From the NCBI GenBank assembly GCA_964458485.1, contig CAYWJA010000004.1, forward strand, positions 2,231 to 66,230: a DNA stretch of 64,000 nt, given 5' to 3'. Shown piece after piece: positions 1 to 64,000 of the stretch (the first letter of the stretch is position 1; every line of letters begins with the position of its first letter). Both the position numbers and the translations under genes were made by a program. Source of the stretch: an uncultured Candidatus Peribacteria bacterium. GTDB lineage: Bacteria; Patescibacteriota; Gracilibacteria; UM-FILTER-43-11. A model generated the notes under the pieces. The model worked only from the letters and a program-made list of their open reading frames with translations. It was not told the origin of the DNA and made no database searches.

Positions 1-352
1 GTATCATAAAAACATCTGGTCCTTCACCTTCAGCTATTTCATTAATAATTAAATCTTCATATTCCTCAAGGTTCACAAACTTTTTAACCTTTACATTCAC
101 ATTGGCATTCTTACTGCGAAAAGCCTGAATTTGTTCCTGAAAAGAATCCGTATTGTCGTGAACAATATACATGGTTAGATCCTTGCTCTTGTTTGCATCC
201 TCTTTTTTATAAGGGCAGTCACTCCTATAAGTACTTGTGCCAGGTACGTTATCCTTAGCCTTAGGACATTTATCTTTACATCCACTTAAAAAAAGTGGGG
301 CTGAAAGGATGAGTGCCAAAAATAATATTTTTGTGAATCTTTTGATAATCAT
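1..352 (-). CDS. Partial CDS (N-terminal ~117 codons, runs off the left edge): lipoprotein, ABC-type solute-binding-protein-like
   Basis: My own minus-strand translation from the ATG at 352-350 gives MIIKRFTKILFLALILSAPLFLSGCKD... (signal peptide plus LSGC lipobox), then ...INEIAEGEGPDVFMI as in family-1 substrate-binding proteins. It is absent from the ORF track because the window edge truncates it. Confidence 0.5.
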   Translation of the reverse strand, partial: MIIKRFTKILFLALILSAPLFLSGCKDKCPKAKDNVPGTSTYRSDCPYKKEDANKSKDLTMYIVHDNTDSFQEQIQAFRSKNANVNVKVKKFVNLEEYEDLIINEIAEGEGPDVFMI

Positions 353-495
353 GTTTTTATTGTTTATTCAATCATTATTGTAAGGAAAAAAACCCCATAA
401 ATCAATCTCAAGCCAAAAGACTAAAATTGATTTTATTCATCTAAACTTATAGGTTTGAAAAAACTTATACATTAAAAGCATGTCGTTGGTCAAAC

Positions 496-1428
496 TTAAT
501 TTTTATCTACCCCAACAAAAAACTCCCTCCACGATGCGAACTTGTAGTAGGTTTGTTTGCCGAATATTTTAAATATCGGAAGTACCAGCGGATGTGTAAC
601 CAGGCGTAAAATTCGCCCTTTTAGCCCAGCAGGAATAACCCGTACTTCTGGCTGTAGGCGTTCAAAATGCACTGCGGATTTGCCAACTGCCTGCATTTTT
701 TTAGGCAAATTAGATTCCGGAATTTCGTGATGATGATATGCAACTGCCTTTGGTTCATAATAAATCTGCATATCATGGTTTTTCCACAATCTAAACCCAA
801 GTTCAATGTCTTCCCATCCATAACATTTAAAGTCTTCATTAAATTTTTCTTTCTCAAAAAAGGATTTTTTCATTGAAATGTTAGATGTATAGAAAAATTT
901 ATATGGCTCCGCCTGCCCGATCATCTTGGGTTTTAGAAATTTATAACCAAACTGCCAACCACTGTCTTCTAAAAATTCCATATAACTATTAGTTTTAAGC
1001 TGCGGGTCCCACGTTGTATAACCAAGCACAACCACATTCTCATCGGAATTTTCTGTATGACGATCCAAATGCATCTTCAAAAACCCAGGCTCAACAAAAA
1101 TATCATCTCCAATAAAAAGGATAATATCGCCAGTCGCCTTTTCGACCCCCCGGTTCCTCGCCACCCCCTGATGAGATGCGGATTGATGTATATAGTGTAT
1201 TTTTGGGATTTGTAATTTGAGATTTATTTTGGAATTTGGGCTTGAAATTTGGAATTTGGAGACAACATCTTTAGTGTTGTCGATAGATCCATCACTTACC
1301 ACAACAACCTCAAAATCCCATGGTGGTGAGCTTGCCGAACCAACACCCTGTTGTTGAGATAGTTTCTCCAAACAAATTTTAAGTATTTCAGCCCTATTAT
1401 GTGTTGGAATTACTACGGAAAGTTTCAT
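496..1428 (-). CDS. Family-2 (GT-A) glycosyltransferase
   Basis: 310-aa ORF with an ATG start. MKLSVVIPTHNR, VSDGSIDNT and FIGDDIF (DxD-like) motifs are typical of GT2 enzymes. Confidence 0.85.
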   Translation of the reverse strand: MKLSVVIPTHNRAEILKICLEKLSQQQGVGSASSPPWDFEVVVVSDGSIDNTKDVVSKFQISSPNSKINLKLQIPKIHYIHQSASHQGVARNRGVEKATGDIILFIGDDIFVEPGFLKMHLDRHTENSDENVVVLGYTTWDPQLKTNSYMEFLEDSGWQFGYKFLKPKMIGQAEPYKFFYTSNISMKKSFFEKEKFNEDFKCYGWEDIELGFRLWKNHDMQIYYEPKAVAYHHHEIPESNLPKKMQAVGKSAVHFERLQPEVRVIPAGLKGRILRLVTHPLVLPIFKIFGKQTYYKFASWREFFVGVDKN

Positions 1429-1527
1429 TTTAGGATTATTTTTTTACAAACCTACTCAGACTACGCTATTATAGCACTAAAGCACTACAGGACTAAAGCA
1501 CTACAGGACTAAAGCACTAATAAAAAA

Positions 1528-2202
1528 ATGAAAAAAGAAGAAATACTCCAAATCATAGAAACAAATAAATCAATGCCCTACAATGAGCTACGCACTCATG
1601 CCATGGCCGCCGGTGTTAGCATGGATGAATTTAACAATGCCTGGGATGAGCACATGGAGAACACGAGAAAGACGCCTGCTATGAAAATATGGGAAAAAAT
1701 TTATACAGCGCTTTTGGTAATTTATACCATTATTGGTGCAGATATTGGGTATTTCAATCTTATAATTACTCTACAGAACAAAATTCTTGCAGTAAATTTA
1801 GGTAAACTGGCAATTTTAACAGCCCTGATACTGATTCTTCATATAATATCACATTTTACAGGAAGTAAGGGGTCAATTTTCACAACATCAAAACTATCTG
1901 TTTTCATCGTAATAATGTTTTACTTAACGTTCCTGACAACAAAAATAAATACACCATTCGTACAAATATTTTTGTTATTTGGGGCTGTAATCCTGGGGTT
2001 CATAACTTTCTTTGTCATAATGAAGGTATGCCATATAAACATTTTACGCACCCTGATTCTAATTGTATTGAGCGTGCTCGCTATGGGGATAGTTTTACAG
2101 TTTACAATAGGATTAAAGACATTTAAGAACTATTATGTAGTTGACCCCAATGTTAAAAATTTAAAAATGAAGTCGGCAGTGGAGATTGCTGAATCTGAAT
2201 AG
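1528..2202 (+). CDS. Hypothetical multi-pass membrane protein
   Basis: 224-aa ORF with an ATG start. A soluble ~50-aa N-terminus is followed by about five hydrophobic helices. No family recognised. Confidence 0.6.
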   Translation: MKKEEILQIIETNKSMPYNELRTHAMAAGVSMDEFNNAWDEHMENTRKTPAMKIWEKIYTALLVIYTIIGADIGYFNLIITLQNKILAVNLGKLAILTALILILHIISHFTGSKGSIFTTSKLSVFIVIMFYLTFLTTKINTPFVQIFLLFGAVILGFITFFVIMKVCHINILRTLILIVLSVLAMGIVLQFTIGLKTFKNYYVVDPNVKNLKMKSAVEIAESE

Positions 2203-2311
2203 TAACCAAATAGTTTCCCGCCTTTCGACAAGCTCAAGGCGTTTCCAAATAGTTGCCAAATTGTTTACTATTAATAATTTGGAAACAATCTGGAAACAAT
2301 CTGGAAACAAT
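2203..2311 (+). promoter_or_regulatory. Conserved repeat-built leader, copy A (upstream of cysS)
   Basis: Layout is ccaaatagtttcc / GC hairpin cgcctt-tcgacaagctc-aaggcg / core gtttccaaatagttgccaaattgtttact (2241-2269) / ctggaaacaat x3 ending at the ATG. The same layout occurs at 16566-16688 and 50663-50755. Confidence 0.6.
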
Positions 2312-3733
2312 ATGAATAACATCCAACTATACAACACGGCAACACGACAAAAAATGCCCTTCGAACCGCTAGATCCAGCGGAGGTTAAGTTATATACATG
2401 CGGACCGACGGTTTACAACTATGCGCATATTGGTAATTTGCGAACTTATATTTTTGAAGATTTCCTACGTCGTACTCTTGAGTTTAACGGCTACCAAGTT
2501 AATCATGTAATGAACATTACAGATGTAGGACACTTAACATCCGATGCGGATGAAGGGGAGGATAAAATGCTTAAAGGTGCAAAAAGGGAGAAAAAAACTG
2601 TCTGGGAAATCGCGGAATTCTACACAAAAGCATTTATGAGCGACCTGGTTGCACTCAATCTTTTAGAGCCGCATATTAAATGTAAAGCGACTGACCATAT
2701 TCAGGAAATGATTGATCAGGTGCAACAATTAGAGAAAAACGGACTAACTTACGTTGCTGATGGTAATGTTTATTTTGATACCTCCAAATTTCCGGATTAT
2801 GGAAAACTTGCTCAATTGGAGAAGCAAGATCTGCAGGCTGGCGCACGTATTGAAGTAGATAAGAATAAAAAAAATCCACACGACTTTGTGCTCTGGTTTA
2901 CTAAAAGTAAGTTTGCAGATCAGGAAATGCAATGGGATAGCCCATGGGGCAAAGGTTACCCTGGTTGGCATATCGAGTGCAGTGCAATGTCGACGCGTTA
3001 TCTTGGTAATCAAATCGACATTCACTGTGGCGGCATCGACCACATTCCAGTTCATCATACAAACGAGCTTGCCCAGGCTGAGGGTGCAACAAATATAAAA
3101 CCATGGGTGCTTTATTGGATGCATGGAAATTTTTTGGTAATCAAAGATAAAGAAAAAATGTCTAAATCATCCGATAACTTTTTAAGAATACAAACCCTAA
3201 TCGACAAAGGCTACGATCCATTGGATTACCGATACTTCTGCCTCCAATCTCATTATCGCAAAGAACTGACATTTAGTTGGGAAGGTATGGATGCCGCAAG
3301 GACAGGCTTACGGCGCTTGAGAGAGAAGGTGTGTCGGTTATCACGCGAGCAAAGCAAGCTGGTCACGCGAGCAAAGCGAGCTGGTCACGCGAGCAAAGCG
3401 AGCTGGTCACGCGAAGAATTCGCAGGTGCCATAAACGACGACCTAAACATGCCCGAAGCCCTCGCAACAACCTGGAAGCTTATTGATGATCCAGATGTCG
3501 AGGATGCCGAAAAACTCGCCACAATTAAAGAATTCGACAAAGTGCTTGGCCTAAAATTGGACGAAAAAAAGGATGTTTGTATACCAGAAAGTATCCAGCA
3601 ACTGATAATTGAACGTAACGAAGCGCGCGAAAAAAAAGACTGGGGGAAATCTGACGACCTAAGGAATAAGATTGAGGAACAAGGATTTATAGTAAAAGAC
3701 GGCCCTGACGGGACAAAAGTGTTAAAAAAATGA
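2312..3733 (+). CDS. cysS: Cysteinyl-tRNA synthetase
   Basis: Class-I signatures are present: CGPTVYNYAHIGNLR (HIGH-type) and KMSKS. The track start at 2186 is a TTG that reads through the upstream repeat array. The ATG at 2312 (MNNIQLYNT) matches a canonical CysRS N-terminus. Confidence 0.95.
   Translation: MNNIQLYNTATRQKMPFEPLDPAEVKLYTCGPTVYNYAHIGNLRTYIFEDFLRRTLEFNGYQVNHVMNITDVGHLTSDADEGEDKMLKGAKREKKTVWEIAEFYTKAFMSDLVALNLLEPHIKCKATDHIQEMIDQVQQLEKNGLTYVADGNVYFDTSKFPDYGKLAQLEKQDLQAGARIEVDKNKKNPHDFVLWFTKSKFADQEMQWDSPWGKGYPGWHIECSAMSTRYLGNQIDIHCGGIDHIPVHHTNELAQAEGATNIKPWVLYWMHGNFLVIKDKEKMSKSSDNFLRIQTLIDKGYDPLDYRYFCLQSHYRKELTFSWEGMDAARTGLRRLREKVCRLSREQSKLVTRAKRAGHASKASWSREEFAGAINDDLNMPEALATTWKLIDDPDVEDAEKLATIKEFDKVLGLKLDEKKDVCIPESIQQLIIERNEAREKKDWGKSDDLRNKIEEQGFIVKDGPDGTKVLKK
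3342..3414 (+). repeat. 22-nt tandem repeat x3.3 inside the cysS reading frame
   Basis: The unit cacgcgagcaaagc(a/g)agctggt sits at 3342, 3364 and 3386, with a partial copy at 3408. Three units make 66 nt, so the frame is kept (SREQSKLVTRAKRAGHASKASWSRE). Confidence 0.9.
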
Positions 3734-3738
3734 ATCCC

Positions 3739-3802
3739 AACTCCACAAATTAATATAATTTTGTGGACTCTAACTCCACAAATTAATATAATTTTGTGGA
3801 CT
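3739..3802. repeat. Two tandem copies of a 31-nt hairpin unit between cysS and the AAA ATPase gene
   Basis: The unit aactccacaaattaatataattttgtggact occurs at 3739-3769 and 3772-3802. Each has the 8-bp stem tccacaaa/tttgtgga, and the second is followed by ctttta. It could be a cysS terminator and/or an operator. Confidence 0.8.
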
Positions 3803-3831
3803 TTTATTAAAAAGTAAGATATAATGTAAAC

Positions 3832-4959
3832 ATGATAAAAAGAATTTATGAACCACTGGATAAATTTCTGCAAAAAGGTAAGGCTCTAATAATTTATGGC
3901 CCTCGCCAAGTAGGCAAAACAACACTTTTACAAAAATTTCTTAAAACCACCAACAAAAAATATAAGCTTGATTCCGGAGATAATATAAAAACTCAAAATA
4001 TATTAAGCTCACAGGACTTTTCTCAAATTTTAAATTATGTGGAAGGATACGATCTGATTGCGATAGACGAAGCGCAAAATATACCAAATATTGGCATGGG
4101 GCTAAAAATAATTATAGACAACAAACCAAACATCAGCATAATTGCTACTGGATCATCCTCGTTTGATTTAGCCAATAAAGTAGGTGAACCTTTAACAGGT
4201 CGCAAAAAAACCATTACCCTATATCCAGTCTCACAGATCGAACTACTGGATACACATAATAAACATGAATTACAGGAGCGTTTGGAGGAATTTCTTATTT
4301 TTGGCTCATATCCGGAAGTTGTTACAGCGCGCACCCAAAAACAAAAAATTGAATTATTGAAAGAATTGGTAAATTCTTATTTGCTAAAAGATATTTTGGA
4401 TATGGAAAAAGTAAAAGGGTCTAAAGTTTTACTTGATATGCTAAAGCTATTGGCATTCCAGGTGGGTAATCAGGTTTCTTTGCATGAGTTAGCCACCCAG
4501 CTTTCCATAGATGTAAAAACTGTGGCCAGATATTTGGACTTACTGGAAAAGACCTTTGTAATAAAGCGATTAACCGGTTTCAGTCGCAACCTAAGAAACG
4601 AAATAACCAGTAAGCATAAATATTATTTTTTAGACAATGGCATAAGAAATGCTGTTATATCCCAGTTCAATAATATAGCAGATAGAGCAGATGTGGGAGC
4701 ACTGTTTGAAAACTTTGTTATGATGGAACGTGTGAAAAAACTGGAATACAAAAATGATTATTCTTTAATTTATTTTTGGAGGAATTATGCTGGCAATGAA
4801 ATAGATTTGGTTGAAGAAAAGGACGGCAAATTAAAAGCGTATGAATTCAAATGGAATCCCGGCAAAAAGATTAAAGCCCCCAATGAATGGACAAAGTCTT
4901 ATCCACAAGCTTCTTTTAAAACTGTGACCTCACAAGACTATTTGAAGTTTGTGACATAA
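3832..4959 (+). CDS. AAA+ ATPase of the COG1373/DUF4143 type
   Basis: 375-aa ORF with a Walker A motif (IYGPRQVGKTTLL) and Walker B (LIAIDEAQ). The C-terminal region is typical of DUF4143 proteins. Confidence 0.8.
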   Translation: MIKRIYEPLDKFLQKGKALIIYGPRQVGKTTLLQKFLKTTNKKYKLDSGDNIKTQNILSSQDFSQILNYVEGYDLIAIDEAQNIPNIGMGLKIIIDNKPNISIIATGSSSFDLANKVGEPLTGRKKTITLYPVSQIELLDTHNKHELQERLEEFLIFGSYPEVVTARTQKQKIELLKELVNSYLLKDILDMEKVKGSKVLLDMLKLLAFQVGNQVSLHELATQLSIDVKTVARYLDLLEKTFVIKRLTGFSRNLRNEITSKHKYYFLDNGIRNAVISQFNNIADRADVGALFENFVMMERVKKLEYKNDYSLIYFWRNYAGNEIDLVEEKDGKLKAYEFKWNPGKKIKAPNEWTKSYPQASFKTVTSQDYLKFVT

Positions 4960-5017
4960 AAATTCATAAAATTTGCTGGAGCGTATCTCTGGTGGGCTTC
5001 AACAAATTTTTACCCTA

Positions 5018-5734
5018 CTACTCATCATCTTCCCCCATCCCCAAAAAAGCCTCTTCATCTATTCTTGCAATAGGAAAATGTCCGTACTGTGCGGACACTA
5101 TTTTAAGGGGAAGGTGATTTATTTTACCTTCAACCAACCTTTCTCTAATTTTCATGGGCAATCTCCTAATATAATCATCTTCAAGTTCTGGTGATATAAG
5201 AGCATCTCTGTGCTCGTCGCCGCATCCCGGAAGTTGACTTAATAAAGCAAATTTAAACTTGGGCAGAAAGGTTATCATACCTATTCTCCCATCTGACCGA
5301 TAGCGGAACACTTTAACTGGTACAGTAATTGTATCCCCCAATTTCACAAGCTCCCTTTCTTCTAACGGCGTAATTCTTTCCTGTAGCGCAGCACGCACTT
5401 CTGCATAACATTCAGCAATAGGCTGCCAGAAGCGCTGTTTTTCTTCGTCGCTGAGCTCGCTAGATTTAATCGCCTCCTGGATTTTGACTAAATAATTAGA
5501 TATCAAATAAGCATAATTCATATCTCGTGGTATCCAGCCCAAAATACGATCTACTTCATCAGCAAGATCAATATCTACATCAATTAATTCTAATGCACTT
5601 TCGCGCACTTGTTTAATTGTAGTGTCAATTTTTTCTCCCAAATCTCTAAAATAATCAACACTTAACTTTTTACAGTCTCTTGAATGACCTTTTGTAAGAT
5701 CATCATCTAATGTTGGCAACTCTCTCTCTGACAT
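5018..5734 (-). CDS. Hypothetical acidic protein
   Basis: Open frame with no recognisable domain. The track start at 5803 is a GTG, so I prefer the first ATG (MSERELPTL) at 5734. Confidence 0.5.
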   Translation of the reverse strand: MSERELPTLDDDLTKGHSRDCKKLSVDYFRDLGEKIDTTIKQVRESALELIDVDIDLADEVDRILGWIPRDMNYAYLISNYLVKIQEAIKSSELSDEEKQRFWQPIAECYAEVRAALQERITPLEERELVKLGDTITVPVKVFRYRSDGRIGMITFLPKFKFALLSQLPGCGDEHRDALISPELEDDYIRRLPMKIRERLVEGKINHLPLKIVSAQYGHFPIARIDEEAFLGMGEDDE

Positions 5735-5855
5735 AAGCAAATTGGTTAATGTTAGGTTGTATACTGTATAAATAATTAGACAACCTGTCAACCCAAAACT
5801 CACTTTCTCATCAACCTAAATTTTCGTGTTTTTTAAGGGTATGGTATATTTTATT

Positions 5856-5947
5856 TAGGATGTAGGATGTAGGCCTTTAGGATGTAGGAATCTATGAAAT
5901 TCCGCAGTCCATAACCTACAAGCCTACAACCTACAAGCCTACAACCC
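5856..5947. repeat. Opposed word arrays (aggatgt)n ... (cctacaa/cctacaagc)n
   Basis: The left arm taggatgtaggatgtaggcctttaggatgtagga (5856-5889) faces the right arm cctacaagcctacaacctacaagcctacaaccc (5915-5947). The tgtagg and cctaca words are complementary. The same family occurs at 61958-62034. Confidence 0.8.
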
Positions 5948-5956
5948 TAAAAAATT

Positions 5957-6898
5957 ATGACAAAATATAGCATCTTCTCCGGCTCCTCCCACCCGGAGCT
6001 TGCGAAGGAAATCGCAAAAAAACTTAAAAAACCTCTCGGCAAAGTAAAACTGACGACATTTTCGTGCGGGGAAAAATATGTAGCTTATGAAGAAACAATG
6101 CGCGGCAGAGAAGTATTTATCATCCAAACATGTAGGGATGGATTGGTGAATGATGATTTTATGGAACTCTTCCTGATGATAGATGCAGCACGGCTTTCTT
6201 TCGCAACAAAAATTCATGTAATACTCCCTCACTTCGGCTATGCCAGACAAGACAAAGTACATGTACCACGGGAGCCGATTTCTGCAAAACTGATGGCTGA
6301 TCTTCTGGTTCAGGCTGGCGCTGATCATGTGATTACATTTGCACTTCATTCAGACCAAAACCAGGCATTTTTTGATGTTCCTGTAGATAATATTGATGTA
6401 CATAGGTTGTTTTCTGAATACTTTAAGAAAAAAAAGCTAAAGGATGTTGTTGTTGTCTCCCCAGATGCAGGTGGTGCAAAAAAAGCCAAGGCATTTGCAG
6501 ATGATATTGGTGCCCCAATAGCCATCCTCCACAAGGCAAGACCAAAACACAATGTAGCGAAAACAACCCATGTGGTTGGTGATGTAGATGGCAAAACCTG
6601 TATTATTTATGATGATATGATCGACACTGCAGGCAGTACAGCCGCAGCACACGATGCCTTAATTAAACATGGTGCAAAAAAAGATATTTACCTGGCTGCA
6701 ACCCATCCAATATTTTCCGGACCGGCAGCCAAAAGATTTAGAAAGGCTGGGTTTAAAGAGGTGGTTGTTACCAACTCAATGCCGATTCCAAAAGAGAAGA
6801 AATTTAAAGGCCTTAAGCAAATCTCCATCGCACCTTTAATTGCAGACATTATTGGAAGTGTGACGCATCAGAAGTCTGTTAGCTCTCTATTTTATTAA
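5957..6898 (+). CDS. prs: Ribose-phosphate pyrophosphokinase
   Basis: 313 aa. Full-length resemblance to PrsA, including the PRPP-binding loop (VVVSPDAGGAKKAKAFAD, IIYDDMIDTAGS). Confidence 0.95.
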   Translation: MTKYSIFSGSSHPELAKEIAKKLKKPLGKVKLTTFSCGEKYVAYEETMRGREVFIIQTCRDGLVNDDFMELFLMIDAARLSFATKIHVILPHFGYARQDKVHVPREPISAKLMADLLVQAGADHVITFALHSDQNQAFFDVPVDNIDVHRLFSEYFKKKKLKDVVVVSPDAGGAKKAKAFADDIGAPIAILHKARPKHNVAKTTHVVGDVDGKTCIIYDDMIDTAGSTAAAHDALIKHGAKKDIYLAATHPIFSGPAAKRFRKAGFKEVVVTNSMPIPKEKKFKGLKQISIAPLIADIIGSVTHQKSVSSLFY

Positions 6899-6906
6899 TC
6901 ATTTTT

Positions 6907-6935
6907 CTTGAGACTCGCACTTGAGACTTGAGACT
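6907..6935. repeat. Word array cttgagact x3 upstream of gap
   Basis: cttgagact starts at 6907, 6920 and 6927. The same word occurs at 12514-12543, 24621-24652 (reverse complement) and 55181-55232. Confidence 0.85.
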
Positions 6936-6958
6936 ATTAAATTTTAATTTAATTAATT

Positions 6959-7963
6959 ATGAAAGTAGCAATAAATGGCTTCGGCCGCATTGGCCGACAA
7001 ATTATGCATAGAATTATGCAAAAAAACAGCGACCTTGAGGTTGTCGCAATCAATGATCTTTCCGATAATAAAATGTTAGCACTCCTGTTTGGACATGACT
7101 CAACATTCGGTAAATATCCAGGCACTGTGGAATTAAAGGGTGAAGATGAAATTGTTATTGATGGAAAGGCTATCAAAATTTACGCTGAACCGGATCCAGA
7201 AAAACTTCCATGGGGCGAACTTGGTGTAGACACTATTTTTGAATGCACCGGAAGATTCCGTACGCACGAAGATGCCAGCAAGCACGTTACAGCTGGTGCA
7301 AAAAGGGTAATTCTCTCTGCTCCTGCAAAGGGCGATAAAGGTGCTGATGGCACCTTTGTAATGGGCGTGAATGAAGGTGATTTCGACCCAGAGAATCACA
7401 AAATCATTTCAAATGCCAGCTGCACAACAAACTGCCTCGCTCCTGTGGCAAAAGCAATTAACGATGCCTTTGGAATAAAGAGGGGAATCATGACAACTAT
7501 TCACGCTGTAACAACAAGTCAAAAAATTCTAGATATGGCATCTAAGGATGCAAGACGTGCAAGAAGCTGCATGCAAAATATGATCCCAACAACAACCGGT
7601 GCTGCAAAAGCTGTTTCCTTAGTTATCCCGGAGCTTAAAGGGAAACTTACCGGAATGGCTGTACGTGTACCAACTCCAACAGTATCACTTGTTGATTTAA
7701 CTGTAGAATTTGAAAAAGATGTCACCACCGATGAAATCCATGATGTTCTGAAAAAACGTGCACAGGAAATTCCAGAAATTATGCAGGTGGAAGAACGCCC
7801 ACTTGTTTCAAAAGACTTCCAAATGGATTCTCATTCCGCATCTGTTGATGCAATGAGTACCATGGTGATGGGCGGAAACTTAGTAAAAATACTAGTATGG
7901 TACGACAATGAATGGGGGTATTCTTGTAGGATGGTTGATTTGGCGGAACACATATCTAAATAA
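6959..7963 (+). CDS. gap: Glyceraldehyde-3-phosphate dehydrogenase, type I (copy 1)
   Basis: 334 aa with NGFGRIGR and the catalytic SNASCTTNCLAP motif. Confidence 0.95.
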   Translation: MKVAINGFGRIGRQIMHRIMQKNSDLEVVAINDLSDNKMLALLFGHDSTFGKYPGTVELKGEDEIVIDGKAIKIYAEPDPEKLPWGELGVDTIFECTGRFRTHEDASKHVTAGAKRVILSAPAKGDKGADGTFVMGVNEGDFDPENHKIISNASCTTNCLAPVAKAINDAFGIKRGIMTTIHAVTTSQKILDMASKDARRARSCMQNMIPTTTGAAKAVSLVIPELKGKLTGMAVRVPTPTVSLVDLTVEFEKDVTTDEIHDVLKKRAQEIPEIMQVEERPLVSKDFQMDSHSASVDAMSTMVMGGNLVKILVWYDNEWGYSCRMVDLAEHISK

Positions 7964-7966
7964 CAA

Positions 7967-8024
7967 CCTAATAGTGACCTGCTACGCGTGACCAGCTCAC
8001 TACGTTCGCGTGACCTAATAGTGA
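7967..8024. repeat. GC-rich insert flanked by the direct repeat cctaatagtga
   Basis: cctaatagtga occurs at 7967-7977 and 8014-8024, bracketing the GC-rich stretch between 7978 and 8013. Positions 7991-8012 match the reverse complement of the cysS internal 22-mer at 18/22. Confidence 0.75.
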
Positions 8025-8101
8025 TTATAATTATGCAATTAAATCACAATAGGTCACGTGAGCTTGAGCTTGTCGAAAGCGAACGGGTAACAATTGGAAT
8101 C

Positions 8102-9496
8102 ATGCAATTAACAAGCCACGGAGCCGCCCTAGAGGTAACCGGCTCCCAACATTTATTACAAGTAAACGGTAAAAAAATCCTACTTGATTGTGGATTATTC
8201 CAGGGTCGCAGAAAGGAAGCTGCGGAAAAAAACAGTATTTTTGGGTTTGATCCAGCAGAAATTGACGCTGTTGTTCTATCACACGCCCATATTGATCATT
8301 CAGGCAATATACCAACGCTCGTAAAAAAAGGATTTAAAGGTGTTATATATTGTACCGAAGCAACGGAAAATTTATGCGGAGCTTTGCTTTTAGACAGTGC
8401 ATATATACAGGAAAGTGATGCAGAATATATGAAGCGCAAGCATGCGGATACGGCTCTTGAGCCAATTGAACCACTTTATACGCAAGAAGATGCAAAATTG
8501 GCTTTATTGTCGTTCAAGGGTCAGGATTATAAAAAACAATTTGAAGTATGTGAAGGTGTGAAAGTAACTTTTAAAGAAGCCGGCCACATCCTTGGCGCTG
8601 CAATAGTAGTTTTAGATATTGATGATAGGGAAGATGGTAAGCATAAACGCCTTGTATTCACTGGTGATTTGGGCAGATACCATCTGCCAATAATCAGAGA
8701 TCCTGAGACAGTTGATGAGGCGGATTATTTAATATGCGAAAGTACTTATGGGAACAGAATGCACGACCCCGCAGAAGAAGGTATGCCTGCACTTTCCAGA
8801 GTAATAAACAGGACAATAAAACGTGGTGGCAAAATTATTATTCCTGCATTTGCGCTAGAGCGTAGTCAAGAATTACTTTATAGCCTACACGTTCTTATAC
8901 ACCATAAGAAAATACCAGATAATCTGCCAATATTTTTAGACAGCCCTCTTGCAAATGCTGTAACTAATATATTTAAACAGCATATCGAGCTCTACGATGA
9001 AGAAATTAAGGCCGAATTCAAAAGCCATAATCCATTTACAATGCGACAGTTAAAGCAAACTGCTTCTGCAGAAGAATCAAAAGAGCTTAATTACTTTATT
9101 GGGCCTTGTATAATCATTTCTGCGAGTGGAATGTGCGAAGCCGGTCGTATTCGTCATCATCTAAAAAACAACATTGAGGACCCGAAAAATACGATTGTTG
9201 TTGTTGGATATATGGCTGAAAATACACTCGGGCGCAGAATTGTAAATAAGGAGCCGCTGATAAAAATATTCGATAAAATGTATATGCTCAAATCAGAGGT
9301 TGTAGTGTTAGAAGCCTTTAGCGCCCATGCTGATATGAATGATTTGGACAACTATGTAAAATCGATTAAGGGGCTTAAAAAAGTACTGCTTGTACACGGT
9401 GAAGAAGATCAATCCAGCGCATTCGCAGAGAGAATTAAAGAATATTCCGATGCTGATGTTACAGTAATGATGCCACAGGTTACTGTTGATCTATAG
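8102..9496 (+). CDS. MBL-fold beta-CASP RNA-metabolising nuclease
   Basis: The HxHxDH motif (SHAHIDHSG) and overall layout fit bacterial CPSF/RNase J-like beta-CASP proteins. The track start at 7988 is a GTG reading through repeats, and the ATG at 8102 (MQLTSHGAA) fits better. Confidence 0.85.
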   Translation: MQLTSHGAALEVTGSQHLLQVNGKKILLDCGLFQGRRKEAAEKNSIFGFDPAEIDAVVLSHAHIDHSGNIPTLVKKGFKGVIYCTEATENLCGALLLDSAYIQESDAEYMKRKHADTALEPIEPLYTQEDAKLALLSFKGQDYKKQFEVCEGVKVTFKEAGHILGAAIVVLDIDDREDGKHKRLVFTGDLGRYHLPIIRDPETVDEADYLICESTYGNRMHDPAEEGMPALSRVINRTIKRGGKIIIPAFALERSQELLYSLHVLIHHKKIPDNLPIFLDSPLANAVTNIFKQHIELYDEEIKAEFKSHNPFTMRQLKQTASAEESKELNYFIGPCIIISASGMCEAGRIRHHLKNNIEDPKNTIVVVGYMAENTLGRRIVNKEPLIKIFDKMYMLKSEVVVLEAFSAHADMNDLDNYVKSIKGLKKVLLVHGEEDQSSAFAERIKEYSDADVTVMMPQVTVDL

Positions 9497-9569
9497 CAAT
9501 TTACTAGCTGAAGAATTCTTGCTCTGGACAAAATAATTGTTATCAGCTAAATTAACTACGCTTATTTGC

Positions 9570-9662
9570 GGAGAGATACCCAAGTGGCTGAAGGGGCGGC
9601 TTTGCTAAAGCTGTAGGGGGATTTTTATCCCCGCGAGGGTTCGAATCCCTCTCTCTCCGCCA
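9570..9662 (+). tRNA. tRNA-Ser (anticodon GCT, reads AGY), CCA encoded
   Basis: Hand-folded. Acceptor ggagaga/tctctcc, D arm ccc-aagtggctgaa-ggg, anticodon stem cggct/agctg with loop ttGCTaa. There is a long variable arm (tagggggatttttatccccgc) and T arm gaggg-ttcgaat-ccctc, then discriminator g and CCA. Confidence 0.9.
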
Positions 9663-9864
9663 CAATTAATTAAGGGTTATATATCTTATTTACCGTAGAT
9701 GAGAACCCACCGATACAATTTTAATATAAATTTAATACTGGGTGTTCGCCGCGAAAAAGAAGCAAAGTCCCGACAAAGTCGGGACGTAAGCGACTATTTG
9801 AGCGCTCGACCTCGGACGGTATGCCTGAGCGTTAGCGAATGGTATACCGGAGAATGTAAGAATA

Positions 9865-9881
9865 TCCCTCTCTCTCCGCCA
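9865..9881 (+). repeat. Duplicate of the tRNA-Ser 3' end (att-like direct repeat 2)
   Basis: tccctctctctccgcca at 9865-9881 is identical (17/17) to 9646-9662 inside the tRNA. Confidence 0.9.
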
Positions 9882-9895
9882 TTTTAAACATAATT

Positions 9896-10234
9896 ATGAC
9901 AAAAAAAATCATCCTCATAATAATTCTCTTCATCCTACTACTTCATGCAGTAACCTTTTTTATAGATAAATCACGCATAAATAACAATAAAAAACCCATA
10001 TTCATTATTTCGACTACATTTTTAAAAGATGGTGGTACAACTATCAGTCACGGAATGGGGTATAAGATAATTTATTGGCATTTCCTTACCTCTAAAAAAA
10101 TTGGCGATAAAAAAATAGACGGATATAATGTCGGATATGAAATATTCCATATAACGAACTCAAAATACTTTAAAGATTTTAGAAGCCTTGAAAGGTCAAC
10201 AGACGCAAAATTGGAATTCTTGCCCATAAAATAG
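9896..10234 (+). CDS. Small membrane-anchored hypothetical protein
   Basis: 112 aa with an ATG start and an N-terminal hydrophobic helix (IILIIILFILLLHAVTFF). It is bracketed by the repeats at 9873-9886 and 10243-10256. Confidence 0.5.
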   Translation: MTKKIILIIILFILLLHAVTFFIDKSRINNNKKPIFIISTTFLKDGGTTISHGMGYKIIYWHFLTSKKIGDKKIDGYNVGYEIFHITNSKYFKDFRSLERSTDAKLEFLPIK

Positions 10235-10242
10235 AAATATTT

Positions 10243-10256
10243 TCTCCGCCATTTTA
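10243..10256 (+). repeat. Third partial copy of the tRNA-Ser 3' end plus flank
   Basis: tctccgccatttta at 10243-10256 is identical to 9873-9886. Confidence 0.8.
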
Positions 10257-10258
10257 TA

Positions 10259-10837
10259 CTAGCGACTTCTCGACCAAAAACGACTCTTGCTCACTACACT
10301 TTTCCAGGTAAGCTTATTTGCCTTAAAACCGAATCTCCTTAAAATCTTACGCACTTCAACCTCCTGATGTGAAGTGAGTAATTTCTTTTTATGAAAAGGA
10401 AAATAACTAGAGCGGCTAATCAACCCTCTTGAAGTATCAGAATGGACCTTCGGAATGTCAAAAATAGTCTTATTTAAATAGAAGGGTAACAAATCTCCTA
10501 TCACAGGTTCTCTGTCTATTCCTGCGGCATTCTTAATTAATTCCACCGTTAATCTACCAAATGTTCTTATATCAATTAATGGATAATTACATGCATCAGG
10601 ATTTGCCTTAATCGCCTCTACTAATTGGACTCTTGCAAGGTCTTTGGCGCTCATAACAGCCTCAGCTTTGGACGTAGTGTGAGTCTTTATAATACCATCT
10701 GCCTTAGCACGCACAGTCTTCATGTTAGCAATATCATTGTCATCCACAGGCCCAGTCTCCAGCTCAGACAAAAGAGCATGTATTCTATCAATAATACTTA
10801 AAGTTTCTGTGGGTTTATTTGTATCAGAATCTGTCAT
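10259..10837 (-). CDS. Hypothetical protein, tandem paralogue 1
   Basis: 192 aa with an ATG start. It shares blocks with the next ORF: LVEAIKANPDACNYPLIDIRTFG, IGDLLPFY and EVEVRKILRRFGF. Confidence 0.6.
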   Translation of the reverse strand: MTDSDTNKPTETLSIIDRIHALLSELETGPVDDNDIANMKTVRAKADGIIKTHTTSKAEAVMSAKDLARVQLVEAIKANPDACNYPLIDIRTFGRLTVELIKNAAGIDREPVIGDLLPFYLNKTIFDIPKVHSDTSRGLISRSSYFPFHKKKLLTSHQEVEVRKILRRFGFKANKLTWKSVVSKSRFWSRSR

Positions 10838-10872
10838 AAAAAATATTTAGTTAAAATTATATAAACAATAAA

Positions 10873-11466
10873 TCAATCCTCATCCTTCCAATTCTCTGGA
10901 TCTAATTCCATATACTCAATATATTCCCAGTCTAAATCATTGAGAAGGCAGACCCTATTTGTTGGCAATGTGCCGGCTTCTCCGACTATCCTTTTTAGTG
11001 CCTTTTTATCTAATCCACTAGGATTAAATCTATGCCTCTTTCCTAATCCGCCTATGTACATTGGTAAGTCCAAAATTAGTTCACGAGGATCAAATCCAAA
11101 TTGTCTTCTTAAAACTTTACGTACCTCAACTTCCTGTCGTGCATTTAGGCGGTCATAAATATCTCCGTCTTTATAATAAGGCAATAAATCTCCAATTGTA
11201 CTATGTGGTAAAGTTTTTTCGCCAAACCCATATATATCACTCAATGGATAATCTCGGGCTCCTGGATTTGCCTTAATTGCTTCTATTAACCGCTCTTTTG
11301 ACATACCCTCAGGTGCCCCAGTGGCCTCATGTGATTTAATTAATGCATTAATCCTATCACGTTGTGCCCTAAGCTTAGCAATATCGCCAATAGGGATATT
11401 TCCTGATTCTGCCTGAGATAAAACTCTGCCTATTTTTACTTCCGCGTTAAGTCTACGTCCACCCAT
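10873..11466 (-). CDS. Hypothetical protein, tandem paralogue 2
   Basis: 197 aa with an ATG start. It carries the matching blocks LIEAIKANPGARDYPLSDIYGFG, IGDLLPYY and EVEVRKVLRRQFGF. Confidence 0.6.
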   Translation of the reverse strand: MGGRRLNAEVKIGRVLSQAESGNIPIGDIAKLRAQRDRINALIKSHEATGAPEGMSKERLIEAIKANPGARDYPLSDIYGFGEKTLPHSTIGDLLPYYKDGDIYDRLNARQEVEVRKVLRRQFGFDPRELILDLPMYIGGLGKRHRFNPSGLDKKALKRIVGEAGTLPTNRVCLLNDLDWEYIEYMELDPENWKDED

Positions 11467-11535
11467 AAAAAATAAAGATTATATAAATAAGGTTACTATT
11501 AAACCAAAGTTCATATAATTTGTCAAGCCTAAAGC

Positions 11536-12531
11536 CTATAAATCAATCTTCAGCCCTTTTTTTATTTTCTTTTTCGATTTATAAACAATCAACTCATCCA
11601 CCAACCCCTGTTTTTTGAGTGATTGATAAAGTGTAGGGCCTGGTTCAACTAAAACTGATCCAATTTTTTGTTTTGCAAGATGGGCAAAAAGTTTTTTCAA
11701 GCTAACTTGTTTTTTGGTTGGGCTACGCCAGATTTTCGATTTTCGACCTTGCCTACCGGCAGGCAGGTTGTCGATTTTCGATTTTTTCATTGTTGTCGCA
11801 ATCAAATAATTCCCATCCTTCAAAACCCTTGCCTCTTTCGGAACTCTCAACTTCGAATCCAAAACAATTCGCAAAGGATCTTTGCCTTTAACTAATCTGA
11901 CATTTAACCTCGGATCATCATCCAAAACCGTATTTATCCCCACCATAATGGCTTGATGATCAGCACGTAGCTGATGAACCTCTTTATCCTGCTTTTTTGT
12001 CGTAAAATAGACAGGCTGACCATTCTCACCCGCCACAAAGCCATCTGCTGACATTGCAATTTTAACTGTTATGTAAGGTCTGTTCTTTGTAACCCGTGTA
12101 TAAAAAAATTTATTGAGCTCCTTGCATTGCCTGGAGCTTCTCCCAGATAAAAATTGAATCTGCAATCGGGGGTCTGCAATCGGGAATCGATTTTGAAATG
12201 GATCCCTTGCATCACAAATAATACGAGTAATCCCAACCTTCTTAATCAAATCCAGACAAGGTGGAGTTTTGCCAAAGTGCCGGCACGGTTCTAATGTTAC
12301 ATAAATAGTCGCTCCTTTCAGATCATCCTTGTTCTTAGCTGATTTAATCGCATTTACCTCCGCATGCGACCCACCAAATTTTTTATGATAACCTTTTCCA
12401 ATCACCTTCTTATTTTTAACAATCACAGCCCCAACCATTGGGTTCGGCGCAACCGCACGACCACCCAATTGTGCTAACTTGAGAGCCTGTAACATGTATT
12501 TTTGATCATTAGACCTTGAGGCTTGAGACAT
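11536..12531 (-). CDS. ribD: Bifunctional riboflavin biosynthesis deaminase/reductase
   Basis: The deaminase motifs HAEVNAI and TLEPCRHFGKTPPC are followed by a reductase domain. The track start at 12558 is a TTG inside a word array, and the ATG at 12531 (MSQASRSNDQKYMLQAL) fits the RibD N-terminus. Confidence 0.9.
   Translation of the reverse strand: MSQASRSNDQKYMLQALKLAQLGGRAVAPNPMVGAVIVKNKKVIGKGYHKKFGGSHAEVNAIKSAKNKDDLKGATIYVTLEPCRHFGKTPPCLDLIKKVGITRIICDARDPFQNRFPIADPRLQIQFLSGRSSRQCKELNKFFYTRVTKNRPYITVKIAMSADGFVAGENGQPVYFTTKKQDKEVHQLRADHQAIMVGINTVLDDDPRLNVRLVKGKDPLRIVLDSKLRVPKEARVLKDGNYLIATTMKKSKIDNLPAGRQGRKSKIWRSPTKKQVSLKKLFAHLAKQKIGSVLVEPGPTLYQSLKKQGLVDELIVYKSKKKIKKGLKIDL
11731..11787. 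repeat. Word-array / GC-hairpin / word-array element inside the ribD frame
   Basis: The plus strand reads gattttcgattttcga-ccttgcctaccggcaggcagg-ttgtcgattttcgatttt. On the gene strand this translates as KSKIDNLPAGRQGRKSKI. Confidence 0.8.
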
Positions 12532-12757
12532 GCACTTGAGACTAAATAATATTGACAATCACAATTTTTACATGATATACAGATATTCTCAATGTGAATT
12601 ATGGAAATTAAATGAACTATTTTGTATTTTAATGAATATTTTGTATGAAACATCGCAGTATTGAACGCAAACGTCTCCGATCATCCGGACACGATTATTC
12701 ATCGGACGGATTACACGCCATCACAATCACTGAAACATGTGAAGGAATTTTTAGGTA

Positions 12758-12820
12758 AATGCGAAATGCCAAATGATCCCGATGAAATCGGGACGAAATC
12801 AGAAATGCGAAATGCGAAAT
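12758..12820. repeat. Word array / hairpin / word array composite between ribD and comM
   Basis: aaatgcgaaatgccaaatga, then the hairpin tcccgatgaaatcggga (12777-12793), then cgaaatcagaaatgcgaaatgcgaaat. Positions 12794-12815 are identical to 59387-59408. Confidence 0.85.
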
Positions 12821-12848
12821 AAATATTTTATCCCATAAAATTTATAAC

Positions 12849-14366
12849 ATGCCATCAAAATTACAGAGCATAGAACTACACGGCCTAGACGGGTACCTGG
12901 TTGAAATAGAGGTTGATCGCCGTGCAAGTAACCAAAAATTTATTATCGTCGGCCTGCCAGATAAAGCTGTGCAGGAGGCCTGTGAACGCGTAACCAGTGC
13001 TGTAAAAAATTCTGATTTTGATTTCCCACGAGGAAAGGTAATTGTCAGCTTAGCCCCCGCGGATCTGAGGAAGGCAGGACCACGCTACGATCTACCAATC
13101 GCATTAGGCATCGTTGCACTAATGAAACAGGTATCTGTTAAAACATTTAAAAATACAGCTATTATCGGCGAACTTGCTTTAGATGGAACAGTGAGGCCTA
13201 TAAACGGAATTTTATCGAGTGTCGAATTTGCAAAAAAACAAAATTTTGAAAAAATTATTCTCCCAAAAGAAAATGCAAAAGAAGCAGCTCTGATCCCAGA
13301 TATTCAAATAATACCTGTGGCAAATTTACGGGAAGCTGTAATGCATTTAAAGAAAAAATTATTCGCATTGCCGATCGATCCGCCTAAATTCAAATCTAGT
13401 AGCAATAATGCAATTGATATGTCTATGGTCAAAGGACAGTCACAAGCAAAACGAGCACTTGAGATTGCAGCATCCGGCGGACATAATATTTTATTATATG
13501 GAGCGCCGGGGTCGGGAAAAACCTTAATGGCAAAAGCTTTAGCTGGAATATTGCCATCGATGTGCATTGAAGAAATGCTTGAAGTTTCAAAAATTTATTC
13601 CATTGCGGGCTTATTGCCCAAAAAACAGCCATTAATTACAACCAGACCCTTCCGCCCAATCCATCATACTGCATCAGCCGTGAGTATCGTGGGCGGTGGA
13701 AACATACCAGGGCCTGGAGAAATATCATTAGCACACAGGGGTGTTCTTTTTATGGATGAAATTGCCGAATTTCCAAGAAGTGTACTTGAGGTATTAAGGC
13801 AGCCAATGGAAGATCGAATTGTCACTGTATCCAGAGCGAAGGGAACATGCACATATCCTTGTCAATTTACATTAGTAGCGGCCATGAACCCATGCCCGTG
13901 CGGATATAAAAATGTAGAGAACATACATGAGGAGTGTAACTGTTCTGCCCTAGAAATACAGAGGTACGAAAAAAAATTGTCAGGCCCGTTGCTAGATCGA
14001 ATTGATATGTTTATTAATGTAAATCCTGTAGATTTTTCAAAACTTACAGACCAAAAAAAATCTGAAACGTCCAAAACAATATGCAGGCGTATCGAAAAAG
14101 CCAATAAACGACAGCGGAAAAGATATAAAAAAACCAACATCAAATGTAATGCAGAAATGGAAAATAAAGATATTGAAAAATATTGCCCACTGGATGATCA
14201 ATCAAAAAACCTGCTCGCCACAGCAATGAGCCAAATGAATTTATCAGCAAGGGGGTATTTTAGGATCATAAAGCTCGCCCGCACAATTGCGGACCTCGAT
14301 CGCTCACCTGCGATTACGCCAGCACATATTGCGGAAGCTCTGCAATATAGGAAGAAATTTTTTTAA
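12849..14366 (+). CDS. comM: YifB/ComM family Mg-chelatase-like AAA ATPase
   Basis: 505 aa with a Lon-like N-terminal domain, Walker A (GAPGSGKT) and the typical ComM C-terminal region. Confidence 0.9.
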   Translation: MPSKLQSIELHGLDGYLVEIEVDRRASNQKFIIVGLPDKAVQEACERVTSAVKNSDFDFPRGKVIVSLAPADLRKAGPRYDLPIALGIVALMKQVSVKTFKNTAIIGELALDGTVRPINGILSSVEFAKKQNFEKIILPKENAKEAALIPDIQIIPVANLREAVMHLKKKLFALPIDPPKFKSSSNNAIDMSMVKGQSQAKRALEIAASGGHNILLYGAPGSGKTLMAKALAGILPSMCIEEMLEVSKIYSIAGLLPKKQPLITTRPFRPIHHTASAVSIVGGGNIPGPGEISLAHRGVLFMDEIAEFPRSVLEVLRQPMEDRIVTVSRAKGTCTYPCQFTLVAAMNPCPCGYKNVENIHEECNCSALEIQRYEKKLSGPLLDRIDMFINVNPVDFSKLTDQKKSETSKTICRRIEKANKRQRKRYKKTNIKCNAEMENKDIEKYCPLDDQSKNLLATAMSQMNLSARGYFRIIKLARTIADLDRSPAITPAHIAEALQYRKKFF

Positions 14367-14580
14367 GTTTCAAGCTGAAGGTTTCCAATAATAAAAAAAT
14401 GACTTAAATAAGCCAAAAAATAGATATACCCCAGAAAAAGAGATTGCTATTTTTCAACATAAATGATACAATGATACAAACACCCGAATGAACAAAGATG
14501 ACAAAGTTGCAAATTAGGGAATTAATAATAAATGGTCTCACCTGCTCATATGCTCAATACAATAAAAGATGTTAAGAAAT

Positions 14581-14613
14581 AGCACTTTGAGCACTTGAGC
14601 ACTTGAGCACCTG
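14581..14613. repeat. Word array gcacttgag x3 just upstream of rnj
   Basis: agcactttgagcacttgagcacttgagcacctg ends 8 nt before the ATG at 14622. Confidence 0.85.
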
Positions 14614-14621
14614 AAAAAATA

Positions 14622-16559
14622 ATGAATAAATTAGATGAGTGGTTAAACAAAAAAACCCGTCCGGGCAGGCACGGGCAGACACAACCACAAACAAAAAAAA
14701 CAAATACAGCAACGACATCTGGAAATGCTGTAGGAACAAGCCATAGCGCATCCCAAAAAGATCATGGAGCCAAGCCTACACAAACAGACAACACAAAGCC
14801 TGTAAGACATCAACACAAACCTGCACACCAGCATCACAAGAAACCATATAAACATGGTAAAAAACCACATGGGCACAGTAAAAAGTCTACCGATAAAATG
14901 CGCATAATCCCACTAGGTGGGCTTGAGGAGGTTGGTAAAAACATCACAGCCATAGAATATGGCAATGATATCATTTTGATAGATTGCGGCATGTCTTTTG
15001 CGGGGCCCGAAATGCTCGGAGTAGATTATATTGTGCCCGATGTTACATATCTGCAAAAAAGAAAGAATAAGGTCAGAGGTATCATTTTCACACATGGGCA
15101 TCTGGATCACATCGGTGCAGCACAATACGTGGTACCAAAGCTTGGTAACCCACCATTGTATGCAACCAAATTAACAGCCGGCCTTCTTAAAAACAGATTG
15201 CGAGAATTCGCACTAGACAAAAGTGTGCATTTAAATGAATATAATGAAACCACAAAATTAAAATTAGGTGCATTTGAGATAGAATTCTTTCGTGTTAACC
15301 ATAGTATTCCAGATGGAATGGGAGTATTTATAAAATCCCCTGCGGGTACAATCGTACACAGTGGAGATTTTAAATTTGACCATGCACCAGCTATTGATAA
15401 ACCGGCTGACATGCAGCGCATAGCGGAACTCGGAAAAAGAGGGATTGATGTTTTAATGATCGATAGCACTAATGCAATTAAGCCTGGCTTCTGCAAATCG
15501 GAAAAAGAAATAGCAGGTAACATAGAAGATGTTGTCGCAAAAGCCAAGGGACGCCTGATTATTGCATCCTTCTCTTCATTAATCGGACGTATTAATCAAA
15601 TTTGTAATATTGCAGCGCAGTACAACCGAAAAGTATTTTTATCCGGTCGTTCAATGGTAGATAATATGAAATTAGCCGAAAGGCTCGACTATACGACTTA
15701 CCCCAAAGGGACTGTGCGCAAAATTAACCCTTCTATAAACAAATTACCACCAAGCCAGACAATTATCCTTACAACCGGTGCACAAGGAGAAACTCTAAGT
15801 GCATTAACCAGAATGGGAATTGGTGAACATGCACAAATTAAAATACGTGAGGGTGACACTGTTGTAATCTCCGCAAGTCCGATACCCGGCAATGAACTAG
15901 CTATTGTAAGTGTAATAAACAATCTTTATTCACTAGGGGCCAGAGTGATTACAAACGGTGAAATGGATGTTCATGTATCCGGCCACGCACATGCAGAAGA
16001 GGTAAAATTAATGCGGTCTTTAATAAAACCCCAATGCTATGTTCCGATTCATGGAGAGCTATTTATGCGCATGGGGCATGCAGAAATGATCAGAAAAATA
16101 GCCGATCCAGATATGTCTATAACAATGTTGGAAAACAATGGGGACATTCTAGAAATAGGTAGACAAGGTATACGAAAGTCCAAACAAAAAATACCTGCAA
16201 ATGATATTCTTGTGGACGGACTTGGCTTTGGTGATATTGGCTCTAAAGTTATACAAGACAGAAAAATAATGTCTACCGATGGAATCCTTTTAATACTTTT
16301 TCATGCATATGAAAAAACCAAGCGCTTAATCGGAGAACCTGATATAATTTCGCGCGGGTTTGTATATGTAAAAGAATCACAAACTATTGCAGCTGAGACA
16401 AAGCAGGTTGCAAAAAAAGCCTTTGAACAGATAGTTGCAGAGAATCGGGAAATCGGCATGAAAGATTTAAAACAAGAAATAGCTCGGCGTGTTAACCAAT
16501 TTATACGCAAGCGACTAGGCAGAGAGCCTATGATTATACCGATACTTATGTATATTTAA
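14622..16559 (+). CDS. rnj: Ribonuclease J with a ~92-aa basic His/Lys/Pro/Thr-rich N-terminal extension
   Basis: The canonical RNase J core starts at MRIIPLGGLEEVGKN (ATG at 14898) with HGHLDHIG and beta-CASP regions. The extension frame is open from 14622, and the word array abuts that ATG. A start at 14898 cannot be excluded. Confidence 0.9.
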   Translation: MNKLDEWLNKKTRPGRHGQTQPQTKKTNTATTSGNAVGTSHSASQKDHGAKPTQTDNTKPVRHQHKPAHQHHKKPYKHGKKPHGHSKKSTDKMRIIPLGGLEEVGKNITAIEYGNDIILIDCGMSFAGPEMLGVDYIVPDVTYLQKRKNKVRGIIFTHGHLDHIGAAQYVVPKLGNPPLYATKLTAGLLKNRLREFALDKSVHLNEYNETTKLKLGAFEIEFFRVNHSIPDGMGVFIKSPAGTIVHSGDFKFDHAPAIDKPADMQRIAELGKRGIDVLMIDSTNAIKPGFCKSEKEIAGNIEDVVAKAKGRLIIASFSSLIGRINQICNIAAQYNRKVFLSGRSMVDNMKLAERLDYTTYPKGTVRKINPSINKLPPSQTIILTTGAQGETLSALTRMGIGEHAQIKIREGDTVVISASPIPGNELAIVSVINNLYSLGARVITNGEMDVHVSGHAHAEEVKLMRSLIKPQCYVPIHGELFMRMGHAEMIRKIADPDMSITMLENNGDILEIGRQGIRKSKQKIPANDILVDGLGFGDIGSKVIQDRKIMSTDGILLILFHAYEKTKRLIGEPDIISRGFVYVKESQTIAAETKQVAKKAFEQIVAENREIGMKDLKQEIARRVNQFIRKRLGREPMIIPILMYI

Positions 16560-16565
16560 CATATC

Positions 16566-16688
16566 GTTACCAAATAGTTTCCTGGCCTTCGGCTCACTAA
16601 GTTCGCTCAGGCCGTTTCCAAATAGTTACCAAATGGTTTACTGTCTGGAAACAATATGGAAACAATATGGAAACAATATGGAAACAAT
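16566..16688 (+). promoter_or_regulatory. Conserved repeat-built leader, copy B (upstream of the prepilin peptidase gene)
   Basis: gttaccaaatagtttcc, a GC hairpin, the core gtttccaaatagttaccaaatggtttact (16614-16642), then atggaaacaat x4 (16645-16688) ending at the ATG. Confidence 0.6.
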
Positions 16689-17450
16689 ATGAAATTAGCC
16701 CACATAATAATCCCCCTCATCGGCCTTGGTTTCGGCAGTTTCGCCAGTGTCATAATCCATCGCATACACTCAGAAGAGGGTGGAATTTTATTTGGCAGGT
16801 CGAAATGCCCAAAGTGCAAAAAAACACTAGGGGCAATTGATCTTATCCCAATCGCCGGTTATATGATAAATAAATTCAAATGCAGATTCTGCAAAGACTC
16901 TATTTCGATTAGATACCCAATTTTGGAAATAGTGATGGGGTTAGGATTTTTATCAACATCATTGCTTGTCGGATTTAATAACTACTGGCTACTCGCCTAC
17001 TATTTATTAATTACATTTATCTTTGTACTTCTCTCTTTTTATGACATATTCTTCCAGGAAATCCCCGATCGAATCTCACTACCAACCATTATATTAACAG
17101 GTTTAGTTGGTTTTATCGCACATTTGCACAGCCCGAAACATTTAGTTATTGGATTTATAATCCCTGTAGTCTTTTTCGGCGCCCTTTTTCTTGGTTCACG
17201 TGGCCGTTGGCTCGGCGGTGGAGATGTACGAATTGGTGCCATAATGGGCTTCATACTCGGCTGGCCCAATATAATCATTGGATTATTTTTAGCCTACCTG
17301 TTCGGATCAATTTATAGCATTATTGGCCTGCTCAGCGGCAAACTTACCCGAAAAACTCCGATCCCATTTGGACCCTTTCTGTTCATTGGAACTTACATCG
17401 CACTATTTTGGGGAAAAAATATTGTAGGTTGGTATTTGGGGATGATATAA
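16689..17450 (+). CDS. pilD: Prepilin (type IV) leader peptidase, A24 family
   Basis: An N-terminal CxxC...CxxC (CPKCKKTL...CRFCKDSI), multiple TM helices and a GGGDVRIGA motif are present. The ATG at 16689 is preferred over the repeat-encoded ATG at 16656. Confidence 0.85.
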   Translation: MKLAHIIIPLIGLGFGSFASVIIHRIHSEEGGILFGRSKCPKCKKTLGAIDLIPIAGYMINKFKCRFCKDSISIRYPILEIVMGLGFLSTSLLVGFNNYWLLAYYLLITFIFVLLSFYDIFFQEIPDRISLPTIILTGLVGFIAHLHSPKHLVIGFIIPVVFFGALFLGSRGRWLGGGDVRIGAIMGFILGWPNIIIGLFLAYLFGSIYSIIGLLSGKLTRKTPIPFGPFLFIGTYIALFWGKNIVGWYLGMI

Positions 17451-17557
17451 AAAATTCATTTTATAATATACAGATTTGCTTATATACTTGTGATTCCTTT
17501 TTTGTCTTACACCCCTTCATTGCTATTGCAATATTTCTTTATTTTTGTTATAATAAT

Positions 17558-17968
17558 ATGATTTATGATTTAACCAATAATAATATGTCATTAAATACTA
17601 TGTCACATGATGATACTGAGTCTGCACACGAATGCCCCCAGGCAATTCCATCAGGTTTTAGTTCAGTTGCAGAAATGAATAGGGTCTACGGCCAAAACCA
17701 CCCCACAACAATACAAGAATACGCAGCACAAGGTCTCTCCGTACCACAGCCCGGAGAATATGCAGACAATAATGGAGAAAGCGGATCAATAGTACTTGCT
17801 GACTACACAGGGGCAATGCATGTAATGGTTCCCACTTCAAATACTGAAACAAACAAGACCAGGTACCAACAGGCGACTGCTAAGTTAGAACAATTGGGGT
17901 ATAAAAAATCTGATTTCTTTGTGCCATTTTCTAACCCTGCATATGAGGATAGGGCTAATTCAGATTAG
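17558..17968 (+). CDS. Hypothetical protein
   Basis: The track ORF starts at a TTG (17408) overlapping pilD, and the first ATG is at 17558. No recognisable domain. Confidence 0.4.
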   Translation: MIYDLTNNNMSLNTMSHDDTESAHECPQAIPSGFSSVAEMNRVYGQNHPTTIQEYAAQGLSVPQPGEYADNNGESGSIVLADYTGAMHVMVPTSNTETNKTRYQQATAKLEQLGYKKSDFFVPFSNPAYEDRANSD

Positions 17969-17974
17969 GCATTA

Positions 17975-20900
17975 TTACCTCACCACCACAGGGACCCTTT
18001 CGCTAAACCTCATTTTTCCATCTTTTAATACTGTTTTAAACTGCAGATCATAAGTGCCAGCATGAACCTTATTCCATATAAATGTATATGCAGATGCACT
18101 ACTTTTTGTTTCTGCAACCTTAATAATCTTCCCCTTCTTCCTTGCTGTTACAATAAGTTCTTTAAGATTAGCCCTGTCTTTTTTATTAAGCGCAACCTGT
18201 ATCAAAATATTCTTACCTGCGTTAAATGATTGATTTTTATAAGGCTCTATAATGCGCGAGTTACCACTTTGGGCTGTAGGGCTGGGCTCTTTAGCGTTGA
18301 GGATGATTGTTGATTGTGTTTTATTATTTGCATAATCATATGCAGTTGCATGTATAGTGTAGACCCCAGGTGTTTGAGGAACTATAAATTGCCATATATA
18401 TGGCGTGACTCTGTCTGTATACTTTAACTTTCCATCTATATAAAATTCTACTCTTGAGATATCGCCATTCGTATCATAGGCATCTGCATGTATTGGGATA
18501 GAACTGCCAACGCTTACACCAATTCCATCACCTGGATAAATAAATTTCATAATTGGTGCAATTGTGTCCTTGTCGACCTTAACGCTGATTGAAGATTGAT
18601 TAGTGTTATAAACTGCATCATATACAATTGCTTTTATTGTATGCTCAGAACCATTTTTGGTACCTTTAGGAATATTAATTACCCCCTTGTATGGTGATAG
18701 TCTACTTGTATCAATAAGTGCACCATCCCAATAATATTCAACATAATTAATGCCCGATTTTGATGACACATCCACCAAAATTCCAACACTTGGAGGGCTT
18801 ACAATTGAAAGGTTTGTAGGTGTTTTTATTATAACGCTGGGTTTTTCTTTATTAGTTGCAGCCGTATGTACATCATCGTATTCTGTAGGTGCAATATCAT
18901 CTTCGTTGTTTTCTTCTGCCCACTTGCGAACTGCGTCTTCCCAGTTGGCGTTATTTGGCAGTATAGCGTGATGTTCAAAAAAGGCCTTTTCTTCAATCGC
19001 AGCTTCCGGGGTATATTCTGTGGCAAGTTTTTTGGATACCTTGTCTATTTTTACCATTTTATAAGAATTATCATATTCCGTTGGTGTGGCAAAACTTGCA
19101 AATACCTCTGTTTTTAAATCTTTTGGGGGAGTGTGTTTAGATGGCAATTTACCAGCTTTTTTAGAGACTTGAATAAATTTAATTTTTGAGGGTTTATCAA
19201 AAGCTTCCTGCTTAGCCCCCTTTGTCGCCATTGTCATAAAATGACTCCATATGCGTCCTGCAGTATCCAATCCACTAGCTTTAAGACTAAGGTGAGTACC
19301 ATCATTGTTTCCAGCCCAAACACCTGCTGCAAGGCGTTTTGTATAGCCGATTGTCCAGGTGTCAAAAGGAAAATTAATTTCACCTTTCTTCTTGTTCGAT
19401 GTTCCTGTCTTGGCTGCATTTATTTGGCCTGGAATACTCAGTGTATTACGCCACCATCCTTCCGGCCGAGCATTTATATCACTTAATACATTGTTTATGA
19501 GATATGCAATTTGCGGATCAAGAACTTGTGTTTTATTTTTCGGCTTCTGATATTCCTCTAATATATTTCCATTACGATCAATCACTTTTAAGATCGCCAC
19601 AGGATCCATTTTATAACCTCCATTGGCAAAAATACTATATGCACCCACCATATCAAGTAAGCGTGCTTCTCCGGCACCCAGTGCAAGCGAGAGACCGTAC
19701 CAATCATTTGGTTGATTAAGCTTAATCCCCATTTTACGTGCAAGATCAAGAATATTCATGGTTCCTGCCAAAGCACCCGACTTAACTGCGGGTACATTCA
19801 AAGAATGTGCTAACGCCTGACGCATACTTACCGGCCCACGATATTTGCCATCATAATTTTCAGGCTCATACCATGCGCCAAATTTCGTTCTTACATCATA
19901 AAGAATTGTACTTGGTGAATAGCCTTGTAAAAATGCAGCTGCGTAAACGATTGGCTTAAAAGATGAGCCTGGTAAACGTGACCTTAGTGCTACATTGACC
20001 TTCCCATCAATCTCATCATCAAAATAGTCGACAGAACCAACCATCGCAAGCACCTGACCATTGTTTGGGTCGAGTGCTACCAAGCTTGCGTTATTTGCCC
20101 TGTACTTATCCAAATTCATTTTGGCATACTTTTCCACTGCCGCTTCCGCCGCAGATTGCATTTCGCCATCAAGTGTAGTTGTTATTTTTAAACCCCCTTT
20201 CTCAATTTGATCCTTGCCATATTTCTCCTCTAATAATTGGCGTACATGCATAACAAAATGAGGTGCTTTTATTGATGCCTTGAATGGTTTAAATTGAATT
20301 TTCTCTGCCTCCTGAATTGCCCCTAAATATTCCGTATCAGAAATATATTTTAGACCCCTCATTCTTCCCAATACAAAATCAACACGCCCTTTTATGTAAA
20401 TTTTAACTTCTTTTACAGCCTTTTTAGGTTTTTTTACAGCTTTTTTGCCTTTATCCTTTTTATCTTTTTCCTCTTTATTGCCACCAAATTTATAAGTTTT
20501 ACCCAATAACCCTTTACTGATCAGGCTTGGGCTGATATTAACTAACTCCTGCTCGGAAGATACTCCCATTTTAAGTATATCGCTTTCATCCAGATTAATA
20601 GAGGCATACTTATTATGACCATAGGGGCTATAAAAAGTTGGCGCCTTGGGGATCGCGGCAAGAATTGCCCCCTCTGCTATCGTGAGGTCTCTGGCGGATT
20701 TGCCAAAAAGAGTATTGGAAGCTCTTTCAATCCCATAAACACTTGACCCATAAGGAATGCGATTCAAATACATTGCTAATATTTGGTCTTTGTCAAATTT
20801 GCCTTCTAGCTGTACAGCCAAAATCATTTCTCTTAACTTTCTTGTATATGTCCTTTCCGGACTTAAAAATGCGTTCTTTATATATTGCTGAGTAATGGTT

Positions 20901-21373
20901 GATCCTCCTCGCGCCTTACATATACCAATTTCCGCGCAGACCGCTTTCAAAACACCTGGTATGTCAATACCTGGATGGCTATAGAATTGATCATCCTCTA
21001 TGGCTAACACTGCCTTGACGGCATGTTGTGAAATTTTGTCTAACTTCACAATTTCACGATTCTCTTCTCCGTGCACCGTATATAAAAGATTCCCATCCTT
21101 ATCATAAATAACACTTGATTGTGCCGCTATTAAATTCTGAATACTACTAACATCCGGCAAGGATGGAACTATAAAAACCAGTATGAGAAATATAATACCT
21201 GTAATAAATATAATACCTGTAAATATAAACCACTTTATTATTTTATATAATCTTCTGGGGTTCTTCCTTACGGATTCCAATTGTTTATGTTTGGCAGTCA
21301 GCCATTCTGAAAAAAAAGTTTTTTTATTAAACTTTTTATTAGATGCGCCTATTTTATGAGTACTGAATTTCAT
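17975..21373 (-). CDS. Class-A penicillin-binding protein (GT51 transglycosylase + transpeptidase) with C-terminal Ig-like repeats
   Basis: 1132 aa with an N-terminal TM helix, the GT51 motifs EDDQFYSHPGID and RGGSTITQQ, and the transpeptidase motifs SSFKP and KTGT. About 300 aa of repeated beta-rich modules follow (YVEYYWDG..., RVEFYIDG...). Confidence 0.9.
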   Translation of the reverse strand: MKFSTHKIGASNKKFNKKTFFSEWLTAKHKQLESVRKNPRRLYKIIKWFIFTGIIFITGIIFLILVFIVPSLPDVSSIQNLIAAQSSVIYDKDGNLLYTVHGEENREIVKLDKISQHAVKAVLAIEDDQFYSHPGIDIPGVLKAVCAEIGICKARGGSTITQQYIKNAFLSPERTYTRKLREMILAVQLEGKFDKDQILAMYLNRIPYGSSVYGIERASNTLFGKSARDLTIAEGAILAAIPKAPTFYSPYGHNKYASINLDESDILKMGVSSEQELVNISPSLISKGLLGKTYKFGGNKEEKDKKDKGKKAVKKPKKAVKEVKIYIKGRVDFVLGRMRGLKYISDTEYLGAIQEAEKIQFKPFKASIKAPHFVMHVRQLLEEKYGKDQIEKGGLKITTTLDGEMQSAAEAAVEKYAKMNLDKYRANNASLVALDPNNGQVLAMVGSVDYFDDEIDGKVNVALRSRLPGSSFKPIVYAAAFLQGYSPSTILYDVRTKFGAWYEPENYDGKYRGPVSMRQALAHSLNVPAVKSGALAGTMNILDLARKMGIKLNQPNDWYGLSLALGAGEARLLDMVGAYSIFANGGYKMDPVAILKVIDRNGNILEEYQKPKNKTQVLDPQIAYLINNVLSDINARPEGWWRNTLSIPGQINAAKTGTSNKKKGEINFPFDTWTIGYTKRLAAGVWAGNNDGTHLSLKASGLDTAGRIWSHFMTMATKGAKQEAFDKPSKIKFIQVSKKAGKLPSKHTPPKDLKTEVFASFATPTEYDNSYKMVKIDKVSKKLATEYTPEAAIEEKAFFEHHAILPNNANWEDAVRKWAEENNEDDIAPTEYDDVHTAATNKEKPSVIIKTPTNLSIVSPPSVGILVDVSSKSGINYVEYYWDGALIDTSRLSPYKGVINIPKGTKNGSEHTIKAIVYDAVYNTNQSSISVKVDKDTIAPIMKFIYPGDGIGVSVGSSIPIHADAYDTNGDISRVEFYIDGKLKYTDRVTPYIWQFIVPQTPGVYTIHATAYDYANNKTQSTIILNAKEPSPTAQSGNSRIIEPYKNQSFNAGKNILIQVALNKKDRANLKELIVTARKKGKIIKVAETKSSASAYTFIWNKVHAGTYDLQFKTVLKDGKMRFSERVPVVVR

Positions 21374-21422
21374 GATTCCGATTGGTGATCCGATTGGTGA
21401 TCCGATTGGTGATCCGATTGGG
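21374..21422. repeat. 12-nt word gatccgattggt x4 abutting the PBP start codon
   Basis: Units sit at 21374 (13 nt), 21387, 21399 and 21411. The array starts 1 nt beyond the ATG (21371-21373, minus strand). Confidence 0.9.
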
Positions 21423-21453
21423 GCTAATTCGGTTACAACCCCTATTGGATCTC

Positions 21454-24400
21454 CTATTGAATTAAATGCTTAATGCTCTCCTTCAGTCCTTCCGTCCAGT
21501 TAAAGCCAAGTTGTTTTATGTCAATCTTTAGCTTCTCCCCACTAATAACCCAGGATGGATTATGTTTTAAAAGCTTAACTATCGGCTCAGCTGTAACAGA
21601 GGGCCCAAGATGCAGAGCAACCTGTTTACCGGCATTCCCCATAGTTATTGCCCTTACATTAATTATGCCAGCCATTTTGGATAAAATCTTGATCTGTAAA
21701 ATCTGGAATAAATTACTGACTTGTTTAGAAAAATGGCCATATTCTGCAATGAGATCTTCCCTGAATTCTTCAAGTAGCTCCAAGCTATCCACAGACGAAA
21801 GCTTCTGATAAACATTAATCTTATCTTTAGTGTCAGGTATATATTTGTCCGGTATATAAGACTCTAATGGTAATTCTATCGATACATCTGCCTCTGTCTC
21901 TTTGGTAGAATCAGCTTTGCCCGCCTTCATCTCCTCAATGGTTTTATTTAACATTCTAAGAAAATGATTGGTACCTACTACCCTAATAGAACCATGTTGA
22001 TTTATACCAAGTACATCACCGGCGCCTCTAATTTCCAAGTCACGCATGGCTATTTGAAAACCAGACCCGAGCTCGCTCGCATCTACAATGGCACGTAATC
22101 GCTTTTTTGCATCAAGGCGTAATTGTCTTGATTGGTATAAAAAGAAGGCATATGCCTGAGTTTTACTTCTCCCAATTCGCCCACGTAATTGGTATAACTG
22201 CGCCAATCCAAAATTTTCTGCATCATCAACAAGGAGTGTATTTGCGTTAGGTAGGTCGATACCATTTTCGATGATAGTGGATGAGACCAATACCTGGGCT
22301 CGACCCTCCTTAAACTCAACTATCCTCCGCTCTAATTCAGCAGGATTGAGCTGGCCATGCGCAACAATAAAGGAAATGCCAGGCATCAGTTTTCGTAATT
22401 TTTCAGCTATACTTTCAATTGTCTCAACACGATTGTGTAAAAAATAAACTTGTCCACCACGATCCACCTCTTTGGTTATAGCCTCTATTACTAAATTGTC
22501 ACTATAGCGACGCACCTCTGTAATAATAGGCAGTCTCCCGGGTGGCGGTGTTGTAATTGTGGATATATCGCGTAGTTTATTCAAGCTAAGATTCAAAGTA
22601 CGGGGGATTGGGGTAGCTGTTAACGTCAAAATATCAACCTGACTTCTCATCTCTTTGAATTTTTCTTTTTGTTTTACCCCAAAGCGTTGCTCTTCATCTA
22701 CAATTACCAACCCCAGATCAAAAAACTTAACATCTGGCTGAAAAAGCCTATGTGTTCCTATTACAATGTCTACATCACCCTTTCTTAGTTTTTCCAGGAC
22801 AACACGTTGCTCTTTTGGGCTTTTAAAGCGGCTGAGCATTTCAATACGTGTATTAAACCTCTTTGCACGTCTTGTAAAAGTTTTATAATGCTGATCCGCT
22901 AAAATTGTTATCGGAGAAACAAATGCTACCTGTTTACCAGATTGTATTGCTTTGAATGCTGCCCTCATGGCAACTTCTGTTTTACCAAATCCCACATCAC
23001 CACACACTAACCTATCCATAGGCTCATCTGTCTCCATGTCAGCCTTTATGTCTTGAATTGCCTTCATCTGACCAGGTGTTTCTTCATAGGGAAAATCCGA
23101 TTCAAATTGCCCCAACTCTTCTGTGTCCGGACCATAATTATGTCCTTTTGCTTGGGATCTTTTTGCATATAATTTTAATAAGCTTTTTGCGATTCTCTGT
23201 GTTTCTTTTTTAACCTTTTGACTTACGTTTTTCCACTCGACTGAGCCAAGTCTTGTCAGGTTCGGTTCATTATCCTCCCCTCCAACATATTTGCTAACCT
23301 TATCTGCCTGGTCTACCGGAACAAAAAGCCTATCGTTTTCAGCATAAGCAATCTCTAAATATTCTCGGTTAATATCATCAATAGCCCTTGTTACAACACC
23401 AATAAACCTTCCAATACCATGATCCAAATGTACTATTAAATCACCAACTCGTAAGCCTGTTAAAAAGTCTAAATTAATTTTTTGTCCCGCCCTGCTTCTC
23501 ACAGATTTCTTTAAATTAAATATTTCCTTATCTGTAAGGAGTTGAATCTTTAATTCTGGGTTCTGAAAAGATGATGGAACGTTCTCAAGATCTTCCGCGT
23601 CAATTATTACAATCTTGGCGTCTTTAGAATTTTTTGTAGAATACTGAATCTTCTCTTCATCAAAAATATTGATGAGTTCTTCCGTTCGCTTAGTAAGGAT
23701 GTTGATGCGCCAGTCTCGTTGAATTTTATCCCTGAGATCATTTAATAAATCAAATACATTATAATATTTTAAAACAGATAAATATCGTAAATGAAAATAT
23801 TTTTCCTCATTTTTAGGGAAAGATGTAAAATACACCTTACTAGCTTCGCTTTCACCAACAATCTCATTAAATTTATTATCTTGTTCATCAACATCATCTA
23901 CTACTATTAAATCTTTACTTGTTAAATGATTTAATATTGCCACATCACCATCTACTACATTCACAGGCAAAAAATCTACCCTATCTAGTTTGTCCGTTAA
24001 TTGTTTGTTTTCCTGGTCATATGCCCAAATACCCTCAACCTTTTCATAATCAACCTCTATTTTTATTGGCTCTTCATAGTTGGGGGGGAACACATTTACC
24101 ACACCTCCAGACCTTCTGTACTCCCCTTTATTTAACATAGTGTCAGCACTCGGCTGATACCCCATCTGAATCAATTGATTAAACAATTCTACAATATGGA
24201 CATCCTGACCACTTGTTACAACAACCCCCTGTTCCACAAGATTTTGATAGGTTGGTAATGTCAGGTGGGCATCTTTATGATTTAATAAGTAAACCTTCGG
24301 TTTTTCATCATGTAAACCAATAATTGTTTCTGTAATACGATAATCATCCTGATTACCTTCCAATAAAGAGTCCAGACCCACAATTGGGTCATCAGCCCAA

Positions 24401-24612
24401 AAGGGTAAATTGTTTTTTAGCTCATATATATCTTTATTGTCATTCACAATCCAAAAAATATTTCTAAAACTATTCCTACTCACATAATCACTAATCACAT
24501 AACTTTTAGCACTAATACTACCAACACCAGAAAGAACCAGTGCATCTTCTTTTACACAAGCATCAAAAATATTACTATGAATTTTTTTGGGAAAATAAGA
24601 ATAAATATTCAT
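21454..24612 (-). CDS. mfd: Transcription-repair coupling factor
   Basis: 1052 aa with a CarD-like block (DLIVHLDHGIGRF), the SF2 helicase motifs GDVGFGKTEV and DEEQRFG, and a TRCF C-terminal domain. Confidence 0.95.
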   Translation of the reverse strand: MNIYSYFPKKIHSNIFDACVKEDALVLSGVGSISAKSYVISDYVSRNSFRNIFWIVNDNKDIYELKNNLPFWADDPIVGLDSLLEGNQDDYRITETIIGLHDEKPKVYLLNHKDAHLTLPTYQNLVEQGVVVTSGQDVHIVELFNQLIQMGYQPSADTMLNKGEYRRSGGVVNVFPPNYEEPIKIEVDYEKVEGIWAYDQENKQLTDKLDRVDFLPVNVVDGDVAILNHLTSKDLIVVDDVDEQDNKFNEIVGESEASKVYFTSFPKNEEKYFHLRYLSVLKYYNVFDLLNDLRDKIQRDWRINILTKRTEELINIFDEEKIQYSTKNSKDAKIVIIDAEDLENVPSSFQNPELKIQLLTDKEIFNLKKSVRSRAGQKINLDFLTGLRVGDLIVHLDHGIGRFIGVVTRAIDDINREYLEIAYAENDRLFVPVDQADKVSKYVGGEDNEPNLTRLGSVEWKNVSQKVKKETQRIAKSLLKLYAKRSQAKGHNYGPDTEELGQFESDFPYEETPGQMKAIQDIKADMETDEPMDRLVCGDVGFGKTEVAMRAAFKAIQSGKQVAFVSPITILADQHYKTFTRRAKRFNTRIEMLSRFKSPKEQRVVLEKLRKGDVDIVIGTHRLFQPDVKFFDLGLVIVDEEQRFGVKQKEKFKEMRSQVDILTLTATPIPRTLNLSLNKLRDISTITTPPPGRLPIITEVRRYSDNLVIEAITKEVDRGGQVYFLHNRVETIESIAEKLRKLMPGISFIVAHGQLNPAELERRIVEFKEGRAQVLVSSTIIENGIDLPNANTLLVDDAENFGLAQLYQLRGRIGRSKTQAYAFFLYQSRQLRLDAKKRLRAIVDASELGSGFQIAMRDLEIRGAGDVLGINQHGSIRVVGTNHFLRMLNKTIEEMKAGKADSTKETEADVSIELPLESYIPDKYIPDTKDKINVYQKLSSVDSLELLEEFREDLIAEYGHFSKQVSNLFQILQIKILSKMAGIINVRAITMGNAGKQVALHLGPSVTAEPIVKLLKHNPSWVISGEKLKIDIKQLGFNWTEGLKESIKHLIQ

Positions 24613-24620
24613 TACTAAGA

Positions 24621-24652
24621 AGTCTCAGGTCTCAAGTCTTAAGTCTTAAGTG
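24621..24652. repeat. Word array agtctca(a/g)g / agtcttaag upstream of mfd
   Basis: agtctcaggtctcaagtcttaagtcttaagtg is the reverse complement of the cttgagact word family. Confidence 0.8.
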
Positions 24653-24688
24653 TTTAACATAAAACTTATATACTTGGTTATAAAAAAT

Positions 24689-25792
24689 TTAAATCTTAAG
24701 TGGCATAATAATGTGTATATAGTCATCTTTACCACTGGGTCGTACAATGGCCGGCATTGTTTTTTCTCCTAATTCAAAAACCACACTATCAGTACCGATA
24801 TTAGAAAGTACATCTAGTGTAAATTGTGAGTTCAGAGCAATCTCTCCCTCGCCTCCTGTGGTCTTTGTTTTTATCTCAATTTCACCAACACCATATTGCG
24901 TAGTGTCTGTTGTTATATTTAGCCCACCTGATGAAACCTTAAATAAAACTTTATTATTATTTTCTTTAGCAAAAAGATTTATTCGCTTTAAAACCAAGCT
25001 TAATTCAGAAACACTAAGATCAGCTTTAATACTAGTATTTTGTGGTATAACTTGTTGATAATTGGGGAATTGACCCTCAATCAATCGGGATGTTATTTTG
25101 ATTTTATCAATACTAAAAAATATTTGATTTTTAGATACAACCACTTTTATATCTGTGTCATCTTTAGAAAATCCTAAAATTGCCCCCAGTTCTAAAATTG
25201 TTTTACTCGGAACAATGCAAGATATATCACCTGATACATCTCGTGCCTTTAGTGTTTTTTCAGCAAGGCGGTAACTATCGGTCGCGACCATTTTTAGCTC
25301 ATTATTATTAATAGAAAAATAAACACCTGTTAATATTGGTCGTGTTGTGTTTAGTGCAGCGGCAAAGGCAACCTGATTAATTGCAACACCTAAGTCTTTA
25401 TTGGAAATTGTAAACCCGCCGTCTTTTTCAACCGTTGGAATAGATGGGAACTCTGTTGATGCTATGCCTTTAATTTTTGTTTTTGAGTCATCTGTTTTAA
25501 TTAAAACACTATCTCCGTCTTCTACATTTATGTCTACATTTTCATCTTTTAAATAACCAATATAATTTGTTAATAACTTGGATGGAATTGTAATTTCTCC
25601 TTCATTTTTAACATCAGCATCAATCCAATAATTAATGGCAATTTCTAAGTTGGTCGTTGTAAAATACAATTTTTTACCTTCAGCTTTAACCAACACATTA
25701 TTCAAAACAGGTAGTGTATTGTTTGTACTTACCGCTTTATTGGTAATGCTTAAGGCGCTGGCTAAATCTTTTTGTGAACAAGTTAAACGCAT
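24689..25792 (-). CDS. dnaN: DNA polymerase III beta sliding clamp
   Basis: 367 aa with a typical DnaN N-terminus (MRLTCSQKDLASALSITNKAVSTNNTLPVLNNVLV) and three-domain length. Confidence 0.95.
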   Translation of the reverse strand: MRLTCSQKDLASALSITNKAVSTNNTLPVLNNVLVKAEGKKLYFTTTNLEIAINYWIDADVKNEGEITIPSKLLTNYIGYLKDENVDINVEDGDSVLIKTDDSKTKIKGIASTEFPSIPTVEKDGGFTISNKDLGVAINQVAFAAALNTTRPILTGVYFSINNNELKMVATDSYRLAEKTLKARDVSGDISCIVPSKTILELGAILGFSKDDTDIKVVVSKNQIFFSIDKIKITSRLIEGQFPNYQQVIPQNTSIKADLSVSELSLVLKRINLFAKENNNKVLFKVSSGGLNITTDTTQYGVGEIEIKTKTTGGEGEIALNSQFTLDVLSNIGTDSVVFELGEKTMPAIVRPSGKDDYIHIIMPLKI

Positions 25793-26485
25793 TGTCTATA
25801 TTAAGTTAGACAAAAAACAAAATGAGTTTTTTGAAAGATTTTTTATAACATATATATTTTATTGTTTTTTTTCTCTGAATGCAACCACTTTTTTTCTTTT
25901 ATTGTTTATGGGTTTTGAACATTGTTTTATTAATCTAATATATTTTTATTTTAATATATATTTAACTAGTAGAAGTATTAGGGTATTGATAAAAAAGGAA
26001 TAAGTTGGTTAGTATTGTTTGTAAGTGTTTTTGGCTTTATTCGGCTCTGAATCCTGTTTTTGAATATTAATTTTATTCATATAAATAGTGTATTGTTTGT
26101 CTAAGATAAGCCAGATTAGTCACATTTTTAAATTTATTTTAATATATCAAAGCAAGACGCACTGTCGAATTAATAAATAATGATGAATAATAAATAAATA
26201 ATAAATGAAGCTTTGTCCAACATTAAGCCAAATAAGCCGGATAAAAAAATTAGACAACAAAATAGACAAAAATGTGTATAAAATGTGTATAACTTGTGGA
26301 TAAGATGTTAACAAAAAAATAAAAACCGCATTAGTATAACAATACTAAAAAAGCGCTTAAATAAAACATAATTACTTATACATGTGTATAACCAATATAA
26401 CTTTTTATAAACATATACACATAGTTATGAACAGTGACAGATTTAAAATTGTATATGTTGAAAAACAGACAAAACCCAGGCGGTT
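25793..26485. other. Candidate replication origin (AT-rich region with a DnaA-box cluster) upstream of dnaN
   Basis: This is a 693-nt non-coding, very AT-rich spacer, the longest in the window. It holds a perfect DnaA box and several 1-mismatch boxes, plus long A/T runs at 25800-26000 and 26170-26210. Confidence 0.55.
26273..26303. promoter_or_regulatory. Three DnaA-box-like 9-mers in 11-nt register
   Basis: tgtgtataa sits at 26273-26281 and 26284-26292. tgtggataa at 26295-26303 is the exact reverse complement of TTATCCACA. Another tgtgtataa sits at 26383-26391. Confidence 0.7.
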
Positions 26486-34787: not shown

Positions 34788-36725
34788 ATGCCAAAACAAA
34801 AAAAAGTAACAAAATCCAAAGTTCTTAACAGAGAAACCACAGTCGTTTTAATGGAAGAGAAAAAATGGTACAAGCCATCTACAAAAGTCATTAAAAAAGC
34901 TATAATCAAAGACTGGAAAAAAGTCCACGCTGCAGCCAAACGTAACCCGATCAAATATTGGGAAGAGGCAGCGCGTGAACTGGAATGGTATAGGGAATGG
35001 AAAATTCCTTTTAAAGAAGCTAAAAAGAATTTTTTCCAATGGTTCTTAGGCGCCAAATGCAACATCGTCCACAATTGTCTGGATCGCCATATGGGAACTC
35101 CAACAGAAAAAAGGACAGCAATTATTTGGGAAAATGACAAAGGCGACCATTGTAAAATGACCTACAAAGAGCTCAATAAATCTGTTTGCAAAATGGCCAA
35201 TGGTCTTAAATCTCTCGGCGTTAGAAAGGGCGACGTAGTCGCGATTTATATTCAAAATACTCCGGAAGCAGCCATTTCTATGTTGGCTTGTGCAAAAATT
35301 GGCGCAGTCCACTCCGTCGTTTATGCCGGCTTTTCTGCACATGCCTTAAAAGATCGAATTGATGATGGGAAAGCAAAGGTTTTAATAACATCCGATGTCG
35401 GCTACCGTGCTGGCAAAACAATCGACATGTATTCTTTGTGTGCAGATGCTGTTAAAGGTTCAAAAACCATCAAAAAAATGATTGTAGTTAAGCGTAAGCC
35501 ATCCAGTAAAAAGAAAAATAAACGCCGGGATGTCTGGTTTGGTGAATTAATGCGCAAGCAGTCTGCAAAATGTGAAACAGAAGTAATGAGTTCGGAAGAT
35601 CCTCTGTTTATTTTGTATACATCCGGCACTACATCAAAACCAAAAGGCGTGGTTCATGTGCATGGCGGTTATATGGTTGGTGTTAATCGGACATTCAGAT
35701 GGGTAATGGACGTAAAAGATGATGATATTTATTGGTGCACTGCGGATCCCGGATGGATAACTGGTCATAGTTATATAGTCTACGCACCTTTGATGTCCGG
35801 CATTACTACTTTAATGTTTGAAGGTGCACCAAATTACCCAAAGCCGGATAAATTATGGCGTGTTGTTAAAAAACACAAAGTCACAATTTTTTATACTGCC
35901 CCAACCCTCATACGCGCACTTATGGGCTATGGTGACAAGTGGGTTAAAAAACACAATATGCCATCACTCCGATTACTCGGATCAGTCGGCGAACCTATTA
36001 ATCCGGAGGCGTGGCGGTGGTATTGGAAAGTTGTAGGAAGAAAAAAATGCCCCATCATGGATACCTGGTGGCAAACTGAGACTGGCATGTTTATAATTAC
36101 CCCCCTTCCATCTATGCCACTCAAGGCTGGCTCTGCCACATTACCATTTCCGGGGATAATCGCTGATGTCGTTGACAAAAAGGGCAAATCCGTCAAAGTT
36201 GGCGAAGGCGGTTATTTGATTATTAAAAACCAATGGCCATCTATGCTGCGTACAGTATTTAAAAACCCAAAACGTTACATCGAAACATACTGGAAGGACG
36301 TTCCTGGTTCATATTTTACAGGGGATCTAGCCCGTAAAGACAAAGACGGATATTTTTGGGTACAAGGAAGGTGCGATGATGTCCTTTCCATTGCCGGCCA
36401 TCGTATTAGTAATGCTGAAATTGAGAGTGCAATTGTATCCCATAAAGCAGCCGCCGAAGCCGCAGTTATTGGCAAACCACATCCTGTAAAAGGTGAATCT
36501 GCAAAGGCTTTTGTAATACTAAAAAGGGGCATAAAACCATCTGATAAATTAATTGTGGAACTCAAAAAACAAATCCGCAAAGAGCTCGGTCCAATTGCTG
36601 TTACGGATGAAATTGAATTCGTTAAAAAATTACCAAAAACCCGTAGCGGTAAAATCATGAGGCGAGTTCTAAAAGCAAAAGAGCTTGGCAAGGAGTTGGG
36701 TGACACTAGCGCGTTGGCGGATTAA
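34788..36725 (+). CDS. acs: Acetyl-CoA synthetase (AMP-forming)
   Basis: AMP-binding motif (ILYTSGTTSKPKG), full-length Acs-like layout and the C-terminal PKTRSGKIMRR. The ATG at 34788 is preferred because the track start at 34674 reads through the palindrome. Confidence 0.95.
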   Translation: MPKQKKVTKSKVLNRETTVVLMEEKKWYKPSTKVIKKAIIKDWKKVHAAAKRNPIKYWEEAARELEWYREWKIPFKEAKKNFFQWFLGAKCNIVHNCLDRHMGTPTEKRTAIIWENDKGDHCKMTYKELNKSVCKMANGLKSLGVRKGDVVAIYIQNTPEAAISMLACAKIGAVHSVVYAGFSAHALKDRIDDGKAKVLITSDVGYRAGKTIDMYSLCADAVKGSKTIKKMIVVKRKPSSKKKNKRRDVWFGELMRKQSAKCETEVMSSEDPLFILYTSGTTSKPKGVVHVHGGYMVGVNRTFRWVMDVKDDDIYWCTADPGWITGHSYIVYAPLMSGITTLMFEGAPNYPKPDKLWRVVKKHKVTIFYTAPTLIRALMGYGDKWVKKHNMPSLRLLGSVGEPINPEAWRWYWKVVGRKKCPIMDTWWQTETGMFIITPLPSMPLKAGSATLPFPGIIADVVDKKGKSVKVGEGGYLIIKNQWPSMLRTVFKNPKRYIETYWKDVPGSYFTGDLARKDKDGYFWVQGRCDDVLSIAGHRISNAEIESAIVSHKAAAEAAVIGKPHPVKGESAKAFVILKRGIKPSDKLIVELKKQIRKELGPIAVTDEIEFVKKLPKTRSGKIMRRVLKAKELGKELGDTSALAD

Positions 36726-37402
36726 TCTCGTGTTAGTCTTTTTACTGCCTCATCAATCATTCTCTGTCTGGTGGGCTCATCAAATGATTCATCTGCCGAG
36801 AGTTCTTTATCCTCCTGCATCTGCCTTAGATCCTCTTCCAATCCCTCCAAACCTCTTTCTCTAAGAATTGTTGTTGCCTCTCTAAAATCTTTAGGTATAT
36901 CATTCCAATTTTCCGCTATTTTATCACATAGGGCAAGAGCTCTCATGGCCTGTTCTTCACTCAAACAATATTGTTCTACTGCGAATAAGATGTCGGCCAT
37001 AACCCCAATTTCATTAAAATCACCTCCATTATTTTTAAGTTGTCTATATTTTTGTTCCATCTGTGCACGGAATTTAGCACCAACGTTTTCCAGTGCCTGT
37101 AGAAAATGAATATTGCACATAACATCCATAATCCCCAATACCGAGCCACCATATTGCTGGTCAATATCAGTTCCCTCAGGTACGTGTTCGAAAAAAGCAT
37201 CTATCATCGTATCCATTTGGTCTGATGGCATGGGTGGTTGTAATTTTGCAAATAGATTAGAAATATCCGATCTAATTTCTGTAGCTATCAGTTTTTCATC
37301 ATTCTTATGGTATCCAGAGACTTCAGAAAAACAATATTTGCCCATTAAAGCATCTGCAAAGCTTTCCTCAGTCCATTTTGGTTGTTTTTGTATCGTAGAC
37401 AT
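36722..37402 (-). CDS. Hypothetical acidic protein
   Basis: 226 aa with an ATG start. Its stop overlaps the acs stop. No domain recognised. Confidence 0.55.
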   Translation of the reverse strand: MSTIQKQPKWTEESFADALMGKYCFSEVSGYHKNDEKLIATEIRSDISNLFAKLQPPMPSDQMDTMIDAFFEHVPEGTDIDQQYGGSVLGIMDVMCNIHFLQALENVGAKFRAQMEQKYRQLKNNGGDFNEIGVMADILFAVEQYCLSEEQAMRALALCDKIAENWNDIPKDFREATTILRERGLEGLEEDLRQMQEDKELSADESFDEPTRQRMIDEAVKRLTRD

Positions 37403-37513
37403 TTTATATATAAATTATTAAATAAATTTGGCAATAACTATAACATATTTTTAAAAAAATAGCAAGCATAAAAAATTAACTCGATTTAACACGAAAATAC
37501 TTTTTATCAAAGG

Positions 37514-37555
37514 CTTGGTAAAGAATTAGGCGATACTAGCGCTCTTGCTGACTAG
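37514..37555 (+). pseudogene. Orphan copy of the last 13 codons plus stop of an acs-type gene
   Basis: It translates to LGKELGDTSALAD*, identical to the acs C-terminus (36684-36725). Ten of the 13 sense codons differ, all synonymously. No upstream reading frame continues it. Confidence 0.6.
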
Positions 37556-38009
37556 TTTTATCTATATTATCCAATGCTCCATTTACCATCTTTTCAATCA
37601 CAGGTCGTATTTTTTCAACAAATTCTTCGACATCCTCCGGAGGCATATTTTTTTCACTGTGGCATGTGACACATAATCCTATCGTAGAGTATATAGATTC
37701 TTTTGCATCCTCCAGTACACCAGTAGTAATGGTACCCCTAGATATAACTTTGCCAACCTTAGAATGGGCATGTGTACATTCAGCATCACTTCTTATTTGT
37801 AGAATTAATTGTTTTAGATCTGCCTCTTTATCCATTAGTGCTTTTGCTACACAATCCACTTCTTCCCACTCCGTTCCACGTACTGGCGTTTCTCCAAAGA
37901 TTCCAGACTTAGAAACCACAGCAGGTGGCCACTTAACATCAAAGCTTATAATAGAACCATCCTCATTTGAAACATCTATTTCTATATCTCTTTCTGCAGC
38001 TTCAGACAT
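37536..38009 (-). CDS. Hypothetical acidic protein
   Basis: 157 aa with an ATG start. Its last six codons overlap the acs-tail relic. No domain recognised. Confidence 0.5.
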   Translation of the reverse strand: MSEAAERDIEIDVSNEDGSIISFDVKWPPAVVSKSGIFGETPVRGTEWEEVDCVAKALMDKEADLKQLILQIRSDAECTHAHSKVGKVISRGTITTGVLEDAKESIYSTIGLCVTCHSEKNMPPEDVEEFVEKIRPVIEKMVNGALDNIDKTSQQER

Positions 38010-38068
38010 AATTTTATTTGTTAAAGGAGGTTAATATAAATGCTCATTTATTTTTAGTCAATTAAAAA

Positions 38069-38130
38069 GCTAATTCGTAATTCGTCTCTCGCCCGCCCGG
38101 ATGACCGGGTCGGACGGGTAATTCGTAATT
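38069..38130. repeat. Word array / GC hairpin / word array composite downstream of lysS
   Basis: gctaattcgtaattcgt, then ctctcgcccgcccggatgaccgggtcggacggg, then taattcgtaatt. The direct repeat taattcgtaatt flanks the GC insert. Confidence 0.85.
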
Positions 38131-38135
38131 AAAAA

Positions 38136-40286
38136 TTATAGCCCAATTTCGTCAGATATTTCTTTCATTGCTTCAAGAGCTATTTCAAAGAATTCACCAA
38201 GCTCCAATCCACATTTCTCAACTTCGCGGATAACATCACGATTTACCTTGGCGGCAAAAGACTTGTCTTTAAATTTCTTTTTAATAGATTTGACCTTAGC
38301 ACCTTCAAGTTTTTTGTCCGGGCGCATTAGGGCATATGCGAATATTAACCCCGTAACAGTTTCGCCTGCAGCAAGTGCATGTTGAAATTTGGTAGTACGT
38401 TCTTTGTCTTTATATTCAGGAATTTCATCCATTCCATATCCGTGTGATGCGATAACCTCAATGAGTTCATCCGAAACACCTGCATTTTTTAAAATTTCGA
38501 CAGATTTTACACAATGATTTTCAACATCTTCACATGTTTCCTCCCAATCAATGTCATGCAAAAGTCCAGCAATACCCCAAACTTCCTCATCTTCACCAAG
38601 TCGTTTTGCAAGAGCGCGCATTACAACTTCTGATTCGCGGCAGTGATTACGATTCATTGGATCTTTGATGTGTTTATCAAACAATTCTTTTGCCTGTTCA
38701 TAAGTTATGCCGGCGGTTATGTTTTCGTTGTTGTTTTCGGGACGCAGGTCTGCGCCCCCTACAGGATGGTCCGATACCTTCCCACCCTTCGGTCTCATCA
38801 ACGGAAACATAACAACGTCACGCAAATTATCCTGTTGGGTTAAAAGAGTTACAAGGCGGTCGATACCCATCCCCCATCCACTCATTGGTGGCATACCATG
38901 TTCCATAGCTTCCAAATATTCTTCATTCATACTCATTGCTTCTTCATCCCCGCCAGCCTTTGCCTTTGCCTGCCCCTCCAGCCTTTTCCTTTGGTCTGCC
39001 GGGTCAACAAGTTCGCTATATGCATTTATAACTTCCCATGTGTTTACTAAGAGCTGGAATGTATCGCATACTTTGTCACTTTCATCATTTCTTCTCGCAA
39101 GCGGTTTTGTGTCTGCTGGATGATGGATTACAAAACACGGCTGAATCAATTTTGGTCTACTTACCTTTTTGTATAAATGATCAACCAAATTTCCATAACC
39201 CATATTTTCAGCATCTTCTATTTCTATTTCTTTTTCTTTTATAGCTTTTAAAAGATCTTTTTCGTTGTCATATTCCAGAATATCGATTCCGCAGTCTTCT
39301 TTTATCATTTCCCGATAATCCCTGCGTGGCCATGGAGTTTTAAAATCAATTTCAGCCTCTTTGCCTTCCTGATCTTTAATCATAACTTTCGTTGTGCCCA
39401 TTACCTCTTTCATCAAATATTCAAACATTTCTTCGGTAAACTTCATATTATCTTCAAAGTTCCAATATGCAGCATAGTGCTCGATCATTGTAAACTCTTG
39501 TAAGTGGCTTGGGTCCATGCCTTCGTTACGGAAACATCTTGCAACTTCAAAAGTTTTTTCAAAACCACCCACAACCGCTGTTTTTTGCCACAACTCCCCT
39601 GCTGCTATGCGTAAATAAACATCAATATCCAATGCATTATGATGTGTCGAGAAAGGTTTAGCCGCAGCACCGGATGAAATATTTTCAAGAACAGGCGTTT
39701 CAATTTCAGTAAACCCCTTACTCCAATAAAATTCACGTAATTTACGAACGACTTTTGATCGGAATTCAAATCGCGCACGCGCTTCTTTGCTCATCACCAA
39801 ATCAAGATGCCTTTGGCGATATTTTGTTTCTTGGTCTTGAAGCCCGTGCCATTTTTCTGGCAATGGACGGATCGCTTTACCCAAAAAAACCAAATCACTA
39901 ACCAGCAAAGTTGTTTCACCATGTTTGGTTTTAAAAAGCTCACCAGTTACACCAATAAAATCCCCAATGTCCAAAAGTTTCATGAGTTTTTCCTGTTTTT
40001 CATCCAAAACACCTTTCATCAGGCAGATTTGGATTTTACCTTTATCATCTTGAAGATGTGCGAAATTAAGTTTCCCAAAATCACGAAAAGACATCATTCG
40101 TCCACATAACGTGACATCATTTTTATTGTCTTTTTGAATTTCTTCAACGTCGCGTAATTTTTCTTGGCCAAGCTTCAATGCCTCATCAGAATAATGCGTA
40201 CGTTCAAACCGTGCTGGGTAGGGGTTGATACCAAGTGCACGAATTTTTTCGATCTTATCAAATCTTTCTTTTGATATTCTATCCAT
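38136..40286 (-). CDS. lysS: Lysyl-tRNA synthetase (class II) fused to a C-terminal HD-domain hydrolase
   Basis: Residues 1 to ~500 are a complete LysRS ending ...RDVVMFPLMRP. A ~20-aa linker encoded by a palindromic repeat follows, then ~195 aa with HD-superfamily motifs (LLHDIDWE, ASHGYG). Confidence 0.9.
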   Translation of the reverse strand: MDRISKERFDKIEKIRALGINPYPARFERTHYSDEALKLGQEKLRDVEEIQKDNKNDVTLCGRMMSFRDFGKLNFAHLQDDKGKIQICLMKGVLDEKQEKLMKLLDIGDFIGVTGELFKTKHGETTLLVSDLVFLGKAIRPLPEKWHGLQDQETKYRQRHLDLVMSKEARARFEFRSKVVRKLREFYWSKGFTEIETPVLENISSGAAAKPFSTHHNALDIDVYLRIAAGELWQKTAVVGGFEKTFEVARCFRNEGMDPSHLQEFTMIEHYAAYWNFEDNMKFTEEMFEYLMKEVMGTTKVMIKDQEGKEAEIDFKTPWPRRDYREMIKEDCGIDILEYDNEKDLLKAIKEKEIEIEDAENMGYGNLVDHLYKKVSRPKLIQPCFVIHHPADTKPLARRNDESDKVCDTFQLLVNTWEVINAYSELVDPADQRKRLEGQAKAKAGGDEEAMSMNEEYLEAMEHGMPPMSGWGMGIDRLVTLLTQQDNLRDVVMFPLMRPKGGKVSDHPVGGADLRPENNNENITAGITYEQAKELFDKHIKDPMNRNHCRESEVVMRALAKRLGEDEEVWGIAGLLHDIDWEETCEDVENHCVKSVEILKNAGVSDELIEVIASHGYGMDEIPEYKDKERTTKFQHALAAGETVTGLIFAYALMRPDKKLEGAKVKSIKKKFKDKSFAAKVNRDVIREVEKCGLELGEFFEIALEAMKEISDEIGL
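38739..38762. repeat. 28-nt palindrome family, copy 3, inside the lysS-HD linker
   Basis: The reverse complement of gggacgcaggtctgcgccccctac matches copy 1 (34722-34749) with one mismatch over 24 nt. It encodes VGGADLRP. Confidence 0.85.
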
Positions 40287-40317
40287 ATTAAATAATTAAT
40301 ATTTAAAAAACATTTAT

Positions 40318-40352
40318 CATTGTTAATTGTTAAATGTTAAATGTCAAATGTG
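40318..40352. repeat. Word array (t)gttaa(a)t x4-5 upstream of lysS
   Basis: cattgttaattgttaaatgttaaatgtcaaatgtg. Related aaatg(c/t)(c/t)aaat words occur at 52995-53025 and 59350-59380. Confidence 0.75.
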
Positions 40353-40400
40353 TATGAGTATTGTAGCGGAAATAATTTAATTTTTAAATCCAATACTTCA

Positions 40401-40706
40401 TTAACCAGCTGATGCAACAGCTATTACAGCTTCATCAGGTACGATTATATATTTTTTATATTCGCGTGTTAGTGCAGCCACTACTTCTTTGCGTACTCCC
40501 CGCATACTACCGTGTAATAATTCATATATATGATTCTTTTTGTCGGTCATAAGGAGGATGCTAACACGAGTGGGGTGTTTTTCTAATTCCGCGACAGCCT
40601 TACGTCTAGCTTCAATAAAATCGTCACTTGTATCGTGAAACTCATAACCACCACCCCAACCATATGCAACCACTTCAAATCTTTTGCCAAAATAATCTTT
40701 AGCCAT
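40401..40706 (-). CDS. Hypothetical protein (101 aa)
   Basis: Open frame with an ATG start. No domain recognised. Confidence 0.5.
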   Translation of the reverse strand: MAKDYFGKRFEVVAYGWGGGYEFHDTSDDFIEARRKAVAELEKHPTRVSILLMTDKKNHIYELLHGSMRGVRKEVVAALTREYKKYIIVPDEAVIAVASAG

Positions 40707-40767
40707 AATTTGTTTTTTTAAGGCAGTGTATTTTGTGTCATATAATTAGGAATGTCAAGTATCAATC

Positions 40768-41457
40768 ATTAGAAACTAAAGTGGTGAAGCGGTGTATACG
40801 CGAAGCTTCAGCCACCCTCCTCAGTCTACTTCATGAACTTACCGAGAAGATATAAAGGGAGGATTGATATCAGGCTATATCTGTCCGCGCCGAGGCCGGG
40901 AAGGTTCTCACAGGCCAATTCTGGCGGGAACTTGCCGCCGACAGCCTCAGGCGTCACGCAGAGCTTGGGTTTGCGCCCATCGACCTCCAGCCTGACACCG
41001 TTCTCTACCTGATAGATCTTGTCCCCTACCTTTTTGAGGGTGATCTTGGAGGTTGAGAGCCTTATCTGACCATTCGCCATAGCCTCGAGTGCCGAAGGTG
41101 TGAAGACATCGACCTTCACCTTGTCGTTGAATCCCGACATCGCTCCGTTGGGAATGTGGAATTCGTACTTCGACGCAATCTTCATGAAAGCATCTACGAA
41201 CTCTTCCTCCGTGAGCGTCTTCATGGGCTTTGCTTTCGGCTTCTTCACCGCCACTGCCCTTGGGCTGGGCGTGGGTTCGGGGTTTTTTGATACCGTTATC
41301 ACTGCGGGCTGGGGCTCCTGCACCTGCACCTGGGGCGCAGCACAGGAAGCCATCAGCATCGTGATGATGAGTAATCTTTTCATCTGTTTGTTACCTTTTC
41401 TTTCCGGGCACAAGGCCCGTAGTATGCGTATACACCGCTTCCACTTTAATCTCTAAT
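40768..41457. mobile_element. GC-rich cassette bounded by imperfect inverted repeats (no transposase)
   Basis: The left end attagaaactaaagtggtgaagcggtgtatacgc (40768-40801) is inverted relative to the right end gcgtatacaccgcttccactttaatctctaat (41426-41457). The 22/23-nt core differs by one indel. Interior lines count 40/60 (40921-40980) and 38/60 (41221-41280) G+C, against 21/60 in a neighbouring coding line. Confidence 0.5.
40826..41383 (-). CDS. Lipoprotein of unknown function, foreign (high-GC) codon usage
   Basis: MKRLLIITMLMASCAAPQ gives a signal peptide and lipobox Cys. A Pro-rich linker and a ~130-aa domain follow. The ATG at 41383 is preferred over the track start. Confidence 0.65.
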   Translation of the reverse strand: MKRLLIITMLMASCAAPQVQVQEPQPAVITVSKNPEPTPSPRAVAVKKPKAKPMKTLTEEEFVDAFMKIASKYEFHIPNGAMSGFNDKVKVDVFTPSALEAMANGQIRLSTSKITLKKVGDKIYQVENGVRLEVDGRKPKLCVTPEAVGGKFPPELACENLPGLGADRYSLISILPLYLLGKFMK

Positions 41458-41506
41458 TTAAAGAACAGATTGTAGAGTGTTATATTAAGTAATAATCTTA
41501 TTTATG

Positions 41507-41533
41507 TCAAAAAGTGTTGTCGAAATCGACAAC
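41507..41533 (-). terminator. Candidate intrinsic terminator downstream of the PFK gene
   Basis: The minus strand reads gttgtcgatttcgacaac (8-bp perfect stem), then ac and ttttt. It lies 57 nt after the stop codon. Confidence 0.45.
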
Positions 41534-41589
41534 ATCCTTGATTTTATTAAATATAGCAAATTCGTAATAGTAATAAAAACGATATTGTG

Positions 41590-42816
41590 TCAGTCCGTTG
41601 CCAAAATTTTCTCTAAATCATAATCCTCCGGATGTGGCACAATTTTGCCTATTTCTTTATAATTTTCCGGCTTTACATAATGCAAATTGGAAAAAGCTAA
41701 TTTATAATCCTGAGCATCCACATCTACAAGTCTTGTTTTGATTTTGCCGGTTTTTCTATCTTCAATGTCTCTTAGATATAATGGCGAAATTTCTCCATTA
41801 GCTTTTGCTATCACAATACAGCCTGTGCGTCCTTCATCATACAGCTTTTTAACCCCCATACCCAGCATGGTGCAGTAATTCATATCAAAGGCAATAGGGC
41901 TGCAAGCACGTGTTTCATAGCCTAGTTCAACAGGGCGGCTTTTAACCTTTATTCCTATCTCTTTTAATTTTTTCTGTAATAGTACGTTAAAGATATGCGA
42001 TTTAGACACTGTTCCAAGCTCGGGATGGCCATGTTCATCGAATGTAAGATTAATTCCGCAATTAGCAATTTCTGAATCACTCATAAAATGGAAGACTCCT
42101 TCACTTATAATTATGGCGCCATGATCTAGCCCATACATCTTTCGTTTTAAAATCGAAGAAATCATCATATGAATGATTTTGTCGAAAGTGATTTTTTTGC
42201 CCTTAAACATTTCTGGAATAATTACCATTGGGTAATGACATGCTGTGCCTATACCAAAGGCAAGATGTCCTGCCTCTCTGCCCATAGCTGCAACCACAAA
42301 CCAATTTCCACTACTTCTGGCATCCTCATAAATAGTTTGTGCTATACGAGACCCCTCATTTTTTGCTGTTTCATAACCGAATGTAGGCAACCTATCCGGA
42401 AGTGGTAAATCATTATCAATTGTTTTTGGAACATGAATATTTTGAATATCTACTTTTTGCGTTTTTAAATATTTTGTCAGCCGATTGGCCGTTGAAGCAG
42501 TATCGTCACCACCTATTGTAACTAAAAGTTTTACATTATTTTTAGTAAAAAATTCCGTACTGAATTCAGAATCTTTAGGTTTATAACGGCTCATAGTAAG
42601 AACACTGCCTCCTCTATCATAAATATAATCTGCAAGCTCAAAATCAAATTCAACGATTTTTGGTTTACCGGAAAAAATTGTCTTGGTGCCTTCGTTTAGC
42701 CCAATAACCCGCCATCCTTCATTTAAAAAAGATTTAGCAAGAGAGCTGATTACGGAATTGATCCCTGCGGCTGGTCCACCGCTACATAAAATTGCGACTG
42801 TGTTTTTTTCTTTCAT
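41590..42816 (-). CDS. pfp: Phosphofructokinase, pyrophosphate-dependent type
   Basis: PFK-A family. GGDDT (Asp where ATP-PFKs have Gly) and PKTIDND (Lys where ATP-PFKs have Gly) are the classical PPi-specificity residues. Confidence 0.85.
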   Translation of the reverse strand: MKEKNTVAILCSGGPAAGINSVISSLAKSFLNEGWRVIGLNEGTKTIFSGKPKIVEFDFELADYIYDRGGSVLTMSRYKPKDSEFSTEFFTKNNVKLLVTIGGDDTASTANRLTKYLKTQKVDIQNIHVPKTIDNDLPLPDRLPTFGYETAKNEGSRIAQTIYEDARSSGNWFVVAAMGREAGHLAFGIGTACHYPMVIIPEMFKGKKITFDKIIHMMISSILKRKMYGLDHGAIIISEGVFHFMSDSEIANCGINLTFDEHGHPELGTVSKSHIFNVLLQKKLKEIGIKVKSRPVELGYETRACSPIAFDMNYCTMLGMGVKKLYDEGRTGCIVIAKANGEISPLYLRDIEDRKTGKIKTRLVDVDAQDYKLAFSNLHYVKPENYKEIGKIVPHPEDYDLEKILATD

Positions 42817-42822
42817 GATTTC

Positions 42823-42893
42823 GGGTTGTGGCTAGGGTTGTGGATAGGGTTGTGGCTACCATTCTAGCCACTATTCTAGCCACCACTCGACCA
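42823..42893. repeat. Opposed word arrays gggttgtggcta x3 / attctagccac x2
   Basis: The 12-mers at 42823, 42835 and 42847 are followed by ccattctagccac tattctagccac cactcgaccact. gtggctag and ctagccac are complementary. Confidence 0.85.
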
Positions 42894-43904
42894 CTATTCG
42901 TTAATTGATTTAGATAAAAGCTCCATCATATCCACAAGCCTACAAGCATACCCCCACTCATTATCGTACCAGGTAATTAGCTTAACATAGCGGTCATCCA
43001 AAACCTTAGTTAATTGTGTGTCTATAATGCTGGAATGGGGATTGGTCTTGAAGTCAATTGATACCAATGGATCATCGCAGTAGTCAATAATAGGTTCATA
43101 GTATTCTTCTCTGCATTTTTTCCTAAAAAAATCATTAAGCTCATCTTCGCTTACACTATTTTCCAGATGAAGTACAATATCGCAAACTGAACTAGTCGCT
43201 ATTGGTACTCTGTAAGCCATACCATCTAACTTTCCCTTTAGTGCAGGAATTATTTTTGCAGTAGCCTTAATAGCACCAGTAGTTGTTGGGATTACAGACT
43301 GAACAGCACTGCGGCATCGACGCAAATCTCTGCCAGAATTATCTAGAAGATTCTGAGAATGTGTAAATGAATGAATGGAAGAAACAGAGGCATTTAAAAT
43401 ACCCCATTTTTCATGCACTAGTTTAATAGGCGGAGCAATACAGTTGGTCGTACAACTTGCATTAGAAATTACTTTATATTCTGATTTTAAATCTTTTTCA
43501 TTTACCCCAATAACGAAAGTTGGTGTGTCATCTTTCATTGGTGCAGAAACGAGAACTTTTTTTACACCACCTTCCAGATGTCGGCTGGCTATGTCGTAAG
43601 TTTTTGCTTTACCGGTACACTCCAAGACAATATCCACATCATAATCGCTCCATGGAATTTCACGTGCGTCTTTGATTGCAAAACAATGTACATTTTTACC
43701 ATCCACTAGAATCCCTTCACCATTTTTCTTAACTTCATTTTTAATATTGCCATGCAGAGAGTCATATTTTAAAAGATGTGCCCGCATTTTTCTGTCTTCT
43801 GACCTAGCATTAATTGCAACCACTTCCATATCTGGACGGTTTAGGAGTATGCGATGGACAATACGTCCGATTCGGCCGTAGCCGTTTAGGCCTACTTTGA
43901 TCAT
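42894..43904 (-). CDS. gap: Glyceraldehyde-3-phosphate dehydrogenase, type I (copy 2)
   Basis: 336 aa with NGYGRIGR and SNASCTTNCIAP. It is clearly diverged from the copy at 6959-7963. Confidence 0.9.
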   Translation of the reverse strand: MIKVGLNGYGRIGRIVHRILLNRPDMEVVAINARSEDRKMRAHLLKYDSLHGNIKNEVKKNGEGILVDGKNVHCFAIKDAREIPWSDYDVDIVLECTGKAKTYDIASRHLEGGVKKVLVSAPMKDDTPTFVIGVNEKDLKSEYKVISNASCTTNCIAPPIKLVHEKWGILNASVSSIHSFTHSQNLLDNSGRDLRRCRSAVQSVIPTTTGAIKATAKIIPALKGKLDGMAYRVPIATSSVCDIVLHLENSVSEDELNDFFRKKCREEYYEPIIDYCDDPLVSIDFKTNPHSSIIDTQLTKVLDDRYVKLITWYDNEWGYACRLVDMMELLSKSINE

Positions 43905-43934
43905 GTTTTAGAGGATTAAATTATATTTTTTACA

Positions 43935-44012
43935 AGTGCTGTCGTCCTTTCGTCCTTTAGTGCTTTCGTCCTAAAATAGGAGAGCACGACAGGACGATAG
44001 CACGATAGCACT
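43935..44012. repeat. Imperfect long hairpin made of 8-nt words (tcgtcctt / agtgct versus aggacga / agcac)
   Basis: The left arm agtgctgtcgtcctttcgtcctttagtgctttcgtcct faces the right arm aggagagcacgacaggacgatagcacgatagcact across the loop aaaat. Confidence 0.8.
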
Positions 44013-44047
44013 AAGGCACTTATAAAAAGTGTTAGTGCAGCAACAAG

Positions 44048-44980
44048 CTAAGACAATGTATTTACGTTACCTAATACGTCAAGCTTATGCATCACCATAT
44101 CCTGAATAGCAGTTCTTGCAGGCCCTAAGTACTTGCGTGGATCGAAATTAGAAGGATTGTCCTTTAGTGCCTTTCGGATAGTGCCGGTAAGAGCAAGTCT
44201 TAAGTCTGTATCAATATTCACTTTGCAAACTCCCATTTTGGCAGCCTTGCTGATCATATCTTCTGGTACACCTTTTGCACCTGGGATATCGCCACCATAT
44301 TGATTACAGAGTTCTACAAATTCAGGAATTACAGTCGATGCCCCATGTAACACAAGTGGATACCCATCAGGTAATTTACTGCTAATTGTTTCGAGCCTTT
44401 CAAAATCTAACTGAGGATCCCCTGTAAATTTAAAAGCGCCATGACTGGTCCCGATCGCAATAGCTAATGAATCTACACCAGTTTTTTCTACGAACTCAGC
44501 TGCTTGATCCGGATCTGTATAAGAGCCTTCTCCTGCAGCAACCTTTACATCATCTTCAACACCCTCCAGTTTACCGAGCTCTGCCTCAACAACTACACCA
44601 TGTTCATGGGCATAGTCGACGACCTGTTTGGTAAGCGCTATATTTCCTTCAAAATCATGATGTGAGCCATCTATCATTACAGATGTAAACCCGCCATCTA
44701 CACATTGTTTACATATTTCAAAATCCGCCCCATGATCTAAATGCATTGCAATTGGAATTTCCGGACATTCCTCTACAGCAGCTTCGATCAACTTACGTAA
44801 ATAAATCGGATTTGCATAATTACGAGCTCCTTTAGAAACCTGTAAAATTACAGCACATTTCTTATCCGCCACTCCGGCTATAATGCCCTGTATAAGCTCC
44901 ATATTATTTACATTAAAAGCACCGATGGCATAACCGCCCTCGCATGCTTTTTTGAACATTTCAGTTGTTGTTACTAGCAT
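44048..44980 (-). CDS. fba: Fructose-bisphosphate aldolase, class II
   Basis: 310 aa. GAFNVNN, HLDHG and the overall class-II FBA layout are present. Confidence 0.95.
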   Translation of the reverse strand: MLVTTTEMFKKACEGGYAIGAFNVNNMELIQGIIAGVADKKCAVILQVSKGARNYANPIYLRKLIEAAVEECPEIPIAMHLDHGADFEICKQCVDGGFTSVMIDGSHHDFEGNIALTKQVVDYAHEHGVVVEAELGKLEGVEDDVKVAAGEGSYTDPDQAAEFVEKTGVDSLAIAIGTSHGAFKFTGDPQLDFERLETISSKLPDGYPLVLHGASTVIPEFVELCNQYGGDIPGAKGVPEDMISKAAKMGVCKVNIDTDLRLALTGTIRKALKDNPSNFDPRKYLGPARTAIQDMVMHKLDVLGNVNTLS

Positions 44981-45074
44981 AATCGTAATTTTAAATTTTA
45001 AGTTTTCAATTTTAAATTACAAAACCCACCACAAAATTAAAATTTGTTATTTATAATTTAAAATTTGTAATTTA

Positions 45075-46127
45075 TCAAAGATTCATTTTTGGTTGATCAT
45101 CATTTACTTCTTCTTTTTTTTCTTCAGGTTTTGCCTCTTCTGCAGGTTCCTCCTCCTTTTTTTCCTCAACAGGAGCTGCTTCAGGTGTAGGAGTTTCCTC
45201 AGTTTTCGGCTCCTCAGCAGGTTCTGCTGGCTTCTCCTCAGCGACAGGTTCCTCTTCCTTCTTTTCTTCTTCAGCCGGTGTTTCCTCTGCCTTTGGCTCT
45301 TCAGTCGGAGTCTCAGCCGGGGCTGTTTCCTCGGCAGGCTTCTCTTCTGCAGGAGCTTCAGCTGGTTTTTCTTCAGCTGGCGGAGCTTCTTCAGTCTTTG
45401 GCTCTTCAGCGGGAGGCTCAGCAGGAGCTTCAGGGGCAGGAGTTTCTTCTATAGGTTTTTCTTCCTCCTTCGGTTCCTCGGCTGATGCAGCAGGTTTTTC
45501 CTCAGCCGGTGGGGTCTCTTCAGCAGGTTTTTCCTCCACCTTTTCAGCAGAAGGAGTTTTTTCTGCTGGCTCCTTATCCTTATCAAAATCAACTTTTACA
45601 TTTTCCTTTTCTTCTTCTTTCTCTATTTCAAAAAATTCTTCAGGCATAAATTTGGCCACTTGAGCTACAAATTTTGCAGGAATTTGTTGGACTTTAGTAT
45701 TGTAATCCTTAACAACGCTATTATAAAAACGGCGTGCTGATTGTATCTTGTCTTCAGTATCAACTAGCTCATTTTGTAATTGTAAGAAATTTTCATTAGC
45801 CTTTAGATCAGGGTAGTTTTCCGCTACCGCAAATAAGGATTTTAAAGCGCCAGCAAGCATATTTTCTGCAGACCCCTGATCCTTAATATTGGTTGCGTTA
45901 ATAGCGTTAGCCCTTGCCTCTGTTACCTTTGTGAATACTTGATCTTCATGAGACGCATAGCCTTTTACAGACTCAACTAAATTTGGTATTAAATTATACC
46001 TGCGCTTTAATTGAACATCTATGTCAGCCCAGGCTTCTTTGACCTGGTTGCGCATTTTTACCATACCGTTGTATGTCCAAAATATATACACAAAAATAGC
46101 TAGTATAATTGCAATGAATAGTGCCAT
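45075..46127 (-). CDS. lemA: LemA family protein with ~170-aa Glu/Pro/Ala/Lys-rich C-terminal tail
   Basis: An N-terminal TM helix and LemA domain (YNGMVKMRNQVKEAWADIDVQLKRRYNLIPNLV) are followed by EEKPAEE-type repeats. Confidence 0.85.
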   Translation of the reverse strand: MALFIAIILAIFVYIFWTYNGMVKMRNQVKEAWADIDVQLKRRYNLIPNLVESVKGYASHEDQVFTKVTEARANAINATNIKDQGSAENMLAGALKSLFAVAENYPDLKANENFLQLQNELVDTEDKIQSARRFYNSVVKDYNTKVQQIPAKFVAQVAKFMPEEFFEIEKEEEKENVKVDFDKDKEPAEKTPSAEKVEEKPAEETPPAEEKPAASAEEPKEEEKPIEETPAPEAPAEPPAEEPKTEEAPPAEEKPAEAPAEEKPAEETAPAETPTEEPKAEETPAEEEKKEEEPVAEEKPAEPAEEPKTEETPTPEAAPVEEKKEEEPAEEAKPEEKKEEVNDDQPKMNL

Positions 46128-46295
46128 ATTATTTTTTGTTAATTATTAATAATTCCATATTAGAATTTGCAGTATTTAATTTACCAAAAAACCACCAAAT
46201 AGACAACATAACTAACTGGCATATAAACAATAAGTCTACTTTTTATAATTTATCTGCTATATTTATTATAGAAATAATACTTAACATTTAAAATT

Positions 46296-47084
46296 ATGGA
46301 TCAAGTAAATTCACTACTATCAATAGTACCATTTGTACCATTTGTAATTGTTTTATTGGTTTTTGTTATTAAACAAATTAATGAATATGAAAGAGGAGTT
46401 ATGTTTACATTGGGTAAGTTCAGTGGACTGAAAGATCCTGGCTGGCGCATAGTTATTCCTGTTTTTCAAAGAATGCACAAAGTAGACCTTCGTGTTAAGG
46501 CTGTAGATGTACCAGATCAGGATGCTATTACAAAAGACAATATTTCAATCCGTATTAACGCAGTAATTTATTATAAAGTAAGTGATGCTGGCAAGGCTAT
46601 CATCCAAGTAGAACATTTTTCCTATGCAGTGAGTCAACTTGCTCAAACTACAATGCGTAATGCAGTTGGTGAAGTCACCTTAGATGAGCTTCTAAAGAAT
46701 CGTGATGAAGTTGCTACTCGTATTTCTACTATCGTAGATAAGGCAACAGATCCATGGGGTATTAAAGTAGATACAGTAGAGTTGAAAGATATTGGATTGC
46801 CAGAAAATATGAAACGTACAATGGCTAAAGAGGCTGAAGCAGAACGTGAAAAACGAGCAGTCATAATAAAAGCGGAAGGAGAGGTCGCAGCTGCTGCGAA
46901 TATGAGTAAAGCTGCAAATATGCTTCATGCAGCTCCAGGCGCATTGCATCTTAGAACCCTACAGTCTGTGAACGACTTATCATCGGATCAGTCCAATACA
47001 ACCATCTGGATGCTACCTGTGGAAATTTTAAGGGCAATGGAAAAGGTAGGGGGTTATATGGAGAAGAAGAGTAAGACTCCTTAA
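46296..47084 (+). CDS. SPFH/band-7 (stomatin-like) protein
   Basis: 262 aa with an N-terminal TM helix and an SPFH domain (INEYERGVMFTLGKF...DLRVKAVDVPDQDAITKDN). Confidence 0.9.
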   Translation: MDQVNSLLSIVPFVPFVIVLLVFVIKQINEYERGVMFTLGKFSGLKDPGWRIVIPVFQRMHKVDLRVKAVDVPDQDAITKDNISIRINAVIYYKVSDAGKAIIQVEHFSYAVSQLAQTTMRNAVGEVTLDELLKNRDEVATRISTIVDKATDPWGIKVDTVELKDIGLPENMKRTMAKEAEAEREKRAVIIKAEGEVAAAANMSKAANMLHAAPGALHLRTLQSVNDLSSDQSNTTIWMLPVEILRAMEKVGGYMEKKSKTP

Positions 47085-47158
47085 TTTCAGATCTCAGATC
47101 TCAGATTCACATTTAGCATTCTGATATTTTTCATTTATAAAGTGTTGTATTATTCATT

Positions 47159-47235
47159 GTCATCCTGAACTTGATGAAATGAAGGGTGTTATACCCTTTG
47201 TCATCCTGCCCCGATTCTATCGGGATCAGAATGAC
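47159..47235. repeat. Nested hairpin element (gtcatcctg repeats)
   Basis: gtcatcctg occurs twice (47159 and 47200). Positions 47200-47235, gtcatcctgccccgattctatcgggatcagaatgac, form a two-tier hairpin (gtcatcctg/cagaatgac outer, cccgat/atcggg inner). Confidence 0.75.
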
Positions 47236-47391
47236 AAACAGAGGATTACTCCTTCTCTATATACAAAATGATAAATGCAGAAATGTAAGATGAAGAATCG
47301 AATCTGAAATCTGAAATATGTAAAAAGTTTTTGACTTTTCACAGTGGGTATGCTATTATTATCTGAATTATTTTTTAGATTTTTTAAAAAT

Positions 47392-47718
47392 ATGAGCACA
47401 ACAACACAATATCCACTTGTAATTGCGAAAACAGCAAAAAATACAATAAAAACAGATATCAAGGTATCGGCTGAGGATATCGAAAAAGCATTACTGTCTG
47501 CAGTAAGAGGATCCGGCAGAGCTTATATTGCAAAAACAACCCTAATAACTGCCATAGTTGATAAAATTAAAGATAGGCTGGGTGGCCGCATAAGAAAAAA
47601 CATTAGAAAATGTTTATCTAATAATGATGGTATAAATATGAATGAGTGGGGAATAGCAAAAGACTCAAGGCTTGCAAAAGCGATAATAAGAGCTGTTAAT
47701 AAATATTTAAAGGATTAA
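47392..47718 (+). CDS. Hypothetical basic protein (108 aa)
   Basis: The first ATG (MSTTTQYPL) follows an A/T-rich context like other starts here. No domain recognised. Confidence 0.45.
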   Translation: MSTTTQYPLVIAKTAKNTIKTDIKVSAEDIEKALLSAVRGSGRAYIAKTTLITAIVDKIKDRLGGRIRKNIRKCLSNNDGINMNEWGIAKDSRLAKAIIRAVNKYLKD

Positions 47719-47719
47719 T

Positions 47720-48682
47720 CTATCTAAACTGATCAGAGCTTGTTTCTCGAATTTTATCTACCTTAAGATTCTCCACCTGCTCCCTAATCCCATCCTCCAA
47801 TCTAACAGTAGGTTTGTAATCAAGTACTTCAGATATTTTTGTTATATCCGCATACTGGCCTTGTACATAATTTTCTTTTACAGGATTTTCAATATGTTCG
47901 GACTCAATGTCTTTGCCAAATGCATCATTTAGCGCATCAACAATCTCTTTAACAGCAGTTCCTTTACCAGTGCCAATATTAAATACATCTGCCCCCAGTT
48001 TTTTATCAGATTCAATAGCAAGCGTAAGTCCTTGTACTACATCGCGCACATTAGTAAAATCGCGAGTTTGTGTTCCGTCACCATAGATCACAGGTGCAAG
48101 GTTACGTGCCATATCCCAGCAGAATTGTGAAATCAAATTGGCATAAATGCCCTTAGCCTCTTCGTTGGGTCCATAAACACTCATAAAACGGAATCCGATT
48201 ATATCCATTTCCGGATATACTTTGTTATAACATTGCGCACAATATTCGTAAGTTCGCTTTGTTACAGAATAATGGTTTATGGGCGTTACATGCTGATCCT
48301 CCAAAAGCGGTAACGGATTATTTCCATAAAGCGACGAAGTTGATGCATAAACTACCTTTTTAGTCCCATTTTTCCGTGCCCAATCAAGCACTGTCACGAA
48401 CGATTGGATAGAGTTAACATATCCATCTACAAATCCATCATCCATGAACATCGGCGCTGATGATGTGCCTGCAAGATGTACTACGAAGTCAACTTTTCCG
48501 ACCTTGTCTAAATCGTCTTTGCTGCATGCATCCCCCTTTATAAATTGGATGTCTGCGTCTAAATTGTTTTTATCACCTAAAAATAAATTATCTAAAGCAA
48601 TAACTTTAAATTTATTTTTATTAATGTTGCAGAAGTTGGAGCCTATAAACCCGGCACCACCTGTTATTAAAACTGTTTGCAT
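47720..48682 (-). CDS. NAD-dependent sugar-nucleotide epimerase/dehydratase (SDR family)
   Basis: TGGAGFIGS Rossmann motif and the YxxxK catalytic pair (YSVTK). 320 aa. Confidence 0.9.
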   Translation of the reverse strand: MQTVLITGGAGFIGSNFCNINKNKFKVIALDNLFLGDKNNLDADIQFIKGDACSKDDLDKVGKVDFVVHLAGTSSAPMFMDDGFVDGYVNSIQSFVTVLDWARKNGTKKVVYASTSSLYGNNPLPLLEDQHVTPINHYSVTKRTYEYCAQCYNKVYPEMDIIGFRFMSVYGPNEEAKGIYANLISQFCWDMARNLAPVIYGDGTQTRDFTNVRDVVQGLTLAIESDKKLGADVFNIGTGKGTAVKEIVDALNDAFGKDIESEHIENPVKENYVQGQYADITKISEVLDYKPTVRLEDGIREQVENLKVDKIRETSSDQFR

Positions 48683-48709
48683 TTTTTATTGTTTAATTAT
48701 GTATATTGG

Positions 48710-48737
48710 GTAGGGGACGCAGATCTGCGTCCCCTAC
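48710..48737. repeat. 28-nt palindrome family, copy 2 (upstream of the epimerase gene)
   Basis: gtaggggacgcagatctgcgtcccctac is a perfect 28-nt palindrome. It begins 27 nt beyond the epimerase ATG (minus strand). Confidence 0.9.
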
Positions 48738-48832
48738 ATTATTACATAACAACAACATGAACCAAAACAATAAAAAACTTTGACATTCAAAATTATTCTT
48801 GTATTCTAGCGCGGCCCTTTAATTAAAAATAT

Positions 48833-49069
48833 ATGAAGAAAAGCCCCTCCAATAACGTAGTACCACCAACAGCTACAACAATAAGCATGCCCATTTCCCT
48901 CGCTTCGGCAGGTTTGGCACAACAAATAGCAAGTGAACTTGGCGGAGAATTATCCATTGTCGATTTGCATTTAAATATTACAACAGGTAAACCTGTTGAA
49001 CTAGCCAATGGCACCAGAACGCATTTAGAGGGTTTATTGGAAGAAGGGTTTAATATAAAATTCCAATAA
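48833..49069 (+). CDS. Possible small hypothetical protein (78 aa)
   Basis: ATG in an A/T-rich context (aaaaatatATG). It is preferred over the overlapping minus-strand ORF 48823-49014. No homology recognised. Confidence 0.35.
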   Translation: MKKSPSNNVVPPTATTISMPISLASAGLAQQIASELGGELSIVDLHLNITTGKPVELANGTRTHLEGLLEEGFNIKFQ

Positions 49070-49091
49070 ATTTACAAAATTATACAAAAGC

Positions 49092-49427
49092 CTACAACCT
49101 TATGATTAATCGTGTCTTTCGCCTACAATCAATACATAATGGAACATATCCAGCTTTTACTAATATCTTATCTACTTCATCCATAACTTCTTCTATTGGT
49201 CCTTTGGCGCCCTGTGTGCGACCAGGTGCTCTGAACCACCAGCTAATTCCTTTTAGGCCATCATTTTTAGGGTATATAGTAGCCACTTCCTCATCTTTTT
49301 CCCCATGTCTTACATAATATACATTTTCTTCTCCATCTCTACACTCCGTCCATGCACCCAAAGTACATGATAAATTCACATCTTCGGAATTCGCTTTATG
49401 TTGATCGGGTTTAGCAGAGAGGGGCAT
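49092..49427 (-). CDS. Hypothetical protein (111 aa)
   Basis: Open frame with an ATG start. No domain recognised. Confidence 0.45.
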   Translation of the reverse strand: MPLSAKPDQHKANSEDVNLSCTLGAWTECRDGEENVYYVRHGEKDEEVATIYPKNDGLKGISWWFRAPGRTQGAKGPIEEVMDEVDKILVKAGYVPLCIDCRRKTRLIIRL

Positions 49428-49552
49428 TTAGTAAGTGTCAAAGGAAGATTTATATTATATATTTTTTACATTTAGTCAAGCAAAGAACATATTGGATAAT
49501 AGCCATAAAATGCATTGATTTGATATAGTCATATTGTAATTACTCAATTTTG

Positions 49553-49588
49553 AATTGAGAAATCGAGTAATTGAGAAATCGAGTAATT
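49553..49588. repeat. 16-nt word aattgagaaatcgagt x2.25 upstream of the ftsQ-like gene
   Basis: Units sit at 49553 and 49569, then aatt. The array is preceded by the small inverted pair ctcaatt/aattgag. Confidence 0.85.
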
Positions 49589-49595
49589 AATATAA

Positions 49596-50660
49596 ATGTT
49601 TTTCAAAAAAAAGAAACCACGTCGGCTTTATTACCCTGCTAAATCCAAATGGTATACACGTCCGCGTAGACGTAAACCTTCCGTTAGGCGTTCAAATAAA
49701 TTATTAAAAAATAGTCTTGGAGGTATTAATAAGGTTCTTAAAAGATTGCCCTACCTCATAGCAGTAGCCGTTGGCCTTTTCCTTTTGGTAATTTCATTAA
49801 TATTTTCTTCATATTTTGCAATCAAAAATATTCAAGTAGTAAGAGAAAACCTTACAATAAATAGTGCAGCTATTGAGAATAAATTAAATAAATATATTGG
49901 AAAAAACATTGTTTTTTTCCCAAGAAGTAAGATTTTTACAACTATTCAAAAAGAATTTCCGGAATTTTCTTCAGTTAAAGTTGGCAAAACTCTCCCGTCT
50001 ACAATAAAAATTCAATTAAAAAGTCATCCTATAGTAGCTAACCTCCGGGCATATCATATTCCTGTTGTGGAAGAAGTTACAAAAGAACAAACAGAGTTTA
50101 ATAAGGCGGTAACAGATTTATTGAATCCACAGGCAACAAAAGAACCCATCCAAAAGGAAAACAAACTTAATACAAAACAGCCTAGTGGTATTTTTGATTT
50201 AACAAAAACAAAGGAGGACGCGAAACCAAAATCAATAGAGCAAAAATCCCTTTTAAATAGTATTGGGCAAGCCATTTTTGATCGCGAAGAAAGCTTGGAG
50301 TATATAACAATTATCATTCGCAATCTACAGATGCCAGTTAAAGATCGAGAGCAAGTGATAAAAAAAAGTCATATGAATTATGTGCTTGATGCGATCAAAT
50401 ATTTTAAGAATACTATGAAATTAGAGGTAGTTGGGGCAGAATATTTAGGGATAGCACGGGAAGTTCACTTGAAAACCAAAAAGAATTTGGTAGTCTGGAT
50501 TAGTATTGAACATGATTATAAAATACAAATAGATAAATTACATACAATATATGAAGCGGCAGAGCTCAATAAAGAAAATTTGAGTTATATTGATTTGCGC
50601 ATTCGTAATAAATTAATTTATTGCCCTCGTGGATTGCGTTGCTCTGTCCTATCCAAGTAG
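49596..50660 (+). CDS. FtsQ/DivIB-like cell-division protein (POTRA-containing)
   Basis: A basic N-terminus and single TM helix are followed by FAIKNIQVVRENLTINSAAIENKLNKYIGKNIVFF...LPSTIKIQLKSH, resembling the FtsQ POTRA domain. The gene neighbours cell-wall genes. Confidence 0.6.
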   Translation: MFFKKKKPRRLYYPAKSKWYTRPRRRKPSVRRSNKLLKNSLGGINKVLKRLPYLIAVAVGLFLLVISLIFSSYFAIKNIQVVRENLTINSAAIENKLNKYIGKNIVFFPRSKIFTTIQKEFPEFSSVKVGKTLPSTIKIQLKSHPIVANLRAYHIPVVEEVTKEQTEFNKAVTDLLNPQATKEPIQKENKLNTKQPSGIFDLTKTKEDAKPKSIEQKSLLNSIGQAIFDREESLEYITIIIRNLQMPVKDREQVIKKSHMNYVLDAIKYFKNTMKLEVVGAEYLGIAREVHLKTKKNLVVWISIEHDYKIQIDKLHTIYEAAELNKENLSYIDLRIRNKLIYCPRGLRCSVLSK

Positions 50661-50662
50661 TT

Positions 50663-50755
50663 ACCAGCTCGCTCCGCTCGCGTTTCCAAATAGTTGCCAA
50701 GTTGCTTACTTGCCACAACAATCTGGTAACAATCTGGTAACAATCTGGTAACAAT
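50663..50755 (+). promoter_or_regulatory. Conserved repeat-built leader, copy C (upstream of the DD-carboxypeptidase gene)
   Basis: accagctcgctccgctcgcgtt matches the reverse complement of the cysS 22-mer at 19/22. The core gtttccaaatagttgccaagttgcttact (50682-50710) follows, then ctggtaacaat x3 (50723-50755) ending at the ATG. Confidence 0.6.
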
Positions 50756-51652
50756 ATGTTAAGAAGCCTAATAAGCCTACTACTCATCGCCGGTATAAAT
50801 ACAGCCCCTATGCAAACAGCTTCAACAGCTGATCAATTTAATATGGAAACACTTTTAGGGGTACAGGCCATACCAATGGCAAAAAGCACATCATCCCAGA
50901 TACAGAGTGACGCAAGAGCAGTGCTTTTAATGGATGCTGGGACAGGAATAGTATTGTATGAAAAAAATGGTTATCAGAGCATGCCAATGGCTAGTCTTAC
51001 GAAAATAATGACTGCGATTTTAATTTTAGAGTCCCACAAGCTTAATGAAGTTGTAACAATATCAGATAACTATGCCAGTATGCCGGAAGGTCAGATAGGC
51101 GTAAGGATATGGCTGCGCAAATATGAAAAAATTACAGTTGAGAACCTGCTAATAGGCTTGCTAGTCCGATCTGGAGGAGATGCTGCATTAGCATTGGCAA
51201 AACATCATAGCGGATCAACAGACGCATTTGTTAAAGAGATGAACACAAGGGCTAAGATACTCAATCTGCAGAATACTAATTTTACAAATCCAATTGGTCT
51301 GGATCATAAAAATCATTATGCGAGTGCATATGATCTATCGATTCTTACAAAATATGCACTGCACAATCCAGCCTTTCGACGCATTGTTAAGATGCCAAGC
51401 GCATCTATTTCATCCACGGATGGTAAAATAACGCATAAATTTGAAGGTACAAATTACCTTCTGTATAACAATGATGGACTGGATATCCAGGGTGTAAAGA
51501 CAGGTACAACTCTTGCGGCCGGTCAATGCCTGATTAATTTGGTGCGTGACGATAATGGGAAGGAGGTCATTGTTGTTGTCTTGGATAGTAAGGCTAGATT
51601 TACCGAAAGTAAGTATCTTATTAAGTGGGTATTAAATAATTTTATTTGGTAA
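50756..51652 (+). CDS. D-alanyl-D-alanine carboxypeptidase (S11, PBP5-like)
   Basis: Signal peptide, SxxK (ASLTK), the SGGDAA region and KTGT. Confidence 0.9.
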   Translation: MLRSLISLLLIAGINTAPMQTASTADQFNMETLLGVQAIPMAKSTSSQIQSDARAVLLMDAGTGIVLYEKNGYQSMPMASLTKIMTAILILESHKLNEVVTISDNYASMPEGQIGVRIWLRKYEKITVENLLIGLLVRSGGDAALALAKHHSGSTDAFVKEMNTRAKILNLQNTNFTNPIGLDHKNHYASAYDLSILTKYALHNPAFRRIVKMPSASISSTDGKITHKFEGTNYLLYNNDGLDIQGVKTGTTLAAGQCLINLVRDDNGKEVIVVVLDSKARFTESKYLIKWVLNNFIW

Positions 51653-51800
51653 TTGTCAATAAAATTATCTTAAAAGAGGTGGTATCATTAACTTTTAGGC
51701 ATTAACTTACAAAACTGCTGAATTCATATTATTTTGCAGTGCTTAAGCACTTATAAAAAGAGTAAAAGCAACTACAACACCTGATAACATCAATTAATCC

Positions 51801-52937
51801 ATGGTAAACATCAACGCTCGTAATGAGCGCCATGCAAAATTAAAACAAGAAAACGTTGAATTAAAAAAACATTCACTTAATCCAGTGAATGCAACTGCTA
51901 CAACATTAAAAGATAGCATTAAAAAAATCTGTAAGGATCAAAATAATAGCCCTTTAATATCACAATTGCTTCGCAAGGTAGCAGTGCTTATTGCAGTTTT
52001 TTTAATTGCAGCACCATTAATGTCTACATATCAACTAACGCATGGTTCTTTTGTAGGTCAGTTTGGCTATGACGATCTAGGTGTTTTTGAATTTACCGAA
52101 CAAGATGCAGAACATACTATTGCAGATGTAATGACTGAGGATGGATTCCTTCTAAAGCCAGCTATTAATTCTACAGAAGGTGATCGTAGCGGATTTAGTG
52201 ACATTTTTATGTATACGGTTGAATCTGGCGATACACTATCTTCAATAGCAGCGAGTTTTAATCTAAAAAAAGAAACCATAATGGCAGAGAATAATTTATG
52301 GAATCCAAATAGATTAAGGGTAGGTTCAAAACTTAAAATATTACCGGTAGACGGCCTTTCTCATAAGGTTAAGAAAGGAGAAACAGTGGCTAAGCTTGCG
52401 AAGAAATATAAAGTAGAAAAAGAAGCGATCACCAAGCAAAACCAAATTGAGAATGATACACTTGTGGCTAATGCGACTATAATTATTCCAGGGGCTAAAA
52501 AATCAGCTCCGGTATATCGAAGAACTAATGCACCAACCAGTATTGCTGGATACAAAGGGCCAAAAGCAAATGGTAGGTTAATTTGGCCAACCGTGGGGAA
52601 GACAACACAAAAATATCACAGCAGGCATAGGGCTATAGATATTGCCGACAGCTCAAAAGGACCTATTTATGCAGCAGCCAGTGGTAAAGTTATAAAGGCA
52701 GCCAAAGGTTGGAATGGCGGGTATGGAAATATGATTATTATAGACCATGGCGATGGTATGCAGACACTTTATGCACATAATGAAAAATTATATGTAACTA
52801 AGGGGCAATATGTTGAACAAGGTCAGACCATTGCATGGATGGGGAGGACTGGTAGAGTTTATGGTAGGACAGGTATTCATCTGCATTTTGAGGTTCGTAT
52901 AAAGGGGGTCAAATATAATCCGATGAACTTTTTTTGA
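51801..52937 (+). CDS. LysM-domain M23 metallopeptidase
   Basis: A TM anchor and two LysM repeats (GDTLSSIAASFN..., GETVAKLAKKY...) are followed by the M23 motifs HRAIDIA and IHLHFEV. Confidence 0.9.
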   Translation: MVNINARNERHAKLKQENVELKKHSLNPVNATATTLKDSIKKICKDQNNSPLISQLLRKVAVLIAVFLIAAPLMSTYQLTHGSFVGQFGYDDLGVFEFTEQDAEHTIADVMTEDGFLLKPAINSTEGDRSGFSDIFMYTVESGDTLSSIAASFNLKKETIMAENNLWNPNRLRVGSKLKILPVDGLSHKVKKGETVAKLAKKYKVEKEAITKQNQIENDTLVANATIIIPGAKKSAPVYRRTNAPTSIAGYKGPKANGRLIWPTVGKTTQKYHSRHRAIDIADSSKGPIYAAASGKVIKAAKGWNGGYGNMIIIDHGDGMQTLYAHNEKLYVTKGQYVEQGQTIAWMGRTGRVYGRTGIHLHFEVRIKGVKYNPMNFF

Positions 52938-53025
52938 TTCTGAACAACTTATTGTCTGAACCCCGATTTGCATGATTTAAGGATTTTCTTGATGGATCAC
53001 AAAATGTTTAAATGTTAAATACCAA

Positions 53026-53310
53026 ATGACAATCCGAAATTTGAGATCTGAGATCCGAAATATTGTATGGCATCTCCCTCGAAATTGCACTATTTTACTA
53101 GTCATTTTTTACCAAAAAACCCTCTCTCCAGATCACAGTAAGCTAATGAGGCCGCTTTTTCCGAATGGGCATTGTAAATACACCCCAACTTGTTCGGATT
53201 ATGCAAAATTGGCACTTAAAAAATATGGCTTTATTCGTGGCACGTTTAAATCTGTATGGCGGGTTTTTCGGTGTAATCCATGGAGTAAGGGGGGTCACAA
53301 TTTACCTTAG
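53026..53310 (+). CDS. yidD: Membrane protein insertion efficiency factor YidD
   Basis: FYQKTLSP...CKYTPTCSDYAKLALKKYG...RCNPW signature. The first ~10 codons run through a word array, so the exact start is uncertain. Confidence 0.85.
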   Translation: MTIRNLRSEIRNIVWHLPRNCTILLVIFYQKTLSPDHSKLMRPLFPNGHCKYTPTCSDYAKLALKKYGFIRGTFKSVWRVFRCNPWSKGGHNLP

Positions 53311-53681
53311 GATAAAGCAATAGCCTCAACCTCCACCTTCGCCCCTTTCGGTAAACCAGCAACCTGAACAGTGGCACGGGCTGGCGGGTTTTTTTTAAAG
53401 TAGCTGCCATAAACTTCGTTCACTGTTACAAAGTCATCTAAGTCAGTCAGATATATAGTTGTTTTTACAACTTTACTAAAATCCGATCCAGCAGCTTTTA
53501 AAACAGCATCCAGATTTTGCATAACCTGCCTTGTTTGTTCTCTGATTCCACCCTTTACCATCTCGCCATCCGGTTTTAGCGGAATCTGACCAGAGCAGAA
53601 TATCAAATTATCTGTTTTAACAGCCTGACTGTACGGACCGATTGCCTGAGGGGCTTTTGTTGTGCTTATTACTTCTCTCAT
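53307..53681 (-). CDS. ridA: RidA/YjgF-family enamine/imine deaminase
   Basis: 124 aa with TKAPQAIGPYSQAV and the C-terminal PARATVQVAGLPKGAKVEVE. Confidence 0.9.
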   Translation of the reverse strand: MREVISTTKAPQAIGPYSQAVKTDNLIFCSGQIPLKPDGEMVKGGIREQTRQVMQNLDAVLKAAGSDFSKVVKTTIYLTDLDDFVTVNEVYGSYFKKNPPARATVQVAGLPKGAKVEVEAIALS

Positions 53682-53747
53682 AATTTTCTTGATATTAAGT
53701 CTACTCTAATATAATATTTAATGTAAATACATAAAAATTATAAAGCT

Positions 53748-54080
53748 ATGCCCCCACTTAAAAATAGTAAAATTGATAAAGTTGAAATAGACTTATCTGA
53801 TGCAAGGCCTACATCAGAAGAAATGGCAGGTTATTTGTTAAGGGATCATTTTCCGGATCCATATTTTAATGCACAAAAAGAGGGCTCTGTACTTACCATT
53901 ACACCTGGTAATGGATCAGGCTCTGGCATTGCCGAGGGGATGCAGCGAGGACCTGGCGTAATATCAAAAAAGTTATTAGCCCTTGAAGCTTTTAATACAC
54001 GATTAGGTGTTATTGTAAGAGTCTTTCCAGAGGGAGATCAGCAAGGTGTAACTTTGGAAAAAAAGAGGCAAGTAACTTAA
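53748..54080 (+). CDS. Hypothetical protein (110 aa)
   Basis: Open frame with an ATG start. It overlaps the ilvC stop by 4 nt. No domain recognised. Confidence 0.45.
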   Translation: MPPLKNSKIDKVEIDLSDARPTSEEMAGYLLRDHFPDPYFNAQKEGSVLTITPGNGSGSGIAEGMQRGPGVISKKLLALEAFNTRLGVIVRVFPEGDQQGVTLEKKRQVT

Positions 54081-55126
54081 TTTTTATTGTCTGGCCTTAA
54101 CTTCCTCACTTCCGCACCAGCCTGCCACATTTCAGAATTGCGCATTTCCTTCAGTTCCGCGTCTAATTTTTGGCGGTAATCAGGATCGCTATTAGCATCC
54201 AATGTTATCTGTGTTTCAGTTCCATCTTTTACACTTTCATAAAGTTCTTCAAAAATCGGTTCAACAGCTTTTTTGAATCTATCCTTCCAATCAAGTGCTC
54301 CTCTTTGTGCAGTTGTGGAGCAATTAGCAAACATCCAATCCATACCCTTCTCGCCAATCAGCGGGATAAGGCTTTGGGTGGCCTCTTCCACTGTTTCGTT
54401 AAACGCTTCAGATGGGCTGTGACCTTTTTTGCGGAAAAGTTCATATTGTGCCTCCATAAGCCCTGCAATTGCACCCATCAATACTCCCCTTTCGCCCGTT
54501 AAATCACTCCATACCTCCTTTTCAAAAGTAGTCGGAAACAAAAAGCCGGAGCCAACTGCTATGCCAAGCGCCCTAACACGATTTTGCGCTTTACCAGTCG
54601 CATCTTGGTGTACTGCAAAGCTTGAGTTAACACCCTCCCCTTTTAAAAATAATTCTCTTACTTTCGCACCTGGGCCTTTTGGTCCAACCAAAATTACATC
54701 CACAGCCTCTGGTGGTACTACGCCGGTTCTGTCTTTATAAGTTACAGAAAATCCATGGGAAAAATACAAGGCTTTACCAGCAGTCAAATGAGGCTTAATT
54801 ACTGGCCATTGTTCCTTTTGTCCTGCATCAGAAAGTAAATAACAAATTATTGTTCCTTTTTCACAAGCTTCCTCAATTTCAAAAAGGGTTTCACCCTCTA
54901 CCCAGCCATCAGATAAAGCTTTCTCCCAGCTTTTACCACCTTTTCGCTGGCCGACAATAACATTAACACCATTATCTTTTAAATTAAGAGCCTGCCCCGG
55001 CCCTTGTACTCCGTAGCCAATCACAGCCACAGTTTCATCTTTCAGAACTTCCTGCGCTTTACTTAGCGGGAATTCTTCACGGGTTACTACCTCCTCTTCG
55101 GTGCCTCCAAAGTTTATTCGGGTCAT
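54077..55126 (-). CDS. ilvC: Ketol-acid reductoisomerase
   Basis: 349 aa with IGYGVQGPGQALNLKDNG and a class-I KARI layout. Confidence 0.95.
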   Translation of the reverse strand: MTRINFGGTEEEVVTREEFPLSKAQEVLKDETVAVIGYGVQGPGQALNLKDNGVNVIVGQRKGGKSWEKALSDGWVEGETLFEIEEACEKGTIICYLLSDAGQKEQWPVIKPHLTAGKALYFSHGFSVTYKDRTGVVPPEAVDVILVGPKGPGAKVRELFLKGEGVNSSFAVHQDATGKAQNRVRALGIAVGSGFLFPTTFEKEVWSDLTGERGVLMGAIAGLMEAQYELFRKKGHSPSEAFNETVEEATQSLIPLIGEKGMDWMFANCSTTAQRGALDWKDRFKKAVEPIFEELYESVKDGTETQITLDANSDPDYRQKLDAELKEMRNSEMWQAGAEVRKLRPDNKN

Positions 55127-55180
55127 GATTTTATATGCTATATGGTAAAATTCTAAAATTTATGATTTAGGTTTTTAATA

Positions 55181-55232
55181 GCTTGAGACTTGAGACCCGC
55201 GCCCTTGGCGGGGCAGGCATGCACTTGAGACT
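55181..55232. repeat. cttgagact word array interrupted by a GC-rich insert
   Basis: gcttgagacttgagac, then ccgcgcccttggcggggcaggcatg, then cacttgagact. Confidence 0.85.
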
Positions 55233-55569
55233 ATTGCTTTATTATACACAAAAACTCAAACACTTTATCATACGGATTAGTAAATTGATGTAACTCATCT
55301 GCTGGCACAAATGCACTCATGCCCTCAGTAAGATCATGCTCATTGCCATCCGCATCTACCATCTTACCTTTCCCTTTTTCCACCTTAATCACATGTTCAA
55401 AATCATGAGTATGCCTTGGCGTATGCCCTCCAGGTGCCACTTTAAATTTACGCATCACAATACTTTGCGATCCATCATCCGGCCCGATTAATATTTGCAT
55501 AGTTACGTCTTTTGTACCTTCCATTATAACTATATCTTCAGAGATTTGTATATTTTGGTTTATTCTCAT
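55231..55569 (-). CDS. Cupin-domain protein
   Basis: GGHTPRHTHDFEHVIKVEKGKG is the cupin motif. The track start at 55575 is a TTG, and the ATG at 55569 lies 2 nt after the upstream gene's TGA. Confidence 0.75.
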   Translation of the reverse strand: MRINQNIQISEDIVIMEGTKDVTMQILIGPDDGSQSIVMRKFKVAPGGHTPRHTHDFEHVIKVEKGKGKMVDADGNEHDLTEGMSAFVPADELHQFTNPYDKVFEFLCIIKQ

Positions 55570-55571
55570 AA

Positions 55572-56156
55572 TCAACTTGCTAACTCGTAATCATAATATT
55601 TTTCTGTGCCATGATGTCCCCATCCACAACTTTTTATATAAAGAAATACTTCATCTATTTCCCTTTGTATATCAGGGCCAATTTCCCCATCATTATTCTG
55701 CATATCTCTCAATGCCCACCTTACAATAGAATAAGAAAACCAAAGAAAATTTCTACGATCAAAGTCTTCAGCGTCATCGGGAAGTGGCTCAAACCAATGA
55801 TCTTTAAATATTTGTAATACCTCTTGAGCATCATAAGTTATACCAGAAAATTGACTAAGTCTTTGGAATTTGCTTAACCAAATTAGTATATCTGGCATAT
55901 TATTTGATAATTTCCTAAAATTTGGACCCCTAGAATCTTCAATCATTATATTCAACATTCTTTGTTTACCTGCACGTTCCATATGCCTAAGTAGTGCACG
56001 TACATCCCTTACTTGATCTTCATTATCTTTATCAACAAGTTCTACGCCCTGTGGAGATAATATGATTGTCAAATCTGCAATATCTAACAGTTCATCAGCT
56101 GCATGATGATCGTGTGGATTATCTGCCTCAGCGCTTTTGTCGAATCTTCTGCCCAT
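55572..56156 (-). CDS. Hypothetical acidic protein inside the ilv block
   Basis: 194 aa with an ATG start. No domain recognised. Confidence 0.5.
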   Translation of the reverse strand: MGRRFDKSAEADNPHDHHAADELLDIADLTIILSPQGVELVDKDNEDQVRDVRALLRHMERAGKQRMLNIMIEDSRGPNFRKLSNNMPDILIWLSKFQRLSQFSGITYDAQEVLQIFKDHWFEPLPDDAEDFDRRNFLWFSYSIVRWALRDMQNNDGEIGPDIQREIDEVFLYIKSCGWGHHGTEKYYDYELAS

Positions 56157-56247
56157 TTGAATTATGTTATTTTATAAGACTGCATTATACCACATTCACT
56201 TCAACCACCTCTTCCCTGATTTGGGAATTTTGATTTATTTGCATAGT

Positions 56248-57036
56248 CTATATTATTAAAGATCGCAGCTTGCTTTCAGCAGCTTCACGAATTAATGCAC
56301 GTGCTAAGATCAATACAGGGTCGATCAATGGTATATTTTCAAATTTTTGTTCTGGCAAAGCAAGTGGTATCTCTGTGCATCCCAAAATGATTGCTTCAGC
56401 ATCCTGATTATTAAGCACTCCTGAAAATTTAAGAAAATTATCACGGGCTTTCTTGCTGACAGGGCTAACTGCCTTAATCCCCCATTTTTGGTTATATATA
56501 GTGTCATGAAGTTCTTCCTGCATTTCATCCGGAACCTCAATAATCTCAAGCCCTAATGGCTCAAAAATCTTATTATAAATTTTAACTTTTCTCGTACCCG
56601 TTGTTGACATGAGCCCCAGTTTTTTTACACCGGGAAAGAAATCCTTTATAAACTGAACTGTTTCTTCCAACATATTTACAACCTGTATATTTAAATTATT
56701 TTTCTTTAATAAGCCTAAAAAGTGATTAAATATTTCAGGGGCATGAAATGTATTGCACGGAATACCCAATACAAGCTCTTTTTCTGTTTCATCAGCGACT
56801 GAAGTCAGCGCTTGTGCTGTATTGAACATGCCCTCTGCCGGATTATTATCTACATGTTTCAGCAAAAATTCTGTTCTATCCGCAATATCATGAGAACGAG
56901 ACAAATGATACACTTCTATATGTCCCTGATCTGTTCCACCAGAGTCAGTTTGTTCAATGATTTTTTTATGAAGCCCAATCCCGGCCTCTGGCCCAACACC
57001 ACCACCTATGCCTATAATTTTTTCTTCTTTTTTCAT
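56248..57036 (-). CDS. Asp/Glu/hydantoin racemase family protein (aspartate-racemase-like)
   Basis: IGIGGGVGPEAG near the N-terminus and a second catalytic-Cys block, ILGCTEIPL. Confidence 0.8.
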   Translation of the reverse strand: MKKEEKIIGIGGGVGPEAGIGLHKKIIEQTDSGGTDQGHIEVYHLSRSHDIADRTEFLLKHVDNNPAEGMFNTAQALTSVADETEKELVLGIPCNTFHAPEIFNHFLGLLKKNNLNIQVVNMLEETVQFIKDFFPGVKKLGLMSTTGTRKVKIYNKIFEPLGLEIIEVPDEMQEELHDTIYNQKWGIKAVSPVSKKARDNFLKFSGVLNNQDAEAIILGCTEIPLALPEQKFENIPLIDPVLILARALIREAAESKLRSLII

Positions 57037-57050
57037 TACAATAATTGTAT

Positions 57051-57542
57051 CTAAACCTTCAAAGCCACCAAACCGCTCCTGGCCATTTTTAGTACATCTT
57101 TTTCCATATCAAGGCTCTCCAGAATATGTTCAATTTCTATCCCCTCACCTACGATTTCAAGTACAGGATGGCCGTCGACAGTATTAATAGTTTTTACACT
57201 GGCATTATGAATCAAGGCTGTTACTTTATTTAATTTTTTTGCAGCATCTTCATTTTTCATTATTAAAAGCACTATTTCCTTACCAACAACATCCTTAGAA
57301 TAAACATGTTCAACTTTAATAACCTCTATAATTTTTTTTATTTGGTTCATAACTTGCTGTATTCGCTCAATATCTTCAACAATAACTATTGTCATATGAG
57401 ACAGCCCAGGATCATTTGATGTTCCCACGGTTAGACTTTGGATATTATATTGCTTACGCCTACACAGGGAGGCAATTTTATTCAATACGCCAGGTTTATT
57501 TTCAACTTCCAGTATTATAATGTGCTTTTTTTTATTCATCAT
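57051..57542 (-). CDS. ilvN: Acetolactate synthase small (regulatory) subunit
   Basis: 163 aa with an ACT domain (IIILEVENKPGVLNKIASLCRRKQYNIQSLTVG). It lies next to ilvB. Confidence 0.9.
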   Translation of the reverse strand: MMNKKKHIIILEVENKPGVLNKIASLCRRKQYNIQSLTVGTSNDPGLSHMTIVIVEDIERIQQVMNQIKKIIEVIKVEHVYSKDVVGKEIVLLIMKNEDAAKKLNKVTALIHNASVKTINTVDGHPVLEIVGEGIEIEHILESLDMEKDVLKMARSGLVALKV

Positions 57543-57575
57543 ATTTTGTAATTTAAAACTTAAAATTTAAAATTA

Positions 57576-59273
57576 TTAATCAAGATCCTCTTTCCTAATT
57601 ATAGTTTGGTCTAAAGTACTGTCCTTTGGCATCATTGGGAATACATTATCTTCATCGCCTACAATAAATTCGAGTAGCACAGATTCATCGCTTTCAGAAA
57701 CTTCTTTAATCGCCTCCTTTGCCTCATCAGCTGTTGTAATCCTTTTGGCTTTTATGCCATAAGCTTCTCCTATTTTAACAAAATCTGGATTAGTAAGAGG
57801 TGTTGCCATATAGTTTTTATTATAAAACAAATCCTGCCATTGACGCACCATACCAAGGTAGCCATTATGAAAAATCATAATTTTAATCGGTAGTTTGTAG
57901 GTCATAACCGTTCCAAGCTCCTGAATATTCATTTGGCAGCCCCCATCACCCATGAGTGCCCATACCTGTTTTTTTGGCTCTGCAACTTGTGCGCCAACGG
58001 CTGCGGGCAAACTATACCCCATAGAGCCCAGCCCACCTGAATTTAAGATTTGACCAGGATATTGGGATTCAAAAAATTGTGCAGTCCACATCTGATTCTG
58101 CCCTACATCTGCAGTTACAATACAGTCCTTGTCTGCCGTCTTACTGATTTCTGCAACAACATCAGCAACTAAAAGCGCATCATCATCTTTTGCTTTTACA
58201 TGTTTTTTTACCTTATCTATATGCATTTCTTCAGCCCATTTGTCTAACTGAAGCACCCATTCCTTATGAGACAAATTATCCACCTTGTCGTTTAATTGTT
58301 TTAGTACTTTTGTACAATCACCCACAAGCTGCACATCAGTTTCTACATTCTTATTTATCTCACTGTCATCAATTTCAATGTGTATTACTTTTGCACCCTT
58401 TGCAAATTCACTTAATTTGCCTGTTATACGATCATCAAAACGCATTCCCAGACCAATGATCAAATCAGCATTATGAACTGCCATATTAGCGTATTTCATA
58501 CCATGCATACCAAGCATCCCAAAGTTTAATTTATGATCATGAGGCAAACATCCGAGCCCCAGTAAAGTAGTCACAACGGGAATATTTGTTTTTTTAATAA
58601 AATTTTCTAATTCTTTTTCAGATCTAGAAATTATAGCCCCATGCCCGGCAATTATTATTGGGCGGGCGGATTTTTTAATTATATCTATTGCATCATTTAT
58701 ACAATTTTTATCTGCCTCCTCAGGTATATTGTAACCGCGTAGGTCAACTTCTTTTGGGTATTCAAATTTATCCACATGAGCATTTAAAATATCTACAGGA
58801 ATATCAATATGAACAGGCCCAGGTCTGCCTGTAGATGCAAGATGGAATGCTTCTTTGATTATACGCGGCAAATCTGCCACATTTTTTACTATGTAGTTTT
58901 GTTTTGTAATCGATTGTGTAACACCAGTCACATCTATTTCTTGAAACGCATCTGAACCCATTGCAGTGGTAGCAACCTGGCAGGTTATTGCAACTATGCC
59001 AATGGAATCCATAAATGAATTAGCTATTCCGGTTATCAGATTGGTTGCACCTGGCCCGGAAGTCGTCAAACATACCCCAGGCTTGCCAGTTACCCTATAA
59101 TAAGCATCAGCAGCAAAAGCACCGCCTTGTTCATTCTTTGGAAGAACATGCTTAATTTCCGGGTAATCCGGCATGCGGTTATGCAAAGGTAGGGTAACAC
59201 CACCCGGATAACCGAATATATCGGTTGCACCCTCTTTGATTAGTGATTTTAGTAGTATGTCTGCTCCGATCAT
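57576..59273 (-). CDS. ilvB: Acetolactate synthase large subunit
   Basis: ThDP enzyme layout with GYPGG and GDGGCQMNIQELGT motifs. The ATG at 59273 (MIGADILLKSL) is preferred because the longer track ORF reads through the inverted repeat. Confidence 0.95.
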   Translation of the reverse strand: MIGADILLKSLIKEGATDIFGYPGGVTLPLHNRMPDYPEIKHVLPKNEQGGAFAADAYYRVTGKPGVCLTTSGPGATNLITGIANSFMDSIGIVAITCQVATTAMGSDAFQEIDVTGVTQSITKQNYIVKNVADLPRIIKEAFHLASTGRPGPVHIDIPVDILNAHVDKFEYPKEVDLRGYNIPEEADKNCINDAIDIIKKSARPIIIAGHGAIISRSEKELENFIKKTNIPVVTTLLGLGCLPHDHKLNFGMLGMHGMKYANMAVHNADLIIGLGMRFDDRITGKLSEFAKGAKVIHIEIDDSEINKNVETDVQLVGDCTKVLKQLNDKVDNLSHKEWVLQLDKWAEEMHIDKVKKHVKAKDDDALLVADVVAEISKTADKDCIVTADVGQNQMWTAQFFESQYPGQILNSGGLGSMGYSLPAAVGAQVAEPKKQVWALMGDGGCQMNIQELGTVMTYKLPIKIMIFHNGYLGMVRQWQDLFYNKNYMATPLTNPDFVKIGEAYGIKAKRITTADEAKEAIKEVSESDESVLLEFIVGDEDNVFPMMPKDSTLDQTIIRKEDLD

Positions 59274-59284
59274 AATATAATTTC

Positions 59285-59310
59285 GCATTTCGCATTTCTG
59301 ATTTCGCATT
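59285..59310. repeat. Left arm of a perfect 26-nt inverted repeat in the ilvD-ilvB spacer
   Basis: gcatttcgcatttctgatttcgcatt; its exact reverse complement lies at 59383-59408. Confidence 0.9.
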
Positions 59311-59382
59311 GTCATGTACCATTTTGCAATTAGCAATTACTAATTAATTAGTTAAATGCCAAATGAGTGAATGCCAATTGTG

Positions 59383-59408
59383 AATGCGAAATCAGAAATG
59401 CGAAATGC
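59383..59408. repeat. Right arm of the perfect 26-nt inverted repeat
   Basis: aatgcgaaatcagaaatgcgaaatgc. It overlaps the first base of the ilvD stop codon, and 22 nt recur at 12794-12815. Confidence 0.9.
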
Positions 59409-61030
59409 TAAGTTAAAAAGTATTCCTTCCTATATCTCTCCAACGCAGGTGTAAGCTTGCGCTTAGGTTTTTTCATGGTTTTTAATCTCCTTTTAATTTC
59501 TCTGTCACTCAATTTTACATTAAGTTTACGTTTTGGGATATCGATTTCAATTATATCACCATTTTTAATAGCCCCAATTGGCCCACCATTGTAAGCCTCT
59601 GGCTCAATATGGCCAATGCAGGCACCGCGGGTTCCTCCACTAAATCGCCCATCCGTTAGTAGCGCTACTTTAAGCCCGGCTCCAGCTATCACAGCTGTTG
59701 GCGTCAGCATTTCCGGCATTCCCGGTGCTCCTGCTGCGCCCATAAAATTGAGCACAACCACATCACCATTTTTAATTTTCTTTTTTTCAACAGCCTTAAG
59801 TACAGCATCTTCCGATGAAAATACTTTTGCAGACCCGGTAAATTTGAGCATATCCGGCTCAACTGCAGTCTGTTTTATAACAGAACTAGTCGCAATATTA
59901 CCTTTTAATATGGCAATTCCTCCCTCTTTATAATACGGCTTGCTGAGAGGGCGGATCACATTGTCATTTTTTACCTTACTCTTATTCGCAATTTCTTTAA
60001 TATCTTTACCATTTATCGTTGGGGATTTTTTAATAAACTTTTTCAATCGATTTAATACCGCAGAAATACCTCCGGCTTTATATAAATCTTCCATATCATG
60101 CACGCCTGCCGGCCTTAAATGGCAGATATTTGGAGTGTTTTTAGACACTTTGTCAAAAGTAGTCAGAGTTAGTTTAATACCAGCTTCTTTTGCAATTGCA
60201 GGCAGATGCAATGCTACATTTGTTGATCCGCCAATTGCCATATCTACCCTCACTGCATTCTCGAATGCTTGTTTTGTCATAATATCTCGAGCCTTGATAT
60301 CTTTTTTTACAAGCTGAACAATTCTTTTGCCGGTTTCGTAAGCTTGCTTCTTCTTTTTCGGGTCTAGCGCAAGTGTCGCAGCACATCCTGTAACAGACAT
60401 ACCTAAAACTTCTGTCATACATGCCATAGAATTTGCCGTAAATAATCCAGAGCAGCTACCGGCACTTGGGCAGGATGCACATTCAATTTTTAAGCCTTCT
60501 TTTTTAGTCATTTGCCCAGCCTTTATCTTTCCAACAGCTTCAAATGCACCAGATACAAGGTCGATTTTTTTGCCATGTAACTTTCCGGATTTCATTGGTC
60601 CACCTGTTATAATTGCAGCTGGTAAATTTACCCTTGCAGCACCCATTAGCATACCTGGTGTAATTTTATCGCAATTTGTAACACCAACCCATCCATCTAA
60701 CGAATGAGATAGCGTCATTATTTCAATATTATCCGCAATATGATCACGCGATGGAAGCGAAAGACGCATTTCCACATACATCGCAATACCATCACACACA
60801 GCAGGCACCCCCCATTCTAACGGCACACCACCAGCATCACGTATGCCTTTTTTTACCCATTTTGTAAGTACATTTAAGTGGACATGACCGGGTACAATAT
60901 CTGTAAACGCATTAGCAACCCCAATGAATGGTTTTTTAAAATCACTATCTTTCATCCCACCTGCACGCAGGAGTGATCGGTGGGGGATAGTTTCTATACC
61001 TTTTTTGAGTTTGTTTGATGGTAATTTCAT
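59408..61030 (-). CDS. ilvD: Dihydroxy-acid dehydratase
   Basis: 540 aa with an IlvD/Edd family layout ([18 protein letters not shown]). Confidence 0.95.
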
Positions 61031-61050
61031 ATTTATTCACTATTTGGTTA

Positions 61051-61953
61051 CTATTTGGCTAAAAAAGTTAACCACTTAAAATATTCAGGATTTTTACCAC
61101 TAACTATATCCATAAATTCCTCTTTAAGCTGTTTAGTTATTGGGCCAATGTTGGTTTTTAATTTTTTATTATCAATTTGCCCAACCGGCGATACTTCTGC
61201 GGCAGTTCCTGTTAAAAAACATTCATCAGCCTCATGAATATCATCCAGTTTCATCTTTTTTTCTTTCACTTTATATCCTAAATTTTTAGCCAATTCCATA
61301 ATAGATTCACGAGTGATTCCAGCCAAAATTGTACCTAGTTCAGGGGTATAAATAACACCATCCTTAACAATAAAAAGATTTTCCGCGGAGCCTTCGGCAA
61401 CATATCCTTTGTAGTCCAACATAAGAGCTTCTCCATAGCCATCTTTTACAGCATCTTTAACAGCAAGCATTGCATTAACATAATGGCCGGAAATTTTTGC
61501 ATCTGCATAAGTAGATTTTGGATGAATTCTTACAAAAGGGGAAACCTTCATTTTTATTGCTTCATCACCCAAGTACGACCCCCATGGCCAGCATGCTATT
61601 GCAACATCAATAGGTAAATCAATTGGATTAACTCGCAAGGGTCCGTATCCATAAAAAGCAATTGGGCGAATATAACCGGATTTAACCTTATTAACTTTTA
61701 CAGTTTTAATTATTGCTTTTTCAAGCTCATCCTGCGTGTATGGAATTTTCATATCCAAGCATTCCATAGAGTAAACCCACCTTTCAACATGTCTTTTTAA
61801 TTGAAAAATCGCAGGGCCTTTTTCTGTTTTATAAAATCTTACACCCTCAAACGCACCGGTGCCATAATGAAGAGCATGACTCATTACATGGATTTTTGCA
61901 TCGGCCCATTTTACGAGCTTGCCATTTAGCCAGATGTGTTTAGTTTTATTCAT
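61051..61953 (-). CDS. ilvE: Branched-chain amino-acid aminotransferase (fold type IV)
   Basis: 300 aa. The class-IV aminotransferase layout and ilv context support the call. Confidence 0.9.
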   Translation of the reverse strand: MNKTKHIWLNGKLVKWADAKIHVMSHALHYGTGAFEGVRFYKTEKGPAIFQLKRHVERWVYSMECLDMKIPYTQDELEKAIIKTVKVNKVKSGYIRPIAFYGYGPLRVNPIDLPIDVAIACWPWGSYLGDEAIKMKVSPFVRIHPKSTYADAKISGHYVNAMLAVKDAVKDGYGEALMLDYKGYVAEGSAENLFIVKDGVIYTPELGTILAGITRESIMELAKNLGYKVKEKKMKLDDIHEADECFLTGTAAEVSPVGQIDNKKLKTNIGPITKQLKEEFMDIVSGKNPEYFKWLTFLAK

Positions 61954-61957
61954 AATT

Positions 61958-62034
61958 AGGATGTAGGATTGTAGGATGTAGGATTGTAGGAATTTATAGT
62001 AGGCCTACATCCTACATGCCTACTACCTACAACC
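61958..62034. repeat. Opposed word arrays (aggatgt/aggattgt)n ... (cctaca)n
   Basis: The left arm aggatgtaggattgtaggatgtaggattgtagga faces the right arm aggcctacatcctacatgcctactacctacaacc. It belongs to the same family as 5856-5947. Confidence 0.85.
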
Positions 62035-63861
62035 TTAGTTTTTATTATACAAAATATTGTACCCTCGCTCAAATGCCTCAATAGAAGCCGCAATTACATC
62101 GGGAGAGGTGGCAGTTGCAATAACTTTATTGTCCCTTTCATCTTTTAAGCTCATAGAAACCTCTACAGTTGCATCTGTACCACGTTGATCGATTTTTACA
62201 TCATAATCAGTAAGCCAGTATTTCATCAATTTTTCCCTTACGATGGTTTTCCGAACAGCTTTCATAATTGCATCAACAGGCCCTACTCCGGCTGCACTGG
62301 TTTCACATATTCCATTGTCTTTTATTTTTACCTTTACGCTGGCACAAGCTTGATCATTTTTAGATGTACTAACACTAAAATCCATCACTTTTATAAGTTT
62401 TTTAGAATCAGGCACAGTTTTTAAAATATCTTCAATAACATGCTGAAGATCCGACTTTACCATTTCCTTACCTTTCTTAAAGAATTGTCCAACTTCTTTA
62501 TATAAAGCATTCGCATATCTTGCAGATAAATTCAATTTGAACTTCTTTTTAACTACATCAGATAGCTGCCTTTTTGTTGGCTGCTTATTCCATAAAATTT
62601 CAATTTTGTCTTTTTCCAAAGTAGATTGAATGTTATAAAGCTTCATCCTTAAATATCTATCCACCTCATCAACATTCGGTTCAATAGAAGGAGGGGATGG
62701 CAGGGTTTTGAGTACGGTTAGCGGATCCTTTAGGCCATTTCCCGTAGCTATGCAAACCACAACATCATCTTTTTTTATTTTTTTAGATTTCACAAGTTTT
62801 TTTAGCCCGGCAAGTGCAAGAGCCGCAGAAGGTTCAACAAAAATAGATTCTTTCTTGGCCAATTCTTTTTCAGCCTCCAAAGTTTCTCCGTCACTCACTT
62901 CGATAGCCATACCTTTAGTTTTATAAATTGCATTAAGCACCTTTAATCCATCAAGCGGATAACTTACAGCAACAGCAGAAGATAGGGTTTTAGGTTTTTC
63001 AATAGATTTTAATTTGCGGGTTTTCTTTTTAAAAGATTCCACTACAACATTAGCCCCCTTTGGTTGTACGCCCACAATTTTAGGCATTTTATCTATAAAA
63101 CCAAGTTCATAAAATTCTCTTATTCCCTTATATATTGCGGTCAAATTAGTACCACATCCAATAGGAGCAATAACAAAATCCGGTGCCTTCCAAAAAAGCT
63201 GTTCCACAATTTCATAACCCTGAGATTTTTGACCTTCGCCCCTAAAAACATAGTCTCCAGCCAAATAAAATCCATGTTTTTTGGCGATTTTTTCCGCAAG
63301 CTTCGCACATTCACTATAAGTAGCACGAACCTGAATTACGCGCGCACCATAAGCAAGGGTCTGAGAAAGTTTACCAAGTGGTGTCCCTTCCGGGACTATA
63401 ATGTAGGCTGGTATTTCAGCGCGTGATGAATAAGCTGCAATAGAGGCTGCCATATTACCTGTTGATGCAACCACTATTGCCTTTGCGCCCATTTCCATAG
63501 CCTTAGTTACCTCTACCATACTTCCTCTGTCTTTAAATCCTCCAGTTGGATTAGATGTTTCATCTTTAAAATATAATTTTTTTAAACCAAGCTCTTTAGC
63601 TATTTTTTTACTCTTCTTTAATGCGGTACCTCCTTCATCTAAGCTAACGAGCTTGTTTAAATTAGCTATTGGGTAAAAATCCAAATATTTTGTAGCCGCA
63701 ATTGGAGCATTTTTTAAAGCATAAAAATTAAGATGACTTTTTATATAGCCATAGTCATATTCAGCATCCAGCGGGCCTTCACACTTAAGGCAATGGCTGG
63801 ATGTCTTTTTTTCATCCCAATATTTCCCGCAGGAAACGCATTTTAATTTGTAGAATTTCAT
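62035..63861 (-). CDS. Threonine-synthase-like PLP enzyme with N-terminal zinc ribbon, fused to a C-terminal LeuA/CimA-type regulatory (LeuA_dimer) domain
   Basis: CVSCG...CLKCEG ribbon and the PLP-lysine motif NPTGGFKDRG (ThrC-like, fold type II). The last ~130 aa match the allosteric domain of isopropylmalate/citramalate synthases: AAGVGPVDAIMKAV...LTDYDVKIDQRGTDATVEVSMSL...SPDVIAASIEAFERGYN. Confidence 0.85.
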   Translation of the reverse strand: MKFYKLKCVSCGKYWDEKKTSSHCLKCEGPLDAEYDYGYIKSHLNFYALKNAPIAATKYLDFYPIANLNKLVSLDEGGTALKKSKKIAKELGLKKLYFKDETSNPTGGFKDRGSMVEVTKAMEMGAKAIVVASTGNMAASIAAYSSRAEIPAYIIVPEGTPLGKLSQTLAYGARVIQVRATYSECAKLAEKIAKKHGFYLAGDYVFRGEGQKSQGYEIVEQLFWKAPDFVIAPIGCGTNLTAIYKGIREFYELGFIDKMPKIVGVQPKGANVVVESFKKKTRKLKSIEKPKTLSSAVAVSYPLDGLKVLNAIYKTKGMAIEVSDGETLEAEKELAKKESIFVEPSAALALAGLKKLVKSKKIKKDDVVVCIATGNGLKDPLTVLKTLPSPPSIEPNVDEVDRYLRMKLYNIQSTLEKDKIEILWNKQPTKRQLSDVVKKKFKLNLSARYANALYKEVGQFFKKGKEMVKSDLQHVIEDILKTVPDSKKLIKVMDFSVSTSKNDQACASVKVKIKDNGICETSAAGVGPVDAIMKAVRKTIVREKLMKYWLTDYDVKIDQRGTDATVEVSMSLKDERDNKVIATATSPDVIAASIEAFERGYNILYNKN

Positions 63862-63880
63862 GAGTAGTTTTTAATTTATA

Positions 63881-63942
63881 GTTTTTAATTTTTAATTATA
63901 CTACTAGATTCGCTGATTAAATAACAATTAAAAATTAAAAAA
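63881..63942. repeat. Hairpin built from tttttaattt words upstream of the ThrC-like gene
   Basis: In gtttttaatttttaatt (63881-63897), 16 of 17 nt are complementary to aattaaaaattaaaaaa (63926-63942). The word family matches the 31404/31828 inverted repeat. Confidence 0.8.
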
Positions 63943-64000
63943 TCCACCTTCCTGGCGGATCCAATTTACTTAATTATTTCTATTCTCAGCAAATTATCCG

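Follow-up and report, generated by a model that had tools for sequence, protein, structure and literature searches.

A horizontally acquired lipoprotein gene enclosed by a conserved, bulged inverted repeat that may pair the ends of its mRNA

How did a gene with foreign codon usage come to sit between the two arms of an inverted repeat, and what does the repeat do there? The question is raised by positions 40768-41457 of a 64-kb stretch of DNA (hereafter the window), a short segment between a PFK gene and a gene for a 101-aa protein. The original prediction offered three origins for this segment: recent horizontal acquisition on a non-autonomous element, an invertible gene cassette, or a chimeric assembly. 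The evidence gathered here supports horizontal acquisition, refutes the chimera, and yields nothing positive for either the non-autonomous element or the invertible cassette. It also points to a different role for the repeat.

Composition, junctions and origin of the segment

The sharp compositional difference that first drew attention to the segment is borne out. G+C content is 0.55-0.575 in 200-nt windows within 40800-41400 and 0.26-0.41 on both flanks. The highest G+C of the whole 64 kb is found in the 600-nt window from 40771, at 0.545 against a mean of 0.378 (sd 0.036), and the composition changes at the ends of the repeat arms. As predicted, the sole gene inside is a lipoprotein ORF with high-GC codons. 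Its GC1, GC2 and GC3 are 0.54, 0.39 and 0.70, compared with window means of 0.49, 0.35 and 0.32 (46 ORFs of at least 150 aa; GC3 sd 0.07). Since the excess lies at synonymous sites and GC1 and GC2 are near normal, it reflects foreign codon usage and not amino-acid content. A Pro/Ala/Gly-rich protein as the source of the excess was rejected because the excess sits at GC3.

Both junctions of the segment are real. Each is spanned by four contigs (L002, L004, L005 and L010) that represent three or more JGI samples as well as an ENA assembly and match the window at ~100% identity, with at most one mismatch. The check for junction support that had been proposed was carried out on these contigs, with both junctions present.

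Three observations support recent horizontal acquisition: the unameliorated synonymous-site G+C, the lack of a cassette in relatives identified through PFK, and a GC3 that falls within the range of family members from 42-49% GC genomes. The relatives, whose PFK is 94% and 85% identical, keep the order FBA-GAPDH-PFK and have no cassette beside PFK; the names attached to PFK relatives are Peregrinibacteria or Patescibacteria, with one KSB1. Their synteny rearranges right after PFK, so that they provide no precise empty site. The acquisition of this small GC-rich lipoprotein gene by a low-GC bacterium is well supported, and the host is probably a candidate-phyla-radiation bacterium. A homology search, suggested earlier as a way to find the donor, returned rare remote homologues and no donor lineage. 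Only the self match was found among 5.8 billion clustered proteins, and a profile search brought no further matches. GTDB representatives and IMG/VR had no match, one JGI contig matched, and plasmid and phage collections were without a match.

A lipoprotein family and its bracket

The 185-aa ORF carries a signal peptide and the lipobox MKRLLIITMLMASC, both read directly from the sequence. As read from the family alignment, the lipobox of the window's protein is MKRLLIITMLMAS-C. The four homologues whose N-terminus is aligned have L(A/V/L)(S/C)A-C at this place; in a fifth (L015), the motif lies in the upstream reading frame. Two more cysteines are invariant in the alignment. Neither Pfam nor the PDB nor viral databases have a match for the protein. 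In Pfam, NCBIfam and PHROGs, the hits (such as TonB or Rz-like, E>0.001) did not rise above noise from composition, and a sequence-profile search of the PDB gave no match. An AF2 model from the single sequence was poor (pLDDT 45). With the alignment as input, AF2 gave a good model (pLDDT 80), for which Foldseek found nothing at E<0.5 in PDB and BFVD. Among 1.84 billion representatives there are just five clusters of remote homologues, and no second allele in the window's population was seen among 15 billion proteins. The ORF is richer in AT towards its 3′ end; truncation or fusion of the C-terminus there was considered and rejected, the tail ...RYSLISILPLYLL being conserved in the homologues. 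The family is rare and fast-evolving, and its product is probably surface-exposed.

The repeat that encloses this gene (Table 1) consists of a 16-nt perfect block and a 17-nt block at 88% identity, between which the left arm has an extra 2 nt (‘tg’). The inverted repeats were thus correctly recognized at the outset; the single indel by which they were said to differ measures 2 nt and is accompanied by two arm mismatches, both G·U-compatible on the mRNA strand. The 22-24-nt core pattern has two sites only in the window, where shuffled sequences give an expectation of 0.00. In a 716-nt transcript model, the 32-bp bracket with its 2-nt bulge appears in both the MFE and centroid structures (z = -7.1). 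The predicted fold leaves the Shine-Dalgarno-like GAAAAGG and the AUG unpaired, with no occlusion of the ribosome-binding site. No terminator-like site lies on the coding strand between the arms, or on the minus strand between the cassette and the 101-aa gene. Positions 40300-41900 contain no Rfam family and no rRNA.

Table 1. Features of the bracketed lipoprotein gene and its surroundings (window coordinates)
Feature	Position	Strand	Remarks
Predicted lipoprotein ORF, 185 aa	40826..41383 (ATG 41383, stop at 40826)	-	GC3 0.70; rare family, no known domain/fold match
5′ arm of bracket, mRNA sense ATTAGAGATTAAAGTGG+AAGCGGTGTATACGC	41426..41457 (32 nt)	-	outer helix 41441-41457, inner 41426-41440
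3′ arm of bracket, mRNA sense GCGTATACACCGCTT-CA-CCACTTTAGTTTCTAAT	40768..40801 (34 nt)	-	inner 40787-40801, bulge 40785-40786, outer 40768-40784
5′ UTR, arm to ATG	41384..41425	-	predicted local hairpin 41405-41419
Shine-Dalgarno-like GAAAAGG	41394-41400	-	putative, read from the sequence; unpaired in predicted fold
3′ UTR spacer, stop codon to 3′ arm	40802..40825	-	SNP 40818: T in window, C in L002/L004/L005
Sigma-70-like promoter TTGACA-17-TAATAT	41482..41510	-	consensus match; ends 25 nt upstream of 5′ arm, outside repeat
Terminator-like hairpin + T run ending upstream PFK gene	41515..41534	-	context
Second promoter-like site TTGACA-17-CAAAAT	40730..40758	-	consensus match; just downstream of 3′ arm, ahead of 101-aa gene
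Family consensus bracket			TTAGAARCTRAAGCAGGAGCGRT ... AYCGCTCC-NN-CTGCTTTAGYTTCTAA

The bracket is a property of the gene family and not of this locus alone. It was found at 6/6 loci (the window, L011/L012, L014, L015/L016, L017 and L018). At the homologue loci, inverted repeats ~690-710 nt apart surround the ORF, and their arms are homologous to those of the window. The family bracket is bipartite, with a 5′ arm of TTAGAAGCTAAAGCAG+GAGCGATAT and a 3′ arm that is its complement. Its length is ~26-32 bp, the 5′ arm standing 25-42 nt before the ATG and the 3′ arm 24-36 nt past the stop codon. Every locus has a 2-3-nt bulge on the 3′ arm, and RNAcofold predicts helices of -40 to -63 kcal/mol at all six. 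Pairing is observed in 96.7% of 151 bracket cells across the six loci, compared with 37-48% in slid controls. The changes are compensatory: eight pairs are altered on both sides, and none of 500 shuffles equalled the bracket result. The wobble cells comprise seven G·U in four columns on the mRNA strand and no A·C, and standard pairs number 141/144 on the sense strand vs 134/144 on the antisense strand. The G·U asymmetry rests on about four independent columns, with P of about 0.06 if transitions are strand-neutral.

The arms also change more slowly than their surroundings. Among L011, L017 and L018, three close relatives, identity is 88-96% for the arms, 79-81% for TrmD DNA, 73-77% for PF1765 and 61-64% for the enclosed ORF. 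Between close relatives with ~90% amino-acid identity in TrmD, the lipoproteins are only ~47% identical and the arms are nearly identical. On these identities, the bracket arms are under purifying selection and are more conserved than the neighbouring housekeeping genes. In the outer half-arm, the sequence itself is conserved beyond the need for pairing, which hints at a sequence-specific partner.

The family occurs in at least three unrelated genomic contexts (PFK|LysRS, SerRS|PF1765 and Mur ligase|unknown), and its members share their orientation relative to the upstream promoter-like region and the flanking genes. At L014, a consensus match, TTGACA-17-CATATT, lies ~30 nt upstream of the 5′ arm; a scan of the coding strand found no such promoter upstream of the arm in L011 and L017. 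A covarying, asymmetric bracket that stays with the gene family everywhere, including a syntenic and vertically inherited lineage, argues for a maintained function, most simply one at the RNA level.

A putative RNA helix around the mRNA and competing readings

The ~32-bp inverted repeat most likely pairs mRNA ends rather than marking transposon ends. In its full form, this reading takes the segment for a gene module gained by horizontal transfer, in which the repeat would form a helix between the 5′ UTR and 3′ UTR, analogous to the stems that RNase III cuts in 23S rRNA intervening sequences (IVS). We put its probability at roughly 0.4, and it should be taken as tentative. Transcription would start from the promoter-like site shortly ahead of the 5′ arm. 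After transcription of the 3′ arm, the arms would pair into a long dsRNA helix with the entire ORF in its loop, like the stems around 16S and 23S rRNA and around ORF-containing 23S rRNA IVS. RNase III might then cut the helix and free the lipoprotein mRNA from read-through into downstream genes. Alternatively, the helix could simply hold the two mRNA ends together and shield them from exonucleases such as RNase J. Either route would give context-independent expression and stability wherever the gene lands. On this reading, both arms would lie on one transcript, the helix would form in vivo, and its function would be RNase III processing or end protection.

Several observations weigh against the RNA reading. 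Covariation of the arms is equally expected of transposon ends bound by one transposase, or of recombinase sites. Compositional boundaries at the arm ends and three or more unrelated contexts fit a DNA element that ends in repeats. The RNA reading leaves the GC3 above host level in all family members unexplained, and the promoters are consensus matches that are lacking on the coding strand in two of the homologue loci. No RNase III gene was seen within the 64 kb of the window.

The same window contains an ORF of the 23S_rRNA_IVP family (PF05635; 31414-31821) that is closed by a 30-bp helix and lies outside any rRNA. The bracketed lipoprotein gene, and possibly this ORF 9 kb away, might represent free-standing, IVS-like single-gene modules. 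A bulged helix would insulate their expression at the RNA level, and the bracket would be the unit that moves between distant bacteria, candidate-phyla-radiation genomes included, with no need for a transposase. We regard this wider proposal as speculative and rather improbable. Such movement might proceed by recombination on the folded bracket or by an exchange of alleles at the arms.

Among the competing readings, the one that survives best is a MIC- or MITE-like non-autonomous cassette. Here, the repeats would be terminal inverted repeats served by a transposase in trans, the lipoprotein a passenger, and the RNA helix a by-product; transcribed MITEs such as Correia elements are RNase III substrates. 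A single gene between imperfect inverted repeats with no transposase inside is the arrangement of mic-qnrS2. The match between arm ends and compositional boundaries, the three unrelated contexts of the family, and presence or absence among close relatives (L024 is cassette-less) also fit. The outer ends are TA in five of the six loci, and a 2-bp TA duplication of the IS630/mariner type would hide in the palindromic ends TTAG.../...CTAA, from which it is indistinguishable. However, no target duplication of 3 bp or more exists at any of the six loci, and no transposase, integrase or recombinase domain was found in any large ORF of the 64-kb window; for transposase and integrase, the original prediction had said the same of the segment itself. 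The gene tables of L011, L014, L017, L018 and L024 likewise list no transposase or recombinase. Nor was a second copy of the bracket found in the window, and each fetched homologue locus has one. The exact gapped, window-specific arm pattern had no hits in JGI contigs and GTDB representative genomes, and the consensus 3′ arm had none in IMG/VR, although the window's own contig was likewise missing from the hits in these collections. The search for further terminal repeats, proposed earlier, thus came back empty for the window, the fetched loci and the collections scanned by exact pattern.

The behaviour of the family is also awkward for a transposable element. In MICs, the inverted repeat is constant and the passenger varies, whereas here the passenger is constant. 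The arms keep 88-96% identity at a syntenic, vertically inherited locus where the ORF has fallen to 62%, although the ends of a dead element would be expected to decay. L024 differs from L018 over ~1.45 kb that is not bounded by the arms. In the proposed search for an empty site, cassette-less relatives were found, and a precise arm-bounded site was seen neither beside PFK, where synteny breaks, nor at L024. Finally, an asymmetric bulge and a sense-strand G·U bias are unexpected for transposon ends. We consider the cassette reading doubtful but far from negligible. A separate candidate, duplication of the promoter-like sequence as a long target duplication, was rejected (the flanks are not significantly alike, P ~0.16).

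An invertible, phase-variable cassette is a further candidate. A recombinase encoded elsewhere would flip the segment and uncouple the lipoprotein gene from its outside promoter, switching it between ON and OFF. The promoter-like site does lie outside the repeat-bounded segment, fast-evolving and probably surface-exposed lipoproteins belong to a class that is often phase-variable, and recombination sites would be expected to show conserved inverted repeats. Yet all 11 junction-crossing contigs (the window and L001-L010, from at least eight assemblies) have one orientation at the level of assemblies, and so do all family members relative to their flanks. No invertase or tyrosine recombinase was found in the 64 kb or at the homologue loci. 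In addition, the arms differ by a conserved 2-3-nt indel, which sits poorly with a crossover region, and inversion does not explain the foreign composition. The invertible cassette is accordingly unlikely.

The arms might otherwise serve as handles for exchanging lipoprotein alleles between strains, by homologous or site-specific recombination, possibly as folded single-stranded DNA with extrahelical bases in the manner of attC. Exchange of this kind would account for hyper-divergent ORFs between close relatives whose arms are nearly identical (lipoproteins ~47%, TrmD ~90% at the amino-acid level) and, via biased gene conversion, for the raised GC3 in every host. It would accommodate the conserved bulge, and G·T is also tolerated in folded DNA. 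Three assemblies stop precisely at 40837, within the cassette, which might reflect a structural variant. On the other side, arms of ~30 bp are short for RecA-dependent exchange, a ‘loop’ of 620 nt is far beyond known attC sites, and there is no integrase, GTTRRRY core or cassette array. The window's population also offers no second allele among the 15 billion proteins. We therefore think this reading unlikely as well.

A lone anomalous segment on a metagenome-derived contig and several contig breaks near 40817-40837 could suggest a chimeric assembly, or a native gene of unusual composition with a repeat around it by chance. This is already refuted: several samples, assembled independently, have contigs that span the junctions, a T/C SNP at 40818 lies where contigs break at 40817 and 40819, the repeat is far above chance and present in all homologue loci, and the anomaly is one of GC3 and not of amino-acid content.

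Significance and comparison with known systems

At this locus, a single gene was cleanly and recently transferred into a reduced genome, probably of the candidate phyla radiation, and the transferred unit can be delimited to ~690 bp. The bracket is a previously undescribed nucleic-acid motif: a conserved, bulged 26-32-bp structure around a whole ORF, held under tighter constraint than neighbouring housekeeping genes, with no Rfam family and with a protein partner of unknown fold. Should the RNA reading hold, the bracket would be a natural ‘expression insulator’ that travels with its gene, and the principle behind the processing stems of rRNA and IVS would extend to mRNAs. Should the DNA reading hold, it would delimit a mobile cassette without recognisable machinery. 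Either would provide a testable handle on the exchange and expression of surface-protein genes in uncultivated bacteria.

Known systems resemble the bracketed gene in part. Invertons cluster near surface genes (PMC11892184), and like them (PMC11892184; bioRxiv 10.1101/2023.03.11.532203) the locus has a segment of a few hundred base pairs flanked by inverted repeats, a surface-protein gene and a promoter outside. Unlike invertons, it has no nearby recombinase, a single orientation in assemblies, a conserved indel between the arms and a whole foreign gene inside. Integron attC cassettes share a single foreign gene and an imperfect repeat with conserved unpaired bases. However, attC arms adjoin each other at the 3′ end of the cassette and carry the GTTRRRY core, whereas the arms here are 620 nt apart around the ORF, with no core at their ends, no integrase and no array.

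MICs such as mic-qnrS2 (PMC2600179) and mic-qnrD (PMC3913671) likewise have a single foreign passenger gene, imperfect inverted repeats and no transposase. For example, mic-qnrS2 spans 1,375 bp, with 22-bp inverted repeats and a 5-bp CCTCC target duplication (PMC2600179). A target duplication and repeats related to those of an insertion sequence define MICs; the cassette is unrelated to insertion sequences, lacks a duplication of at least 3 bp, and was found in no further copy. Its repeat instead co-evolves with one gene family and is conserved at a vertically inherited locus. Closer to the RNA reading are icaR of S. aureus (PMC3868564) and hbs of B. subtilis (PMC5737220), in which 5′/3′ UTR complementarity is linked to RNase III cleavage or to protection from RNase J/Y. 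As in these mRNAs, complementary segments would occupy the 5′ and 3′ untranslated regions of one transcript. Theirs are short and located at the Shine-Dalgarno sequence or a 5′ stem, whereas the bracket is 26-32 bp long and bulged, leaves the SD-like site free and encloses the whole ORF symmetrically.

The 23S rRNA IVS offer a close parallel for the proposed RNA module. They differ in position, since the cassette lies between protein-coding genes and not in helix 9, 25 or 45 of 23S rRNA, and in product, a predicted secreted lipoprotein here vs the four-helix-bundle S23p. Between the arms and IVS stems there is no shared sequence, nor do the arms match any Rfam family. Common to both are a small ORF in the loop (here predicted) of a ~28-30-bp stem, terminal repeats with mismatch and bulge, a G+C content that deviates from the host, no mobility genes, and a sporadic distribution attributed to horizontal transfer and then vertical descent. 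The IVS of Coxiella burnetii, for example, is 428 nt long, encodes S23p, is cut by RNase III, deviates in G+C, and was gained horizontally before being maintained vertically (PMC4990558).

A GC-rich lipoprotein gene among housekeeping genes

G+C reaches 0.49-0.575 at ~40800-41400, against 0.26-0.41 in the flanks (200-nt windows). The mean of the 64-kb window is 0.378 (sd 0.036 in 600-nt windows), and its highest-G+C 600-nt stretch starts at 40771. The lipoprotein ORF in this segment has a GC1/GC2/GC3 of 0.54/0.39/0.70, against means of 0.49/0.35/0.32 (GC3 sd 0.07) for the 46 window ORFs of at least 150 aa, and its GC3 tops every ORF compared in the window. Because the excess lies at GC3, the anomaly resides in synonymous positions, as foreign codon usage, and the protein is not unusual. 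The cassette gene is foreign, and the original prediction of a compositionally distinct segment (40768-41457) holding one lipoprotein gene with high-GC codon usage is borne out.

Coordinates of features in the window and at homologue loci
Feature	Position	Strand	Remark
Bracket arms	40768-40801 and 41426-41457		Inverted repeat around lipoprotein ORF
Lipoprotein ORF	40826-41383	minus	185 aa from ATG; only convincing ORF of region
Direct repeat CTTCATGAA	40829-40837 and 41180-41188		9 nt
Lysyl-tRNA synthetase	38136-40286		C-terminal HD-domain fusion, 716 aa
GAPDH genes	6959-7963 and 42894-43904		Two within 64 kb
Sortase-SLH domain fusion	26486-27595
dnaN	24689-25792	minus	Followed by ~700-bp spacer, ~29% GC, lowest in window (region 24689-26485)
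Palindrome GTAGGGG(A/G)CGCAGATCTGCGTCCCCTAC	48710-48737 and 34722-34749		28 nt, perfect or near-perfect
Long hairpins, ilv operon spacers	59278-59415 and 61957-62029		One with 46-nt arms of TTTCGCAT-like repeats, the other with 26-nt arms and TAGGATG repeats
PF05635 ORF	31414-31821	minus	135 aa
PF05635 inverted repeat	31401-31439/31819-31857		39 nt, AT-only, 87% complementary
SerRS-PF1765 spacer	L011 7170-8024; L017 830-2780; L018 2137-4460; L024 9590-10526		Variable spot

On the minus strand the gene order is FBA-GAPDH-PFK-cassette-101-aa gene-LysRS/HD. PFK relatives at 79-83% identity carry the source labels Peregrinibacteria/Patescibacteria and, once, KSB1. Going by these labels rather than by a phylogeny, the host is probably a CPR bacterium. 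Five contigs with PFK relatives (L019-L021, PFK 94% identical; L022 and L023, 85%) keep FBA-GAPDH-PFK, with unrelated genes beyond PFK. The cassette is absent after PFK in all five, which makes the lipoprotein gene lineage-specific. The large ORFs of the window are all housekeeping (aaRS, glycolysis, ilv, PBP, dnaN, RNase J and sortase-SLH among others); none has a transposase or integrase domain, nor does any have an invertase domain. Elsewhere in the window, the low-GC spacer by dnaN could be a replication-origin region, although the cumulative GC skew has no distinct turning point. The 28-nt palindrome, for which the chance expectation is none, could represent a REP-like element or a terminator.

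Pfam, NCBIfam and PHROG hold no family for the cassette protein. The search for a donor protein, proposed with the original prediction, matched only the protein itself in a clustered set of 5.8 billion proteins; HMMER, run exhaustively over 1.84 billion representatives, added five distant clusters (P0005-P0009) of 30-49% identity. A signal peptide and lipobox cysteine occur in the window protein and in four homologues out of five. The fifth, P0005, begins past the lipobox as listed, and the upstream reading frame on its contig L015 encodes ...WLASACAA. Two further invariant cysteines and a C-terminal tail are common to all family members. An AlphaFold model from the family alignment (mean pLDDT 80; above 88 at residues 50-185) found no match in PDB or BFVD (best E-values 0.55 and 0.72), which suggests a lipoprotein family without a known fold. 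The cassette product is a predicted secreted lipoprotein and no DNA enzyme.

Homologue loci were retrieved as L011/L012/L013, L014, L015/L016, L017 and L018. Family ORFs are GC-richer than their surroundings, also at syntenic loci, with the GC3 of L018 inside the host range.

GC3 of the lipoprotein ORF and of host genes
Locus	ORF GC3	Host-gene GC3
Window	0.70	0.32
L011	0.75	0.43-0.60
L017	0.69	0.49-0.61
L014	0.58	0.35-0.45
L018	0.64	0.32-0.66 (ORF within range)

A conserved bracket in the predicted untranslated regions

The window arms, one in each predicted UTR, comprise two blocks, one of 16 nt that matches perfectly and one of 17 nt matching at 88%, with a 2-nt indel between them; the 22-24-nt core has only two sites in the window, with 0.00 expected from shuffles. 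An inverted repeat surrounds the ORF at every homologue locus, with arms 660-710 nt apart, and flanks are homologous among loci when written in gene orientation. The family 5′ arm, TTAGAAGCTAAAGCAG+GAGCGATAT..., ends 25-42 nt ahead of the ATG. The 3′ arm, ...ATATCGCTCC plus 2-3 unpaired nt plus CTGCTTTAGCTTCTAA, starts 24-36 nt past the stop. In the window both arms have diverged from this form, with compensatory changes (...AAAGTGG+AAGCGGTGTAT... / ...ATACACCGCTT-CA-CCACTTT...). The repeat noted in the original prediction stands; the single indel by which its copies were said to differ is a family-wide bulge, on the 3′ arm at every locus.

Cofolding of the UTRs formed the bracket at 6/6 loci, at -40 to -63 kcal/mol. 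In arm alignment A2, standard pairs fill 96.7% of 151 cells and 8 of the 32 bracket pairs show both-sided changes. Shuffles never reached the observed pairing values (0/500), and slid registers pair at 37-48%. Seven departures are one-sided, in four columns, and each reads as G·U in the mRNA, with no A·C; standard pairs number 141/144 in sense versus 134/144 in antisense. In a 716-nt transcript model of the window the bracket is part of the MFE and the centroid structure alike (z = -7.1), and an SD-like site is not paired. The bracket that accompanies the cassette gene is conserved and asymmetric, and its arms covary. Inside it, closer relatives conserve CCTGAGAAAGG before the ATG (the probable SD region) and a purine-rich CAGGTGGAGAGCTTCC after the stop (window counterpart GAGGAGGGTGG); these motifs may pair into an additional helix or serve in ribosome binding.

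Directly after the PFK terminator-like hairpin comes a TTGACA-17-TAATAT site, whose end lies 25 nt upstream of the window 5′ arm. With this promoter-like site outside the repeat and no terminator-like site between the arms on the coding strand, both arms would be transcribed with the ORF. Such an arrangement, as read from sequence, appears unlike a self-contained transposon. L014 has TTGACA-17-CATATT ~30 nt upstream of its arm, and L011, L017 and L018 share a conserved TTGCA...TAnnTT block ahead of theirs, which the promoter scan did not score (L011, L017). A second promoter-like site lies past the 3′ arm of the window cassette.

The best-supported mechanism, which we infer tentatively (probability about 0.42), is that the arms pair within the mRNA. 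The resulting bulged helix of 26-32 bp would close the ORF and would act as an RNase III substrate, or as a clamp shielding both mRNA ends.

Inheritance, mobility and competing readings

L011, L017 and L018 are close relatives (TrmD ~90% and SerRS 85% aa identity) with the synteny SerRS-cassette-(extra gene)-PF1765-TrmD. Among them, DNA identity is 88-96% in the bracket arms, 79-81% in TrmD, 73-77% in PF1765 and 61-64% in the lipoprotein ORF (aa identity ~47%), so that constraint at the locus is strongest in the arms. Decay of a transposon end would not give this pattern, which argues against a MIC/MITE-like element mobilised in trans (PMC2600179). This alternative, compatible with an RNA effect, we consider unlikely, even though the family occupies three unrelated contexts (the window, L014 and the SerRS lineage) and the compositional shift in the window coincides with the arms. 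L024, with TrmD in the same 90% cluster, also lacks the cassette, as mobility would have it; however, it differs from L018 over ~1.45 kb, a stretch whose limits do not coincide with the arms.

As originally noted, there is no obvious target duplication (none of at least 3 bp at any family locus); a TA duplication is possible because the ends read TTAG.../...CTAA. Upstream and downstream cassette flanks are no duplicates of each other (P ~0.16). Two checks suggested earlier concerned other terminal-repeat copies and an empty site. The window and homologue loci contain no further arms, and the PFK relatives, with unrelated genes directly beyond PFK, offer no precise empty site. JGI contigs, GTDB representatives and IMG/VR were scanned for the exact pattern, the first two with the window-specific arm; the scans returned 0 arms and likewise missed the window's own contig.

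In the second host lineage, the SerRS-PF1765 spacer holds the cassette alone in L011, the cassette with a 288-310-aa secreted protein in L017 and L018 (plus a 146-aa ORF in the latter), and only the extra gene, apparently frameshifted, in L024. Just past the 3′ arm in L017 comes sequence similar to the PF1765 gene's 3′ end, as though the target were partly duplicated.

An invertible cassette, another of the original suggestions, is improbable. Exact-protein look-up in JGI, ENA and Logan assemblies, which stem from several samples, gave ten further contigs (L001-L010) that are 99.96-100% identical to the window; the orientation is the same in all ten. Arms serving as handles for allele exchange are quite improbable, though such exchange would account for the extremely divergent ORFs that near-identical arms enclose in close relatives. 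Artefact is negligible, as both junctions lie within L002, L004, L005 and L010, the right junction within L001, and the left arm within L003 and L006-L009. The junctions are real; the chimeric assembly once entertained falls, and the horizontal acquisition proposed alongside it holds, with unusual GC3 and a lineage-specific position next to PFK.

The population is polymorphic at 40818 in the cassette 3′ UTR (T/C) and at 40664 in the 101-aa gene (A/T, L010). Logan contigs terminate either side of 40818, several at 40817 or 40819, because of the T/C polymorphism. Another end lies at 40906, and three other assemblies stop at exactly 40837, 11 nt within the ORF 3′ end.

Comparison with known systems

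A second ORF bracketed by an inverted repeat encodes a PF05635 '23S rRNA intervening-sequence protein' outside any rRNA. Its repeat overlaps the start and stop codons, and in a 471-nt RNA model a 30-bp AT helix closes the structure (z = -4.1). The 5′ arm of this repeat opens with CTTTAGTTTTTAG, like the cassette 3′ arm CTTTAGTTTCTAAT, a likeness that may be chance.

Among known systems, the cassette comes closest to ORF-containing 23S rRNA intervening sequences (IVS), which show mid-stem RNase III cleavage, deviant GC and horizontal acquisition followed by inheritance (PMC4990558). Pairing of 5′ and 3′ UTRs is tied to RNase III or RNase J in icaR and hbs (PMC3868564, PMC5737220). Those pairings are short and engage the SD or 5′ stem, whereas the cassette bracket, as modelled, spares its SD-like site. 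The conserved bracket motif is previously undescribed, and the module as a whole combines features of IVS-like and UTR-pairing brackets with those of cassettes bounded by inverted repeats.
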